A DNA stretch of 63,344 bases, counting the filler, from Atractiella rhizophila (taxonomy: Eukaryota), in the NCBI GenBank assembly GCA_021432655.1. It is 19 parts of 19 records of this genome, joined end to end, with 100 filler letters (N's around TTAATTAATTAA, not from the genome) between each part and the next. Parts side by side here need not be neighbours in the genome. Positions count along the whole stretch, not along the records: positions 27,088 to 30,331 come from MU272557.1; 18 more parts are not named here. One strand, written 5' to 3'. The translations under genes were made by a program, and so were the position numbers. Of this stretch, positions 1 to 63,344 are shown piece by piece (the first letter of the stretch is position 1; every line of letters begins with the position of its first letter). The notes beneath the pieces were generated by a model. That model was not told the DNA's origin, searched no databases, and worked only from the letters and a program-made list of their open reading frames with translations.

Positions 1-336
1 GGTGGTGTAGATGATGGAGACATGCTTGATATCAGGCGACCTGAAGAAATGGACATCTGGCAAATGCCAAGCCTGAGGAGAGTGCATTTCGGATATCTCG
101 ACATCGAATACGCCTACATGAACGACCCGGAAAGCATGGTCGAAGCAGCATGGGAACAGAAGGGATTGTTGAAAGGAAGACCGGTGGGAGGCAGAAGGGA
201 TGTTAAGACGACGAGGAGTGGGATGAGTGCAGATTGCATTTGGGATGAATGGCTCAAAACGCAGTATGGAACCTGGATGGTGGATGCATGCGACACAACA
301 GAGGAAATGAACAGAGCATTAAAGACGATGCATTGA
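1..336 (+). CDS. Hypothetical protein, 3' fragment (possibly the C-terminus of an F-box/LRR-like protein)
   Basis: Reading frame open from the scaffold edge to TGA at 336; 'MPSLRRVHFGYL' resembles an LRR-like strand; convergent with the next gene. Confidence 0.4.
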   Translation, partial: GGVDDGDMLDIRRPEEMDIWQMPSLRRVHFGYLDIEYAYMNDPESMVEAAWEQKGLLKGRPVGGRRDVKTTRSGMSADCIWDEWLKTQYGTWMVDACDTTEEMNRALKTMH

Positions 337-370
337 AATGTACAATCAATCTACGGCCGTTACCATACTT

Positions 371-926
371 CTACAAGTGTAATCGCACCTTTTTCTCTTT
401 ATGTTTATACCACTTTATCACTCCTTTGTCCACCCCAACGTCAACAGTCCAGACTCTCCGGTCAGTGCTTCCCATTATCGTGTTTCCTCTAATCTCAATC
501 CCGTAAATCGGGCTGTCCTCCTTCCCTCTGTCCCACTTATCGCTTTCTTCCACCATAAAAGCGCTGATGCCTCCGGATGTCGCACGTACGTCCCATAAAC
601 CGACGAGGCCATTCCTCATGCCGCCAGCGACAACAGTTGTCCCCCAAGTGGAGACGCAATACCAAGCACTATCATTCCACCGGTCGTGAAGCGAGAGCAC
701 AGGAGCCTTCCCAGAACGCAAGTCGTATAATCGGACGTGGCCGTCGTACCAACCCGTTACGATAGTCGATGAAGGGTTGAGAGTCGAATGCGTCCGTGCA
801 GATGGAGCGGTGATGGAATAGCAGGCGGATTGAGCGGGTGCACTCAGAAACCTCGTTTCGTCAACCCGTCCTAGGCCAGAGGGGAGAATGGGATGCGCTA
901 GGAGACCGGTGCGCTTCGTGGCGCCA
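371..926 (-). CDS. F-box/WD40-repeat protein, C-terminal part
   Basis: Minus frame extends upstream of the listed ORF: GATKRTGLLAHPILPSGL...SACYSITAP...STIVTGWYDGHVRLYDLR...VVAGGMRNGLVGLWDVR...DSPIYGIEI, WD40-type LYD/LWD repeats; stop at 371. Confidence 0.75.
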
Positions 927-2584
927 CGTCGCTCAAAGAGTTCAACCGCTTACTCTTTGGCGTGCAAGACGAACAGACACATCGAGTCAGCACTGGGGTA
1001 ACGAACGACGTAACGAACGAAGTCTCTACCCTATTACCGCACATTCACGACACCTCTTTCGACAGTGCACCAAACAATGTTAATAAGCGCTGTAAACGGT
1101 GGTGGTCGGGACCGGTAAACTCGCCGTCTAAATCTCGACCGTCGACCGTCGACCGTCATATCTGCGTATGAACTCCTCGGCAGCGCAAGGAATGTAACAG
1201 ATAGGGCCTGTGGCTATTATCTTCGCAAAGCTCGAAGTTGACGACGAGTTGGGGGAGCTTCAGACGCTCGTTCAACAGTCTCTCAACCTCGATTCCAGAC
1301 TTTAGACTTCTTTAGCCAAGTTCCGATGTCGTTTGCACGATCGGTATCCCTTAATGCGCTTGAGAACGGTTGAACTTGCTGTAAAGGTTCTCGCTCAGTA
1401 GGTCGAGGTAGTTATATTTGAAGGTGGTGAGCTAGAGCTTAGCTTATGATAATATGGACGATCGTTTGAGCATCTTTCATTCACAAAGAGCCAACAACCC
1501 TCTGGGGTGACTGTTCGTTACCATCTATTTAATATACGTGATGTGCCAGTGCGTTGTCAGAGGAGGTCGACATCGGTGACTTGAACTTGCCTTTCATGTA
1601 GCTCTACCTTGCTGCCGAGTTCCAGCGCCTGCGCTGCAACTAAACGGTTGGAGTTCTCGTCGCGAGGATTGAGATGGCTATCTTGAAGGTAGTCGTTAGA
1701 GAGTATAGAGGGGCGTGCTCTGGAACCACAAGAGAGAGTCATAGTTGTTTCCAGTTACTCGACCAGCTCTGTATACCTACCTTTCTGTACCAGTTACCAC
1801 GCAGTAAAGATGGGCAGATGTTCATGTATAAACTACTTAACCAGTTCCTTAACCCGGACCCGCAGTTTTGTGTTGAGAACTGTGGGCGAGGAAGAGAAGG
1901 GTCGGCTCGACCTTCCTGTTTCACGCCAGCGTAGTGGTGAGGGTCGCGAGCGAGAGCTGGGTATCCAAAAGAAGGGAGGTTATAGAGGCAGTCGCGGGTG
2001 GAGCCCTCGCCCTTACAGGTAAAACGCTGAGCATCTTTTGTTGGAGAAACAGAGTAGACCTGCTTGGCACCTTCAAAAGAGTAATCTAAGCGTTCCTGCT
2101 AGGTTGTTCCAACATAGTACGGTTGACCGATTTCTACAGCAGCCAAACCGTGGGTAGGGTCGCCGACTAGGGAGGAGAAGTGTCTTTGTCTTCGTCTTCG
2201 TCTTAAACAGTGACGTCTGGCGGAACCTCTCTAAGCCGAGACCTTCTGGCAGTTAAGACGAGCTCCCGGGTTTCTAAGTTCCGCCCGCTGCTTAGAGCTT
2301 AGGGGTAGCTAGCCTAAGTTCGTAAGTTCGATAGGTACGGAGGAGCAGAGAGGAACGTTCGCAACGACGGAGGGCAAGCGCATGTGTGTAGTGGGTTGAC
2401 GGAAGGCAGGAGAGAAGGGTTGATAGAGCAAGAGTCTTAGCACGGGTTGTCTGAAGGAGCTTGTGCTCGATAAACTGATAGGTAAGGGACGCGAGTTGAC
2501 GGCGGTTTCGGGGAGGTCTTTGGGAGGGGAATCGAAGGTTTGGTACCCGACAGATGAATAGTGGTCTCGTCCGGTACAAAAACA
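927..2584. other. Reversed-but-not-complemented segment encoding the promoter and N-terminal part of the F-box/WD40 gene
   Basis: The plain complement read left to right gives a GTAAGT..CTGAC..TAG intron (1478-1525), ATG at 1535 (MHYTVTQQSPP...), F-box-like ALLTLPIEL/ISNLSYLPARDLGVLS/VSTKVNELVETYGWK, WD-like FVTADRLGEIRLWK, and ends GHVFV, joining GATKRTG at 926; several single-base frameshifts. Confidence 0.9.
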
Positions 2585-2624
2585 NNNNNNNNNNNNNNNN
2601 NNNNNNNNNCCATCCATCCATGCA

Positions 2625-3313
2625 TTAAAGCTCGTCATGTGAGTGCAGTGGCTCGTCGTCCCCAGATCCAGATCCTCCAGAAGAGTAGAGCTTGGAAGTG
2701 ATGGGCGAGACGACGGCTTGGAGAGCCTGGAGCTTCTCCTCGAAATCCGAAGCGGAGGCGGTCGCGCCATCCTCTTCCATCCAGTCTTGGACCTCTTTGA
2801 TCTCGTCCAAGATGGTCTGCTTATCTTCATCCTCAATCTTGCCACCGAGGGCTTCCTTATCCGTCACTTGTTGCTTGAGGGAGAAAACAAAGTTCTCGAG
2901 CTGCAATGAGGGTAGAAAATTAGCATCAAATGTTGGGGAAGAAAACAAGGACGTACCGCGTTACGCGACTCGACTTTCTTCTTAGCTTCCTCATCTGCCT
3001 CAGCAAATTCCTCCGCCTCCTGAATCATGCGATCAATCTCCTCTTGAGAAAGACGTCCCTCTGGGAACAATTGTCAGATCCATCCCACATCTCGACCAGG
3101 AGGAATACGGAAAGACGTACTGTCATTGGTGATGGTGATAGATTCGCTCTTGCCAGTTCCCTTATCCTGAGCGCTGATCTTCATGATACCGTTGGCGTCG
3201 ACTTCGAAAGTAACTTCGATTTGAGGAACGCCACGAGGAGCGGGGGGGATGCCGGTCAGCTCGAACTTGCCGAGGAGGTTGTTGTCCTTTGTCATCGATC
3301 GCTCTCCCTCGAA
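2625..3313 (-). CDS. KAR2: ER Hsp70 chaperone BiP/Kar2, 3' part (intron-containing)
   Basis: [55 protein letters not shown] and C-terminal HDEL* ER-retention signal. Confidence 0.95.
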
Positions 3314-3413
3314 NNNNNNNNNNNNNNNNNNNNNNNNNNNNNNNNNNNNNNNNNNNNTTAATTAATTAANNNNNNNNNNNNNNNNNNNNNNNNNNNNNNN
3401 NNNNNNNNNNNNN
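3314..3413. other. Artificial scaffold-joining spacer N44-TTAATTAATTAA-N44 (first of 18 in the window)
   Basis: The same 100-nt spacer with six-frame stops recurs about every 3.3 kb; intervening pieces decrease in length from ~3.3 kb to ~3.17 kb. Confidence 0.98.
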
Positions 3414-5324
3414 TGACGATGACGAAGCCACTCTCAAAATAAGGATAGACGCTCCAGCTCCCTCCGAACTTCGCTTCACCACCAATGTCATCGTCTTCAG
3501 GGTACACTGGAAAATCCGAGACCAGTCAGCTCGACAATCGCGCTTCCAGAAGAAAGGGGGGCATGAACCCTTACCGTCAAAGAAGCCAACTTCGGTAAAA
3601 TCTGTGCCAGTTGGGTTGTCGTACACGCTGCTCACGTCTACAACTCGAAGGCCTGATCGGTAGTTGGATTCATATGCCCATCCATCCTTTGTACCTGTCA
3701 GCCCGAGGAATGTTTGAAGGCGGAAGAAGGGTTACCTTGACGTAAAGGTTGTGGTCGATGGCTTTGACCGGGCTTTGGTATTTACCAGTGAGTATGGGGT
3801 GCTCGAGATCTGCCATGCCGTCAGATCAAGGAATGACGGAGAAAGGGCTGCGTACCTTGAATGTCCCAGATGTAAGTAGTGGTGTGTTGGTTCACAGCCC
3901 ATCCTTCGCAAACAGACGTTTAGCTCAGAAAGAAAAGGAGAAGAGGGAGATACCTCGCTCCCACATTTCGTCCAGCTCGTCATCGAGGAGCACTGAGCCC
4001 GTCGTCAGCCCTAGTCAGGAGCAGTAGGTCAACATACGATATCTCTGATCCTTCTCATCGATAACCCAGCCTTGATGGCTGTAGGCAACACCGAAATAAT
4101 ATGTCGCGCTGATGATGGTAGAATGTTCGGGATCGGTGATGTCGTATATAGTGAGGGTATTCTCATTGTAACCGTAACAAATATCTTTCCCTTCGTATCT
4201 CTTATCAGGACCGTGATATGTCAAGCCTGAGCCATCTGGTTAGCAAGAGCCGGAGAATAAACATGGCTAAGACCGTACACTGGGCATCGTGCACGTATCC
4301 ATCCTCTCCCGCACACCCTTTAGAGACGGGATTAGCAGGATCGGTAACATCCACAAAGATGAGACCGGCTCCACAGTGACTGTCCACCAAAACGACAGGA
4401 TGAATTAGGGAAAACTGTCCAATATTTGGAGCGTTGGAGGGAAAGAGCTACTCAGTGCGAGGAAGACTGCCCACGGCGATGATGAGGTTCTTCTCCTCAT
4501 GTGCGACGATGTTATGAGAAGAGCCAGCTGGCAGGCCATCGAAATGGGAGGTCAGATCAGATGTGATGCTGAAGTTCTTGGGCTCTTCTTGCAGGGATTT
4601 ATCAAGCAACTATGCATCCAAACCCGTGACGTATTAGATGTGTACTGAGCATGACCTGGAGTCAAACACACCTTCTTCAAGTCAAAAACCTGTATTCCGT
4701 GCTCTGGAGCCTCTGAACCGATGTACGCAAAGTCGCCAATGACCTTAATGTCCCTCCACAGGCTGTCCACGGACTGAGTTGGCAGTCTTCCCAGATACAC
4801 GACTGTTCCATCATCATTCAACTCAGCGAACGCGGTGCCGTCCATCTGTCCCACCAGAGCGAAATCCCGTCCATCGCGACTCCATCCCCAGATATCTATT
4901 CTTCCACCCGTCAGCCTCCAAACAAATTCAAGGAGAGAGAGGACGGTGCACCATTCCCGATCCCGACAGACGAGCCTAACTTCCTATGTGGCGTGATGGA
5001 GTACAAATCGAAGTCCTTGCACATGAACGTGTTGTTGACGCCAGCATTGGCGTATCCATTCTCACATGAAACATGTTCAGCAACGACCTTGTTGACAGGC
5101 TTCCCGAACAAGGAGGGATCAGGTTCGTCCAAGACCTTCCTCATCTCTTCAACCGCCTCCGTCATCGCGCTCATGAGGGCGTGATGTACATGTCCAGATT
5201 GATAAGCCTCCCAAGCGGATGTTACAACCCCATCATCGTGTTGGAATACGATCTCGAGGCCACGGTCCACAAGACGTCCGCCTTGGACTGTAGCAAGAAG
5301 GGAGAGAAGGAACAAGTTGAGCAT
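3414..5324 (-). CDS. Secreted choice-of-anchor-B / LVIVD-repeat-like protein, 3' truncated, multi-exon
   Basis: Signal peptide MLNLFLLSLLATVQG; DIWGWSRDGRDFALVGQMDGTAFAE, LGRLPTQSVDSLWRDIKV, CGAGLIFVDVTDPANP, DGYVHDAQC, YSHQGW, IDHNLYVK, GSWSVYPYFESG. Confidence 0.75.
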
Positions 5325-5853
5325 CTCGATTCTGAAGCTGAGATGGAGCAACTCAGTTGGGATTGCGCCAAAAGGGCTCTCAGCTTTATCTTTGGACACA
5401 ATCCCGAATTTGATAAGGCGTCACCGCATGACTGGGAACCCGAAAGTCCCGTTCACCAATAACCAGAAGTCCTCAGCAGCGTGTTCGCTTGTTGCGTTAG
5501 TGCGTAACTCAGAGTCGCTTGTTCATTCGCTGGTCACGGCACAGAAACCACAAAAATAAAAATGACAGAAACATGTCTTCCCCGCCAGCGTGACCAGCTG
5601 GTTTCTTAAGCTTCCACAACTGGCAACTTTCTTGAATGTCAATATGCTCACGTAGTGTAGTATCACTACATCGGCAGCATCGCCTTTGACTGTTCAAAAT
5701 CGAGTCCTGGTCGTGTGAGATGAGACGATCAAGAGCAACGAGAGTGACGAAGGAGTGAATGTTCATAAAGCAGCTAGAGAGAAGAGCGATATCCCTATGC
5801 CCTTTTATACCCAATCCCCACGAACGTACGCTCGATAACCTCAGATGTCAGGC

Positions 5854-6715
5854 ATGTCATCATCAAATTCTACGAACGCAGCCCAAGTCCTTTGCGCCTT
5901 CCCTTTATCGGGACAGTATGGGGCATTGCAAAGGCTTCTCTATTACTGTTTACTCGGTTTGTGCATTTTCGGTAGGAAGAACGATTGGTTAAGGTGTGTT
6001 CGTTCGTTCCTCTTTTCTCTATTGCAGAGTTTGTCTAAAGCGTATTGCACTCATCACAAAGGAGCGCCTGTCTAGGAGGTACTTTGGTTTATGCCGCTGT
6101 CGCCTCAACACACGGAATCGTTTTGGCCATCACTCGAGCTGTGAGTTATTCCTCTTCAAGTTGCTCGTCTGCAGGACGTAATTTTTATTGCGTTGTGCAT
6201 AGGATGGAGCAGTGGACATGGTACGCCATTCCCTATTAATGGCTCTGACACAGTTGTGACAAACCTTCTAGGACATATACGGAGCTTTCCAAGTCGCTGC
6301 AGCGGCGGTACTGGCCGCACCAATGATGTTGAGGTATTCTTCGACATATTTCAACCTTCCTGGAAGGAACATAATTTTCGTTTGGACAGTCATCAACCTA
6401 GCAGGTACAATATTCCTTCTTTCTCCTCGTGTGCTACCTGCCTGAACGCAAAGCTCATTCCTGATCGACACAGGCCTGCTCTCCCTAGTCTACAACTTCT
6501 ACAAAGCACATGCGACTGACTGTCTCTCCCCAACGGGCGAAATCATAACTGAATCCGCCTTCCAATACTACACGATGGACTGTTCGCTACAATGCGAGGC
6601 CAAACATTCCATCCTTACGTGTAGACGCAAACAACAACATCTACGTGATCCGTGCTCCCTCTCGAGGTCTGACGCTGGACAGTGCCACGCTCCTTTGCGC
6701 TTCATGTTGCATCCC
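5854..6715 (+). CDS. Fungal hypothetical multi-pass membrane protein, 5' part
   Basis: Spliced reading LCAFPLSGQYGALQRLLYYCLL..WLR/SACLGGTLVYAAVASTHGIVLA/GAVDM/DIYGAFQVAAAAVLAAP with GT-AG introns; divergent from the previous gene. Confidence 0.6.
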
Positions 6716-6912
6716 NNNNNNNNNNNNNNNNNNNNNNNNNNNNNNNNNNNNNNNNNNNNTTAATTAATTAANNNNNNNNNNNNNNNNNNNNNNNNNNNNN
6801 NNNNNNNNNNNNNNNGTTTTTGACTTTTACTTTCTTTCTGCCCTTTTGAGCTGGCTATCGCATCTGGTGTCAGTTCCGCCCGCTCCCGTAGTTTAGTCTG
6901 TTTTTCAGCTAT

Positions 6913-7028
6913 CTGAGGTTCATCTTTTCTTCGTTCTGTCACTCTGATGAACCTCAGGTAGGTGACTCCTCACCAACGTTCATGCAATGCTGATCTTTTC
7001 TTCGTTCTGTCACTCTGATGAACCTCAG
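6913..7028. repeat. 36-bp direct repeat pair with an overlapping 12-bp inverted repeat
   Basis: ATCTTTTCTTCGTTCTGTCACTCTGATGAACCTCAG at 6922-6957 and 6993-7028; CTGAGGTTCATC (6913-6924) pairs with GATGAACCTCAG (6946-6957). Confidence 0.85.
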
Positions 7029-8246
7029 TTTCAACAGAGAGGCCGCGATCGATCCTCTGTACAGAAACATGGCGGGAGCGAGCGATTTGCTTAAGGTCGC
7101 AGGTTGGGAATCGGACCTGCGAAGCCTGCCGAAGCGATCTCGATAAGATGATTGAGGTCTCTTTCGGATGGATGGAGGAGGGGCGGCTGCGCATAGGTAT
7201 TGAGAAGGCTGAAAGAGGTGCGGAAAAGTGTGGAGAGAGAGTGAGGAGGTGGAGACGGGCACAACAGTGGGTAGGGGTCCGTGGATGGTTTGGATGGTGT
7301 GCGGGGTGATGTAGTGCCAGTAGAGAGGATTTGGTCTCAGTCTCGAAGGTAGGTAGGGTAAACTCAGAAGTAGCCCAGACAGGCGCACCGTCGAACTGTG
7401 ACTTCCGTCAGCACCTTTTCTTTATTAAGGATTTATTTGAGGGTTTTCTCCGAAGAGACGAAAGAATGGGGATAAGACGAACCTCTTGGACAAGTCTGAT
7501 GCATCTTCGGGATGTGCGCTAGAGTCTTGAGAACTTCAATGAGTGTACAAGCGTCTGGAACCCAGCCTCTGCCATCGGCGAACACTCACTGCCAGTGGAT
7601 CTCTCTCTCACTGTCAAAGAGAGCAAGATATCGGATTGTTCCTAAGTTTTCTGTTGAGGGTCAAGTGTTTCTGCACGATCGGAGAAAAAGTGTTAGGATT
7701 CCTGTGAGTCTCAAGTTTATCGACCCTAGCAGGTCGACCTTGGGATAAGTGATGAGTTGGAGTTGGTGGGGTGAATTTTATGTTCTTCGATATTGCGCAA
7801 TCTTCGTACTTCATATCTCCATTGGCTCAAGTGGAAGCATAACTTCAACTCATCCACAACCCTTTTCTTCTTCAGACCCTTTTTCTGCTCCGTTAGACAA
7901 GAGCTCTTCAGTGCTGGATGGTCCATAGTGCCACCCTTCTTTTACCAGCATTCGTTCCTCCATCTTGCGGGTTGACAAATTGATCAAGTTGCCCTAAGCC
8001 TTCCCTTCTTATCCTCACACGTCTGGATTTTCTTTCATGCATTCGTACGTACGGATCCTTGGATCGGAACGCAGCTGTAATGTGTTCCGTATTCCTTGTT
8101 TCCTCTTCTTCACGGCCAGTTTCAAGTATTCTCTGACCACCCTCCTAGTAGCTTTAGTCCAGATCTGACACACATTTTCTCAGTTTCGTCTCACGTTCAA
8201 GGAGTTCTGGGTCAATTGTCACCCATTCCATCTCGTGCTCTAAGCG

Positions 8247-10015
8247 ATGGACGCCTCAGCCTTCGGAAAGACTCCTAAGCCTTCTTCATCAAATCCCAGC
8301 GACCCTGAAGACCCTGGGAATTTGTCTGATGACGACCACGCATTCAGCGCCGATTCGCGAGAAGTTCCTCATTCTAATGAAGCCATCGGAGTTCAAAATC
8401 TTTCAGTATTGCAGCTGTACTCTCAACCTAGCCGTTTCCTCAGCAACAAACCGACAATTTTTGGCCCACAATTTCGCTTCTTATCGCGTACCGCATCGCC
8501 CGTTGCCTCCAGATCTGCTACCCCAATTCCTCTCTCATCCTCCAGCCCATCCCAAGTTCAAACCGTCAAGATTTTCAAAGTCCCCAACAATGTCAAGAGG
8601 ACGAATGAACAAGGACTCCGAATCCTTGCTATCGACAACGGCGGCATCTGTACCTTCTCCACGCTTTACATGCTTGAAGTCGTCATGCTTGAGGTTGGAA
8701 ATCTCCTCAACGTTCCCGATGGAGAAGAAACCAGGCCATGCGATGTTTTCGATCTCATCTGTGGCACGTCCACTGGCGGATGGATCGCCCTCACGCTTGG
8801 ACGGTTAGGAATGACTGTTCGACAATCCATCAGCGCGTACGAGCAAATCGTCCAGAATGTCTTTTCTGAAGGTCCACTTTCAACAGAAGGCTACACTTAC
8901 TCTGAGGAGAAACTCAAAGATGTCTTCCACAAGATCATTTCTGGACACTTTCCGTTGTCCACATCGACCTCTCAACTTCCTATGAAGGACGACGCGATCA
9001 AAGATAGATGCAGAACTTTTGTCATGTCAAGATACGAATCAAACGCAGTTGTTTCAACAGAGATGCGCACCTATGACGGCCTCAATGCAGTTCACTCTGC
9101 TGCTCGATGTACAGTGTTGGAAGCAGCAAGGGCAACTTCCTCTGCCCCTGAATTCTTTCCTCCTATCACCATCGACAAAGCAAGATATGTTGCCATTGGG
9201 AACAACAACCCAGCCGCAATAGCAATTGATGAGTCCAAGCGTATTTGGGGAGAAGGGAGCCAGATTGCCTGTCTCGTCTCTCTGGGGTCAGGGATTGCTC
9301 CAACTGTTAATTGGGGTCCTACCAAACGCGAGATTGAAGTCGCTGTGAAGGCAATCATCGAAGATTGTTCCCAGGTAGCAGATCAGTTGAAGATGAAGAT
9401 GCAGGATTGTGGTCTAGGGCATCGCTATCACCGCTTTTCAGTCCATACGATGGGAGGTGTCAAGTGGGAGGAGTGGGAGCGAACAAAGGATGTTGTGGGT
9501 CGGACAAAAGCCTATATGGAAGTAATGGGTCATGAAGCACGTAATGCTGCTCAATGTCTCGTGCAGGGTATGTTCTCTTACCTCTTGTGTAATACCACAT
9601 TGAGGTCCTTGTAGCGTTCAGTGAACGGATTGCAGTTCGTCAGCGCTTACCATTACCGCCTCCAGGCTCTTGCTTTGGCCGCAAAGATGAGATCCAACAC
9701 GCAAGAAAAGCTATACTTGAAGGACGCCACGTTACGATAGTGGGTGGAGCTGGAAATGGGAAATCCACTGTTGCACTCAACGCCGTGCACTGCGAAGAGA
9801 TCAAGCAGTCCTTCATAGATCTGGCATGGGGCTCTGGAGAAGATCTCCGCTTCTGGGTTCGCTGCGACAACTTTGACACCTTTGCCAAACTTTCGAATCA
9901 CATCTGCAACGATATCTTTGCACTGCCTAAGTCTAGCAAAACATCGCCAGAAGTTGTGGGAGATTACTTTGGAAGTCGAAAATGCCTTCTCATTTTGGAC
10001 AATTTTGAAACTCCC
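8247..10015 (+). CDS. Patatin-like phospholipase fused to a STAND P-loop NTPase (NLR-like), truncated by telomere
   Basis: LRILAIDNGG, FDLICGTSTGG (GxSxG), AARATSSAPEFF, LVSLGSG; intron 9568-9614 then CFGRKDEI, Walker A GGAGNGKST and Walker B LLILDNFETP. Confidence 0.88.
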
Positions 10016-10110
10016 TTAGGGTTAGGGTTAGGGTTAGGGTTAGGGTTAGGGTTAGGGTTAGGGTTAGGGTTAGGGTTAGGGTTAGGGTTAGGGTTAGGGT
10101 TAGGGTTAGG
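10016..10110 (+). repeat. Telomeric repeat (TTAGGG)15 plus TTAGG at scaffold end
   Basis: Perfect TTAGGG array running to the spacer, G-rich strand oriented outward as expected at a chromosome end. Confidence 0.97.
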
Positions 10111-10329
10111 NNNNNNNNNNNNNNNNNNNNNNNNNNNNNNNNNNNNNNNNNNNNTTAATTAATTAANNNNNNNNNNNNNNNNNNNNNNNNNNNNNNNNNN
10201 NNNNNNNNNNTCTCAGCATGTTCCTAACAGTATAGTCAAAAGCTGAAGTGGTTCTCCGAGGTACGAGGAGACCACTCAGCTTTCATTGTTTTTTGAAGAC
10301 AGTAGAGTACATATGGTGAGTCTGTGCTC

Positions 10330-10465
10330 GCCGAAGGCGAGGCCCCATGCAGTGGCTGCCAGAGGCAAGAGCTCCACGCAGTGGCCGCCAGAGGCTGGGG
10401 TCCAAGGGGCGCAGCCCCTGGCGGGGGGGGCATGCCCGAGGGACGAGGGCACAGACACACTTGTA
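10330..10465 (+). mobile_element. GC-rich hairpin cluster, possible Helitron-type 3' end
   Basis: Repeated GCAGTGG(C/T)..CCAGAGGC, AGGGGCGCAGCCCCT hairpin, then a GCCC..GGGC stem about 9 nt before CTTGT. Confidence 0.35.
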
Positions 10466-11416
10466 CTACAAAAGAGGAAACCATTGGAAAATACATTACC
10501 ATAAGTAAAGAAAGCCAGAAGAAAGCCAGAGTGTGAGAAGGTAGAAAAGGAGGGCTTAGGGGATGATGAGGACAGGAGGGTGTCTTCGAGGCTCGTGGCA
10601 TGCCTCATTGATCCTTACGCCTCAAAAAAGACGAATGATCTAAATGCGCGATTCTCACCTTCCTGCCTTTTGGTTCACCCCATACAATATCCTGCTGCTC
10701 CAATCCCTCACTCCAAACCAACCGATTCTACTTCTGACTCTCCCTCTCCCCTGCTCCGGTCATCCAGCCAACCACTCCTCGACAGCAACCACGTCCTCTC
10801 TTCGACTTCGAATCGAATCCTTCCTGCAAACTCATAGTGCAAAACGAGCTGATCATGGCCGCCGACACTCATGTTGTTAGCTGTTGCCTAGGAAAAGGTG
10901 CGAGAGATCCCAATAGAACAGCGTTCTTGGTTCTCTTCACATGAGGCATTCAACGTCGTTCTAGCATTCAATGACTGCACACCTTTGTTATAAGCTAGCA
11001 CAGACATCCACTGACCCTCCAGCTCTGCCTCTTCCGACAACCAGTGGCAATCGTCTACACAGTCCCGTACTCTTCTTTCTCTTGCTCTTTCGTTCACCTT
11101 CAACATCACTCCTTCTCCTTCCTCTTCTTCGTTCTCCCCCCCCTCCCAATCGCGTTGCAGGGTTGTCCTTTTCCACTTGTTCATCAAGGTCTGGATTATC
11201 CCACACCTCAAATCCCTCCTGCTTCTCCATCGCCATGTTCGAACTGTGAGAGGAGGCACAAGGCGCAAAATGAGAACTAGCTGAGAGTGATGGGTATCTA
11301 ACCGGGTGGGTTGCTTCCATTTCCTCTCAACTTCTTTTCCCCATGTTCTTCACAAATTTGTGCCTGTTTCCAGTTGAGTATTGCAAAAATATTCATTCAT
11401 TCATAGCAAAATTACG

Positions 11417-13300
11417 TTAGTCAGAACGACCCCGGTCCAAATCTACAGCTAAAACAATACGTTCGTCTTTGATAGAAAGACTTCCAAAAGGAGGCGTAAG
11501 ATGTGCATGATGAGACTTTACCTGGCTGGACTTGATTATCTCTGTCCTTCCCTCGGTACCAAAGTAGAAAATTTTCGCTTTGAGTCCAGGGAAATTACCA
11601 AAAGGATTGTTGTTCAAATGCCGCTCGTCAAGCTCAGCGTAGACCCAAACCCGGAAGAATGTCTCACAAATCCATCCACCTTGAGATTGTGTGTCCTCTC
11701 TTGCATGCTGAATAATATCAATAATCTCGCCCCATTCTTGTAGATTGTTCTTGAGGAATATCACACCACTATTACCTCGGTGCTTTGATCTTTGGCTAAA
11801 TGTGCGCCCTTTGACTACGACTTGCTGGAGATACCGCCCAGTGGGAACAAAAATATTGACAAATTGCTTTAAAGATCTAAAGCTAACCGTCTTGGAATGG
11901 TGCTGTAGCCTTTTTGATGCAGGTTTACCGGAGTTAACAAGAGAAAGCATTTGGTTATAGTCAGCCTCTTTGAGTAAAGTTGCTTGCTTTTGAAATTTGA
12001 TTAGTTGTTCTTCGGATAGAGGACGAAGAGTGCGATCAGAAGCATCTGCCGTCATTCCACTTTCGAAGTAAGCAGGCAAAATATCCTGAACGGCAGTGCG
12101 AACAACCAGAGGAAGATTCTGGCGACGTAATGCTGCCTGGAAACGACTACGTCGACAAAATTCACGCAACATAGTATGGTCAAGGTCATCTATGATGCAT
12201 CGATTAGTTTTACATTATGCTTGTGGTTCATCACTGCAGACACTCCATTTGTCTGAAATTTCTGTAAAATTCCAATGATGCGCTCCCCGTTCCATTCTGA
12301 AAGCGACATCAATGGTCCCCAGATCCGCTGTTGAGCAGCAATATGTCCTGCAATATGCTGATTTGGAACAGAGCAAGAATGAGGGTACAAAGTTAAGCAG
12401 CCTTGTCGAAATTTCTTGTAAGCCAGCTCTTCAAGTGAAATAAGTTGCTCAGTGAGCGAATAAGCACAAGCTATATTCCCAAATGTAACAAGAAAAGCAA
12501 AATTTGTCCGGTGGTCTTGCTGAGAGATTTTTGTTGCTCCAAAGTAGAGGCAGGATAAGGGGTAAAAAGACCGTGAATAAAACAAACCAGGTGTCGGCTT
12601 TTAACTTTCCATGTGATGCACTTCCCAAATTCAAAGGAGGACGTTCCATCCAAGTTGGAATTTCAAGCTCAGCAATCTTGGTACGGATCAATGCCATCTC
12701 TGCATTATCAAAAATGCATGCTGTGTTGTCAGCACAAACTCTGATGTTAGAGCTGGAATTGTTGTGCGGTACCTCCTCTTCGCTATCAGCTATACTCTCA
12801 TGATCACTTGCTCCTTCAATCCAGTCTTTATCATTCTCGTTTTCAGATGTATCAGTTGCTTCAGATTCTTGAGGAATTCTGACACCCCCCATTCTATAGT
12901 GCTCCAATCGGCGTTTGGTAGAAGTTGCGATGGCAGCTAGCTCCACGGCTTCGTCCACGATGGAGGCAAGTTCATCAAGTATGTTGTTCTCATCTTCAGC
13001 AAATTCATAATCAAGCTTGTTATCATCTAGTACTCCTTCAAAATCTTGTCTGTTACCTTCAGTACGGAGCGTAGCTGGATTATCCAGTGATGATTCTTCT
13101 CCTTGCGAAGGTCGAAGCTCACCGATTCCCCACTTCTGACGAAAATAGTTTGCGAATAAACCTTCACAGACATTATGCATGATACCAATAACAGACCCTG
13201 TAAGTAATGGGGTCCCAGTAGTCATACAGTTCAATGAGGCAGGAGTAGCGGACACCTGACTTTTGAAAAATATGATTCCGTTCTGTGTGGGTCTTCGCAC
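11417..13300 (-). mobile_element. CACTA/EnSpm-like transposase, degenerate (frameshift near 12530), 5' part missing
   Basis: MHNVCEGL; IPTWMERPPLNLGSASHGKLKADTWFVLFTVFLPL; PNQHIAGHI..WGPLMSLSEWNGERIIGILQ, motifs typical of basidiomycete EnSpm-type transposases. Confidence 0.75.
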
Positions 13301-13602
13301 TTTTCCAACGACATGCAGCAACGATGTGTTCGAGAGCAGTCCTAGATTTCCACTCCGAGGGATCCCACGAATCAATATCTTTTTTCGTTAAATAGCAAAA
13401 TGAGTAAAATAAGTTGGCACTATGAGATGCCAGACCAGCAAGTTTCCGGAAGGCAGGAATGTCGCATATAAGGACCCAGAGTCGAACTCGGAAACACTTT
13501 CCNNNNNNNNNNNNNNNNNNNNNNNNNNNNNNNNNNNNNNNNNNNNTTAATTAATTAANNNNNNNNNNNNNNNNNNNNNNNNNNNNNNNNNNNNNNNNNN
13601 NN

Positions 13603-14394
13603 CGGAAGGGACTCCGCAGTACCGGGCTGGTTTTGTGCGGCAACTGCATCGAGTCCATCCAGCACTTTCCCCATCACACCGCCCACCCAGTGCTTCGCTT
13701 GATTGGCCTTATCTGTCCAGGATACTTCCCCCTTATAATCGGTCGCGGAAGGGAAAGGACCAAACAAGTCACGGTCAGAATCGAACGACCCTTTGGACCG
13801 GTTTGGAGAGTGAGAGGGCCCCTGAGGTATGTGGGAAGAGGGCGCTGAGATGGAATGACGACTGATAAGAGCTGCCTTGCGGCTTGAGGAAGGGCCGGCG
13901 CCGCTGTCAGACGCAAGTTTTGATGTAACAAGACTTGAAGGATGATCCATGCTCTTGGAAACTATTGATTGCCACTTCTTTTTCAGGACCTCCAGCTCGC
14001 CTTCGTGCTTCTTGAGCTCTTCGCGTAGATCCAAGCACTTTCGCTCCTTCTTCGCAATGAAGGTGAGCAATTCGGCATGTTGTTCCACGAGTGTGCCTAC
14101 TCCCTGGCTCATGCTGCCTTCGGACGAACCCTTGGCAGACTCGCTCCTTTCTAGCCCAGCCGATCGTGGGAGGGTGTTACTCCTGCGTAAAGGAAACTTG
14201 GAAAGGGACGGTGACGGAACAGGATCGTTTGACGATTCTTCTGTCGGAGAAGTTGACAGGTAGTTTGTATCAGGATCACCTGATGCGTGCAGAGGTGAAA
14301 GGGGGAAAGACCGCCTGTTAGGTGTGCTAGCAGAGACCAAGCTGAGCCTCTTCAGATGACGTCCGGAGGGGGAAGGTGGAGTTGGCGAGTCCAT
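13603..14394 (-). CDS. Coiled-coil protein resembling DUF4048/Tda11 family, 5' part
   Basis: Ser-rich N-terminus with HLKRLSL and LLTFIAKKERKCLDLREELKKHEGELEVLKKKWQSIV. Confidence 0.6.
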
Positions 14395-14623
14395 GTTTCA
14401 ATATGGTCCCACGGCGGGTAAATTAAACGGTCTAAGTAGGCAGTAAAATGGTGTTGAAACCTGAGACTGGAATGAGCCTGGAAGAAGTGAGTGTCGTATT
14501 ATTATTAGCCTCGTGGTTGGCAACCAGAATGATTTCAAATTGCGATTTCAAATCAATACAAAGAGCAATTGATCCAGACAAGGGGAAGTCTGGAAACCTG
14601 CATAACGTTCTTCAGCAAGGAAG

Positions 14624-16886
14624 ATGGAGGGGGGCAGTCGAAGGGTACAGAGCGAGTATGAACACGTCGCGTCCAAGTTAAATGACGCGAATTTGGGTAC
14701 GTCCTTGAATGCTCAACGCGTGGCTCACATGTCTTCACATTAGACCTTCAAAAGAAGCTCAGCATTGCTTCGGAACTCAAGGACAGTATCGACTTTGGTC
14801 AGAGGGATCAAGATTTCCCCAAACTAGTTGAAATATTGCTACCCACTTTCTTCAGTCTACTACAAAACGTTACTATTACCCTAGAGCCACATTCCACCGA
14901 GCACGTATGATTTTCCCCTTATACGTAATGGGTGAAGTGGCTGAATGTAGAATGTAGCGGCTACGCAATACGGTCTTAACGATCCTATCACGTCTTCCGT
15001 ACAATGACGTAGTTCGTCCTCACTACCTCAGGCTTGCCCAACTTTTTCTTGATTTGCTCAAGGTGGAAAATGAAGAGAACGCCGTTTTGTGCGTTAAAAC
15101 CTTAGGAGATATTCACCGCAACTTTTGCAAAGAGGAGATGGCTCGACATCCTCCAAAACCGGACAGCTTACCAACAGCTCAGGCTCCGCTTGCTCAAGAT
15201 CTGATTCCTCCGGAACTATTCAATCCCATGCAGGACAACGCCGCTGAGATCTATCGAGTTCTGACTCAAATTTACGTCTCGATGCCTGCCTTGGTCAACA
15301 ACCTGTTTGGGCATCAAGCAACCGCCTTCAGTCAGACAGAAGGGACTCCACCGGACACTCCAGGATCGCTGGATGCCCATCAACCTTCTTCTACCTTCTT
15401 TGCCGGTATGAGAAGCTTCAAGGTTGTACAAGAGAGCCCGCCGACCACTGTCTTCCTGATGCAACAGTACCCACGTTTGACAGATGATTGTGAGGCAAAT
15501 CTGTTGCCGAAATCAGTGGAAGTGTGCTTTCTGCGTTCCTTTCTAGAAAAAAACGTACATTAAACTTGTAACAGTTTTTGCAACTGGAAGCACCACCTCA
15601 ACGAGAGGCGCATGCCGCCGCAGCTATGAAAGGGGAACATTATATCGGTATCGCTGAACCAATGGCAAGAGACGCGGTGATTCGGGAGCGATATGGAGAT
15701 TTCGTATTCGCTCAGGTTAAGGTATAAACATCGCTTTCCTGTATATTGTCCTCTTGGAGCTAATATGGTCCCTAGACGTTGTCCTTCCTTGCTTACGTGG
15801 TTCGCTCCCGACCTGCCATTCACTTAGTGGCCAACGTTCCTGGTATCACGGTCCGATTACTCAAAGATGTGCTGCCTGAAGCTATTGTCACGCGGAAGGA
15901 ACTTTTTATTGCTACTAGACACATCCTTTCGACTGATTATCGTCTCGCTTTCCTTCCAGAAATCGATAATCTGCTGAACGAGAAGATTTTAATTGGCCCT
16001 GGTACAACAGCGTTCGAATCCTTGAGGTCAGTAGCTCACAAGCTCTCTGAAGTCTGTAACGATTTATTCACAGGCCAATCGCGTTCTCTATGCTCGCAGA
16101 CTTAATTCACCATGTTCGCAGCAAACTTTCTCTGGAACAGCTCAGAAAGGTCTGTCACCTCTATACAATAACATTGCACGACCCCACACTTCAGCCTACA
16201 ATTCAAACCATGTGTTGCAAGCTTCTCATGAATATTATGGACTCCATTCAAAGTCACCTTATCCCTCCCAAGCAGGACCAAGCTCCTCCATCGACAGAAG
16301 TCGCTGACCTAGAACGACTCAAAGAAAAGCAAATTGAAGTAGCTCAAATGTTGGATAGGATTTCAGAGAGTTTTGTGGAGAAGCTAGTTGGGATGTCCTT
16401 GGTCAAAGATCAGATGAATTCCTGGGGGAAGGGGAGGTCGAAAGAGGGAAACAATAGTGGCGACCTCAATCAAGATGTGGCAGTTCCAGATTTCGTTCAC
16501 TCAAATGAAACAGGTGATCCGCTGAACCTCAAGGACGTTGTCGGAGAGATGAGAGCGTTCCCACAGGAAGAGATGGATGTAGATAAGCCAGTCCAGGAGG
16601 AAGATGTCGATATGGTTGAAGTTGCGACCTCCCATGACGATCCAAAACCCCGTGAAAAGTCACAGTTACAGGGACGCGAATTGGATGACATCGATATTGA
16701 GAGGGCTAAACCAGTTGGAGGTATGTCTGTGATGGTTGACACCGTAACCGATTTGCAGAAATGTAAGCATCAACCACATCCTGTGCTACCTTTTCTAAAT
16801 TGTCTCCCGTCAGTACTTTACGATTATCGCTTTCTCTTCAAGAATGTCGTGTTGGGTTACAAGACAGTTGCCATGACGCAGAAAAG
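14624..16886 (+). CDS. TRA1: Tra1/TRRAP (SAGA/NuA4 PIKK pseudokinase), N-terminal HEAT region, 3' truncated
   Basis: Spliced MEGGSRRVQSEYEHVASKL..HRLRNTVLTILSRLP..LLKVENEENAVLCVK..SFKVVQESP..RKELFIATRHILSTDYR..MLADLIHHVR. Confidence 0.9.
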
Positions 16887-18134
16887 NNNNNNNNNNNNNN
16901 NNNNNNNNNNNNNNNNNNNNNNNNNNNNNNTTAATTAATTAANNNNNNNNNNNNNNNNNNNNNNNNNNNNNNNNNNNNNNNNNNNNATGGCGCTTCAAAG
17001 AACGGCCATCAACCAGCTCTGGCTCACCCTCCCTACACCTGGATATCTTTTGAAAAGGAGAAATCCTTACCAACATTAGCAGTGTGCGGAAACAGTCCAA
17101 CGAACTCTCTGAATGTGCTCTATATATTTACTAACCCTTCTCAATTTCGATCCTTGTTTTCAAAATCTTGCGCATGAGAATCGATGATCTCACATGAGCT
17201 TGCCGCACGGTGGTTAGAATCAAACCGGTGTTGAAATGTCCCACCAGCGTCCACATTGAGGCGTTTTTGACTTAAAGGTCGTCGTCCGACGTGACCTAAT
17301 TGCTGTCAAGACACTATTAGAACCTCAGGCTTTCGTATAAAGCATAGAGCCGCGGCCCAACCAAGTCGCTTAGGGTCGACTGATAGATGCCTATTCAGGA
17401 TCTGTTTACCAAAGTCGCTTCGTAGTTCTGTCTAACAAAATCTAGAACTGTTCTGATGCTCGGGGTTTCCGTAAAGTGTTCCAATTCAACTGAGGAAAAA
17501 AGTTGTGAAACAAGCGGCAGAATGCGAGTTCGATGGGAACAGTGTGGATGACGCCATGCATTTGCCGTTAGCAAAGGCAGGTGTGGAGAAACTTGGATGC
17601 TTTTCTGAGATTCCAAGCGGCATCGTATCCTGCAGTTGGTGGGAGTTTGTCGTTCATAAAGAGGCGACTGCCTCAGCCCATCCAATCCATTGACAAGAAA
17701 CGACCGTTTGATTCAAGGTGACATTTATCAAAAACGGCTTTGATCGTTCATCCAGAGTACGTATTACGAATGATTGTTCATGACGACGACGGTTTGATCT
17801 GGAGTATGCCAAAATCATCGCTTTGATCATCGCATCTTCCAAAATGATGGAGGAATCCCGTATTATCCATTTGGAATCACCGTTTGATCCGACTTATTCT
17901 TGCCACATTCCCAAGAAATAAGGCCAGTTGGTGATGGACGCCTCATTGCTCCCTGGCATGCTCAGTTGAGGGGAGAGTGATGCGGGATCTTTGATTAGAT
18001 GACGAGAGCCAATTAATAAAGTTCCGAGTGTGCGGGGGTCTACATTGGTTGGACGAGAACCAAGCAGGAATAGCTTGTAAATTGAAAAACACAAAGCGGA
18101 ATAATAGAGCAGCGCAATGCCAGATGCAAGAAGG

Positions 18135-18938
18135 TCAAGTGAAAATGCAACGGGCTTTCCGCTTCTTTAACCTGCTCTGTGGATTCATATCCAGTTCCAA
18201 AGCCATGATTTGGCGAACTATACACTTAAAAACAACAGCGACGTTGACTCCCGATTTTGCCGATGTCTCATAATATGCAACTCCCCCCCAAAACCTCGAA
18301 AGAGAGGCTCCAACCTCCGCTCCGACCTTTCGTTCCATTATGAGGTCACACTTGTTACCAATCAGGAGGAAAGGGACGTTTTCCTGCAAACAAATTTTCA
18401 GTTGCAATTCTAAGAAACGGTTATCCAATTCGTTGCTTGCTTGCCTTCTTAATATCAAGGTCCTCCTTCTGCCGTACGATACTATCTCGTATTGGAAGTA
18501 GGTCCTCGATGCTATCCCTCGAGTTCAAGGCGAAAACCAGAATGAAACCGTCGCCAGATTTCATGTACAGGCTATGGAGAGCGGGGAACTATCTCGGCCT
18601 TGAGGAAACAGATTCGGGGGAAAAAAAGCAGACGAACTTGGTCCGTCCCAGCGGTGTCGAGGATCTCGCACTGGCACTGGACGTGATCCACGGTCATCGA
18701 CTTCATGTATGAATCTTCGATCGTAGGATCGTATCTCTCGGCTCCATCCACGCTGAGTCCCCGAAATTGAATTGAACAGTAACGACTCACCAAAAGCTCC
18801 ATGGCAGAAGCGAATGGTCAAAGCGCTCTTGCCGACGCCACCACCTACAGATGGGGATTGGATTCGGCGTGATCTGCGAAGAGTCAGAAAGAGCGTACCA
18901 CCGAAGATGACGAGTTTGTACTCTCTACTGGGCAGCAT
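18135..18938 (-). CDS. Ras-family small GTPase, Rap/Rsr1-like
   Basis: [35 protein letters not shown] (Thr at the Ras Q61 position), GNKCDL, ETSAK, polybasic tail and CaaX CIFT*; several introns. Confidence 0.9.
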
Positions 18939-19809
18939 CGCCAATCTAGTTGTGGCACGTCCAAATCTCGTTGTCTTTTGTGGGTGACTCCAAAGGTGTG
19001 AGGTTGGGAATATGCCAGTTGAGGCAATTAAATAGTGACAGCAAAGAATACTGAATCAAACGCTTATTCCTGATAGAACCCTGGATGCCTGCTTTTCTGG
19101 GCCAAACCGCACGCAGCAACGGATATTCCTGATGGATTAAATGATAGATTTTGGGTGGATCAGACTAGAACCGCGTTTGATGGATGGGTAGACTAACCCT
19201 TCTCTACTCCAAGAAGAAGGTTGACGAGCGCTATGATGTCCAAGAAAGATTTGGGTGACGGGTGAATTAAAACGGTCATTTCGAGAATAAGTTGAATCAA
19301 ACCGACATTCTCGAAACGGTCATGGATACGAGGCATTCCTCGGACATTTCGATGGATGCAATGATCAAGCAAACTGAGGCTTGCACACTTGAGCTCAAAC
19401 GGCCGTCCTCAAGGACGGCTGAATGAAAGGGGTTTATTCTCAATAAATCCGCTGGATCAAACGGCGCTGCAATGAACATATATGTGGGGATCCCCTCCGC
19501 CCGTCTCTCGCATGTCGATTACAACCTCTAGAAATGACCGTTTAAACTTTATCCAAATCAGCGACTGTTTGATCTAGCATATGATCTATGGAACGGTTTG
19601 TGTGTCATTCAGAATGAAATTCAATACTGCTAGATCAAAAACCCAAAGTCTTCTTCCCTTTCCATTATAAAGCGCCAGGTCTACCCATTCTTGAACTTGC
19701 TATTCTCGAACTTGCAGTCGCGATCAGCTTCAACATTCACCTCCATTACGTTATGTAGATATATCCGCTTCTCAACCCCTAGCAGATGGGGATATCCAAG
19801 TAACCGAAA

Positions 19810-20199
19810 TTGAAGGATCCGGTTTTTCCGCCTCCGGGACCCCTCCCCTTGAAAGAATGGTGTTGGGATTTGAATCTGCCAGCGCCGAAGGGGAACAAAA
19901 TTGTACGCACGTTCCTCCTCCACCGAAGACGCCTTGAAGACTTCAACGTAGCATACTCACACGCCTCTCCCACCGGTTCACTCACTCCCACGGAGCCTCC
20001 AACGCCTGATGGTTTCCTCCATCCGCCCCTAATCAAAGGGAATAAGCCAATCCCTTACATCGTCCAACTCCCCAATGGAGGTTGCGAATACAAGTTCCCA
20101 GTAAACGCGGATTTCAACTATCGCTCTCGATCTCCCACCCCTCCTTCGACGCCGAAGCCAACCATGGACCGATGCCTCTTCGGAAAGAGCGGAGAGTGA
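19810..20199 (+). CDS. Hypothetical Pro-rich protein fragment
   Basis: 129-codon ORF with no recognised domain; boundaries uncertain. Confidence 0.25.
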   Translation: MKDPVFPPPGPLPLKEWCWDLNLPAPKGNKIVRTFLLHRRRLEDFNVAYSHASPTGSLTPTEPPTPDGFLHPPLIKGNKPIPYIVQLPNGGCEYKFPVNADFNYRSRSPTPPSTPKPTMDRCLFGKSGE

Positions 20200-20369
20200 A
20201 GATCAGGAGACCGAACCTTGTGAAGCCCAAGGACGTGGAGGTGGTGTACTCGAAGGAGAATATGACGGCNNNNNNNNNNNNNNNNNNNNNNNNNNNNNNN
20301 NNNNNNNNNNNNNTTAATTAATTAANNNNNNNNNNNNNNNNNNNNNNNNNNNNNNNNNNNNNNNNNNNN

Positions 20370-20634
20370 TGAATCCAGAATATCTAAGGGCTGGAGCGAA
20401 TTTTGAGGGACATTAATATGTGGTGTTAAGGATCTGGGTCTGTTAAGGTTCTGGTGTCAACACAATACCCACACATCTGCTCCAAACTCTTCGAGGTGCC
20501 CCACTCCCAGTTTCTTTGATGTCCAGGCTTGATGAGGTTTCCTCCTTGAGTGTTCGTGTTAGGGATCGGTTCCTAAGGTAAGCTGCATGTTTTACTGCTT
20601 CAGCCCATAGTTTTGGGCTGAGATTCTTCGCGAT
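20370..20634 (-). mobile_element. Ty1/copia retrotransposon pol fragment (integrase C-terminal region), degenerate
   Basis: AKNLSPKLWAEAVKHAAYLRNRSLTRTLK matches the copia 'LWAEAV..A.YL.NR' motif. Confidence 0.8.
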
Positions 20635-21160
20635 TAACGTAGTCGGGTTGGGAAGCAGGGGCGTGTAGACGACCGGCGAGAACGTCATTGACCTTATAGT
20701 AATTGATGAGATGCATTCCCGACATCGAAATGGTCCTCTTCACGAGTCCCGCCTTCTTGAATCGATATGGCGATGTTAAGCCATGTTTCCTCCACTGGCC
20801 ATTCGCATATGACTTCTGGTCATCCCTCTCCATCTGTTCATAATGGACCAGTTGATCAGCCGCATTGCCGTCAAGTCCAGCTTGATCAGCAGCTTGATCC
20901 GTGGGCTGACATTTCTCAACTTCACGGTAGATAAGAAAAGTTCTGACAGACTCTCGAAGGGCTCCAGACTAGACCGTCGGTCCACCTTCTAATCCCACTC
21001 TCCCCTTCTTCGAACACAAAGATTGACCCCGATGTTATGAGGCTCTTCTCCTGATCCTGAAGCCTTTTAGTGACCCTCGGATGGACGCCTCGACGACAAG
21101 CCTCCAAGATCAACAGCGCGTTGGCAGTCGATTCGACGTCTCCATGAAAAGCCAGTTCTC
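20635..21160 (-). pseudogene. Gti1/Pac2 (WOPR) transcription-factor gene, frameshifted and 3' interrupted by copia sequence
   Basis: FHGDVESTANALLILEACRRG..ITSGSIFVFEEGESGIRRWTDGLVWSPSRV; frameshift before LIYREVEK; YRFKKAGLVKRTISMSGMHLINYY..GRLHAP. Confidence 0.8.
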
Positions 21161-21969
21161 CACGTGCCCAATAAAGTCATGCATCAGAAGCATGTTTCTA
21201 CTCTCTCTTCCCTCTCTCCCCAATCTTGGCTCATTTGTTCACATTCCAGAGCTGAGTCATATCCCTGCAACCTCGCGAATTCGATAAATTCCCTCCCTCC
21301 TTAGGAGTCACCAAATTTGAGCCTACGGTTCAGCAACTTTCTTTCACCGACAACTTGCTTCCCGATGACGGAATCGCTGGAGCGACGCAGAGCAACAGCT
21401 CCATCTTTGGTGGTGGTCAAAGTGTCCTTCAAGGTTCTCGGCTTCATTCACCGCGCCTCAACGAAAGGAACGTGGGCCTCAATGCTAACGGTAACAGTGT
21501 GAATTATCCAAGTGGCTAAAAGAGCGGTTGGCTCAGAGAAGTGCTTGACGTGAGGTTAATGTTGAGATTGTTGAGACATTCTGAATTTTTCATCTGCTCG
21601 CAGCAGAAGGGTCTGGATTTGGCCCCTGTGAGTTCTTGATCTCTAACGTCACCCAGTCTCATTGACCTAAATGGCAGAGCCAGCATGATCCCAGAATAAG
21701 AAAGCAACCTGTCGAATTTGAGAATAACAACGTTCCCCTCAACGATGTAGTTGAGAGAGACTCATACGCACACAAGAAGACTAGCGGTGGAAACTCTGAC
21801 CAAGTCGAGGTGGGAGTGGAATGCCAACTTCTCAACTCATTCCTCCATTTTAATGATAAAAACAATAAGAAGCCTCTGAGTTCGTCTCTTGCCTCTATTC
21901 CTACCACTGTTGCCCCGTGCTAAGTCGGACAATGCAGACTATCAGCGGAATCGTGACGATGATAATTCC

Positions 21970-22560
21970 TCCATGCTTGAGGACAGCTTTCCTGACAGGG
22001 TGCGCTCGTTTGACCTACACTTTCGAATAGGCAACTACGTTATTCAGCATTGCTTGGATCTGTCCAACGTCAACTTCACTGGGACTATTGTTCGCCAATT
22101 CTTGGGGAACATCTCTGCTCTGTCTATCCAGAGGTTTAGCTCCAACATAGTTGAAAAAGTGCGTCTCCATGTTTCGCACAATTGTGTGGTTGAGCGGTTA
22201 TGCTGTATAGTGCATCCGCGCTGCAGATCCCGATGAAAAACGGGCCATTATCGATGAGATCCTGGCGGACAATGGTGTCGGGAGGTTGCTTTTGGATCCG
22301 TTTGGAAACTACGTTTGTCAAACCGCTCTCGATTATGATGATCGTGGCCAATGGGACAAAGTATGTCGAGTCACCTAGCGAAACTTGTAGGCACTAAGAG
22401 GAGGTCAGCTCGTCGGTCAGATCAAACCCATTCTTCCAAAAATCAGGGATACACCTTATGTCAGGAAGATTCAAAGCAAGATTGCCGGTGAAGGCAAACA
22501 TCAGATGAATGGCGGCGGAGGATTCCATCAAAGGTTGGGAGTCGGCGGAATACCTCCCAT
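21970..22560 (+). pseudogene. PUF/Pumilio RNA-binding protein (Puf4/Mpt5-like), only the last ~3 repeats, frameshifted
   Basis: GNYVIQHCLDL..FLGNISALSIQRFSSNIVEK/..LLLDPFGNYVCQTALDY/LVGQIKPILPKIRDTPYVRKIQSKI; earlier repeats absent. Confidence 0.7.
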
Positions 22561-23743
22561 GGCCCATGGGTCTTCATGGTGTCTCTCCTGTCCCCTTTCC
22601 CCAGTTCGTCCCGATCCATCTTCACCCTTCCTTTGGCTGGCCGCCATACATCTTTGTGGGTGGATATCAACCTAATGCTTTCTGGGATAACTTCTTCAAC
22701 CCCCAATACTAACTGCTGTCAATTCATTTAAAAAGCATTACGTATAATCAACACCTATATCCAACTTAACCGTCCTTTATTTGTACCTCCAGAGGGCAGA
22801 AACCTGCTTGTCGTTTTGTGCTGATGAACTTGATCTTGTTGGGACTAATTGTCATTGTTGATGCACGTTGGTATTTTCATGATTTATGTCCAGAAATCCT
22901 TTATATTGGCGTTGCTGCATTCTAATCGGCAGTGTCAGGACGTTTGTGTTCGTTACTCAGCAGATATTTCAATATCTTCAATCATTCTTCCGCTTTCTGC
23001 AGTAGAACAGTCTGAGCTTTTGCTGCCCCTTTCCGTAATTGCTTCATTCAACACTCCCGACCTTACCTTCTAAGTCCCATCTTTGTTCCTCTCAGTCTCC
23101 CCCTCATTCTCTCGTGTTGTATCTCTCTGAACTTGTTCTGGAACATTCTTTCCTTTGCCACTTGCTAACCCTTCCTCAGCTTTCTTATCTTACCATTTCT
23201 CGGATATTCTAGAGTAACTGGCTCTCAAGTATGCGTCAGTTGTATCTCGAGGGCCGGCCTTGCTTCACGGCGTGGATCGAAGTTGCGGGAACTATCGTGG
23301 ACTGGTTCGACGGGGGTGCACCGCTCAGCCCAACATGTCATTAGGACGGCCACCCCCTTAATTTCAGTCAGAGGTGCTTGCAAGAAGCGAGCTCTCCCAT
23401 TTAAATGGTACTTCAAAGAAAGGCCATCAACCTGCTCTGGCTTATATCCCTACACCGGATCAACTTTAAAAAGAAGAGAAATCGGTCGATCAAGAACCAG
23501 ACGGGCCTCTGCAAAACCGTCCATCTTCCGAACATCCTGCGCAAACTTGAGGCAGATTACAGCTCAGTTCTTTGCCTTGGGAAGAACGACTGGATGTCGC
23601 GTATCTTTGTGACCGCAGTGCTAAGGAATACGAGCGGGAGTGCNNNNNNNNNNNNNNNNNNNNNNNNNNNNNNNNNNNNNNNNNNNNTTAATTAATTAAN
23701 NNNNNNNNNNNNNNNNNNNNNNNNNNNNNNNNNNNNNNNNNNN

Positions 23744-25522
23744 GGACAATCCTCGATATTCCTTTGTAACATGGTCATACAATTCGCTCTGAAAGTTTCC
23801 TCGTCCAAATCACAGTTCGCAATCTTGGTAGCGATCTCAATCGCGTCCTCCAGCTCTCTCCTTCTAGAATCATGCGGATCGAGGTGTTTAAGCATCTCTA
23901 ATCACCCAACCAAAGGGCACATCAGCACTTACTTCAGCGGCATGAGAAGGAAAGGAACATACCATCCATCAACAATCTATATCTAGGAATCCTCTGAATG
24001 GGCTCCATCAACAGTTCTCGCAATCCCACATTCCCAATGCCTCCCGCTCCATTGCCTGAAGTCTGCATCTTCGTCTTCTCACAAAACCTACTGAATCCGC
24101 TCCTCCACTGGGACGTCGTAGCCATGAGGGAGTTCTCTATGCCTTTCGCTTGTGGATAGGAGGAGAGATAAGACGTGTAGGGGACGGAGAACCTCGACAT
24201 CTGTCATCATTTGCATCTTGTATCAGATCTTGACTTTCTTCAGGATGGAAGAAGCTTACCCAATCCTTAATTATCCCGGCCCATTCCACTCCCGCTCCCC
24301 GCTCCACCTCTTCTCCAACCCTCATCCCTTCCAAAACACCCAGGAACTGCTCATTGAGACCCAACAACGCCTCCACGTTGCCAAACAGGACCCTAGCCTC
24401 GAAAGGGGGTATGATCAACGAGTTCTTGTCCTTTGCAAAAGTCCGCAGTGGAAGCGCGTAGTTCTGTACTCAAGGCAATCAGCTTTTCCATCATATATGT
24501 ATGACCGACGCGATAAGAGAGGAAAACGTGCATGCCATAGTACCCCTAGTCGCCTCACGTAGCTTCGTTCGGTATCAACCAACTCTCGAAGTCGAGAGGA
24601 GAGAGCCTGTGGGTTGTGTCTTGCTGTTTTTTGGGGCATAGAGGAGAGGGAGGAAGGAAGGGGATGAGAGGAGAGCGCGCGGGAGAGTCGGCGCAGGGGA
24701 GGGAGGGAGGAGCCGAGGTAAGGGAGAAGAAGCGATGTGGCTGTTCCAAGGTTGAACATGGTGATCAGTACATTGGTTGGGAATTTCAAAGGGGAGAGCG
24801 AGGAGTCTCATAGTGTTTGTACGACTCTACCCTCACCCTAGTACAGGAAAGAAAGACGAACCATCTGGAATTTCCCACCCGCCGTCTCCAACCCTCATTC
24901 CCTCCACAACCACATCGCAAAAGAGCGGTCTGACCCTCTTATACCTCTCTCCATACTTCAAGCTCCCACTCCTCGAGGTGCTGACAGTGCCTTGGGTCAC
25001 AGTCGTGCTCGAGGTTGATGCGGTCAGCTGTCTCTGTGGGTGAGGTGGATGTGGATGCGGATGTGAATAAGCATGAGGTTGCGGATTGGGATGTCTGCGG
25101 ATAGTGCCTATCCCTGCCGTTTCGATAGAATCCAACGAGTTATTCGCCTCCTCTTGTGCCTTCTCCTTCTTCGCACCCTTCCCAGCTTTAACACCTCTTT
25201 CGCTTACATAACTCCCACCATAACTGCCATAACTGCCCACGCTCCCTTCGTAGCTCCCACTGGCCGAATACGCGCTCTTCGGCCGCGGAATCCCACTCCC
25301 ACTCCCACTCCCACTGCCGGCTGTGACTACGGACGCATTTCGTTGGTGAGAGCGATGGGACTGATGTGAGTGCGCCGACGAGGTGGACGGTGTGGAAGAA
25401 GCCGAGCCGGCGGTGGAAGAGGTGCTGCTCGATTTTCCGAACCAGTTACGCGTGGACTCGGCTGACCGCTTCTTCTGGAGCTTGTTGGGGGACGGCGGAG
25501 GGGGCGAGAGGAGGGATGGCAT
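23744..25522 (-). CDS. RhoGEF (Dbl-homology domain) protein, 5' part
   Basis: Ser-rich N-terminus then RELVDTERSYVRRLGVL, IIPPFEARVLFGNVEALL, GLRELLMEPIQRIPRYRLL. Confidence 0.88.
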
Positions 25523-26325
25523 TCCTTGTTGTGATTGTGGTCTGTGATTTGAATGAAGATGAGAATGAAATGCTGTGCTGGTGCAATGCGACGTGATATA
25601 TCGATGTGAGGGAAGCGTGATGGCGATGGTATGGCAAAGGGAAGGGAAGGGAGGAAAGAACAAGTTGTTTTGATGATCGTCCTCACGCGAATTAGACCCC
25701 TAACCCTATTTACTGCGGATTACTCTCTTTCTTGTTGTGATCTCAGCCTCAACTTGGTTGGTGGATCAGATGGACTGAGGCTGAGAGGATGAGAGGATTG
25801 CTGAGGAGTACAAGAGGAATGGGAGTGGATGAGAATGACAATTCGTGAGGTGTGTGCTTCCGCCAGTTAAATTCTGGAATAGAAGCGTCGAGTTCTCTCA
25901 AGCTTGATGGCACTGTCTATCGTGCGATGTTGACGCAAAGCTATGGACCTCTTACCCTGACACAAACCTGATGCTTAATTACACCCTTCCGGTAATTGTG
26001 TGTTACAGGTGTGAGAGAATGCGGGACTTTCAATGTTTTAGGTTCCGATTGGGTCATTTATATTTTCGTTCTCTCGTGAGCCATTGCTTGCATGTCTCTT
26101 TCTGTCGAAAAACCGATAGAACCACCAGAGTCGTGGACGGCATGTTTAGATTCAATGGATATAAGACAGAAAACGTCTACATGCTGCTCTGCTGAAATTT
26201 TTCCAAAAATTCGCCAAAAACACCAATTGTAGCAGTTGAGAATATTGATTGCCTATTCTGTCATGGAACAACTGGGCGTATGGATATGATCGTTAGGACG
26301 CGGTCTAACCCGTAAGTGACACAAA

Positions 26326-26987
26326 TTAGTAGAGCACGCACTGCACACAAAACGCTCTTGATTGAGCTGCTCGCAATTTTATAATGTATTCCTCGTCCCC
26401 AGCTCCACACGACCGAGCGCGACCGAAATTGTACGTGGAGATACTTGTAGTTGATAAGCTGTTGGAAGCCCCAAGAGTGTAGGGGTACCGGTCTTCGATC
26501 TTCGACCATCGATGTTCGTTCAAGAGCAGCGTTGGGCGCCATTCATCCATTAGATGAAGAAGTGTTATTTCCTCACCAGCAGGACTGGAAAGCGTTCCGC
26601 GTGAGGTTGGACCAAAATAATGTTGCCTCTTGAGCCTGCTGGATAACATAATCAAAGCGGCGGTCCGCACCGTGCGGATGGGCTGAAGATTGTGGATGGC
26701 AGCTGAGGGTGGTGCGATTCTGCGATGGAGCAAGCGTCATTGCTCAGGCATGATTGCGGATGCAAGAGTGCTTTGTCTACAGCCCAGCCCAGATATTTAT
26801 CGTTTATCGTGGTGATGACATCTGGCGCCGGAAGCCATTCCAGACCGGGAATGACACACCCTTCCTTTTTCCGGCGGGTAGTGGTAATGGCGGAAAATAA
26901 AGTTCGCTTTGTTTCTGACGTTACCGACAATGACCAACTCCCTTACCGTCGCGGCGGGAACTTCAAGTTGAATGTCGTCCCCTCCAG
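26326..26987 (-). CDS. Hypothetical protein, 3' fragment with introns
   Basis: Open exon-like frames (CVIPGLEWLPAPDV..YLGWAVDK; LKRQHYFGP..CVQCVLY*) separated by GT-AG intron candidates; no family recognised. Confidence 0.3.
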
Positions 26988-27899
26988 NNNNNNNNNNNNN
27001 NNNNNNNNNNNNNNNNNNNNNNNNNNNNNNNTTAATTAATTAANNNNNNNNNNNNNNNNNNNNNNNNNNNNNNNNNNNNNNNNNNNNCGACAGGTCAGCC
27101 TCTAACACATCTCCATATGCGGACAGTACTCACATGATGATTTGGCACAAGTAAAAGAACATCCTGCTAGGCCCACTACGGTCGCTTTGGTGAAAGGGCA
27201 CTAAATGAGCTGGAAGCAGGAATCACTGATTCTGATTCACTGTTTCGCGCATCCGAGCGTCAGGACAGCCTGTACGAACGCAGTGTTCGCATGATGTACG
27301 CGCCATTGCGTTATCGGATATGAGTGATCTTTCAACAAGAATTGGACTCTGTCTGGCCCTCAAAACAGCCACTGTGAGGCAAATAAAAGAATAAGAGTGT
27401 TCTAAGGAGGTATTGTCACCACTGAGATTGAAGAGACACCAGAAAAGTACGTTTCCCACTTTTACAGCTGAGGGGTGGGACTTGTTGCGAGTTTTGGGTT
27501 GTTGAAGTTTCGGTGCGACTTTTTTGGCCAATTACGAGGTATAGAACAGCTTCTTGCTGCTCGAGCTTTTGTAAAAGTTATATGTTTAAAGACTTAGACT
27601 TCTTCGCCTCAAAAGATATTGGCATGAGTTCCGCCAGCCAACTCTCCCGATGTCAGCCAACCAAATGTGTACCAATGCAGGTTTCTGACAAAAGCGTGCG
27701 CACTGATATACCTACAATTTTCACATACATTCCAAAGCCGTGCGGTTCCAAGCTAAATATTCCACCTCTAACCTCTCGCTGGATGGTAACAGTACATCTG
27801 CTTCACCTTTAAATTGTGAAGTGGGAGTTTGGAGTCTCCGTTTGGGCTTTGATCTACAAGAACAGCACTGATATGGGGATACTCCACAGAATTTTTCCA

Positions 27900-29634
27900 A
27901 TGCCATCACCACGACCGCCGATTTCTGTGCGAGCCTTTCGGCGTTCCTTGCATCTCTCCTCAACGCTACGCAGTGGTAAACCCCTTCAACCTCCATCGTT
28001 TCCCTGCCTGGACCAACACGACGCGCGCACCGCCAAAATTCTTTCCAGTCGTCAACAGAACGCTCCGCTCGAGCCTGATGACGCAGGACAAGGTGACTAC
28101 GATTATTAGGAAGGATGCGCAAGTCCACTCTCTACTCGCGACCCGCTATGAGCTGTAAGGAGGGTACCTACTAGGGTGTCTACGTATATCAAAAAGTTGC
28201 GGATTAAGTAGATTTCCAACTTAACTCGGGCGTGTAATAGCTTATCTCTCTGGTCGCCCTTCGCGCTAGGCATAGAAACACTTCAATGGGGGGGTAGAGG
28301 GAAGGAGGCTCAGGAAGTTCCGAAGACCTTTACCTCTACTACCAGGCCACCTCGGTATCGTCGGCGGGCTCTTGCAACGTCGTCTATTGCTTCATGACTA
28401 GACACAGTTCTCGAAAGGGTCCAGGTTATTTGAAGAGGGTGGTAGGAAAGAGACCTAAGCGGAGACACGAAAACCGTACTGATCTACGACTTTCTGGTCA
28501 TACTTCCTCATACCGCAACGAGAACAGAAGTAACTCGCAAGGGGTGCAAAGCATCCGTTACCACATCAACCCATCTCCGTGCCTCCTCATCTGATCACCC
28601 TTTCCGAGTAATACACACATATACACTATCCTTCACCCTCTACCTCTCCTTATCTACCAAGTCCCGGGCGAAAGACGAACCCCAAGCCTTCCTCCTCACT
28701 TAAAAAGGGTTGTGCCTGCTGCCCGCTCTTTGGACTACACCTGNNNNNNNNNNNNNNNNNNNNNNNNNNNNNNNNNNNNNNNNNNNNNNNNNNNNNNNNN
28801 NNNNNNNNNNNNNNNNNNNNNNNNNNNNNNNNNNNNNNNNNNNNNNNNNNNNNNNNNNNNNNNNNNNNNNNNNNNNNNNNNNNNNNNNNNNNNNNNNNNN
28901 NNNNNNNNNNNNNNNNNNNNNNNNNNNNNNNNNNNNNNNNNNNNNNNNNNNNNNNNNNNNNNNNNNNNNNNNNNNNNNNNNNNNNNNNNNNNNNNNNNNN
29001 NNNNNNNNNNNNNNNNNNNNNNNNNNNNNNNNNNNNNNNNNNNNNNNNNNNNNNNNNNNNNNNNNNNNNNNNNNNNNNNNNNNNNNNNNNNNNNNNNNNN
29101 NNNNNNNNNNNNNNNNNNNNNNNNNNNNNNNNNNNNNNNNNNNNNNNNNNNNNNNNNNNNNNNNNNNNNNNNNNNNNNNNNNNNNNNNNNNNNNNNNNNN
29201 NNNNNNTTCGAAGGATTGCAAGAGCTTGAAACGTTGTGGAAAGGCAACAACCCCAACAAGAGCCTCTCCTTCTTGCCCCGCTCGACTTCCTCCGGAGGCG
29301 ATGGCGTACCGCATATTCCATTTTCGAAGTCACCCGCGTTCCTCTCATCCCTCACCGATGGAATGAGCAATCTTAAGGACATTCCCACTCTTGTCATTGG
29401 TGTCCAAAGCGACGTTCTCTTTCCTGTGGAACAACAGAGGGAATTGGCTCAAGCATTGAGAGGTTCTGGTAACAAATCTGTCGTCTATTATGAACTTGAT
29501 GGCCCATGGGGTCACGACACCTTCTTGTGAGCTTTGTGTCTCATGCACTTTGTGGAAATCTGATGGCCTCCCACAGGATCGATACTGCAAATGTTGGAGG
29601 GGCTATTCGTGGATTTTTGTCTCAGTCTCTGTGA
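27900..29634 (+). CDS. Serine O-acyltransferase (Cys2/CysA-like, homoserine O-acetyltransferase family); middle part reversed in the assembly and partly in an N gap
   Basis: Arg/Ser-rich mitochondrial-type presequence plus SFPCLDQHDAR (27900-28066); reversed 28743->28067 gives [45 protein letters not shown]; after the gap LVIGVQSDVLFP..GHDTFL/IDTANVGGAIRGFL..*. Confidence 0.9.
28067..28743. other. Second reversed-but-not-complemented segment (catalytic core of the Cys2-like gene)
   Basis: Reading the + strand right to left without complementing yields about 220 codons of alpha/beta-hydrolase-fold acyltransferase with a few 1-nt indels; abuts a 463-N internal gap. Confidence 0.95.
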
Positions 29635-29803
29635 TGCCGTGGCTCCTTGGAATAAACATGATCAATGTACTTGCTGAGACGTTCTGATGCGATGGAACTA
29701 GGGAGACGTAAGGTGAATATATGAACATTTTGATTATATTTTGTACAGGAAAGCGACATTTATATACACTTAAGAATTGAGTGCTTTCTTCTGGTTTACA
29801 ATG

Positions 29804-30331
29804 TTACATTGCCATTTCTTGCCCCTGGTTTGTTCGCGAAGCCGGGGACTGCTCGATGACCTCGTTTTGTTCCACGAAGCGCGACCTCTTGCGGATTTGC
29901 GGCCCATACCTCCAAATGAGGAACAGAAAAGGCATGAGGATCAATGTCAAGCCTAAGCCATGTTAATAAAATTTACCACACACTCCGATTGCAAATTGCT
30001 TACCGGCGAGGAGTGAACAACCTCCTTGGATGGTGAGGCCGGCATACATTTGTCGGCCGACGAGTGGGAAGGCTGCGCCTAAAGCGCTTCGAAAGAAGGC
30101 GTTGCCGGCCAAAACGGATGCAGCGTAGCTGGGATAGCTTGCTGGAAGGTATGTGCAAACTGAGTTGAACAGGCAGAACATCCCTACACAATTTCGATTC
30201 AGATTTATAGATAGGGAAGCAAGAGTCCCTGTTTACCTGGAACATATAGACCTGAATGGAAATCTGTCAGTACTCGATGCCACACCAACTGAGATGAACG
30301 GACCTGCAGCGATCGTGGGAACAATCCAGTG
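29804..30331 (-). CDS. MFS multidrug transporter (DHA1-like), 3' part
   Basis: HWIVPTIA..YLPASYPSYAASVLAGNAFFRSALGAAFPL..GGCSLLA/..MPFLFLIWRYGPQIRKRSRF. Confidence 0.85.
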
Positions 30332-30430
30332 NNNNNNNNNNNNNNNNNNNNNNNNNNNNNNNNNNNNNNNNNNNNTTAATTAATTAANNNNNNNNNNNNN
30401 NNNNNNNNNNNNNNNNNNNNNNNNNNNNNN

Positions 30431-32331
30431 NAAGTGGATACCTATCGAGGTTGAAATCACGATCAACGCGCCGCTTCCGACCAGGAGGAACCGGAATAGA
30501 ATGGAGAGGGAGGATGGAGCAGAAGGAAGGGAGGAGAGAAGGGAGCGGAGAGACAGAGGTAAAGACAAGAAGGAATATCCTTCTACTTCCGCAAGTTCAA
30601 GAAGTGCGGCATCAGGAGACGTTCCTTTGCCCCCAGTATCGGTAACGAGTACGGCAGCGGCGGTGACATTTGTTGAGAAGGAAAAGAAAGCCACATCATC
30701 ATCAACTTCTCTTCCTGTGGTACACACGAACGGTTCGAATGGGGATGGAGAAGTCGAAATCAGCATGCAGAGCATGATCATCTCCTCTTCCGCCCCCTTC
30801 GCATCATCCTTATCTCATCCTTCCACCTCCGCCTCCTCCGCTTCTGTATCCACCGCTGGTACATCTAACATTTCCTCGTCCTCTACGTCGGCTAGCACGA
30901 GCCAGCTCAAACTCCCCATCCTTCCCTCTCAGACCATCTCGCCGACACCAATCCATGGGCATGGAAATGGACAGGGGGATCCAGAGCGATTGGCGTCTCC
31001 AATACACGTGGGAGCCAATGGATTGCCGAGCAGACCTCCTACTATCATTCCAGCAGTCTATCCTCAGGCAAATGCACGAGCCGTGATCTCCGAAGTGAGG
31101 ATGGGAAGAGATAGGGATGCGTTCCCTGCTGCTAATTCAGGACTCGGCATCACTACTCTACCAAATGGAAATGGAAATGGAAGTACAAGTGGAAGCGGGA
31201 GCGGGAATGGAAGTGTGTCTGGCTCTCCTTTTGCTGATAGACATGCTACTCTGTCCTCTCCGCCTGTGGAGGGAAGACCGTTGCAGAGAGAATTTGGCAA
31301 CGGATATGTTTCGCGGTGGAGTGGAGAGCGGCCATACAGGGGTGGACGAGGGAGGGGGAGAGGGAGAGGAGCTTGGGGACGCGGAGGGGCTTGGAGAAAT
31401 CAAGGCTTCGGGGGAGGGTATGGTCCGAATGCAGCGTATGGTCCCCCTCATCACAGCGGAGGACACCATGCGTTTCAGGGACACGATTATTATTTCGCCG
31501 TCCCCTATTCTTTCGTCACTGCCCCAACGGAGCAGCCACAAATCTACGCGGCGTATCCTTACCCTCCTTACTACATCGTGCCACCGCCACAAATGATCCC
31601 CCAACCGATCCCCCCACCTGTTGTCTACCAACAACCTGGTGGTCATGCTAATGGATTCGAAAGGCCTCAACCTGTCACCTATCCTGGGCCGACGGATCCG
31701 GCAAAGTATTATGTGCTCGGACAAGCGGAATGGTATTTCTCAGTCGATAATCTTTGCAAGGACATGTTCCTCCGTGGGCAGGTTCGTCGTTTTCCCCTTC
31801 TCCTGAAATACGCTAAGGCTAAGTCTGTCCTGTAACGCTTAGATGGACTCTCAAGGATGGGTTGACATCTCGATGGTTGCATCTTTCAATCGAATAAAGT
31901 CCCTGACAGACGACATGAACCTGGTTCGGGACACGATGAGTTTATCGACGTTTTTGGAGGTCAGAGATTGGAAAGTTCGGAAAAGAGGAGATTGGTATCA
32001 TTGGATTCTTGATACCGCCTCTCCATCAAAAGTCTCCTCCACACCTTCACCAAACACAAATGTTCAGCTCCCATCAACTCCGGTCACTGTTCCACACGCC
32101 TCCACCTCGACATCACAATCACAGTTGCAGTCACAATCGCAGGCGAATGGGGAGAGCGGAACGAGCAGTCATTCAGAAGAAGGAGAGGGAGAGGATGCTT
32201 GGATCGGCACTACTGCTGCTACGAGTCCGGGAGGGAGTTTGAAAGGGATAGTGGAGGAGAAAGAATCTGAAGCGCCAAGAGCCGGTCCGGGTTCGTTCCC
32301 TCTTTTATTTCAGCGCTCAGAGGTGGAGTAG
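30431..32331 (+). CDS. La-motif RNA-binding protein (LARP1/Slf1/Sro9-like), 5' truncated
   Basis: RGG box (RGGRGRGRGRG), then YYVLGQAEWYFSVDNLCKDMFLRGQ/intron/MDSQGWVDISMVASFNRIKSLT. Confidence 0.88.
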
Positions 32332-34106
32332 TGACGATTTGATGGAGATAGCAACCCAGAAGACAATGGCGATTGGATTTGACCCGGATGTCGATTCCCA
32401 TTCGCACAGACGGAGAAGGAGCAGCTCGAGACCTATTTGATCGTTGGGTCGGTCAAAGCGTTAGCTGGAGTTGTCAAGACTCCCATGCATGGTCAATTCC
32501 CGAAACGGGCTGCTGACGCGTGCAGCTTACCCGTTTAATTTCCCTTTTCAGATTGGGTTTAATTCTGGATGCCTTTTCTCATTCTTTCCTCTTCCTTTCC
32601 TTTATGATATACCAGCAAAACAACATCGATCCTCATACATTTTTGTCGTCTCTTACTATTCTACTTTTGGTTCGTGATGGACGTTCAAATGATACGATGA
32701 TGGCCCTCTTCTTTCCCTTCGTGATATGTTATTCTTTCGAAACAATTTCTTCGTTCTTGGGTCCCCTTCCCACAAGTTCGAACCCTCCATATCGTATCCC
32801 TTTCTCTGGCCAAATTAGTCTTTTATGATCAAGTTTATGCAAAAAGGCACATAAACCTTCGAAATATTTAGTCTCTGCATGACGTGAGATTGATAATCGA
32901 TTTGTTCTTCATATCTTTACTTCACACATGCTAAATAACTGGGCCTAGTCCAAATGCCTCTAAACATTTCTTTGTCCTCAACCCAACACATAGCAATACT
33001 TGCTGCCACTCAAACTTTCAGTTATTCTCCCTCTCCCACGTCATGATCTGTTTTATATTCCACGTTCCTTTCCATATATTGAAGCCACTTCATTTCATTT
33101 TGCGGCGCCTTTTTGCTTTGCATGTCATTTCAGCAGGGTTTTATTTGGCTCCTTGCCTTCTCTTGATGAAATCCTAATCCATTCTGTCTGTAGCAATCAA
33201 AACTATGTCCCATACCTCCTCCTCCGAGTCAATGTCCTTACTGTGTCGTGCTCGAAGGGTAAACAGTTTCAGCAGATAGTATATAGTATGATCTGTTGAC
33301 AACGTTGTTTCGGCATTGCAGACAACAGCAGCAATTCCTTCCAACCAGCCTTTATCCATTCATTGTTCAATCCCACACCTGGGCGGAGAGAAAGGACGAT
33401 GATGCGCAGACAGGTCAGTTGAACTGTGGGACTTGGGGGAGTGCGAAGATGATATGTGTGTCGATGTACAGAAAAGCATAAAATCTGAGATGATATTTCT
33501 TCAAGAGAACAGGTAACAAATCTTTGATATTGGTTCTGCATGAATTGAGAGAACATTGAACAAATGCTAGATGGCGTTCTGTATGAATAGGGGAGCAACG
33601 ATCTATGAAACCTAAGACGGTGTGCATGTACGAATAAAGAGAACAAACTCATCTGGGAGAAACCACNNNNNNNNNNNNNNNNNNNNNNNNNNNNNNNNNN
33701 NNNNNNNNNNTTAATTAATTAANNNNNNNNNNNNNNNNNNNNNNNNNNNNNNNNNNNNNNNNNNNNCAAAGGCTCAACCCCCGAGATTCCAAAGTTTTCA
33801 AGCTTGTGGCACAGCTCGTTTATCGATTGCTGGTCGTGATATGTGTAGGAGTAAGACATTTTCCTACGTGTAGAAACAAATAGACAGCCAAAATGATCGA
33901 ACCTTGACCTGATCCCTCTCAGAAAGCGTTTTCGTATGTCTTGCGCTGATTTCGTACAGTATATATAGCTGGAGCAAAGTCACCAAGAGTCGGAGTCGGG
34001 ATGGGGTGACGTGATGCACGTGACACCTTTGGAGCATCCAAAAATTTTGTAACCAGCACAACGAAGTCACCCTCAAGATTCCTTCAATAGTCCACAGAAC
34101 GCACCG

Positions 34107-34661
34107 ATGTCCCGCCAATACCCCAATATAATAATCACAGGTACACCAGGCACCGGAAAGTCGACGCACGCGACGAAACTGGCGGAGATGCACTCTCAGA
34201 TGAAGCATCTCAACGTTGGTGAGATTGTGAAGACCGAAGCTTTACATTCCGGATACGACGAAGAGTGGGACACCTACGATATAGATGAGGACAAGTTGTT
34301 AGATCATCTTTGTCCTATTCTGGAAGAAGAGACGGGTGGGTATATCGTCGATTGGCATACAAATGGCATCTTTCCTGAACGCCTCATCGACCTTGTTGTC
34401 GTTCTTTCTTGCGATCACACCGCTTTATGGGAGAGATTAGAGAGAAGAGGATATGAGTTGAAAAAGATTCAAGAAAATAACGAGGCAGAGATCATGAGAG
34501 TTTGTGAGGATGAAGCAAGGGAGTGTTATAAGGAAGAAATTGTGGTTGTCTTGCAGAGCGAGAGCGTGGAACAGGTGGATGAGAATGTGGGACGGATTCT
34601 GGAGTGGATCAAGATGTGGAGGAAAGATAGGGGCTTTGGGGATGACGAGGTTGAGGAATAA
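34107..34661 (+). CDS. FAP7: Adenylate kinase 6 / Fap7 (ribosome biogenesis), single exon
   Basis: PNIIITGTPGTGKST, YIVDWH, FPERLIDLVVVL, RLERRGY..KIQENNEAEIM. Confidence 0.93.
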   Translation: MSRQYPNIIITGTPGTGKSTHATKLAEMHSQMKHLNVGEIVKTEALHSGYDEEWDTYDIDEDKLLDHLCPILEEETGGYIVDWHTNGIFPERLIDLVVVLSCDHTALWERLERRGYELKKIQENNEAEIMRVCEDEARECYKEEIVVVLQSESVEQVDENVGRILEWIKMWRKDRGFGDDEVEE

Positions 34662-34887
34662 TGCCACTGGTGCGGTGGCTGCATAGGTATGTGTGTATAG
34701 CTCTTGAAGACGACCACATTGACATCTCCGCATCCAGCAAGTACTCGTCAAGATTCAAATCAAAGAGCTTCAGAGAAGACTTGCCAGTTTCATCGACAAG
34801 CGGGTACCACGGACGATATGATGTCCTTTCAAGACGATAAAATGCATCCATTCGAATGGGAACCATTTTTGCCGATCCACCACATAA

Positions 34888-36095
34888 TCACAACTTGCTC
34901 TTTCCGTCCTCCTTTACCAACAAGGCAACGCCTCCGCCCAAGCAAACCTTCCCTGTCTCCTTCACCCTCTGGATGAAATCGACTTCCACCTTATCACCCT
35001 TCTCCTCTTTCCAGATCAATGTTTCGAGGGTCTCCCCCGGGTAGACGGGAGAGGTGAATCGCGACGACATGCCCACCAGTTTGTAGCCGGGGAAAGACTT
35101 GGAGATGGACATCGCTGCATGGCCGTACGAACTGTTTTACAGAGGAATGGAAGTTAACTTAGGATGAGGATGAGGAAAAGAAAGCGAACCAAAGCCCATG
35201 TAGGATTGCGCCTTTAAATCCCATCTGCGGACCGATAGAAGGGTCGATATGGAGCGGGCTAGGTAGCCTGGTCAGATGGAGCAAAAGGAAGAGTAAGAGA
35301 AACGCACTTGTAGTCACCACTCAGACGATAGAGAGCAGCTTGGTCAGGCGATGTCTTGAGAGCGACGACAGCGTCAGGGTTTCGGCTTGGGGGTTTGGCT
35401 TTCGCCGAAACCGGGAACTTGGGAGCCACGGATTTCGAGAATCCCTGCAAGTCCTCTCATTCAAACACAAGATACGATTGGGCGAGAGGCTTACTCCATG
35501 TCCTCCAGCTCCAAAGTTGAATGAGGAGCTGACGGTTTTGACGTATTCCTTTCCATCTGGTCCAATGAGAGTAGACATGCTCTCCACAATAAGATTTTTG
35601 CCCTTATCGTGCACTCCAGAGTACTCCGAAATGAGCTTGAAGCCTTCTCCAACGAGGGGAAGCTCCTTGAGGACGATGACGCTTTGCTGCGAATGTCCAA
35701 AATCACTCCTGGGGCCTCCACAGCAAAAGGGAAATGAGAGAACAGACCTCGGCGTGGACCAGCCTCTTCGAATCCAACTTCGGCAGCCCCTTCACCTTCT
35801 CCCCCATCCTTGCAGTCTCAAAGTTCACGACTTCGTGACTAGTGCCCTTGAAGCCTAAGACCAAAGGGAAGGTAGGGAAGACCTTCATCTTCGGCGAGAG
35901 TTCGTAAACATATTGCAAGTCCTCTGCAGTCGCTCCAATGGAAAGAGCATAGAGGATAAGGTCGCGTTTCGTCCCTGTTATTCAATCCAATCCTGGTCAG
36001 CAGTAAACTAAACAGCATTTGAAGATGGACTGACAAGAAACGGCCTGCTCGCTAATTTTCTTGCCAATTACTGAGGGGAGGTCGACACCGGACAT
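34888..36095 (-). CDS. Peroxisomal MaoC-like 2-enoyl-CoA hydratase 2, multi-exon
   Basis: KRDLILYALSIGA, hydratase-2 motif YRLSGDYNPLHIDP, ILHGL, SRFTSPVYPGETL; ends in SKL* (PTS1). Confidence 0.9.
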
Positions 36096-36456
36096 ATTGC
36101 AAAGGTGAGAAGGGAAACTGAAAGGAGACGAGGCGCGGTCGTGGTTTATGAAGGGGAAGAACAGCTCTTCCCCGCTTCTTCTGCCTAACCGGTGAGCCGG
36201 CGTAGAACTTCACTCAACACGATCAACCCTCGATCACCGGGCTACTTAATGGCTTCTTGCAAATGCAAGGTAATTCGCTATTTAAGTGACTGCTGATGAA
36301 AAGGAAAGGTGGTAAAAGGTACATTTTGACTACTTAACATGACGACACAAGCATCAGAGCTGCGGAACCAGGATGGAGCGAGAAGATCTGCAAACAGGAC
36401 AAAATAGCATCAAGACGTCTTGCTAGACTCCCTGTTTTCCTTTCAGCTCACATCTC

Positions 36457-36990
36457 CTAGAGGCGAGAAGAATCAGACCCTGTGTACCGGACCATTTCGT
36501 ATTCTTTATGAGTATAGCTGAACGCCATTTCAGTGCTATCCGCACCAAAATAAGCGACTCACCCGCATTTTTCATAAAAGCCTTTGTAGACGCATCGATC
36601 CCATCATCGCGATAGCTGAGGAGAGAGAGACGCACCAATATTGTCTTTATTACAATCCAAAATACACTTATACACTCCCACCTTCTCCCCAATACCCGTC
36701 AGCGCTTCAATAACTCTCTTCCCCAAGCCCTTTCCGCGTATCTTGTCGCTGACTGCAATATCCTCAATGTGCCCCACTTTTCCGAAATTCCTCAAGAACT
36801 TCCTCTCTACAAATATTGTTCCTACTCCTACAATTTGGTCCGTAGCGAGTTCCACAATCACTACAGTGTAGTACGTTTTGGGTGTTGCATTCTTCATGAG
36901 GTTGAACTGCTCCACGTACTGGGACGGAGAAGATGGGTCTGGAGCTGATGTTAGCTGACGGAGGATGGAGAAATGGCCGCGGGAGTAGTC
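36457..36990 (-). CDS. GNA1: Glucosamine-6-phosphate N-acetyltransferase, 5' truncated
   Basis: DYSRGHFSILRQLT, VERKFLRNFGKVGHIEDIAV, RGKGLGK, YKCILDC/FYEKCG/YTHKEYEMVRY..SSRL*. Confidence 0.92.
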
Positions 36991-37296
36991 NNNNNNNNNN
37001 NNNNNNNNNNNNNNNNNNNNNNNNNNNNNNNNNNTTAATTAATTAANNNNNNNNNNNNNNNNNNNNNNNNNNNNNNNNNNNNNNNNNNNNGAAGGAAGGA
37101 AATCGCTCTTTGGTGAGAGTGAATAAACACGAACAAACACGGAAATGTAAGGTACTGCAGGTTGGTTGGCGGTTTCACGCCGTGTTGAATGAACTGGGAT
37201 CATCTCAAGGGTCCCGGTCTCAAGTAGAGGCGGACGGATCGTCCGGAGCCTATAGATTTAGGTTCCAGACAGAGTATTGTCTTCCGTGTGTGAGTA

Positions 37297-37422
37297 GTAC
37301 TCATGAGGACAAGGGTACCTGTGTCAAAGGTCACAACAAGTTACAAATCAGGCTCTAAGCTGATCGATACTCATGAGTAAGGGTACCACCGTACTCACGA
37401 GTACTACTCGTTGGCATCTCTA
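37297..37422 (-). mobile_element. Probable hAT-type transposon terminus with subterminal repeats
   Basis: Reverse complement begins TAGAGATGCCAACGAGTAGTACTCGTGAGTAC; repeated GTACTCA(T/C)GAG and AAGGGTACC motifs inside. Confidence 0.5.
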
Positions 37423-40408
37423 TTAAAAAGCAGACTTAAAAATCACCATTGTTTTGAGGGTCTTTTCTTCAACTTTAATAAGGCTTAAATTATTACAGCC
37501 TTGGCCCTTTAAGCCAACACTGGTTGGCTTGGTTTGTTAACCCCAGAGGGGTTATGGACAAGGGATTTTTTTTTCAACAATCTTCCGGTTCAGATCCATT
37601 TTTTTCTTCACCTTGCTGGATCCGACAGGTCTTATAGAGTGTTTGGGGATGGCAAGGTGCTTTTAAACCTCATTCACCCCCACATTTTGAATTTTGGCCA
37701 CACTGTCTGACTGGGATTTTTATGGTACTCAGCATCCGATGAGACTTGACAGGGCTTTCGAAGCCAACAATTTAGGTCTTGATGGGGAAGGAATGAGCCA
37801 AGGAACTCCTGGCTCTGCCCCTTTTGCAGCTAACATGTGACCCCTCCGCCATCGCTAGAGGTGGTGTGGTCATCAGACCACCTGGGACATAGCACTGGAG
37901 GCTTGGAGTGTGGACTGAAGTTGCGCTATCATCTGTGTGCCCATATTTCCCAGCGATTGTTATAGTTATTGCATGCTATGCAGGGAGCGAAAACCAAAAC
38001 AAGACTTAAACCTCCGATTCTTCGCCTTACGACAATCCACCTCCGTCTTAACAAACCCTGGCTTGGTCGTTTACTGCTTTCGTCTACGTGTACATGTTCC
38101 ATTACTGACCCAACAGCTACACCCCAATATCAACTCTGACAAACGGAATTTAGGAGAGCGCTGTCTTTGAGGTTTTCACATGTTTTCCCACAGGAAACAA
38201 CACAACGCGATTGGATCGTTCCTACCGAACCGTTCACCTCTGATCTTACAAGAAATAAGATGCTTCCTGATGACTGCAGGGCGTTTGTCTTTTCATCCTA
38301 TTAGCCTGAAGGGAAAGAGGGAGTGAAGCCACTGCACCACTCACATTTGTTCTCCATGTCAAACCTTTGACAGATGCAACTAAGAGTTAATGAAAGGACG
38401 TTAATGAAGCTGTTAGCAACGCACGCTTGACCTACCTCCGGTGTGAACAAAAAGGCAACGAAGCAGATAATGAGGTCAGGAGCAGAGTATTGAGCTTACC
38501 TCTCAGCCAGAGTAAGCCATCTCTAGTTGTCGGAAAGTATTCTGTGCCATACTGGTCAAATACTCGTCGATATGAGCCTTCACAAAAGGGATGAGTTGGC
38601 GTCAAATTGCGTTATAACCACCTTACCAGCAGGAAAGACTTTGAGGAAACCGTTATAATGAATTCAAAGAGTTGTCAGCTGCCTACCGATCAAAATGTCC
38701 TCAGCTGAACTACATCCGTGACGGTTTTTAAAGTCTTCGAGAGAATACAACTTGCCCATCCATGTTTTCCAGATATAGACTTCGTCCGTCTCGTTCATCC
38801 TCTCGCAAGACGTTTCCAACATGTAGTAAGGGGGGTAGGCTAAAGCTTATGACAGCTGCCTTTTATCTGGCTCATGCAGTTTATCCGTGTGAAACCGTCA
38901 CATGGCGTCACGATCTGTGGTCAATTGACATTCAGCGCATCACATCCATCGTTGCCCAACCCGTGTCGGTAAATTTCTACAATCTTTGTCCACATTGATG
39001 AAGGATGAAGAATACAGGGAATAGGTCTCCTAGTTACAGCGTGGCTCCATCTACAATTTCCTCACAGCAAGGCTAGCTCATAGTTGCGATCACGATGTTC
39101 CTTGAAGTAGTAGGGGCGGGTCTGCTCTAGGTGCTCCAATAAATGGATCAGCACAAGAACAATGTTGCAATGGGTGAATATGAAATGCGTTGAGACACAA
39201 CGAAGCGGTACAAACTTCAGTAGACACAACGAAAGTGATCCCCAAATTGACGACTGAAAGCATCATCACTTCCGGCGAAGCTTGTTCGATTCGCTCTTCG
39301 ACCCATCCACATCCACTTCCTCTATTGTCTTTCTTTTTGTTGTTGGCACTAAAACCTTGTCGATAAGGTTCCGTTTGTTGTTCACCATCGCTTTCAATTC
39401 ACCCTCCCGACAATGTACGACATTCTCTAAGACCCATATCAGACATCTCAACAGTTGCATTTCCGCTCCGACGAATAGTTCATCATCCAAGATACTCCTT
39501 GTCGGATCAGATTCGCCAAAGATGGTCTCCAATTCCTCCGATGGAATTCCTAGCGTTTCGCAAAGTTGGGTTACCAGAGCGCCGCGACGCCCGGCAAAAT
39601 AACCCCACATATCTTCATCGACGTAACGAGCGTTAATGCTGCTGGAGGGGCGGTTACGGAGCTTGTTTGGGCTGCTCAAGTTGGTCGACATCATGTCGAG
39701 CCGTTGTTGAGCATACCCGTCACCCAAGGAGTCGGAGACCGTCGGTGTTAAAACTGGTCGAAAACTGGTTGACCAGTTTTGTGCTGCGGGGAAACTGGTC
39801 GATGTCGGGCGCACCACGTGCCCGAGGCCACAAACATGGCCAAATCTTCCTTCGAAATGGAATGAGGAAAAGAAGGAAGATGGACGGACCCACAAACCGC
39901 AAGCAACGGCGGAGGAAAGGACTGTTATACAAGTCCTTCCTCCTTCTTCCATCTACCCATCCGCCACCCTTTCCTTCCCCATCTTCTCATCCACCTAGCT
40001 TCCTCCGACATCCTCTATTCTCTGATATGTGGGTGTGCTTCTGCAGCATGGCGAAAAGGTGCGCCTCTCTTGTTACTTCTCATTCCTTTCCTCTTTGCAT
40101 GAATGTTGTACTAATAATTATCTCCCAGCATTTTTCTGTTTCCGCTTGCTTCTCACCTTCCATCCACCAGCTTCCACGGCCACTACTCTCTCATGCCCCA
40201 CCCCTCCTCATCCCATCCACTCTGTCCCACCCTTCACGCCTTCTCCCAGCAGAGTACCAGCTCATTGGACCTTATTCAATCGTCATGTCTGCGCTTTCCT
40301 CCAACATCNNNNNNNNNNNNNNNNNNNNNNNNNNNNNNNNNNNNNNNNNNNNTTAATTAATTAANNNNNNNNNNNNNNNNNNNNNNNNNNNNNNNNNNNN
40401 NNNNNNNN

Positions 40409-40984
40409 AAGATGAACAACATTTCGTACAGTCCCCTAGCTGCAAAGGTGGATGAGAGTATGATGCACCGCGCGTGGGAATGGTATACCAAAGTAACCAA
40501 GGAACCAGCGTTTCAGAACCCTGGGACATCCTTCGTTTTTGGAAACGAGCATGCTGTCAGTCCTCCTTTCCCCTCTCGTTGATCATCGAGACCTGCTGCT
40601 GATGTTTGAAGAAGGGTACCGGATCAGGTGAATTGACGGCATGGCCGCGTTCACAGCGTACCTTTACAGTTCTCCTCAACATAGGCTTCGGTCCACAAGA
40701 CACTGAGGAACAGACAAAAGCATTGAGGGAAAAAGTGGATCGCTTGCTTTTGGAAGGGGCGGAGCAGATTGTGGAGGGCAATGGGGCGGAGAGTTCCTGC
40801 TTACCTAACTTCCCACTGGAATTTCTGGACAAGGATTCTGTACGTTCTCGTGCTCTGGAGTTGGCACTAACCGAAGAAGCGACATGGATAGATTTACAAA
40901 GGAAATTACCCAAGACTGCGGCAGCTTAGGAAGAATTACGATCCGTGTTTGAAGTTTAACAGACATGGCGTGAACATCATTTGA
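40409..40984 (+). CDS. FAD-linked oxidoreductase with berberine-bridge-enzyme-type C-terminus, 3' part
   Basis: TAWPR..CLPNF../intron/IYKGNYPRLRQLRKNYDPCLKF matches the BBE motif 'Y..NY.RL..LK..YDP...F'. Confidence 0.75.
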
Positions 40985-41574
40985 TTGAGACACGAGGGTG
41001 GTCGTAACTTTGATTTGACTTACAATAGGAAACCTCTTAACCATTTCCGACCCTTACTCTAGACCAGTATCTGAAATTCACGCGCTTTCGTTTCCACTCT
41101 CCTTATTCTGTATTTCCACAATTGAAGAAGCAGAATTGCAGCCATTGGTCCAGAGGCGGAAGTGTAGGGGATGCCATCACCTTGTTGACCTAACAGGGCA
41201 TCTCAAAGCTGGATTCGTCCTGTCAGTGAAAGTATCGGTGCATCCACCTACGGGTGGATAAACGCTCAGTGGGTTGTTCGCACGGGAGTTTCACACCATA
41301 AAAGCTTGATACTATTCTACATCAAATCTCTCCTAGGCGACGCTACGAGTATCCGTATGATGACATTGAAATACACTATGGTCTAATGATCTATGACACT
41401 TTTGAGTGATCTATAATACTTTTAGAGGCTGTTAAAACGTAGCTGAGAAAAATAAATGAAGGGATGTGCAGAGAAGACAAAATTAATGAGTGTTTAAACC
41501 AGAAACCCAAAACAAGTCGCCGAACCCAGTGTTATAGCAGGTGCAGGTGCTAAATTGTCAATCATCAGTTTCAT

Positions 41575-41988
41575 TCAAAGACACGGGAAGCAAGGACGGA
41601 CACTAGGATGAGCATTGAATTGCATCTGTGGATGGCGTTTCTTTTGTGATGGCTTCGGAGGCATTTGTTCGCGTCGTTCTGGAGAATCAGTAAGATCGTA
41701 ATTTGTACAAAGAAGGCGCGACATGCCTGGACGGCCCTTGCCAGGGTTTATAACAAACAACCGTGGCAGCCAACCTATCTTCTTGTTTGTTTCTCGATCT
41801 GAAATGCTTGTCTGTGGCGACAGGGAAGATGCTGAAGTTGTGGGAACGAGCTTGAACTCGCAGTCGAAATCAGAGTCAACTTCTGAGTCGCAAGGTCGGA
41901 TGTAGGCAGCAGTGCCAGGCGGATTTACCACTCGTGACACAGAGCTGGCATAAGAAGGAGGTGGTTCTGGATAGTGTTGATCGGACAT
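41575..41988 (-). CDS. Small hypothetical protein
   Basis: Single 137-aa ATG ORF with a PPPSY motif; no domain recognised. Confidence 0.35.
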   Translation of the reverse strand: MSDQHYPEPPPSYASSVSRVVNPPGTAAYIRPCDSEVDSDFDCEFKLVPTTSASSLSPQTSISDRETNKKIGWLPRLFVINPGKGRPGMSRLLCTNYDLTDSPERREQMPPKPSQKKRHPQMQFNAHPSVRPCFPCL

Positions 41989-43527
41989 TTTTGATTCGGT
42001 CGCGTTGTCTTTGCTGCTTTGCTTTAGGCCACCTCGCAGGCTTTTATGCTGCTTCGCGATCGAGAAGGCGGCTCAGACGGCTCGAGTCAAGAACGGCTAC
42101 GAGTCAAAATTTGAAGAAGGAGGAAAATAGGAACAAGTCACAGCTTGCTTATTGTTGTTATGCGCGCATTGGGCACTCCAGAAAAAATTCAAAGTCGGCC
42201 GGACTCGGCATCTCGAGTCTTAACTGTAAAAGGAGCGCCGCTTTCAACTTTCCACAACCCCAGAACGTGAAACCGCAACGTGCGTGTGAAGTGCTTGACT
42301 CGTTCTCCAAATAGACGAGGGAAGAGAAGAGCAAGAGAGGTTTTCCAGATTGCAACATTCTCGTCGCAATCGCCCCAGTTCACGTGCATTTGCAAGCACA
42401 ATTACCACAACAATTACTCACAACCCACGACATCATCAATATCTTAATTTCTTCATTTTGATCGTGTCCTCAAATGGAGAGCTACAACGACTATAGTCTG
42501 CACGCTCTGATGATCACAACAACAACAACAAAACAATTTCTGCGTAGCTCTAGCTTAGCACCACTTGGGATCTGCAGATATCCTGCTCTTTGAACAGGTA
42601 CAATAAATTCCTTCGTTGTCTGCCAGGAAGTTGCTAAAAGGCATCAGACGGCCTCACACCGCGTGTCAATGAAGAAGGGGAAAGAGAGGCTGTTGGCCAT
42701 GATCCTCATAAAGGAAATGATAGGAGCATGATGATGCTTAGAGCGGAACGCATACTACTACGCCTCACTGAAACCTCATGAAAGTGCGTGGGTCTGCAGG
42801 AGATTAGTTGCTTCTAATGTGAAGGAGGTGCTCCCAATGAGTTCAGGGACCATCAACAGATGGACTGTCAAACAACTTCCGTTATGCCAAATACGCTCCA
42901 GCATTCGTTTCCTCCATTAGAAGAACATTGTCATTGTCTGGATTTACGCCTACCTGCAGGCAATGCTTGGAAATGGCATCTGTTTGATCCTGCAATTGTG
43001 TGTAATGATGATGAGCATAGAAGGAATCAAAATTCGAGCCCTCACACGACATGAAGGAGGCACTTAACGCTGAGCACATGTTGAATCCAGTCTGCTATTC
43101 CACGCCTCTATCTCTCAGCCGCAAACACGCCTCAGCCCAGCACTTTCGGCGTTGCCATTGTCATCTAGTCGCATTCTGGCGACAAAAAGATTATAGTAGT
43201 TAGCTAGCGACAGCCCAACCTAATGCGACAGTGGCCATTGGACCATGTAAGACAAGGCTGTGGGACTGAGAATGAAGATTCGATAACAGAAGCTGACTGA
43301 ATCTCTGAGCGGCAAAAGTGGATGGTAATAAATGTCCGAAGTTTATTTGCTATGAAGGTCCTGATTGTCCTGATTGTTCTTCCTGACAGCATTATATTGT
43401 ACTTGAATAGGCGAGGTTCATATTGTTGGAGATAAGCGACAAACAGTGACAATTATGGTCACATGAATGCCCCGCAATGCCCCGCAATGTAAAATACACA
43501 TATACCCCCTCACAAGGATTTTTTCCC

Positions 43528-43612
43528 TTCACGCTTCCCAGTGTGATAGGAAGAATCCTAGGTGAGTTTCTTCTGCAATTCACGCTTCCCAGTGTGATAG
43601 GAAGAATCCTAG
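43528..43612 (+). repeat. 34-bp direct repeat pair ending in CTAG
   Basis: TTCACGCTTCCCAGTGTGATAGGAAGAATCCTAG at 43528-43561 and 43579-43612. Confidence 0.85.
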
Positions 43613-44828
43613 TCTCAACANNNNNNNNNNNNNNNNNNNNNNNNNNNNNNNNNNNNNNNNNNNNTTAATTAATTAANNNNNNNNNNNNNNNNNNNNNNNN
43701 NNNNNNNNNNNNNNNNNNNNAGGCGGACGGATCTTCCGGAGCCTATAGATTTAGGTTCCGGACAGAGTATTGTCTCCCGTGTCGGCATCATGATGATGGA
43801 GATATATCTGAAGGCTCGGACGATGAATCTGGCAAACTAGTCGCCCCCAGGGGTTTGCGCAAGCGGCCGGAGGCCGCAAGCGAAAAATGGTTTTGCGCTT
43901 CAATTTTGAGAAAATTTGCAAGCCAAAAAGCAGGTCAAAACTGGTCGACCAGTTTTATCGCCGACCAACTCCGACCCCTTGGGCGACGGGTCTGCTAGGT
44001 GAAGCATCATTCGATTCCAACTTGTCTGACAGCTAGGTGCAAATTCCATTCTGCACATCCGCCTTTTAAAAAGTTTCATTCATTCGGTACACCCAATACC
44101 AACCAGCCGTCGCCTCCTTTGACGTCCGAGTTTTCCGAATCATATCAAGACAGACAATGTTCGTACCCCCAACAACGAAACGATCAGTCGCTCGTGCCAT
44201 TCTCCTTGAACTTGCCACAAACTGTTCACCTAGGTAGTCTCACAGCTCACAGTGGGATCTCGCTTCATGTCGTCACTATTCCTCGCAAATGGCCCTCACA
44301 TTTCCGGTCCTGTCAGGATGGGAAGGAAGGTGACAGAGCTGATGAGAAGGATGGTGAGAACGGCGAGGGGGAGGATGACGTCTGCTCATGATGCGGCTCA
44401 GGTATGATTTCATCTTCAACCTTGTCGTTCTTGCCATGTGACGTTCGTTATGGCTGGAAACTAGTCTGCTATCTTTCCTCAAAAGACGATGGAGCAGCAA
44501 ACATCTAGCCCATACCAGGACTCTCATGAACCAGCCTCAGCTGCACTAGTTCATCTCATCACCCCAGTCGAATTAAGACCTGGTACTCCGATCCACCTCT
44601 CCATTCTTCCCTCTTTCCTTACTCACCTACCACCATCGATCCACACACTCCGGATCACATTTGTCTTGCCTCGTCGATTCTGGAGCATCGCATCGTCGAA
44701 ATTGAGCTCTATCTCTCTGGAAGGTCTTGAAAATGTAGTTGAATCGGATGGTACACTGAATCTCTGCATTACTTCGGAGGAGAAAAGTATTTACAGTAAC
44801 ATTCGGGTATGCTAAACATCATGCTTCT

Positions 44829-46247
44829 ATGGAATCGCCGGACCTGTCTCTGAAGCCCTTCACATGCACATTTCAGCTTCTAGATAATCGCTCTGAGGTC
44901 ATCTTCAACCTCGTCGCTCGTTACTCCCCGGAGAAACGGCGTTTCGCTCCTCGCAGCGAATGGGAGGAACAGTGTTTCGTTCCTATCAGCGATTGGGAGG
45001 AATCAACCATCTCATCCACCGGTCTGGGAACCACCATCCAACTCTCCCTCCCCCCAACTCGAACTACAGGTATTGGTTTATGCACCATTGCACAATTACC
45101 CCTCGAGATCCTCTCACTCGTCTTCGACTTCCTGTCATTCGGTGCGGATGAATACCTCGTCGACAGTAGGGACGGTCTCGTTTCCTTCCAGCGAGTTTCT
45201 ACCGTCTGTCAGCGCTGGAAGGCTGCTTCAGTACCATATTTAGATACTGATATATCTATGAAAGAGAGGCATGCTCGTTTGCGACAATATCCTCATGCTG
45301 GACGTTTGTGGACGGACCTCCAGTTTGACGGAAGAATTGACGATGATATCAGCGCCAAGATGGCGAAGGAAGTCATCTTAGCATCGACGAATGTTACGCT
45401 TGTGTACATGGACGCGTTTTGGAATGAAGAGAAGGCGAAGATTGTGTTGCATGTGATTGAAGGCTTGACGAGGTTGGATAGTATATGGTTTGGAGGACAA
45501 GGTTCTAGAAAGTGGAAGAAGCATGAGGTCGAGAATTTTGTGTGGAGGATAGGTGACAGGATCAGAATCTTCAGTGCTTATGGCGTGGAGGACTCTACCT
45601 CGTCAACATCACCAGGCCTTCAATTATCATCTGACCTCCAACGCCTAATGCTGCATGCATACCCGCCTCTCCAATCGCTCTCTCTCCCACAAACCCTTAT
45701 GGGGTTGAGTCTCTCCAATCTGTGTCCTCTCCCTCCTTCCGTCTCAGGCTCCTGTCTACCGCCTCTTCTAGAAGATCTCAACATCACGCTCGCCCCCTAC
45801 TCGCCTCATGGAAAGACCTCCATCCTATCCGCTCCGCTCGACTTTTCATACCTCAAACATCTCACCCAGCTCTTCCTCGATGGTGGTGAGGAAACTTCTA
45901 ACCTTGTTTCCCCCGAGTTCTTGCACCTCCTCAGAAATGCAAGAGCAATAGTCAACATTGATGTTCGGTACTGTGTGGTCGACTGGGAATTCAGAGGGTT
46001 TGTATTCTCAGACTTCATCCGCTGGTTCTTTGGGGACAGGGGTGTGAAGGGGGGGGGGGATATGGTGGATGAAGCTGTATGGGTGAAGAAAATGAGAGGA
46101 CTTCAGTTGCGTGTTCAGCTATTCTTTGGAGGGTGGCCTGAGGAAGCGATATGTATGGCCAGAAGCACGCTGAGAGAGTTGGGGGTTATCCGAGTCGAGG
46201 GTGACTACCGGATATGGGTTCGGGAGGGTGGAGGGGAGGAACACTGA
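44829..46247 (+). CDS. F-box-like / LRR-like protein (additional upstream exons likely from ~44157)
   Basis: IAQLPLEILSLVFDFL...VSTVCQRWKAASVPYL then LxxLxL repeats (LQRLML, LEDLNITL, LTQLFLDG). Confidence 0.7.
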   Translation: MESPDLSLKPFTCTFQLLDNRSEVIFNLVARYSPEKRRFAPRSEWEEQCFVPISDWEESTISSTGLGTTIQLSLPPTRTTGIGLCTIAQLPLEILSLVFDFLSFGADEYLVDSRDGLVSFQRVSTVCQRWKAASVPYLDTDISMKERHARLRQYPHAGRLWTDLQFDGRIDDDISAKMAKEVILASTNVTLVYMDAFWNEEKAKIVLHVIEGLTRLDSIWFGGQGSRKWKKHEVENFVWRIGDRIRIFSAYGVEDSTSSTSPGLQLSSDLQRLMLHAYPPLQSLSLPQTLMGLSLSNLCPLPPSVSGSCLPPLLEDLNITLAPYSPHGKTSILSAPLDFSYLKHLTQLFLDGGEETSNLVSPEFLHLLRNARAIVNIDVRYCVVDWEFRGFVFSDFIRWFFGDRGVKGGGDMVDEAVWVKKMRGLQLRVQLFFGGWPEEAICMARSTLRELGVIRVEGDYRIWVREGGGEEH

Positions 46248-46549
46248 AGATACTCATATTTTCCACTTGTGTCCTAAAGGAGACACGAGAGGAAGGTGCG
46301 AAGTTCATAACACTCTTTGTTCCAAACACAGCATAAACATTATAAAAATGGGTGACTAGGGACAGGGCAGGATTGTTTTTTGTTGTTGTGATCATATTAG
46401 AGAGCATAAAGACTATAGTCAATGGAGCTACATGTATGGAGAAGTGATCAAAGAAAGTTTGAAATATGTTAATGTGGGTATTTTCCTGAGAAGAGAGAGA
46501 TCTAGATGTGTAACTCGCTGAATGTGTAAAAAAAGGATAAAGTAAGACC

Positions 46550-46890
46550 CCATGATTCCCCATCCGAGAAATAGCGATGGGGGCGTCGACGAATGTTTCG
46601 GTTGGCGGCCAGAAATAAGAGAGTAGGGAATAGATGATGATGGTGAGGACGATACCCCAGAGCCAACCCACGAGGAATATCCATTCTATCGATCCCACAT
46701 CCACTGAATCGCATCGCATTCAATCAGCATTCGACAAAGACATTCAAACAGAGAGAAGAGACGCGCACCATCAGGGTTGATCGATTGAATCAATCCAGGG
46801 AACGCGGGAGGTACGACGAGAAGAAGTGTAAGGCCAGCGCGCCAGTTAAATCCGTGCCGTCATTACCAACCTTTACATCAGCCAACCATT
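46550..46890 (-). CDS. NCS1 nucleobase/allantoin permease, C-terminal fragment
   Basis: FNWRAGLTLLLVVPPAFPGLIQSINPD/VDVGSIEWIFLVGWLWG..YSLLSYFWPPTETFVDAPI; true stop uncertain. Confidence 0.7.
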
Positions 46891-47028
46891 TCGTGTTTCC
46901 ATCGAAAAATAGAAGGAAAGCGAACATANNNNNNNNNNNNNNNNNNNNNNNNNNNNNNNNNNNNNNNNNNNNTTAATTAATTAANNNNNNNNNNNNNNNN
47001 NNNNNNNNNNNNNNNNNNNNNNNNNNNN

Positions 47029-49726
<2,698 letters not shown>

Positions 49727-50328
49727 TGTTTATTGGAAGCGGCGGGAGAGAGGGTATTTGTGACAGGACAGGAATAAGGAAAGTCTGAGAAGCGGGAGGT
49801 GTTGCCAGATTGGGAAGAACTGGGAAACGCCGACGATCTTGAATAATCAGCGACAAATTTTTTGACTTCAGACACAGCTTTGAAGAAACAGATTATTGAA
49901 CGCGTTTGTGGAAATGTTACGCAGTATTGTGCAGCGCATATTACATTGCGGCGCGCCAGGTTTTGATTCGGTATGATCCCACCTCAACATCGTCATGGTG
50001 TGTCTCCGGAAGTGGTTTTGCATTTGACGGACGCCGTCGCATCATTGCGGTAGAGGTATATGCAATATGTTTAGATTTGAGGACTCTCAAAGCCATAAAT
50101 ACAGCATGTTTACTCTGATCGAGCTTGAAGAGGGATATGCTGCTTTTATGTCATTCACGAACATTAACTATCATTCATGCTGTGAGAATTCGTGTTCTAC
50201 CTTCTACTTCGTACATGTCAGCTATTATNNNNNNNNNNNNNNNNNNNNNNNNNNNNNNNNNNNNNNNNNNNNTTAATTAATTAANNNNNNNNNNNNNNNN
50301 NNNNNNNNNNNNNNNNNNNNNNNNNNNN

Positions 50329-51597
50329 CCACCTCTTTTTCTTGGATCTGAGGTTTCATAAATCTATGTTATCGACAGCTTGCTTTCGACGACTTTTCTA
50401 TTTCGCAGGTTGCGAAGTTCATGGGCCTGTCTGACGACTCGAACAAGGTTTGCTCTTCTGCCTCCCATACTTCGCACTCTCACGTTATTGTTATAGTACG
50501 CGAAGCGATCGCAGAATTTCCTGAATCTCTGGAACCCGAATGTGACCGTCCCTGATGCCCCTGCCTATGTCCAAGGCTTCATCCAGCCGAAATTCAGCAA
50601 CGGCACATTCAACCACACCGATCCGAGGCATTGCTCCATTCGTTCGTTGCCCTCCATTTTGATAAATTACAGCTCATTTTGCGCGAGGGTAGACGATCCC
50701 GTTAAAGCGACTTGCTTTTTGAATAACATCCGGAGAGATGGGTTCTATGAGAGCTCCCCTATCGTCTATTCTCAGGTACGCCGTCAGTAATTATTACTGA
50801 GATAAAACTGATAATTCTTAAAAATAGTATGCACCTCATGACACTGCGAAGTTGATTGAGATCCAAGGCGGACCTGAGAATTTTATTCAGCGTCTGGATT
50901 GGATTTTCGATGAGGTATGTCCCCTGTTCCAGAAAATATAAAACCATACTGAAGATGCGATGATGCCTTGATAGGGATACTTCGATTCAACAAATGAGCC
51001 GTCACAGCAGATTCCATTCATGTATCATTATGCCCACCGACCTGCACTCTCGACTTTCAGGAGCAGACAAACCATCTCCACTTCTTACAATACTTCACTA
51101 AATGGTCTTCCAGGCAATGATGATTGTACGTCTGTAAACTTATTATCTTTTCCTTCGGTAACGTTTTCGGTGTAGCTGGCGCGATGGCAAGCTACGTATT
51201 CTTCTACCTCGTCGGCCTCTATCCCCTTCCTGCCACGCAACAATTCCTCCTGTCTTCGCCATATTTCCCAAGCATCTCTTTCTATAACCCGCTTTTCGAG
51301 TCTTGGACCACTATCAAGGTGTCGAATTTCGATACGACAGGAAAGAGCGTATATGTTAAAGTGTGTCACTTTTTTTCCCATCCTCGCATAGCAGAGCTCA
51401 TTGTGCGTGATGAACAGGACGTGAAGATTGACGGGAAGGAGTGGAAGAGTAGATGTTGGATCCCCTGGAGTGTCTTCGAGAATGGAAGCACCGTGGAATT
51501 AGAAGTGACGGATGACATGTCACTTGATTGTGGTGCCGCTGATGACAGTCTGCCTGCTAGTCTATCGACCGGAGGGTATGGATGGGTGAACTTTTAA
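50329..51597 (+). CDS. Glycoside hydrolase family 92 alpha-1,2-mannosidase, 3' part
   Basis: AFDDFSISQVA, GFYESSPIVYS, PHDTAKLIE, NEPSQQIPFMYHY, GLPGNDD/GAMASY..GLYP, FLLSSPYFP across short introns. Confidence 0.9.
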
Positions 51598-53061
51598 GCA
51601 AGGACCTAAGGAATAAATGCATTCCATTGTATTTATCAATGTAAACCACATCACAATTGTCTTGCATACCGGAGGCCAAGTACCGTATCACGATCTAAAG
51701 GTTTCCGAGCAAGTTGCGGCTTGTACATTAAGTCTAGGTGCTTTAAGTATTCACTCCGTCCCAGTCGTCCTTCTCCAGAGCGTCGTTGAGAAGACGGATG
51801 GGAGCATGATTTCCCAGATCAGTTGTACGATGTGCATCGCCGTTTGGATTCATGCCGGGCTTGTTAAAAGGTGGCTTCTAGAACTGGTACTGTCGACGAG
51901 GAGGAGCTGTACCGATCGTTGGACCTGGATTGACAGGAGTGTGATGCGAGGGAAGTCACGATGACAGAGTCGTATCATGAAGTTGGTGGAATTGATCTTG
52001 TTGGCGCAACGCATGTGCTTACGAGACGTTGGCGACTGCCAATAAATCAGGATTCATCAGGCGAATCGTGAACCATCTTCACTGTGACAGATGTCCAGAG
52101 AACATTTGCCCATTGGATTGCTTTACGGTACTCCACAGTGCTGGTTTCGTGAGGTTAAGTATTAGGCAGGTGAGCCCACAAACAATTTGAAGCAGTGAGG
52201 GGAGTTTAAGAGAGAGTTGGCGAGGCTACTGTTTGGTTTGAAGCCTAGGCACAACCTTAGTCACTCAGTCTGACATACTTTGCCGTTATGAAACTCTCTC
52301 CCACCAAAGTACCAAGAGACGCAACAGGATATGTTTGGAGGAGAAGGGAAGTTTATGTTAGGAGACGGCCTAATAAATTCCAAAGAAAAGTGAGTCCCAC
52401 TGAGCGTCAATAAAGATTATGTATCAAGTTCAAGTTTGTCATATTCAAGGATCAGTGCTCAGCAGCATCGACCTGTTTAGTAATTTGTGTACTACGGACA
52501 GCGCATAGTTCAGTCACAGACAGCCGTGCTAGAAGTGAGTGGAAGACTCAACAGATATGTGGAGCGTTGTTTATCCTCGCTCTTTTGGCATATGACAAAG
52601 TGGGTGTGGATTATTCACGGAAGTGGAAGGATTACTTCGGTTACTGCAAGGACTGTTATTGCTACTCCCGTCTCCTTGGCTGATTAAAGAAAAGAATGCT
52701 TTGTTCCAAGCAAAGTTCTGAAGTTTCACCGCAACAAGTCTGTTTCAAGTTGATATGACAAGACAGATGCTTTGACTTTGTTCTGACTGAAGTGAACCAG
52801 TATCTGAGCGACATCATCGAGCCACCAATTAATCCCAAAACGTTGGATCGTTTTACAATGCTTTATTCGGCGTTAGAGCAATGTTATTGTCAACGATACA
52901 CAAGCGAAATTGCAGCATTACGGAGAGGATGAAGGAGTGAAAATGCGACGGTGCTCTTTAATAACACCGCAGACAATGCCCCAATGTCCCAATCAGAATT
53001 GTTAGAATGGCAGCAAAGACCGTCTCTAATTTCCAAACGCCAGAAGCTCTGGTTCAATATG

Positions 53062-53518
53062 AAGGCGGGACGGGAAGAAGTGTTGGGCGGGATGGCGGGA
53101 TGGCGGGAAGGCGGGATGCTTCTGACCTAAGCGCCATAACCCTTCCCGCTCTTCCGCAGTGAGTGGAACCACCAACAGCTTGACTGTATTCCTTCAAATC
53201 ACCCTTTTACATTGTTCTTCTTGAATATACTACTTCTTGACCAAGATGCCTTTCTTCACTCGCTGCGAAATGCCAGATTGTCATTGGCCACGGTGTACGA
53301 GAAGATCACACTACCCGACGACTCTAAGCCAGCTCAGGCCACACCCCATTGTGTTTTATATTTTCGACACTTCTTTGCGTCAAACATTGTGGCAAGAAGT
53401 GAAAGACAGGACATACCATTTTAGAACGGACTTGGAAGATTCGTGTGGCGAAGCTCTTTACAAGGTTCAACGAAGGGGAGCGAAGGTCCTGGAACGCGTT
53501 CGAAATCATGGCAGATTG
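53062..53518 (+). mobile_element. Possible DNA-transposon end (GGCGGGA(T) repeat cluster) followed by a Cys/His-containing ORF fragment
   Basis: About five GGCGGGA repeats at 53064-53118 with partial inverse copies at ~53140-53157; weak BED-finger-like translation downstream. Confidence 0.3.
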
Positions 53519-54059
53519 NNNNNNNNNNNNNNNNNNNNNNNNNNNNNNNNNNNNNNNNNNNNTTAATTAATTAANNNNNNNNNNNNNNNNNNNNNNNNNN
53601 NNNNNNNNNNNNNNNNNNGCTCCTTCTCAGCTGTACCTCAAGGAGACACATTTTCTGTTAACGCACCCTCTCCACTGATCTAAGGTGGAAGTAGGTCCTG
53701 ACCGACTAGGTGAGTGGGGAGCGAGCGTCCTCCACAGCAAAAGATGCAGATCAAGAAACCGTCAGTGATGCTGAAATGGATTGAAAAGGCCTAACGCAAT
53801 GGGATAATTTTACAGAGGTCCAAATGCTCTTGCAAAATGGGGAAGTAAAATTTTGAAGGCATGTATCAGTTCTGGACTACGTAACTCGAGAATGTGTGAT
53901 TTTGTTTACAGTACATCTTTCCAGTTTTCTGGGATCGAGATCGCCTTCTTCGTAGGTAACCCTTGGATGTCTGAAAAATGAGTGATAAGCCACTATTAGG
54001 CGCTCGATACACTTAGACAACACCGCCGCAAACCAGTATTCTAACGTGTTATCTCCATC

Positions 54060-55400
54060 GTCACAACCTCACTTGAGTATCGTGGTGGTTGTTGGTTGAA
54101 GATCTGGCTGTTGGTATGGCTCCGAAGTCGATGAGGTCGTATCCGTTCGTTGGACCTTTGACTGACGACCTTCTTGATGCAATGCAGAGGGTTTGGTACC
54201 GCTGATCCCCAGTTTGACGTTGAATTATTTGTGAAGAAAATTGGGTCCCAGGTGTTCCATCCGTTTTAAAGTGTCCACACGCTGTGACTGGAGGAGAACC
54301 GCCTGAATTACCTCGATTAGGCATTGGCAAGCTTCCTGGTCTTCAAATAATGGCACTACTTTTTCACCCTTTAAGAATGTCGAAAGCTCCTCTTGCTGCT
54401 CCTTCTCAGCCGGTCGTTGCAGAAATGGAGTCAAGATGGGAGATTCGTCTAGGCTTAGGAAGGTTGAGCATATCACAACACGTCTGAGCGATAGTGGTTT
54501 AGCATATCTTCGGTATCGGATATTCCGCACAGCAAGGAGACAGAAAGGGGCGAAAAAGAATGATTATTGGGCCTAGAATGAGAATATGAAACAGCTCGTC
54601 CTCTTGGCAACCCTGACTTTGTCCGTTAATATCGTCCCTTTTTGAGACTGGGGATGTTTTGCTAAGATACCCTTCGATCTTCAGTCCAAGTCCACGGATT
54701 TCAGCTTCGGTGTTGTGCGCAAAGGTAAGGACGCAAAGGACGTGATAGATGGACTCGAATCGTCCACCAATTTGTTAGAATGTTTGACAATGGCTCGCAA
54801 CTACCAGTGATTAGCTTCGACAGCAAGCAGAACAGTGAGCAAGCACACCTTGGGTACTGCTCCCTTGATCTCGTTCATGTCTACTTCTATTTCGTTCAGT
54901 TCCTCCTTACCCAGTTTTGCACTATTATCCTTGGCAAGGCTGGGATCCTCTGTCACGAATACTTCGTAGTTCGCATCGTGACTATGCCAACTTCGGACTG
55001 CTCAACGTTCTCATACAATGACTGTAGGTCGGTTGCTTTACTGCAGATGGTGCTTCTGACAACAAGACTACAATGAGTATTGAGCAGCGGTTGAAGAATC
55101 GAGGTATCAATTTCATTGCGGTTGAAAGGCACATTCTTTTAGTGCCCCATATCATCCACCTTGCTGTCATTGCCCTCTTCGAAATGTCTGGCCCAAGTCT
55201 GCCTGCAAAACAAAGCAGTTGAATGAAGTAATGTGTACCAGATTTGTGAGTCCAAATTTGTTCGCCACCTTCATAATCACATCAGCCATATTGTCCCCTG
55301 GATGTGCTCCTACAAGCTCTTCAAATCCCAAATAACCTCCACTACAGTAGTTTTTGTGAAGGGAATGACCCCGTCGTTGGGCAACCAAATAATTCTACTG
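54060..55400 (-). mobile_element. hAT-family transposase remnant, heavily degenerate
   Basis: YLGFEELVGAHPGDNMADVIMKVANKFGL resembles the hAT 'F..L.G.HTGENMA..L..FGL' block; DFGAIPTARSS resembles the dimerisation-domain 'D.LAIPATS'; many stops and frameshifts. Confidence 0.6.
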
Positions 55401-55938
55401 CGCTAAAATCGAATGTTCTGAGTGGATATGCTGATCTCGGAAACGTATCCTTCAGTCATTATTGCTGAGTTAGTGAGGCGTACTGTGCACGCCCTTGCCT
55501 GCGGTACCTCCTGAGTTATCGAATATGATCGTTCGGTGCGATGACTGTTTGATTCATAACCATCCCTTTTCGCACTAGAAACCGAACGAGAGGGATAAAC
55601 GTACGAGAAAATAACCTTTCGCACGAAAGTAAGGGTCCACAATTACGAAGCGATTTGTGCATCATCGCAACATCCCAGGGAGGCGTTTCCAACACAGTAA
55701 TCGATCGGCGGCACCGCCATCAACTGATCCACTGATATTCACATCGAAGCTTGATGGTCAGCGCCGTTGTCGGCTTCAGCCCTTGAAAACTCTCTCGCCT
55801 GAGAGACGTTCACAAAAGGAACTCGTCACTGCGGAGCTTTGAACCTCCTGAAAATACGTACAGTATTCGGTTGCTGGCACTTTCCATCGAGTAGAATTGA
55901 TGAGACGTGCCCTGGGTAGATGCGTTGCGTTGGTTCTG

Positions 55939-56797
55939 ATGGCTACCATTCAATCCCTCTCTTCTGAACCGCTGCTCCAAAATTTTTGACATCCTTGCTG
56001 ATGATTGGATCGACGAACGAGGAGATTATATGCGGGATGGCGATGTACGAGCCATCTGCTCCAACGCTCAGATCAAACCTTGCTCACTGCTTTGCAAACA
56101 ATGGAGCGAGCTCTCGCTTCCGTATGTTGATTGGCTACTCATGATTTCTGTGACGAATACGGACGGGATTGTTTCGTTCATGCACCAGGCAAAAGCGAGC
56201 CATTCTCACATCAAGCATCTGTCTGTTAACTTTCCGGGAGAATCACAACAACTCGACCAGAAAGCAAATTGGGCGGCCTTGTGGGGTGCTCTCCGCGAAG
56301 TTCTGGAGACTGTCGGTGGCCAACTTCAAACGATGGACATCGTCCCAGAGAATGCCCCCCTCCTGAAGCTCGTCTTCGATTGCCATCGAATCAGTCATCT
56401 CTGGGTGCGAACGAGTTCCGGTATGACCAACCCAGTCCTTCAAGATTGGTTCACTGGGTTAGAAGAATGCACGGCGTTGAGGCATCTCGAATTACTGGAT
56501 GTTCACCCATCACAATCATCCACAGCTTTGTTTGCCCTCCGCAGCCTCGTCATCAGGGCCCTTCTTCCTGCCGAGTCAGCTTATTTTCAGCATCGGCTAC
56601 AACCCTCACGTCGCTTACAGCCTTTTGGTCGCACAGGTTTTGCAGCAAATCCTATCCCGCGTTCTGGCCCACATTCTTCCGCTCCTCCGCCTCGTCAACA
56701 CCCTTCGAGAACTAGATATGGACGGGAGTACTCAAGGCATCCCAATGCGCTATGACGAGGAAGATCAACTAGTCGCTCCCATCCTACCACGTTTGAC
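55939..56797 (+). CDS. F-box-like / LRR-like protein, frameshifted, 3' truncated
   Basis: MATIQSLSSE../KIFDIL..CSLLCKQWSELSLPYV, IKHLSV, LRHLEL, LRSLVI, LRELDM; frameshifts near 55975 and 56600. Confidence 0.55.
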
Positions 56798-56897
56798 NNN
56801 NNNNNNNNNNNNNNNNNNNNNNNNNNNNNNNNNNNNNNNNNTTAATTAATTAANNNNNNNNNNNNNNNNNNNNNNNNNNNNNNNNNNNNNNNNNNNN

Positions 56898-59189
56898 ACC
56901 TGCCGCTCAGCTGTCACCAAGGCTCTATCCGACAACTGGTTTCGATGTCATACCGCCTTCCGAGTTAGTAGAGGAAGAAACCCTACCTTCGTACGTTGTG
57001 GCTGGCTATTATCCCGCTCGGCTTGGAGAAGTCCTCGACTCGCGCTTCCAAATTGTTGGAAAACTTGGTTACGGCGTTACCTCGACCGTTTGGATGTGCC
57101 GAGATCTCACGTAGGGATTATATATCCACTATAACCTATGGTATGCGGTTTACTGTTCCTGGGGCACAGATTTACAACGACGCCTACTTATCGTGCAGTC
57201 AAAATTTACACGAGAGACGCATCCCGAAGGAAGAATAGAGAAGTTCCTGCTTTGCACCATCTCGCATCCATTCAAAGTGATGACGTTGGAAAAATTGGCA
57301 TAAGATTCATGACGGAACAGTTTTCGATACCTGTTGGCGAAGCAGAGCACACTTGTCTTGTCCATCGTCCCTTGGGTACGAGTATTCAGGATCTGTGCGA
57401 CCTTTCGCAAGAAGGCAATGGTGACTTGCCTGTTATTTTCCTGAAAGCTCTATCAATGCGAATGCTGCATGCCTTGAACTTTCTTCATTCTGAAGCTCGG
57501 CTAATACATACTGGTTCGTCTTTCTCTCCATTTTGCCCCATGGTGATCTGACACCATCATCGACATTCACAACAGATTTACAGCCGAAGAACATCCTTTG
57601 TAGGGTCGAAGATCCAGCCCTCCTTGAAGCGTATGAAGAGGAAGAGTTCCAAGATATGCCAACTCCTCGAAAGATCGACGGAGATCGTATTATCTATCGT
57701 TCTCGGCCTCTTCGTCTGTCACTAGGACTGCCAGTGCTCGTTGATTACGGTGAAGTGCGTTTCGCAGATCAAGGACCTTTCTCGGAGGACATCATGCCTA
57801 TCATGTATCGCGCTCCTGAGTTACTGCTATGGATACCATGGAGCTATAAAGTCGACATTTGGGACCAAATTGTTGGAAAACTTGGTTACGGCGTTACCTC
57901 GACCGTTTGGATGTGCCGAGATCTCACGTAGGGATTATATATCCACTATAACCTATGGTATGCGGTTTACTGTTCCTGGGGCACAGATTTACAACGACGC
58001 CTACTTATCGTGCAGTCAAAATTTACACGAGGGACGCATCCCGAAGGAAGAATAGAGAAGTTCCTGCTTTGCACCATCTCGCATCCATTCAAAGTGATGA
58101 CGTTGGAAAAATTGGCATAAGATTCATGACGGAGCGGTTTTCGATACCGGCTGGCGAAGCAGAGCACACGTGTCTTGTCCATCGTCCCTTGGGTACGAGT
58201 ATTCAGGATCTGTGCGACCTTTCGCAAGCAGGCAATGAGGACTTGCCTGTTATTTTCCTGAAAGCTCTATCAATGCGAATGCTGCATGCCTTGAACTTTC
58301 TTCATTCTGAAGCTCGGCTAATACATACTGGCTCGTCTTTCTCTCCATTTTGCCCGATGGTGATCTGACACCATCATCGACATTCACAACAGATTTACAG
58401 CCGAAGAACATCCTTTGTAGGGTCGAAGATCCAGCCCTCCTTGAAGCGTATGAAGAGGAAGAGTTCCAAGATATGCCAACTCCTCGAAAGATCGACGGAG
58501 ATCGTATTATCTATCGTTCTCGGCCTCTTCGTCTGTCACTAGGACTGCCAGTGCTCGTTGATTACGGTGAAGTGCGTTTCGCAGATCAAGGACCTTTCTC
58601 GGAGGACATCATGCCTATCATGTATCGCGCTCCTGAGTTACTGCTATGGATACCATGGAGCTATAAAGTCGACATTTGGGGATTAGGCATGACGGTACGC
58701 ATCTGATTCGCAATTTGATGTAACAGCCTTCAATAAATGGTTCCGGTGCACAGATCTGGACTGCCGCACAGAAGGGAAACCTTTTTCGAGGGTGGGAAAG
58801 GGATGGATACCACAACTGGCGACATCTTTCGGAGATGTTGGCACTGCTAGGGCCACCTCCAAAGGCTGTTCTCGAACGCGGACAGTTTAGCAACATTTTT
58901 TTTGACGAAGATGGTTTGTATTCTCTTCGACCCTCCTGTTTATGTCTGATTCCTCGTGTTAGGGAATTGGAAAGGCGAGGCAATTGGCATCAGTGTCCCA
59001 GCCATGTCGCTAGAGGAAAGGGCAACAGTCCTGGAAGGGGTGAACAAACGGCGGTTTCTGAATTTCATTCGCAGATGTTTGCAGTGGAATCCAGATGCAA
59101 GACCAACAGCGAAGGAGTTATTGGAGGATGAGTGGATCACATCTGCGAAAGAGGATGTGAAAACTGGAGCTGAGTCGTCGTCAGAGTGA
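56898..59189 (+). CDS. SRPK/Sky1-like CMGC Ser/Thr kinase with internal tandem duplication, 5' truncated
   Basis: EEETLPSY..YYPARLGEVLDSRFQIVGKLGYGVTSTVW, AVKIY, HTDLQPKNIL, DYGE, YRAPE, KVDIW, HLSEMLALLGPPP, RPTAKELLEDEW. Confidence 0.9.
57048..58681 (+). repeat. 817-bp near-perfect tandem duplication (57048-57864 / 57865-58681)
   Basis: Both copies start CCAAATTGTTGGAAAACTTGG and end GTCGACATTTGGG; roughly ten substitutions seen and no indels. Confidence 0.97.
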
Positions 59190-60173
59190 GATAGCTTGCA
59201 TACGCTAGGTGTGTACTTTAAATTGCTTGTGCAAGCTGCGCTCTGCTGAGAAACTCTGGATAGTCGAGGGACATCTCACCAGAGTTCAACGTTCAACATC
59301 GAGCCTGTCACAGTCATTGCTGAACGGCAACCAACATTTCATAACCACATCTCCTTGCCTCTTCTGACTTCGGCTCGTCGGCCACCGTCATAACCCTCCT
59401 AATGACTTCCAAGTTCGAATTTACTCGACGACTTCGAGACCTCACGTTCTATAGTATTCTGTCGCCGTATGGCGCCGGAAGTAACCTCTTTCCAGGCTTC
59501 CAACTCTCCATTCAATCATCCTCCCCCTATTTATCATTCCCTAATCCTATACTTCCTCTTTGTATCATATCATCACCGCTCACATATTAACTGTATGACT
59601 GCATCCAGTACTTAGACCTTCCACGAGCCCTTTATCTGCTCCATTCATCATTTGTCAAAACAGCGTCCCGCAGTATTTGTCATCAAAATGGGATGTCCAT
59701 TATTTCTACTCGTGATTCCAAGTCTCGGTCATCACTTGATGCTCAAACTAATTTACAAAAGGAATATTGTAAATCGAACGGAAATACAAACAATCGTGAA
59801 TGGCAAGGGATAAAAAAATGCAAAGGGTTAGACGAAGATGTGTGAATGGACCCGAAAGGCAAAGCATCATCATGTACAGCAAAGATATAAACACGAAGCC
59901 GGATATCGAATGCTTCGAAGGTAGGAATGAAGCCGACATGACAGTTCACGAGCTATCATTTCGATTCATAACTCTTAAACCTCCAGACGGTCTCTCCTCT
60001 GCACTCCCAATGCTCCCATTATCGTCAGGATACAAGTCGCCCATTGTCGGTGACCGCTCGTCACTGTTGTCCCNNNNNNNNNNNNNNNNNNNNNNNNNNN
60101 NNNNNNNNNNNNNNNNNTTAATTAATTAANNNNNNNNNNNNNNNNNNNNNNNNNNNNNNNNNNNNNNNNNNNN

Positions 60174-62110
60174 ACAATTAGTTGATAGACAGCGCTGACT
60201 CCCAGCGAGGTGTTGGTGTGAATTGTAGCTAATAAGCCGAAACCGAGTGCGAATATTAACCAAGCAACAATGTTGTACATTTTGTATGTCTTAGACCGGG
60301 CAACGATCAATCCACCTGGTTCAATGACTTCAATTTTCTGACAATGGAGAGAATCTTGAGACTGACCAACGACGGCTAAAGGCCCGCCCAAGAGGGACAG
60401 GGGAAAAAAATGGACTCCAGCCAAAATGGCAGAGTCGCCTCTAACGGCTTGGAAGTACACGGCTATGACGAGAGTCAGAACAGGAAAGGCTTTGTGTGAA
60501 AGAAATTGGACTCACGGATGTCATACATAATAAAGAGGGCCAGAATGCCGTGCAGGAAGCTGTTCAAATATCCAATGATAGAGGTCTTGTTTCCGAGATC
60601 TTTCACCTAGCAAAGCCAAATCGTTCTAAGAGGCTCTGTGAGAAGATGAGAAACGACCTACAGGCATGGCAGGATTCTTGACTACATAAAGCTCTAGAAA
60701 CACATACCCGACCATTCCTGCCAGTCCAAGCAACAGTGGCACAAGGATTCGGAAGCTGTCCCACGCATACTCGATCCCAGCCCAAGTCATGGCAATAATT
60801 ACCGACCTTGAACGCGGGCATTAGCAGGCACAGTGCGTCCCACGCCTCCCATCCTACACTCACGTAGCAGAAGCGATGAAGAGCGCATTCGCCGTGAAAT
60901 CGATCCGCTTTAGCTTCTCCAAGACAGTACCTTCCGGAGTCTTCACGCTGAGGAACATGACAACGGCTGGGGCAGCGACGGCCAGGATTGGGAGATTCAC
61001 TGTTTTGATTCCGTGAGTGGACCAATAAAAATGTTTGACTGACCGTAGAATAACCATCTCCCTGCACACAGATCAGCGAGATCAAGGTAGGCATGCTGCA
61101 ACTCACAGTTCGTGTCTGCAAACACACCGCCGAGTAACTGAAATAACACTGAGATTGCGCAAATTACAGCAAAAGGGACTGGCTGACTGGACCAATAGCT
61201 GCGGCAAATGCCCATACAGCGGTCAATAGACCCATGTACTACATACGGCCTTCAATGTATACGCATCGTTGTCAAGTTTGACGTACCTTCCCTCTTCGAG
61301 ACAGAGGAATAATATCGGCTGCAGAATCTACGTCAACGAAGGGAACAATGCGAATTCGGCACTCACCAACGACCTGATTGCTGCAACTGATGATACCACC
61401 ACCTCCGACTCCTTGACTCCAAGTCAAATCAGATAGCTAAGGCGGTGATCCCTGACCTTGTATGGCTCTGGCGGCTATCAGCATGTCCATGTTTTGAGCA
61501 GCACCACAAAGCACAGATCCCACCCCAAAGAAAGCCACGCAGACCTAATTCGCTCCCCGATTAGGCAAAGTAGGATAAAACGTAGTGGGTTCTCACGAGG
61601 AGGAGAGGACGTCTACCGAAGACGTGGCTCAAACCAGCTACCCAAGGTAGGAAGGAGGTACTTGTTAACTGCCAGTAGATGGGTTATGAAGCTAGCAACT
61701 GAGATGATGGCGTGAAACGAACGGCATAGGCCGATCCAATCCATACGTAGTTATCTCCTCCGAGGTCTGCAGCGATCTTAGGGAGTGCAGTACCGATTGA
61801 GGTGAAGTCCAGGGCCGAGAGAAATCTTTGGAAGAATCTCAGTGTTAACAGAACAAATTCAAATGAGAGGGACGTGCATCGTTAAACACAATGCTAGCAT
61901 TACGAGATAAAGCTATTTAGAGGCGCATCAGTGTTACTGACATCTTTGCGGTTGACGGAGGCCTACCTGACGCGTAGGACGCCATTCTTCAACAGATCCA
62001 ACTTTCTCAGCCTTCTCCACTTCCTCAGACTTCTTTGCAACATCGCCGTCTATGACGGTCTCCTCGTCCTCAGCACGATCCCTTGCTTCGTTCTTTTCGA
62101 TTTTATTCAT
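60174..62110 (-). CDS. MFS drug transporter (DHA2, 14-TMS type), 3' truncated, many small exons
   Basis: FLSALDFTSIGTALPKIAADLGG..WIGSAYA, VFGRRPL, LIAARAIQ, IPLSRRG, WLFY/NLPI, LEKLKRIDF, YFQAVRGDSAILAG. Confidence 0.88.
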
Positions 62111-62669
62111 CTTGAGCTCCAGGTTCACGGTGTAGATATTCCTCTCCTCGTTGCCTCAGCTATGATATAAATAAGGCAGGTGTACCTTTGCACTGTCCCC
62201 GTCCCCTCCTCGGCAATCACACTCGAGGAGAGAAAGGCAGTCGCACAAGTTCTCCTACCCGATACATGGGCATGTACACTCACGCAACGGCCGCCTGTCT
62301 CAAGCGCTAGCTCTGAAGTGCTGAGCACCCGAGGAAGGAAAGTAGGATTATACAGCAGCTCATCACGGAAAGGACTGATGTAATCAACCTGGTGGATGTA
62401 CCGTTGGCACAATGGATCTGTCTTGCCAGTACAGGGACTGAATGTCGGGGGCTCGCACGGGTCTAAGATTGATGCTGTCGTAGCGCTTTGCTTCAGTACT
62501 TTGTACAGTACCTCAACACCTCGAGCTTCGAGTTCGGATGTGTTCAAGCCTACTTTGAATGACGGACGGGCTTAAGCGACGGAGCATCCGCCAAAGGGCC
62601 AAAGACTCGGACAGACAGCATGATGGTGATGGGTTGATTCTTGACTGTTCATACTACATCCTTCGTCAG

Positions 62670-62721
62670 CATCGGATGTAGGTGATATTCATTTCATCGG
62701 ATGTAGGTGATATTTATTTCA
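62670..62721. repeat. 25-bp tandem duplication
   Basis: CATCGGATGTAGGTGATATT(C/T)ATTT twice. Confidence 0.8.
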
Positions 62722-63344
62722 GTAATCATACGTTTCAAATAGCAACTTTGTGGACGACATAAAGATACCTGATCCGTGCCAGACATTCCTGTAAGGACCG
62801 GTGCGACGTCCATGCTCATAAGATGTTTAATTTTTTAATGCCACATATAAATTCGCAAAAAAAGGGGTTATGATAGCAGGGCAGTTGGCAGCCAACGAAA
62901 CCCTGAACGAATAGTGAAACCAGCACTGGAGCAAGCGAAACCCATGATTTCGCAGGAAATAGATATGTAGAACTCGAAGATTGTAATCAAATAATCAATT
63001 ACTACTCTACTTTCTGAAAATTTGTGTAGCGACACGTTGATTTCACCCTAATTTTGAACCCGGCTTGGTCTTCCACTGCTTTTAAAGCCGCAATTCAAAG
63101 CAACGAGGGTTAATGAGCTCATAGCCTAAAGGATATATATTTTCGAACTGTACTCCAAAACAAGACTAGTCAGAAATGTGGCACCCCTGTGGAGCGTTGC
63201 CGTGATAAATGCGGTGAATAGTATATTGATGGTCGCGAAATTTCTGCTTTTTCGATGAAAAAATAATGCTGCTTACGCCGGAGAGAGAGCGTAAGACTCA
63301 TTCTATCTATACTCCTTCCTGCAGGTGTGAGGATGAACAGATAG

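Follow-up and report, generated by a model that had tools for sequence, protein, structure and literature searches.

We observed that positions 927-2584 of the window (the whole stretch of DNA that was analysed, 63,344 bases in length) are no biological feature. The letters printed there are those of real DNA, but they run from last to first and were left uncomplemented, and this assembly artefact was almost certainly produced by a gap-filling or contig-extension step, which wrote the low-accuracy continuation of the left flank via a wrong string operation. The segment is reversed, has an exact left edge, finds its homologs in the flipped form, carries at least some indel errors and has a counterpart elsewhere in the window. 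In its printed form it conceals the larger part of a gene of the F-box/beta-propeller type, whose end is readable in the flank in normal orientation. The coordinates of all features are collected in Table 1.

Table 1. Features of the two scaffolds that contain inner gaps; positions are those of the window.
Feature	Position	Strand	Remarks
Mirror segment (first block)	927..2584	.	Real DNA reversed, uncomplemented; readable as the complement from left to right (the same as the reverse on the + strand)
End of the F-box/beta-propeller gene	374..926	-	Last 184 codons (925-374), plus base 926 completing a split codon; normal orientation; contigs of 4 runs
Upstream non-coding portion of the reversed block	927..1477	.	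In the true layout, the end most distant from 926
Intron-like stretch, 48 nt	1478..1525	.	Complement reading: GTAAGT donor, CTGAC branch site, AG end; motif only; just before the ATG
Hidden gene, about 350 codons	1535..2584	.	Complement reading; several frame shifts; continues into 926-374 (-)
Probable F-box-like motif	1658..1806	.	Complement reading; three frames, two indels; three collinear pieces against a profile of the F-box regions of 7 relatives
25-N gap	2585..2609	.	Contigs of 4 runs show other, real letters before 2610-2612
ER-type Hsp70, C-terminal part	2610..3313	-	Ends HDEL; normal orientation; Pfam HSP70 E 2.4e-25
Acetyltransferase, N-terminal piece	27993..28058	+	Normal orientation; matches of relatives
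Second mirror segment (second block)	28067..28743	.	Read backwards on the + strand: about residues 65-260 of homoserine O-acetyltransferase; left edge ± about 15 nt or more
463-N gap	28744..29206	.	N run in the window
Acetyltransferase, C-terminal 107 codons	29207..29527	+	Normal orientation; NCBIfam MetX E 1.5e-10

The window consists of 19 small scaffolds, ordered by falling length from 3313 to 3171 bases and joined by 18 spacers, each of the form N44-TTAATTAATTAA-N44 (3314-3413, 6716-6815 and onward). Since it is a pseudomolecule built with spacers, scaffolds that are adjacent in the window are not neighbours in the genome. The accessible text of a TIGR paper gives NNNNN TTAATTAATTAA NNNNN as a contig separator (PMC539331). 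As far as that text goes, the six-frame-stop separators of the TIGR pseudomolecules contain the same 12-mer as the spacers found here, where it stands between two 44-N runs; the length of the N runs differs, and the separators have no connection with the reversal described below. Inner gaps are present in only two scaffolds of the window, and they measure 25 N and 463 N. The genes of the window are those of a fungus-like eukaryote, and for one of them the best relatives are basidiomycete proteins.

As printed, the segment 927-2584 contains no sensible open frame in any of the six frames (the longest stop-to-stop stretches are of 80-119 aa, with 16-29 stops per frame), as the original prediction had stated. 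When its complement was read from left to right, the longest frames were of 129-206 aa, with 12-16 stops per frame. The richness in TAG and CTA that had also been pointed out was confirmed: these triplets amount to 29.0 per kb in the segment as compared to 17.6 per kb elsewhere in the window, which is about 4 standard deviations higher than in 17 control chunks of 1658 nt (mean 18.0, sd 2.6, maximum 25.4). GAT and ATC show the mirror-image deficit (19.3 per kb vs. 37.0 per kb elsewhere), and this exchange between the two pairs of triplets is exactly what a plain reversal yields. In the complement reading, the anticipated intron motifs were present, an ATG was found at 1535-1537, and the reading that ends at 2584 continues in frame on the minus strand from 926; these three details of the prediction therefore hold as they were given. 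The portion upstream of the intron-like stretch showed no homology in any orientation, either with tblastn or with the family profile described below, and its orientation score was flat.

The junction at 926/927 was analyzed by comparing positions 1-3313 with public sequencing runs, namely X1 and X2 (from one sample), X3 and X4 (guessed to be RNA), which were all available as Logan contigs and not as raw reads. The runs that were found contain no more than 0.38 of the words sampled from 1-3313, where the two flanks represent about half of the non-N bases. In all four runs, a contig matches the window up to 926 and then continues with 56-255 letters that depart from the printed sequence, which places the left edge of the segment exactly at 926/927. 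The right edge, 2584, coincides with the start of the 25-N gap. The first 30 letters past 926 are identical among the four runs and correspond to positions 2584..2556 read backwards, with 28 of the 30 in agreement: 14 identical letters are followed by one extra C, 5 identical letters, a G in place of T, and 9 identical letters. The extra C restores the reading frame: with it, the frame that is open in the central part of the block passes without interruption into the normally oriented part of the gene at 926. The record is therefore in error here, at a run of C. The runs also differ from the window at some positions of the flanks, so that they may derive from other isolates, and the two differences seen in the loose ends could in part reflect strain variation. 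The pure reversal that had been proposed is consequently proven by reads for the first 30 letters only, which are the visible part of the loose ends, and for the remainder of the segment it is supported by homology and composition. No contig of the four runs lies on 1000-2553; since absent contig cover is evidence neither way, we relied on the loose ends at 926.

The visible part of the gene, which terminates with a stop codon at 373-371, was used to search for relatives. The best Pfam beta-propeller match of 374-925 (minus strand) gave an E value of 1e-4 and 21.9 bits, far below the curated cut-offs, and the fragment spans only about two to three blades. Its product resembles a propeller, and its place among the WD40-type propellers would be putative. 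An exhaustive search with the 184 visible residues retrieved 480 library proteins at E<=0.001, and many of these are proteins of 370-620 aa that show a single match at their C-terminal end. A word-index search with the same region returned no longer relatives, whereas the exhaustive search did recover longer ones. The closest library proteins to the C-terminal part are 38-45% identical, among the matches listed, and the identity between the hidden gene and its relatives is low, at about 25-40%. A Pfam F-box was found at the N-terminus of 7 out of 20 relatives that were scanned. A metagenome scan for the locus of a close relative yielded one WD40 stretch of 33% identity (L001), which was of no use.

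The listed relatives of at most 800 aa were used as tblastn queries on the scaffold, both as printed and with the block flipped. Nine segments collinear with the C-terminal match fell inside the flipped block, and none inside the printed block. A family profile was then constructed from 81 of the 150 listed relatives of the C-terminal part (the 69 outside the range 350-620 aa were dropped). This profile matched the complement frame with an E value of 1.4e-12 over profile positions 45-279 (Z=12), and its best E value on the six printed frames was 0.13. Frame-shift-tolerant alignment of the N-terminal parts of five relatives gave 72-136 on the complement, as compared to 38-67 on the three other orientations. 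The number of frame shifts in the block varied from 0 to 7 according to the query, the relatives being too distant for reliable counting. As had been predicted, then, the gene remains invisible until the segment is flipped. These searches also bear on an ordinary inversion or a misoriented contig, that is, a reverse complement that a six-frame search would resolve. Misoriented contigs are common beside gaps in draft assemblies, and they likewise consist of real sequence misplaced by a gap, with a broken gene model; however, every search tool can still read them on the opposite strand, whereas the mirror block can be read on neither. Since tblastn and the profile found nothing inside 927-2584 on both printed strands, and the match emerged only on reversal without complementing, we attribute next to no probability to this explanation.

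At the N-terminal side of the hidden gene, an F-box-like motif is probably present, as suggested by the pieces that match the profile of F-box regions (Table 1), the best of which has an E value of 0.002 (Z=12). When single F-box regions were used as queries, one out of seven scored clearly above controls (89 vs. 29-31), and five out of seven pointed to the same place. The F-box-like motif of the original prediction is therefore visible, but it is statistically weak and split over three frames. As for the WD40-like strands, homology to the beta-propeller family is clear, and is seen in the complement only, but the Pfam cut-offs are not reached by 374-925 (minus strand). An N-terminal F-box-like motif followed by beta-propeller blades is the arrangement that the hidden gene probably shares with the F-box/WD40 adaptors of SCF ubiquitin ligases, from which it differs in its divergent propeller, with all Pfam models under cut-off.

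In genomic DNA, reverse complementing leaves the oligonucleotide statistics unchanged, whereas plain reversal alters them. This property was exploited in a homology-free orientation test, based on a third-order Markov model of both strands of the window, with the suspect regions left out of training. For 927-2584, the reversed reading was preferred by 37.8 nats (score -37.8), whereas all 17 control segments of equal length favoured the printed reading (mean +41.5, sd 11.3, minimum 13.7), which corresponds to z = -7.0. The cumulative score turned at about 895 and exactly at 2584, and most of the signal came from 1700-2584, the coding part. A score of -18.7 was obtained for 28067-28743, as compared to a mean of +18.5 (sd 7.9) for 72 controls (z = -4.7). 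In a sliding scan, only two further places were flagged, a TTAGGG telomere and the stretch to the left of the 463-N gap. Both the sliding scan and the cumulative score contain an uncorrected edge bias of about 4 nats per edge, which does not affect the results. The test can detect blocks of about 400 nt or longer in coding DNA.

Other negative scores have different origins. The one at 9701-10400 was considered as a reversal and rejected, because it stems from a telomere repeat: TTAGGG is present there in about 15 copies (10017-10110), at the right end of a scaffold and in the orientation expected of a telomere. Right ends that appeared reversed in 15 out of 15 scaffolds proved to be an edge effect of the score (the last three bases, one term), which was gone once corrected (p 0.64, 0.89, 0.36). 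Windows of 400 nt at 37101-37600 and 56898-57200 scored from -0.5 to -3.9, inside the tail of the controls, and have no adjoining inner gap.

The possibility that 927-2584 is real as printed, and is an odd piece of non-coding DNA whose complement looks like a gene by chance, has to be set against these data. The loose ends of all four runs at 926 go on with the reversed letters, the profile match is confined to the complement frame, and the orientation score lies 7 standard deviations from the controls. Moreover, DNA replication and recombination are established to give reverse complements, not plain reversals. We therefore regard the probability of this reading as negligible.

The stretch to the left of the 463-N gap, flagged by the orientation test, was analyzed with the relatives of the normally oriented piece that follows the gap. 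This piece has 116 relatives, many of which are named homoserine O-acetyltransferase by their sources; its MetX match is partial and under the NCBIfam equivalog cut-off because it is a fragment. The 80 relatives of at least 430 aa were used as queries, and within the second block all of them matched only the reversed form, with a best E value of 1.9e-52 and 70% identity. Moreover, 29 of the 80 also matched the printed plus strand within 27873-28097 with their residues 1-103, which represents the normal left flank. The reversed homology extends from about 28692 to 28067, and these 626 nt are interrupted by four frame shifts and by 1-2 stops. On the left, the block begins near 28067, considering that normal homology ends at 28058 and reversed homology at 28067. 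A break-point scan left this edge unfixed, as its score climbed for trivial reasons. A collinear match to full-length homoserine O-acetyltransferase (MetX/Met2) was obtained across the flank, the block and the right flank, and the matches of the relatives indicate that the gene runs from the left flank through the reversed block and the gap into the right flank. On these sequence grounds, 28067-28743 is assigned as a second reversed and uncomplemented block, in which the central part of a homoserine O-acetyltransferase gene is concealed.

Each block continues its left flank up to an inner gap and contains far more errors than the flanks do. The original prediction had ascribed the first one to a software error made on extending the left contig into the 25-N gap. 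A second block was found directly to the left of the one remaining inner gap, which supports the view that a gap-extension step was the source. Such a step would have acquired low-accuracy sequence that truly continues the left flank 1-926 into the scaffold gap. A faulty string operation would then have reversed a plus-strand extension without complementing it, or complemented a minus-strand read without reversing it, which would give the same letters. In the true layout, 1-926 is followed by 2584 back to 927 and then by the gap, and a gene of about 530 codons, of the F-box/beta-propeller type, lies on the minus strand from printed position 1535 down to 374. We infer, as the most economical explanation, that one software step is behind both blocks. 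The indel-rich character attributed to the segment was borne out, since the F-box lies over three frames and the real DNA has one C more in the last 30 letters of the segment. A homopolymer-type indel is also suggested, by a judgement made by eye on the translations, at the first frame shift of the second block. Indels of this type point to long or homopolymer-error-prone (flow-based) reads as the probable origin of the extension, and the source may thus well be "long-read-like", as had been put forward.

As for the other side of the gap, the 30-letter loose end that precedes 2610 was sought with up to 7 errors allowed, and it was present in neither the reversed nor the printed block. When the reversed block was compared with the window by blastn, nothing was returned either, so that we have no indication of an extension as far as the right flank.

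PBJelly is a long-read gap filler. According to the accessible text of its paper, a gap consists of 25 or more N, the flanking contigs are extended by reads that reach into it, and overfilled gaps are extensions beyond the predicted size without overlap (PMC3504050). Reversed, uncomplemented output is not described in that same text. A default minimum gap of 25 appears in the accessible text of a horse genome paper (PMC6240028). In the window, one error-rich extension of a left flank ends at exactly 25 N and another at a reduced gap of 463 N. The adjoining inner gap, the continuity with the flank and the errors would agree with a gap filler of this kind, but the sequence names no tool, and a similar outcome could be expected of other gap fillers. 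In assemblies treated with PBJelly, a residual gap is reset to 25 N. Our search of the literature found no description of reversed-uncomplemented assembly errors.

The reversal might also have taken place after assembly, through a slip in data handling or an intentional change to the record (during masking, format conversion or the building of the pseudomolecule). The N44-TTAATTAATTAA-N44 spacers show that the record has been post-processed, and the lack of a tool name in the sequence would agree with this explanation too. However, both blocks (2/2) start at the end of a contig flank and stop at an inner N gap, both are much richer in errors than the flanks, and the telomere repeat is the only other place where a 400-nt window scores as clearly reversed. 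A corruption that struck at random after assembly would not pick low-quality sequence at gap edges, and for these reasons we consider a change made after assembly very improbable, and a faulty gap-filling or extension step the explanation to be retained.

The fact that both inner gaps of the window are affected (2/2) indicates a systematic fault of the gap-extension step, and more such blocks are probably present elsewhere in the assembly. In its broadest form, which we put forward tentatively and hold to be somewhat less probable than its opposite, the gap-extension program writes left-flank extensions reversed without complementing, and this would concern many or all of the extended gaps here and maybe other assemblies made with the same version. 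If the fault is systematic, every such block hides real gene parts from all six-frame searches, and these blocks could be located and mended across databases by simply testing the orientation of the sequence beside gaps. Plain reversals are not seen by BLAST, by gene finders or by quality checks that make no use of reads. In this record at least two genes are truncated, the F-box/beta-propeller gene and the gene for homoserine O-acetyltransferase, an enzyme of methionine synthesis, and the latter could be misread as missing or broken. The segment holds no new biology; its value lies in quality control, in the repair of the record and in the checking of other gap edges.

Two minor observations concern the neighbours of the F-box/beta-propeller gene. 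To the right of the 25-N gap, the Hsp70 gene contains introns at 2901-2956 and 3061-3120, which are skipped by spliced contigs of X3 and X4 and have CT..AC ends on the plus strand. On the opposite side, an open frame of 111 codons enters from the scaffold start at 1-336 (plus strand) and is convergent with the F-box/beta-propeller gene.

Follow-up and report, generated by a model that had tools for sequence, protein, structure and literature searches.

A block written in reversed, uncomplemented letter order hides part of a predicted MetX-family acyltransferase gene of Atractiella rhizophila

Ordinary mis-orientation errors in draft assemblies leave a gap-adjacent segment in the wrong direction and a broken gene model, and the locus described here is alike in both respects. 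It differs from them in that the letters of the segment are reversed without being complemented, and aligners and six-frame searches are blind to it. A real inversion yields the reverse complement of the original sequence, and we know of no biological process that makes a reversed, uncomplemented copy still encoding its protein backwards. A literature phrase search for reports of a reversed, uncomplemented assembly artefact, judged by titles, showed no relevant one among the 20 listed of 31 matching papers.

The gene at this locus is predicted to belong to the MetX family of alpha/beta-hydrolase acyltransferases, whose structures contain a catalytic triad of Ser, Asp and His. The residue description of the MetX G3c / Cys2 enzymes reportedly goes back to Bastard et al. 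2017, and CysA of Aspergillus nidulans is said, by Grynberg et al. 2000, to be a serine O-acetyltransferase homologous to homoserine O-acetyltransferases. One study states that serine O-succinyltransferase activity in MetX group G3 requires a G-L-S-A/P motif (positions 52-55, Xanthomonas campestris numbering), a Ser-Leu/Met nucleophile, Arg183 (F. aurantia numbering) and Asp360 (X. campestris numbering), and that Ser-Tyr at the nucleophile would mark homoserine specificity (PMC9506716).

The window, that is, the whole 63,344-base stretch of DNA that was analysed, consists of 19 small scaffolds joined by 18 linkers of the form N44-TTAATTAATTAA-N44. The scaffolds are ordered by length, the first having 3,313 bases and the last about 3,170, and the window is an artificial concatenation, not a contiguous piece of a chromosome. 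The first linker lies at window 3314-3413, and 17 further sites follow approximately every 3.3 kb. The linker is a six-frame stop spacer, as is typical of pseudo-records made from "unplaced scaffolds". Real gaps number only two, one of 25 N in the first scaffold and one of 463 N in the scaffold carrying the acyltransferase gene (27088-30331). The best protein matches are to basidiomycete fungi, with 55-73% identity. TTAGGG repeats at 10007-10110 extend to the right-hand terminus of the third scaffold, in the orientation that is correct for a telomere. A head-to-tail duplication of 816 nt with 98.65% identity (57048-57863 and 57865-58680, one base between) reflects either a true tandem duplication or the assembly of two alleles one after the other, and an exact 36-nt direct repeat was found at 6922-6957 and 6993-7028, 71 nt apart.

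Full-length relatives of the gene were obtained with the normally written C-terminal exon as the query, which gave 116 hits, all MetX-like and mostly basidiomycete. When 11 full-length homologues were searched against the scaffold as written (tblastn), they matched only 27966-28079 and 27996-28061 at the N-terminus and 29216-29631 at the C-terminus. The sole match touching the block was the weak one at 27966-28079, which runs 13 nt past its border; apart from this overrun, the six ordinary frames of the block had no homology to the 11 proteins. On the mirror of the scaffold, in contrast, all 11 homologues matched 28722->28067 with E values of 1e-40 to 1e-50, and the reversed block, 677 bases in length, encodes residues ~66-300 of basidiomycete MetX-family acyltransferases. 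The peptides that had been quoted in a sequence-only reading of this DNA (GPEPS and 99 further residues) were all present after uncomplemented reversal, spread across three frames. The residues of the homologues follow one another in the order N-terminus (27966-28066), block (28743->28067), gap and C-terminus (29207-29634), colinear once the block is flipped, which indicates that the block is correctly placed but written backwards. The earlier proposal that the flipped block aligns to the acyltransferase family and fits between a normal N-terminus and a post-gap C-terminus was thus borne out. No true-orientation copy of either mirrored block of the window, such as a haplotig, was found elsewhere within the window. 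The features of both loci are listed in Table 1.

Table 1. Coordinates of the features at the two gapped scaffolds, in positions of the window.
Feature	Position	Strand	Details and evidence
Other mirrored block	897..2584	.	Left of 25-N gap; Markov score, homology
25-N gap	2585..2609	.	Only other real internal gap of the window
5' untranslated exon	27328..27446	+	Spliced RNA-like contig X3 record 18: 27328-27446 joined to 27890-28067
5' UTR intron, 443 nt, GT..AG	27447..27889	+	Joint 27446->27890 in X3 and X4 contigs; ends GTACGT..CCACAG
N-terminal coding part, written normally, MPSPRPP...SFPCLDQHDARTAKIL...	27900..28066	+	Translation; alignment to P0005, P0076, P0006
Mirrored block	28067..28743	.	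True + strand letters in reverse order, uncomplemented; translation, homology, public contigs, Markov score
Nucleophile Ser codon in GSSMGG	28167..28169	.	TCC read 28169->28167
G-L-S-A motif	28486..28497	.	GGT CTT TCA GCA read 28497->28486
Gap, 463 N	28744..29206	.	Hides about 115-125 residues
C-terminal exon, written normally	29207..29526	+	Homology; public contigs fit from 29207
Predicted catalytic Asp codon, QSDVLFP	29411-29413	+	Alignment to P0006 and solved MetX chains
Predicted catalytic His codon, WGHDTF	29513-29515	+	Alignment to P0006 and solved MetX chains
Intron, 50 nt, GT..AG	29527..29576	+	Joint 29526->29577 in X3; ends GTGAGC..CCACAG
Last exon, ..IDTANVGGAIRGFLSQSL, TGA stop 29632-29634	29577..29634	+	Translation, homologue alignment

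Contigs of four public runs (X1-X4) were compared with the scaffold at 27088-30331. X1 and X2, which come from one sample, contain 83% of the sampled words of 27088-28066, and X3 and X4 contain fewer. Depth was 0 over 28069-29158 in all four runs, and none of them covers the block as written. Contigs of three of the four runs (X1, X2 and X3) match the window up to 28067 and then carry 74-86 letters that do not fit, and the X4 piece ends at 28024. When 30 of 86 loose letters were compared, they equalled the mirror 28742->28712 except for one extra C in the window: 20 letters were identical, CCC in the window stood against CC in the contig, and 10 further letters were identical. The true junction is 28066|28743, with zero bases lost or doubled. 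The left border of the block, 28066|28067, is the point where the public contigs depart from the window, and its right end, 28743, is the final base ahead of the 463-N gap. Base 28067 matches the contigs because it is by chance a G, as is 28743, and this identity leaves a one-base ambiguity at the left border. The coordinates proposed from the sequence proved exact at both ends. The public contigs running into the mirror, together with the tblastn matches to it, confirm that part of a MetX-family gene is hidden by the block. A real genomic inversion or rearrangement that interrupts the gene in the organism would account for the break at 28066|28067 and for a block adjoining a gap, where rearrangements assemble poorly. 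However, the homology lies in the uncomplemented mirror and is absent from the ordinary six frames, and the public contigs of three runs are colinear over the border; because an inversion is expected to give a reverse complement, we consider this explanation extremely improbable.

The same contigs also provided a measure of the agreement around the block. There were 0 differences between X1 record 2 and window 27691-28067, and likewise 0 between the public contigs and 29207-29367. The X1 contig had four single-base differences over 27088-27670, and the X2 contig had the same four together with a fifth and a deletion of 1 nt at 27690. The public runs may represent another strain, in which case the indel in the block could be genuine. 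Over 29583-30095, contigs of X1 and X2 fall into two classes, one with 0-1 differences from the window and the other with 12-26, which suggests two haplotypes in that sample. Further downstream, the X3 contig skips 52 nt and 115 nt (29953-30006 and 30185-30301) with non-canonical ends (TA..CG and AC..CG) and with replacement letters; these skips are probably strain indel differences downstream of the gene and not introns.

A Markov model trained on both strands was used to score sequence against its own mirror, with both blocks excluded from training for the block scores. The forward-minus-mirror score of block 28067-28743 was -18.4 (k=3), equal to -27.2 per kb, and its flanks scored +20.7 on the left (+21.1 per kb) and +37.3 for the right contig (+33.2 per kb). 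The 458 control windows of 677 nt had a mean of +18.4 (sd 7.2) and a minimum of +0.6, none being negative, which places the block about 5 sd under the controls. Block 897-2584 scored -37.8 against controls of +45.9 (sd 12.8, n=272), again with no negatives. Since mirroring reverses the sign of the score, any control window would have been caught had it been mirrored. Among 300-nt windows (n=1106; k=2, 3 and 4), those more than 2.5 sd below the mean were confined to 851-2550 and 27938-28587, with the exception of window 37241-37540, which fell below this limit at k=2 and 3 only. Scores of +18 to +44 per kb were obtained for the 19 contigs without a mirrored block (17 gap-free scaffolds and two right-hand contigs); those holding the two blocks scored -3.5 and +1.3 per kb overall. 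Weakly negative segments at 10007-10310, 37249-37540, 37959-38121 and others (scores <=7.4) were set aside as background or low complexity; segment 10007-10310 spans the TTAGGG repeats and a linker, and its score is spurious because of the low complexity of these repeats.

These scores also bear on the possibility that the acyltransferase likeness of the backwards reading is due to chance. Reading 12 frames doubles the search space, and nothing else speaks for it, whereas 11 of 11 homologues matched at the E values given above and colinear with the flanks, the Markov score departed from the controls in the direction of a mirrored sequence, and the public contigs equal the mirror. We regard a chance likeness as vanishingly improbable, even more so than an inversion.

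The sequence-only reading had also claimed that both internal gaps have a reversed block on the left and normal sequence on the right, and this arrangement was found at two of two gaps by Markov score and homology. In the first scaffold, homology narrows the left border of block 897-2584 to a frame-preserving position in 895-928 and the Markov segment begins at 897; the border lies somewhere within 895-930. A normal minus-strand ORF running 895->374 has 531 relatives, which are WD40/WDR55-like; the N-terminal half of this WD40-like gene lies in the block and the remainder in the normal sequence. The relative P0126 aligns through its residues 1-177 to the mirrored block (the complement of window 2014->2565) and through residues 164-360 to the normal sequence, and flipping the block at any frame-preserving border from 895 to 928 yields one HSP that spans P0126 residues 1-360. 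The WD40/WDR55-like gene is thus made up of 374-895 (minus strand, normal) and ~2014-2584 (mirrored), the mirrored half being readable only as a left-to-right complement. To the right of the 25-N gap, the C-terminal part of an Hsp70 gene is written normally on the minus strand at 2628-3313; the fragment ends in HDEL, is of the ER type, BiP/Kar2-like, and contains at least one intron.

The quality of the acyltransferase block was also considered. Judged against the homologues, the 677 nt change frame at least five times once flipped, and three of these inferred changes coincide with homopolymer runs (GGG, G7 and TTT). The sites lie after ..AGPEP, within NVLG|GCYG (GGG), before RYGSRFP (G7), within RAQFNL|LDELG (TTT) and after GGMSSIA. 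Together with the extra C, the one indel against the public contigs in the first 30 nt, these frame changes indicate many small indels in the block. Frame breaks and an indel here, as opposed to 0 differences in the flanks, suggest that the block was derived from a poorer source than its flanks, for instance an extension into the gap at low coverage. Decay of the gene is a less likely reading, given its intact flanks and the spliced RNA-like contigs that cover it.

Overall, the block is almost certainly an artefact of assembly or file building, in which a true piece of the genome was reversed without complementing, and not a biological feature. The reversal is in place: the substring ends exactly at the gap, starts inside the contig and abuts perfectly. 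A program that builds scaffolds or closes gaps would have written the piece in reversed letter order, uncomplemented, which is equivalent to complementing a minus-strand piece without reversing it. We infer a string-handling bug in a gap-aware step, in which either an extension may have been appended backwards or a minus-oriented piece may have been complemented but left unreversed; the two appear about equally likely. As the left border lies inside the contig, away from the gap, mis-orientation of a whole contig would need an extra assumption. The reversal might instead have been added after assembly, during concatenation or reformatting into the record, or planted as a test, in which case the contig records would be correct. 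The joining of 19 scaffolds with six-frame-stop linkers implies at least one extra string-handling step, but only the two gapped scaffolds are hit, and only to the left of the gap, which points to a gap-aware step, and the lower base quality of the block relative to its flanks would be left unexplained by later reformatting; we consider this origin very unlikely, if less so than an inversion. Returning to an error during assembly, the same bug appears to have acted at the other gap of the window and, therefore, probably elsewhere in the assembly too.

It is an evenly balanced question whether one string-handling bug struck to the left of many or all internal gaps in this assembly, and perhaps in others produced by the same pipeline. 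If it did, hundreds of kilobases of real sequence would be unreadable by aligners and gene finders, and apparent gene losses, for example a missing Cys2-type cysteine pathway, would be artefacts. Were the error general, gene catalogues and presence/absence calls for Atractiella rhizophila would be biased. A mirrored block escapes BLAST, read mapping and six-frame gene finders and resembles unique non-coding DNA. Both scaffolds of the window that contain a gap have a gene broken in this way, one for a Cys2-like acyltransferase and one for a WD40-like protein. The forward-versus-mirror k-mer score, which is cheap and told 458 of 458 controls of 677 nt from their own mirrors, could be used to screen whole assemblies. 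The value of the finding lies in curation and data quality, and its biological interest is low.

With the block flipped, the structure of the gene could be followed from the untranslated exon to the stop codon. The spliced form has an in-frame TAA upstream of the ATG at 27900 with no intervening ATG; therefore, the start that had been proposed at 27900 stands, also upheld by the spliced contigs, and the first intron lies in the 5' UTR. On the other side of the block, the true end of the block aligns to residue 289 of homologue P0006. Ahead of 29207, the public contigs carry 33 additional letters; their translation, ..SKAMDLFDMS, corresponds to P0006 residues ~404-413. The distance between these two points gives the number of hidden residues listed in Table 1, consistent with the 463 N of the gap.

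The mirror and the normal flanks align to homologue residues ~40-300 and ~415-529. Membership in the MetX family was assessed by proxy: all four full-length homologues examined exceeded the cutoff of the NCBIfam MetX family NF001209 (363-399 vs 331 bits), and Pfam analysis of the normal N- and C-terminal pieces alone gave sub-threshold alpha/beta-hydrolase matches only. The GSSMGG elbow aligns with GSSMGG of P0006 and with G-x-S-M-G-G of solved MetX enzymes, and by alignment to P0006 and solved MetX chains the Ser-Asp-His triad is complete in the gene, with Ser in the mirror and Asp and His in normal sequence. The earlier description of the block as the catalytic core is therefore true of the nucleophile Ser and the specificity motif, but Asp and His stand in the normal sequence after the gap.

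The motifs of the mirror also bear on the substrate. GLS[A/P] was present in 177 of 180 full-length homologues, the other three having GLSG, and a pattern search for the H-A-[LI]-[ST]-G form, as in 2pl5, 2b61 and 6pux, found it in 0 of the 180. At the motif position, PDB alignments show ALSG or ALTG, and no G-L-S-A, in 2pl5, 2b61 and 6pux, all of them homoserine acetyltransferases. The Ser-Met in GSSMGG is of the Cys2 type but non-discriminating, as the homoserine acetyltransferase 2pl5 also has S-M. Among the homologues, whose names are annotators' labels and not tests of activity, P0272, P0285, P0287, P0289 and P0083 are called "Serine O-succinyltransferase", P0307 and P0319 "CYS2", and P0280 "putative serine-O-acetyltransferase cys2"; many others bear the generic name "homoserine acetyltransferase". 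A Cys2/CysA-like enzyme, as in the earlier reading, is favoured over a plain Met2 by the GLSA read 28497->28486, its prevalence among the homologues and some of the annotators' names, and is the better-supported reading of the gene. The gene is predicted to encode a serine-acylating alpha/beta-hydrolase acyltransferase of the MetX family (Cys2 / MetX-G3c type), its putative acyl donor and substrate being deduced from sequence. An enzyme of this type would supply O-acyl-serine for cysteine synthesis.

Among the systems described, the predicted enzyme is closest in type to the Cys2-type serine O-succinyltransferases (MetX G3c, S. pombe Cys2), with which it has in common the MetX alpha/beta-hydrolase family, G-L-S-A and a Ser-Met nucleophile (PMC9506716). 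The likeness to S. pombe Cys2 is one of motifs and annotators' names, and about 115-125 residues of the present enzyme lie inside the gap. CysA of A. nidulans, which the sequence-only reading had also proposed for comparison, is described as another MetX-family enzyme of fungi that uses serine in the synthesis of cysteine. The best solved relative of homologue P0006 is PDB 3vvl (E 7e-78), in which the motif reads G-L-S-P; in its variant 3vvm the corresponding residues are A-L-S-G, like those of 2pl5, 2b61 and 6pux. Although deposited as "Homoserine O-acetyltransferase", 3vvl is presumably DcsE, the serine-acetylating enzyme of the D-cycloserine pathway. This bacterial protein has 394 residues and lacks both the N-terminal extension of ~100 residues and the insertion that are present in the fungal proteins. 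The predicted enzyme itself is unremarkable within a family that is already known.
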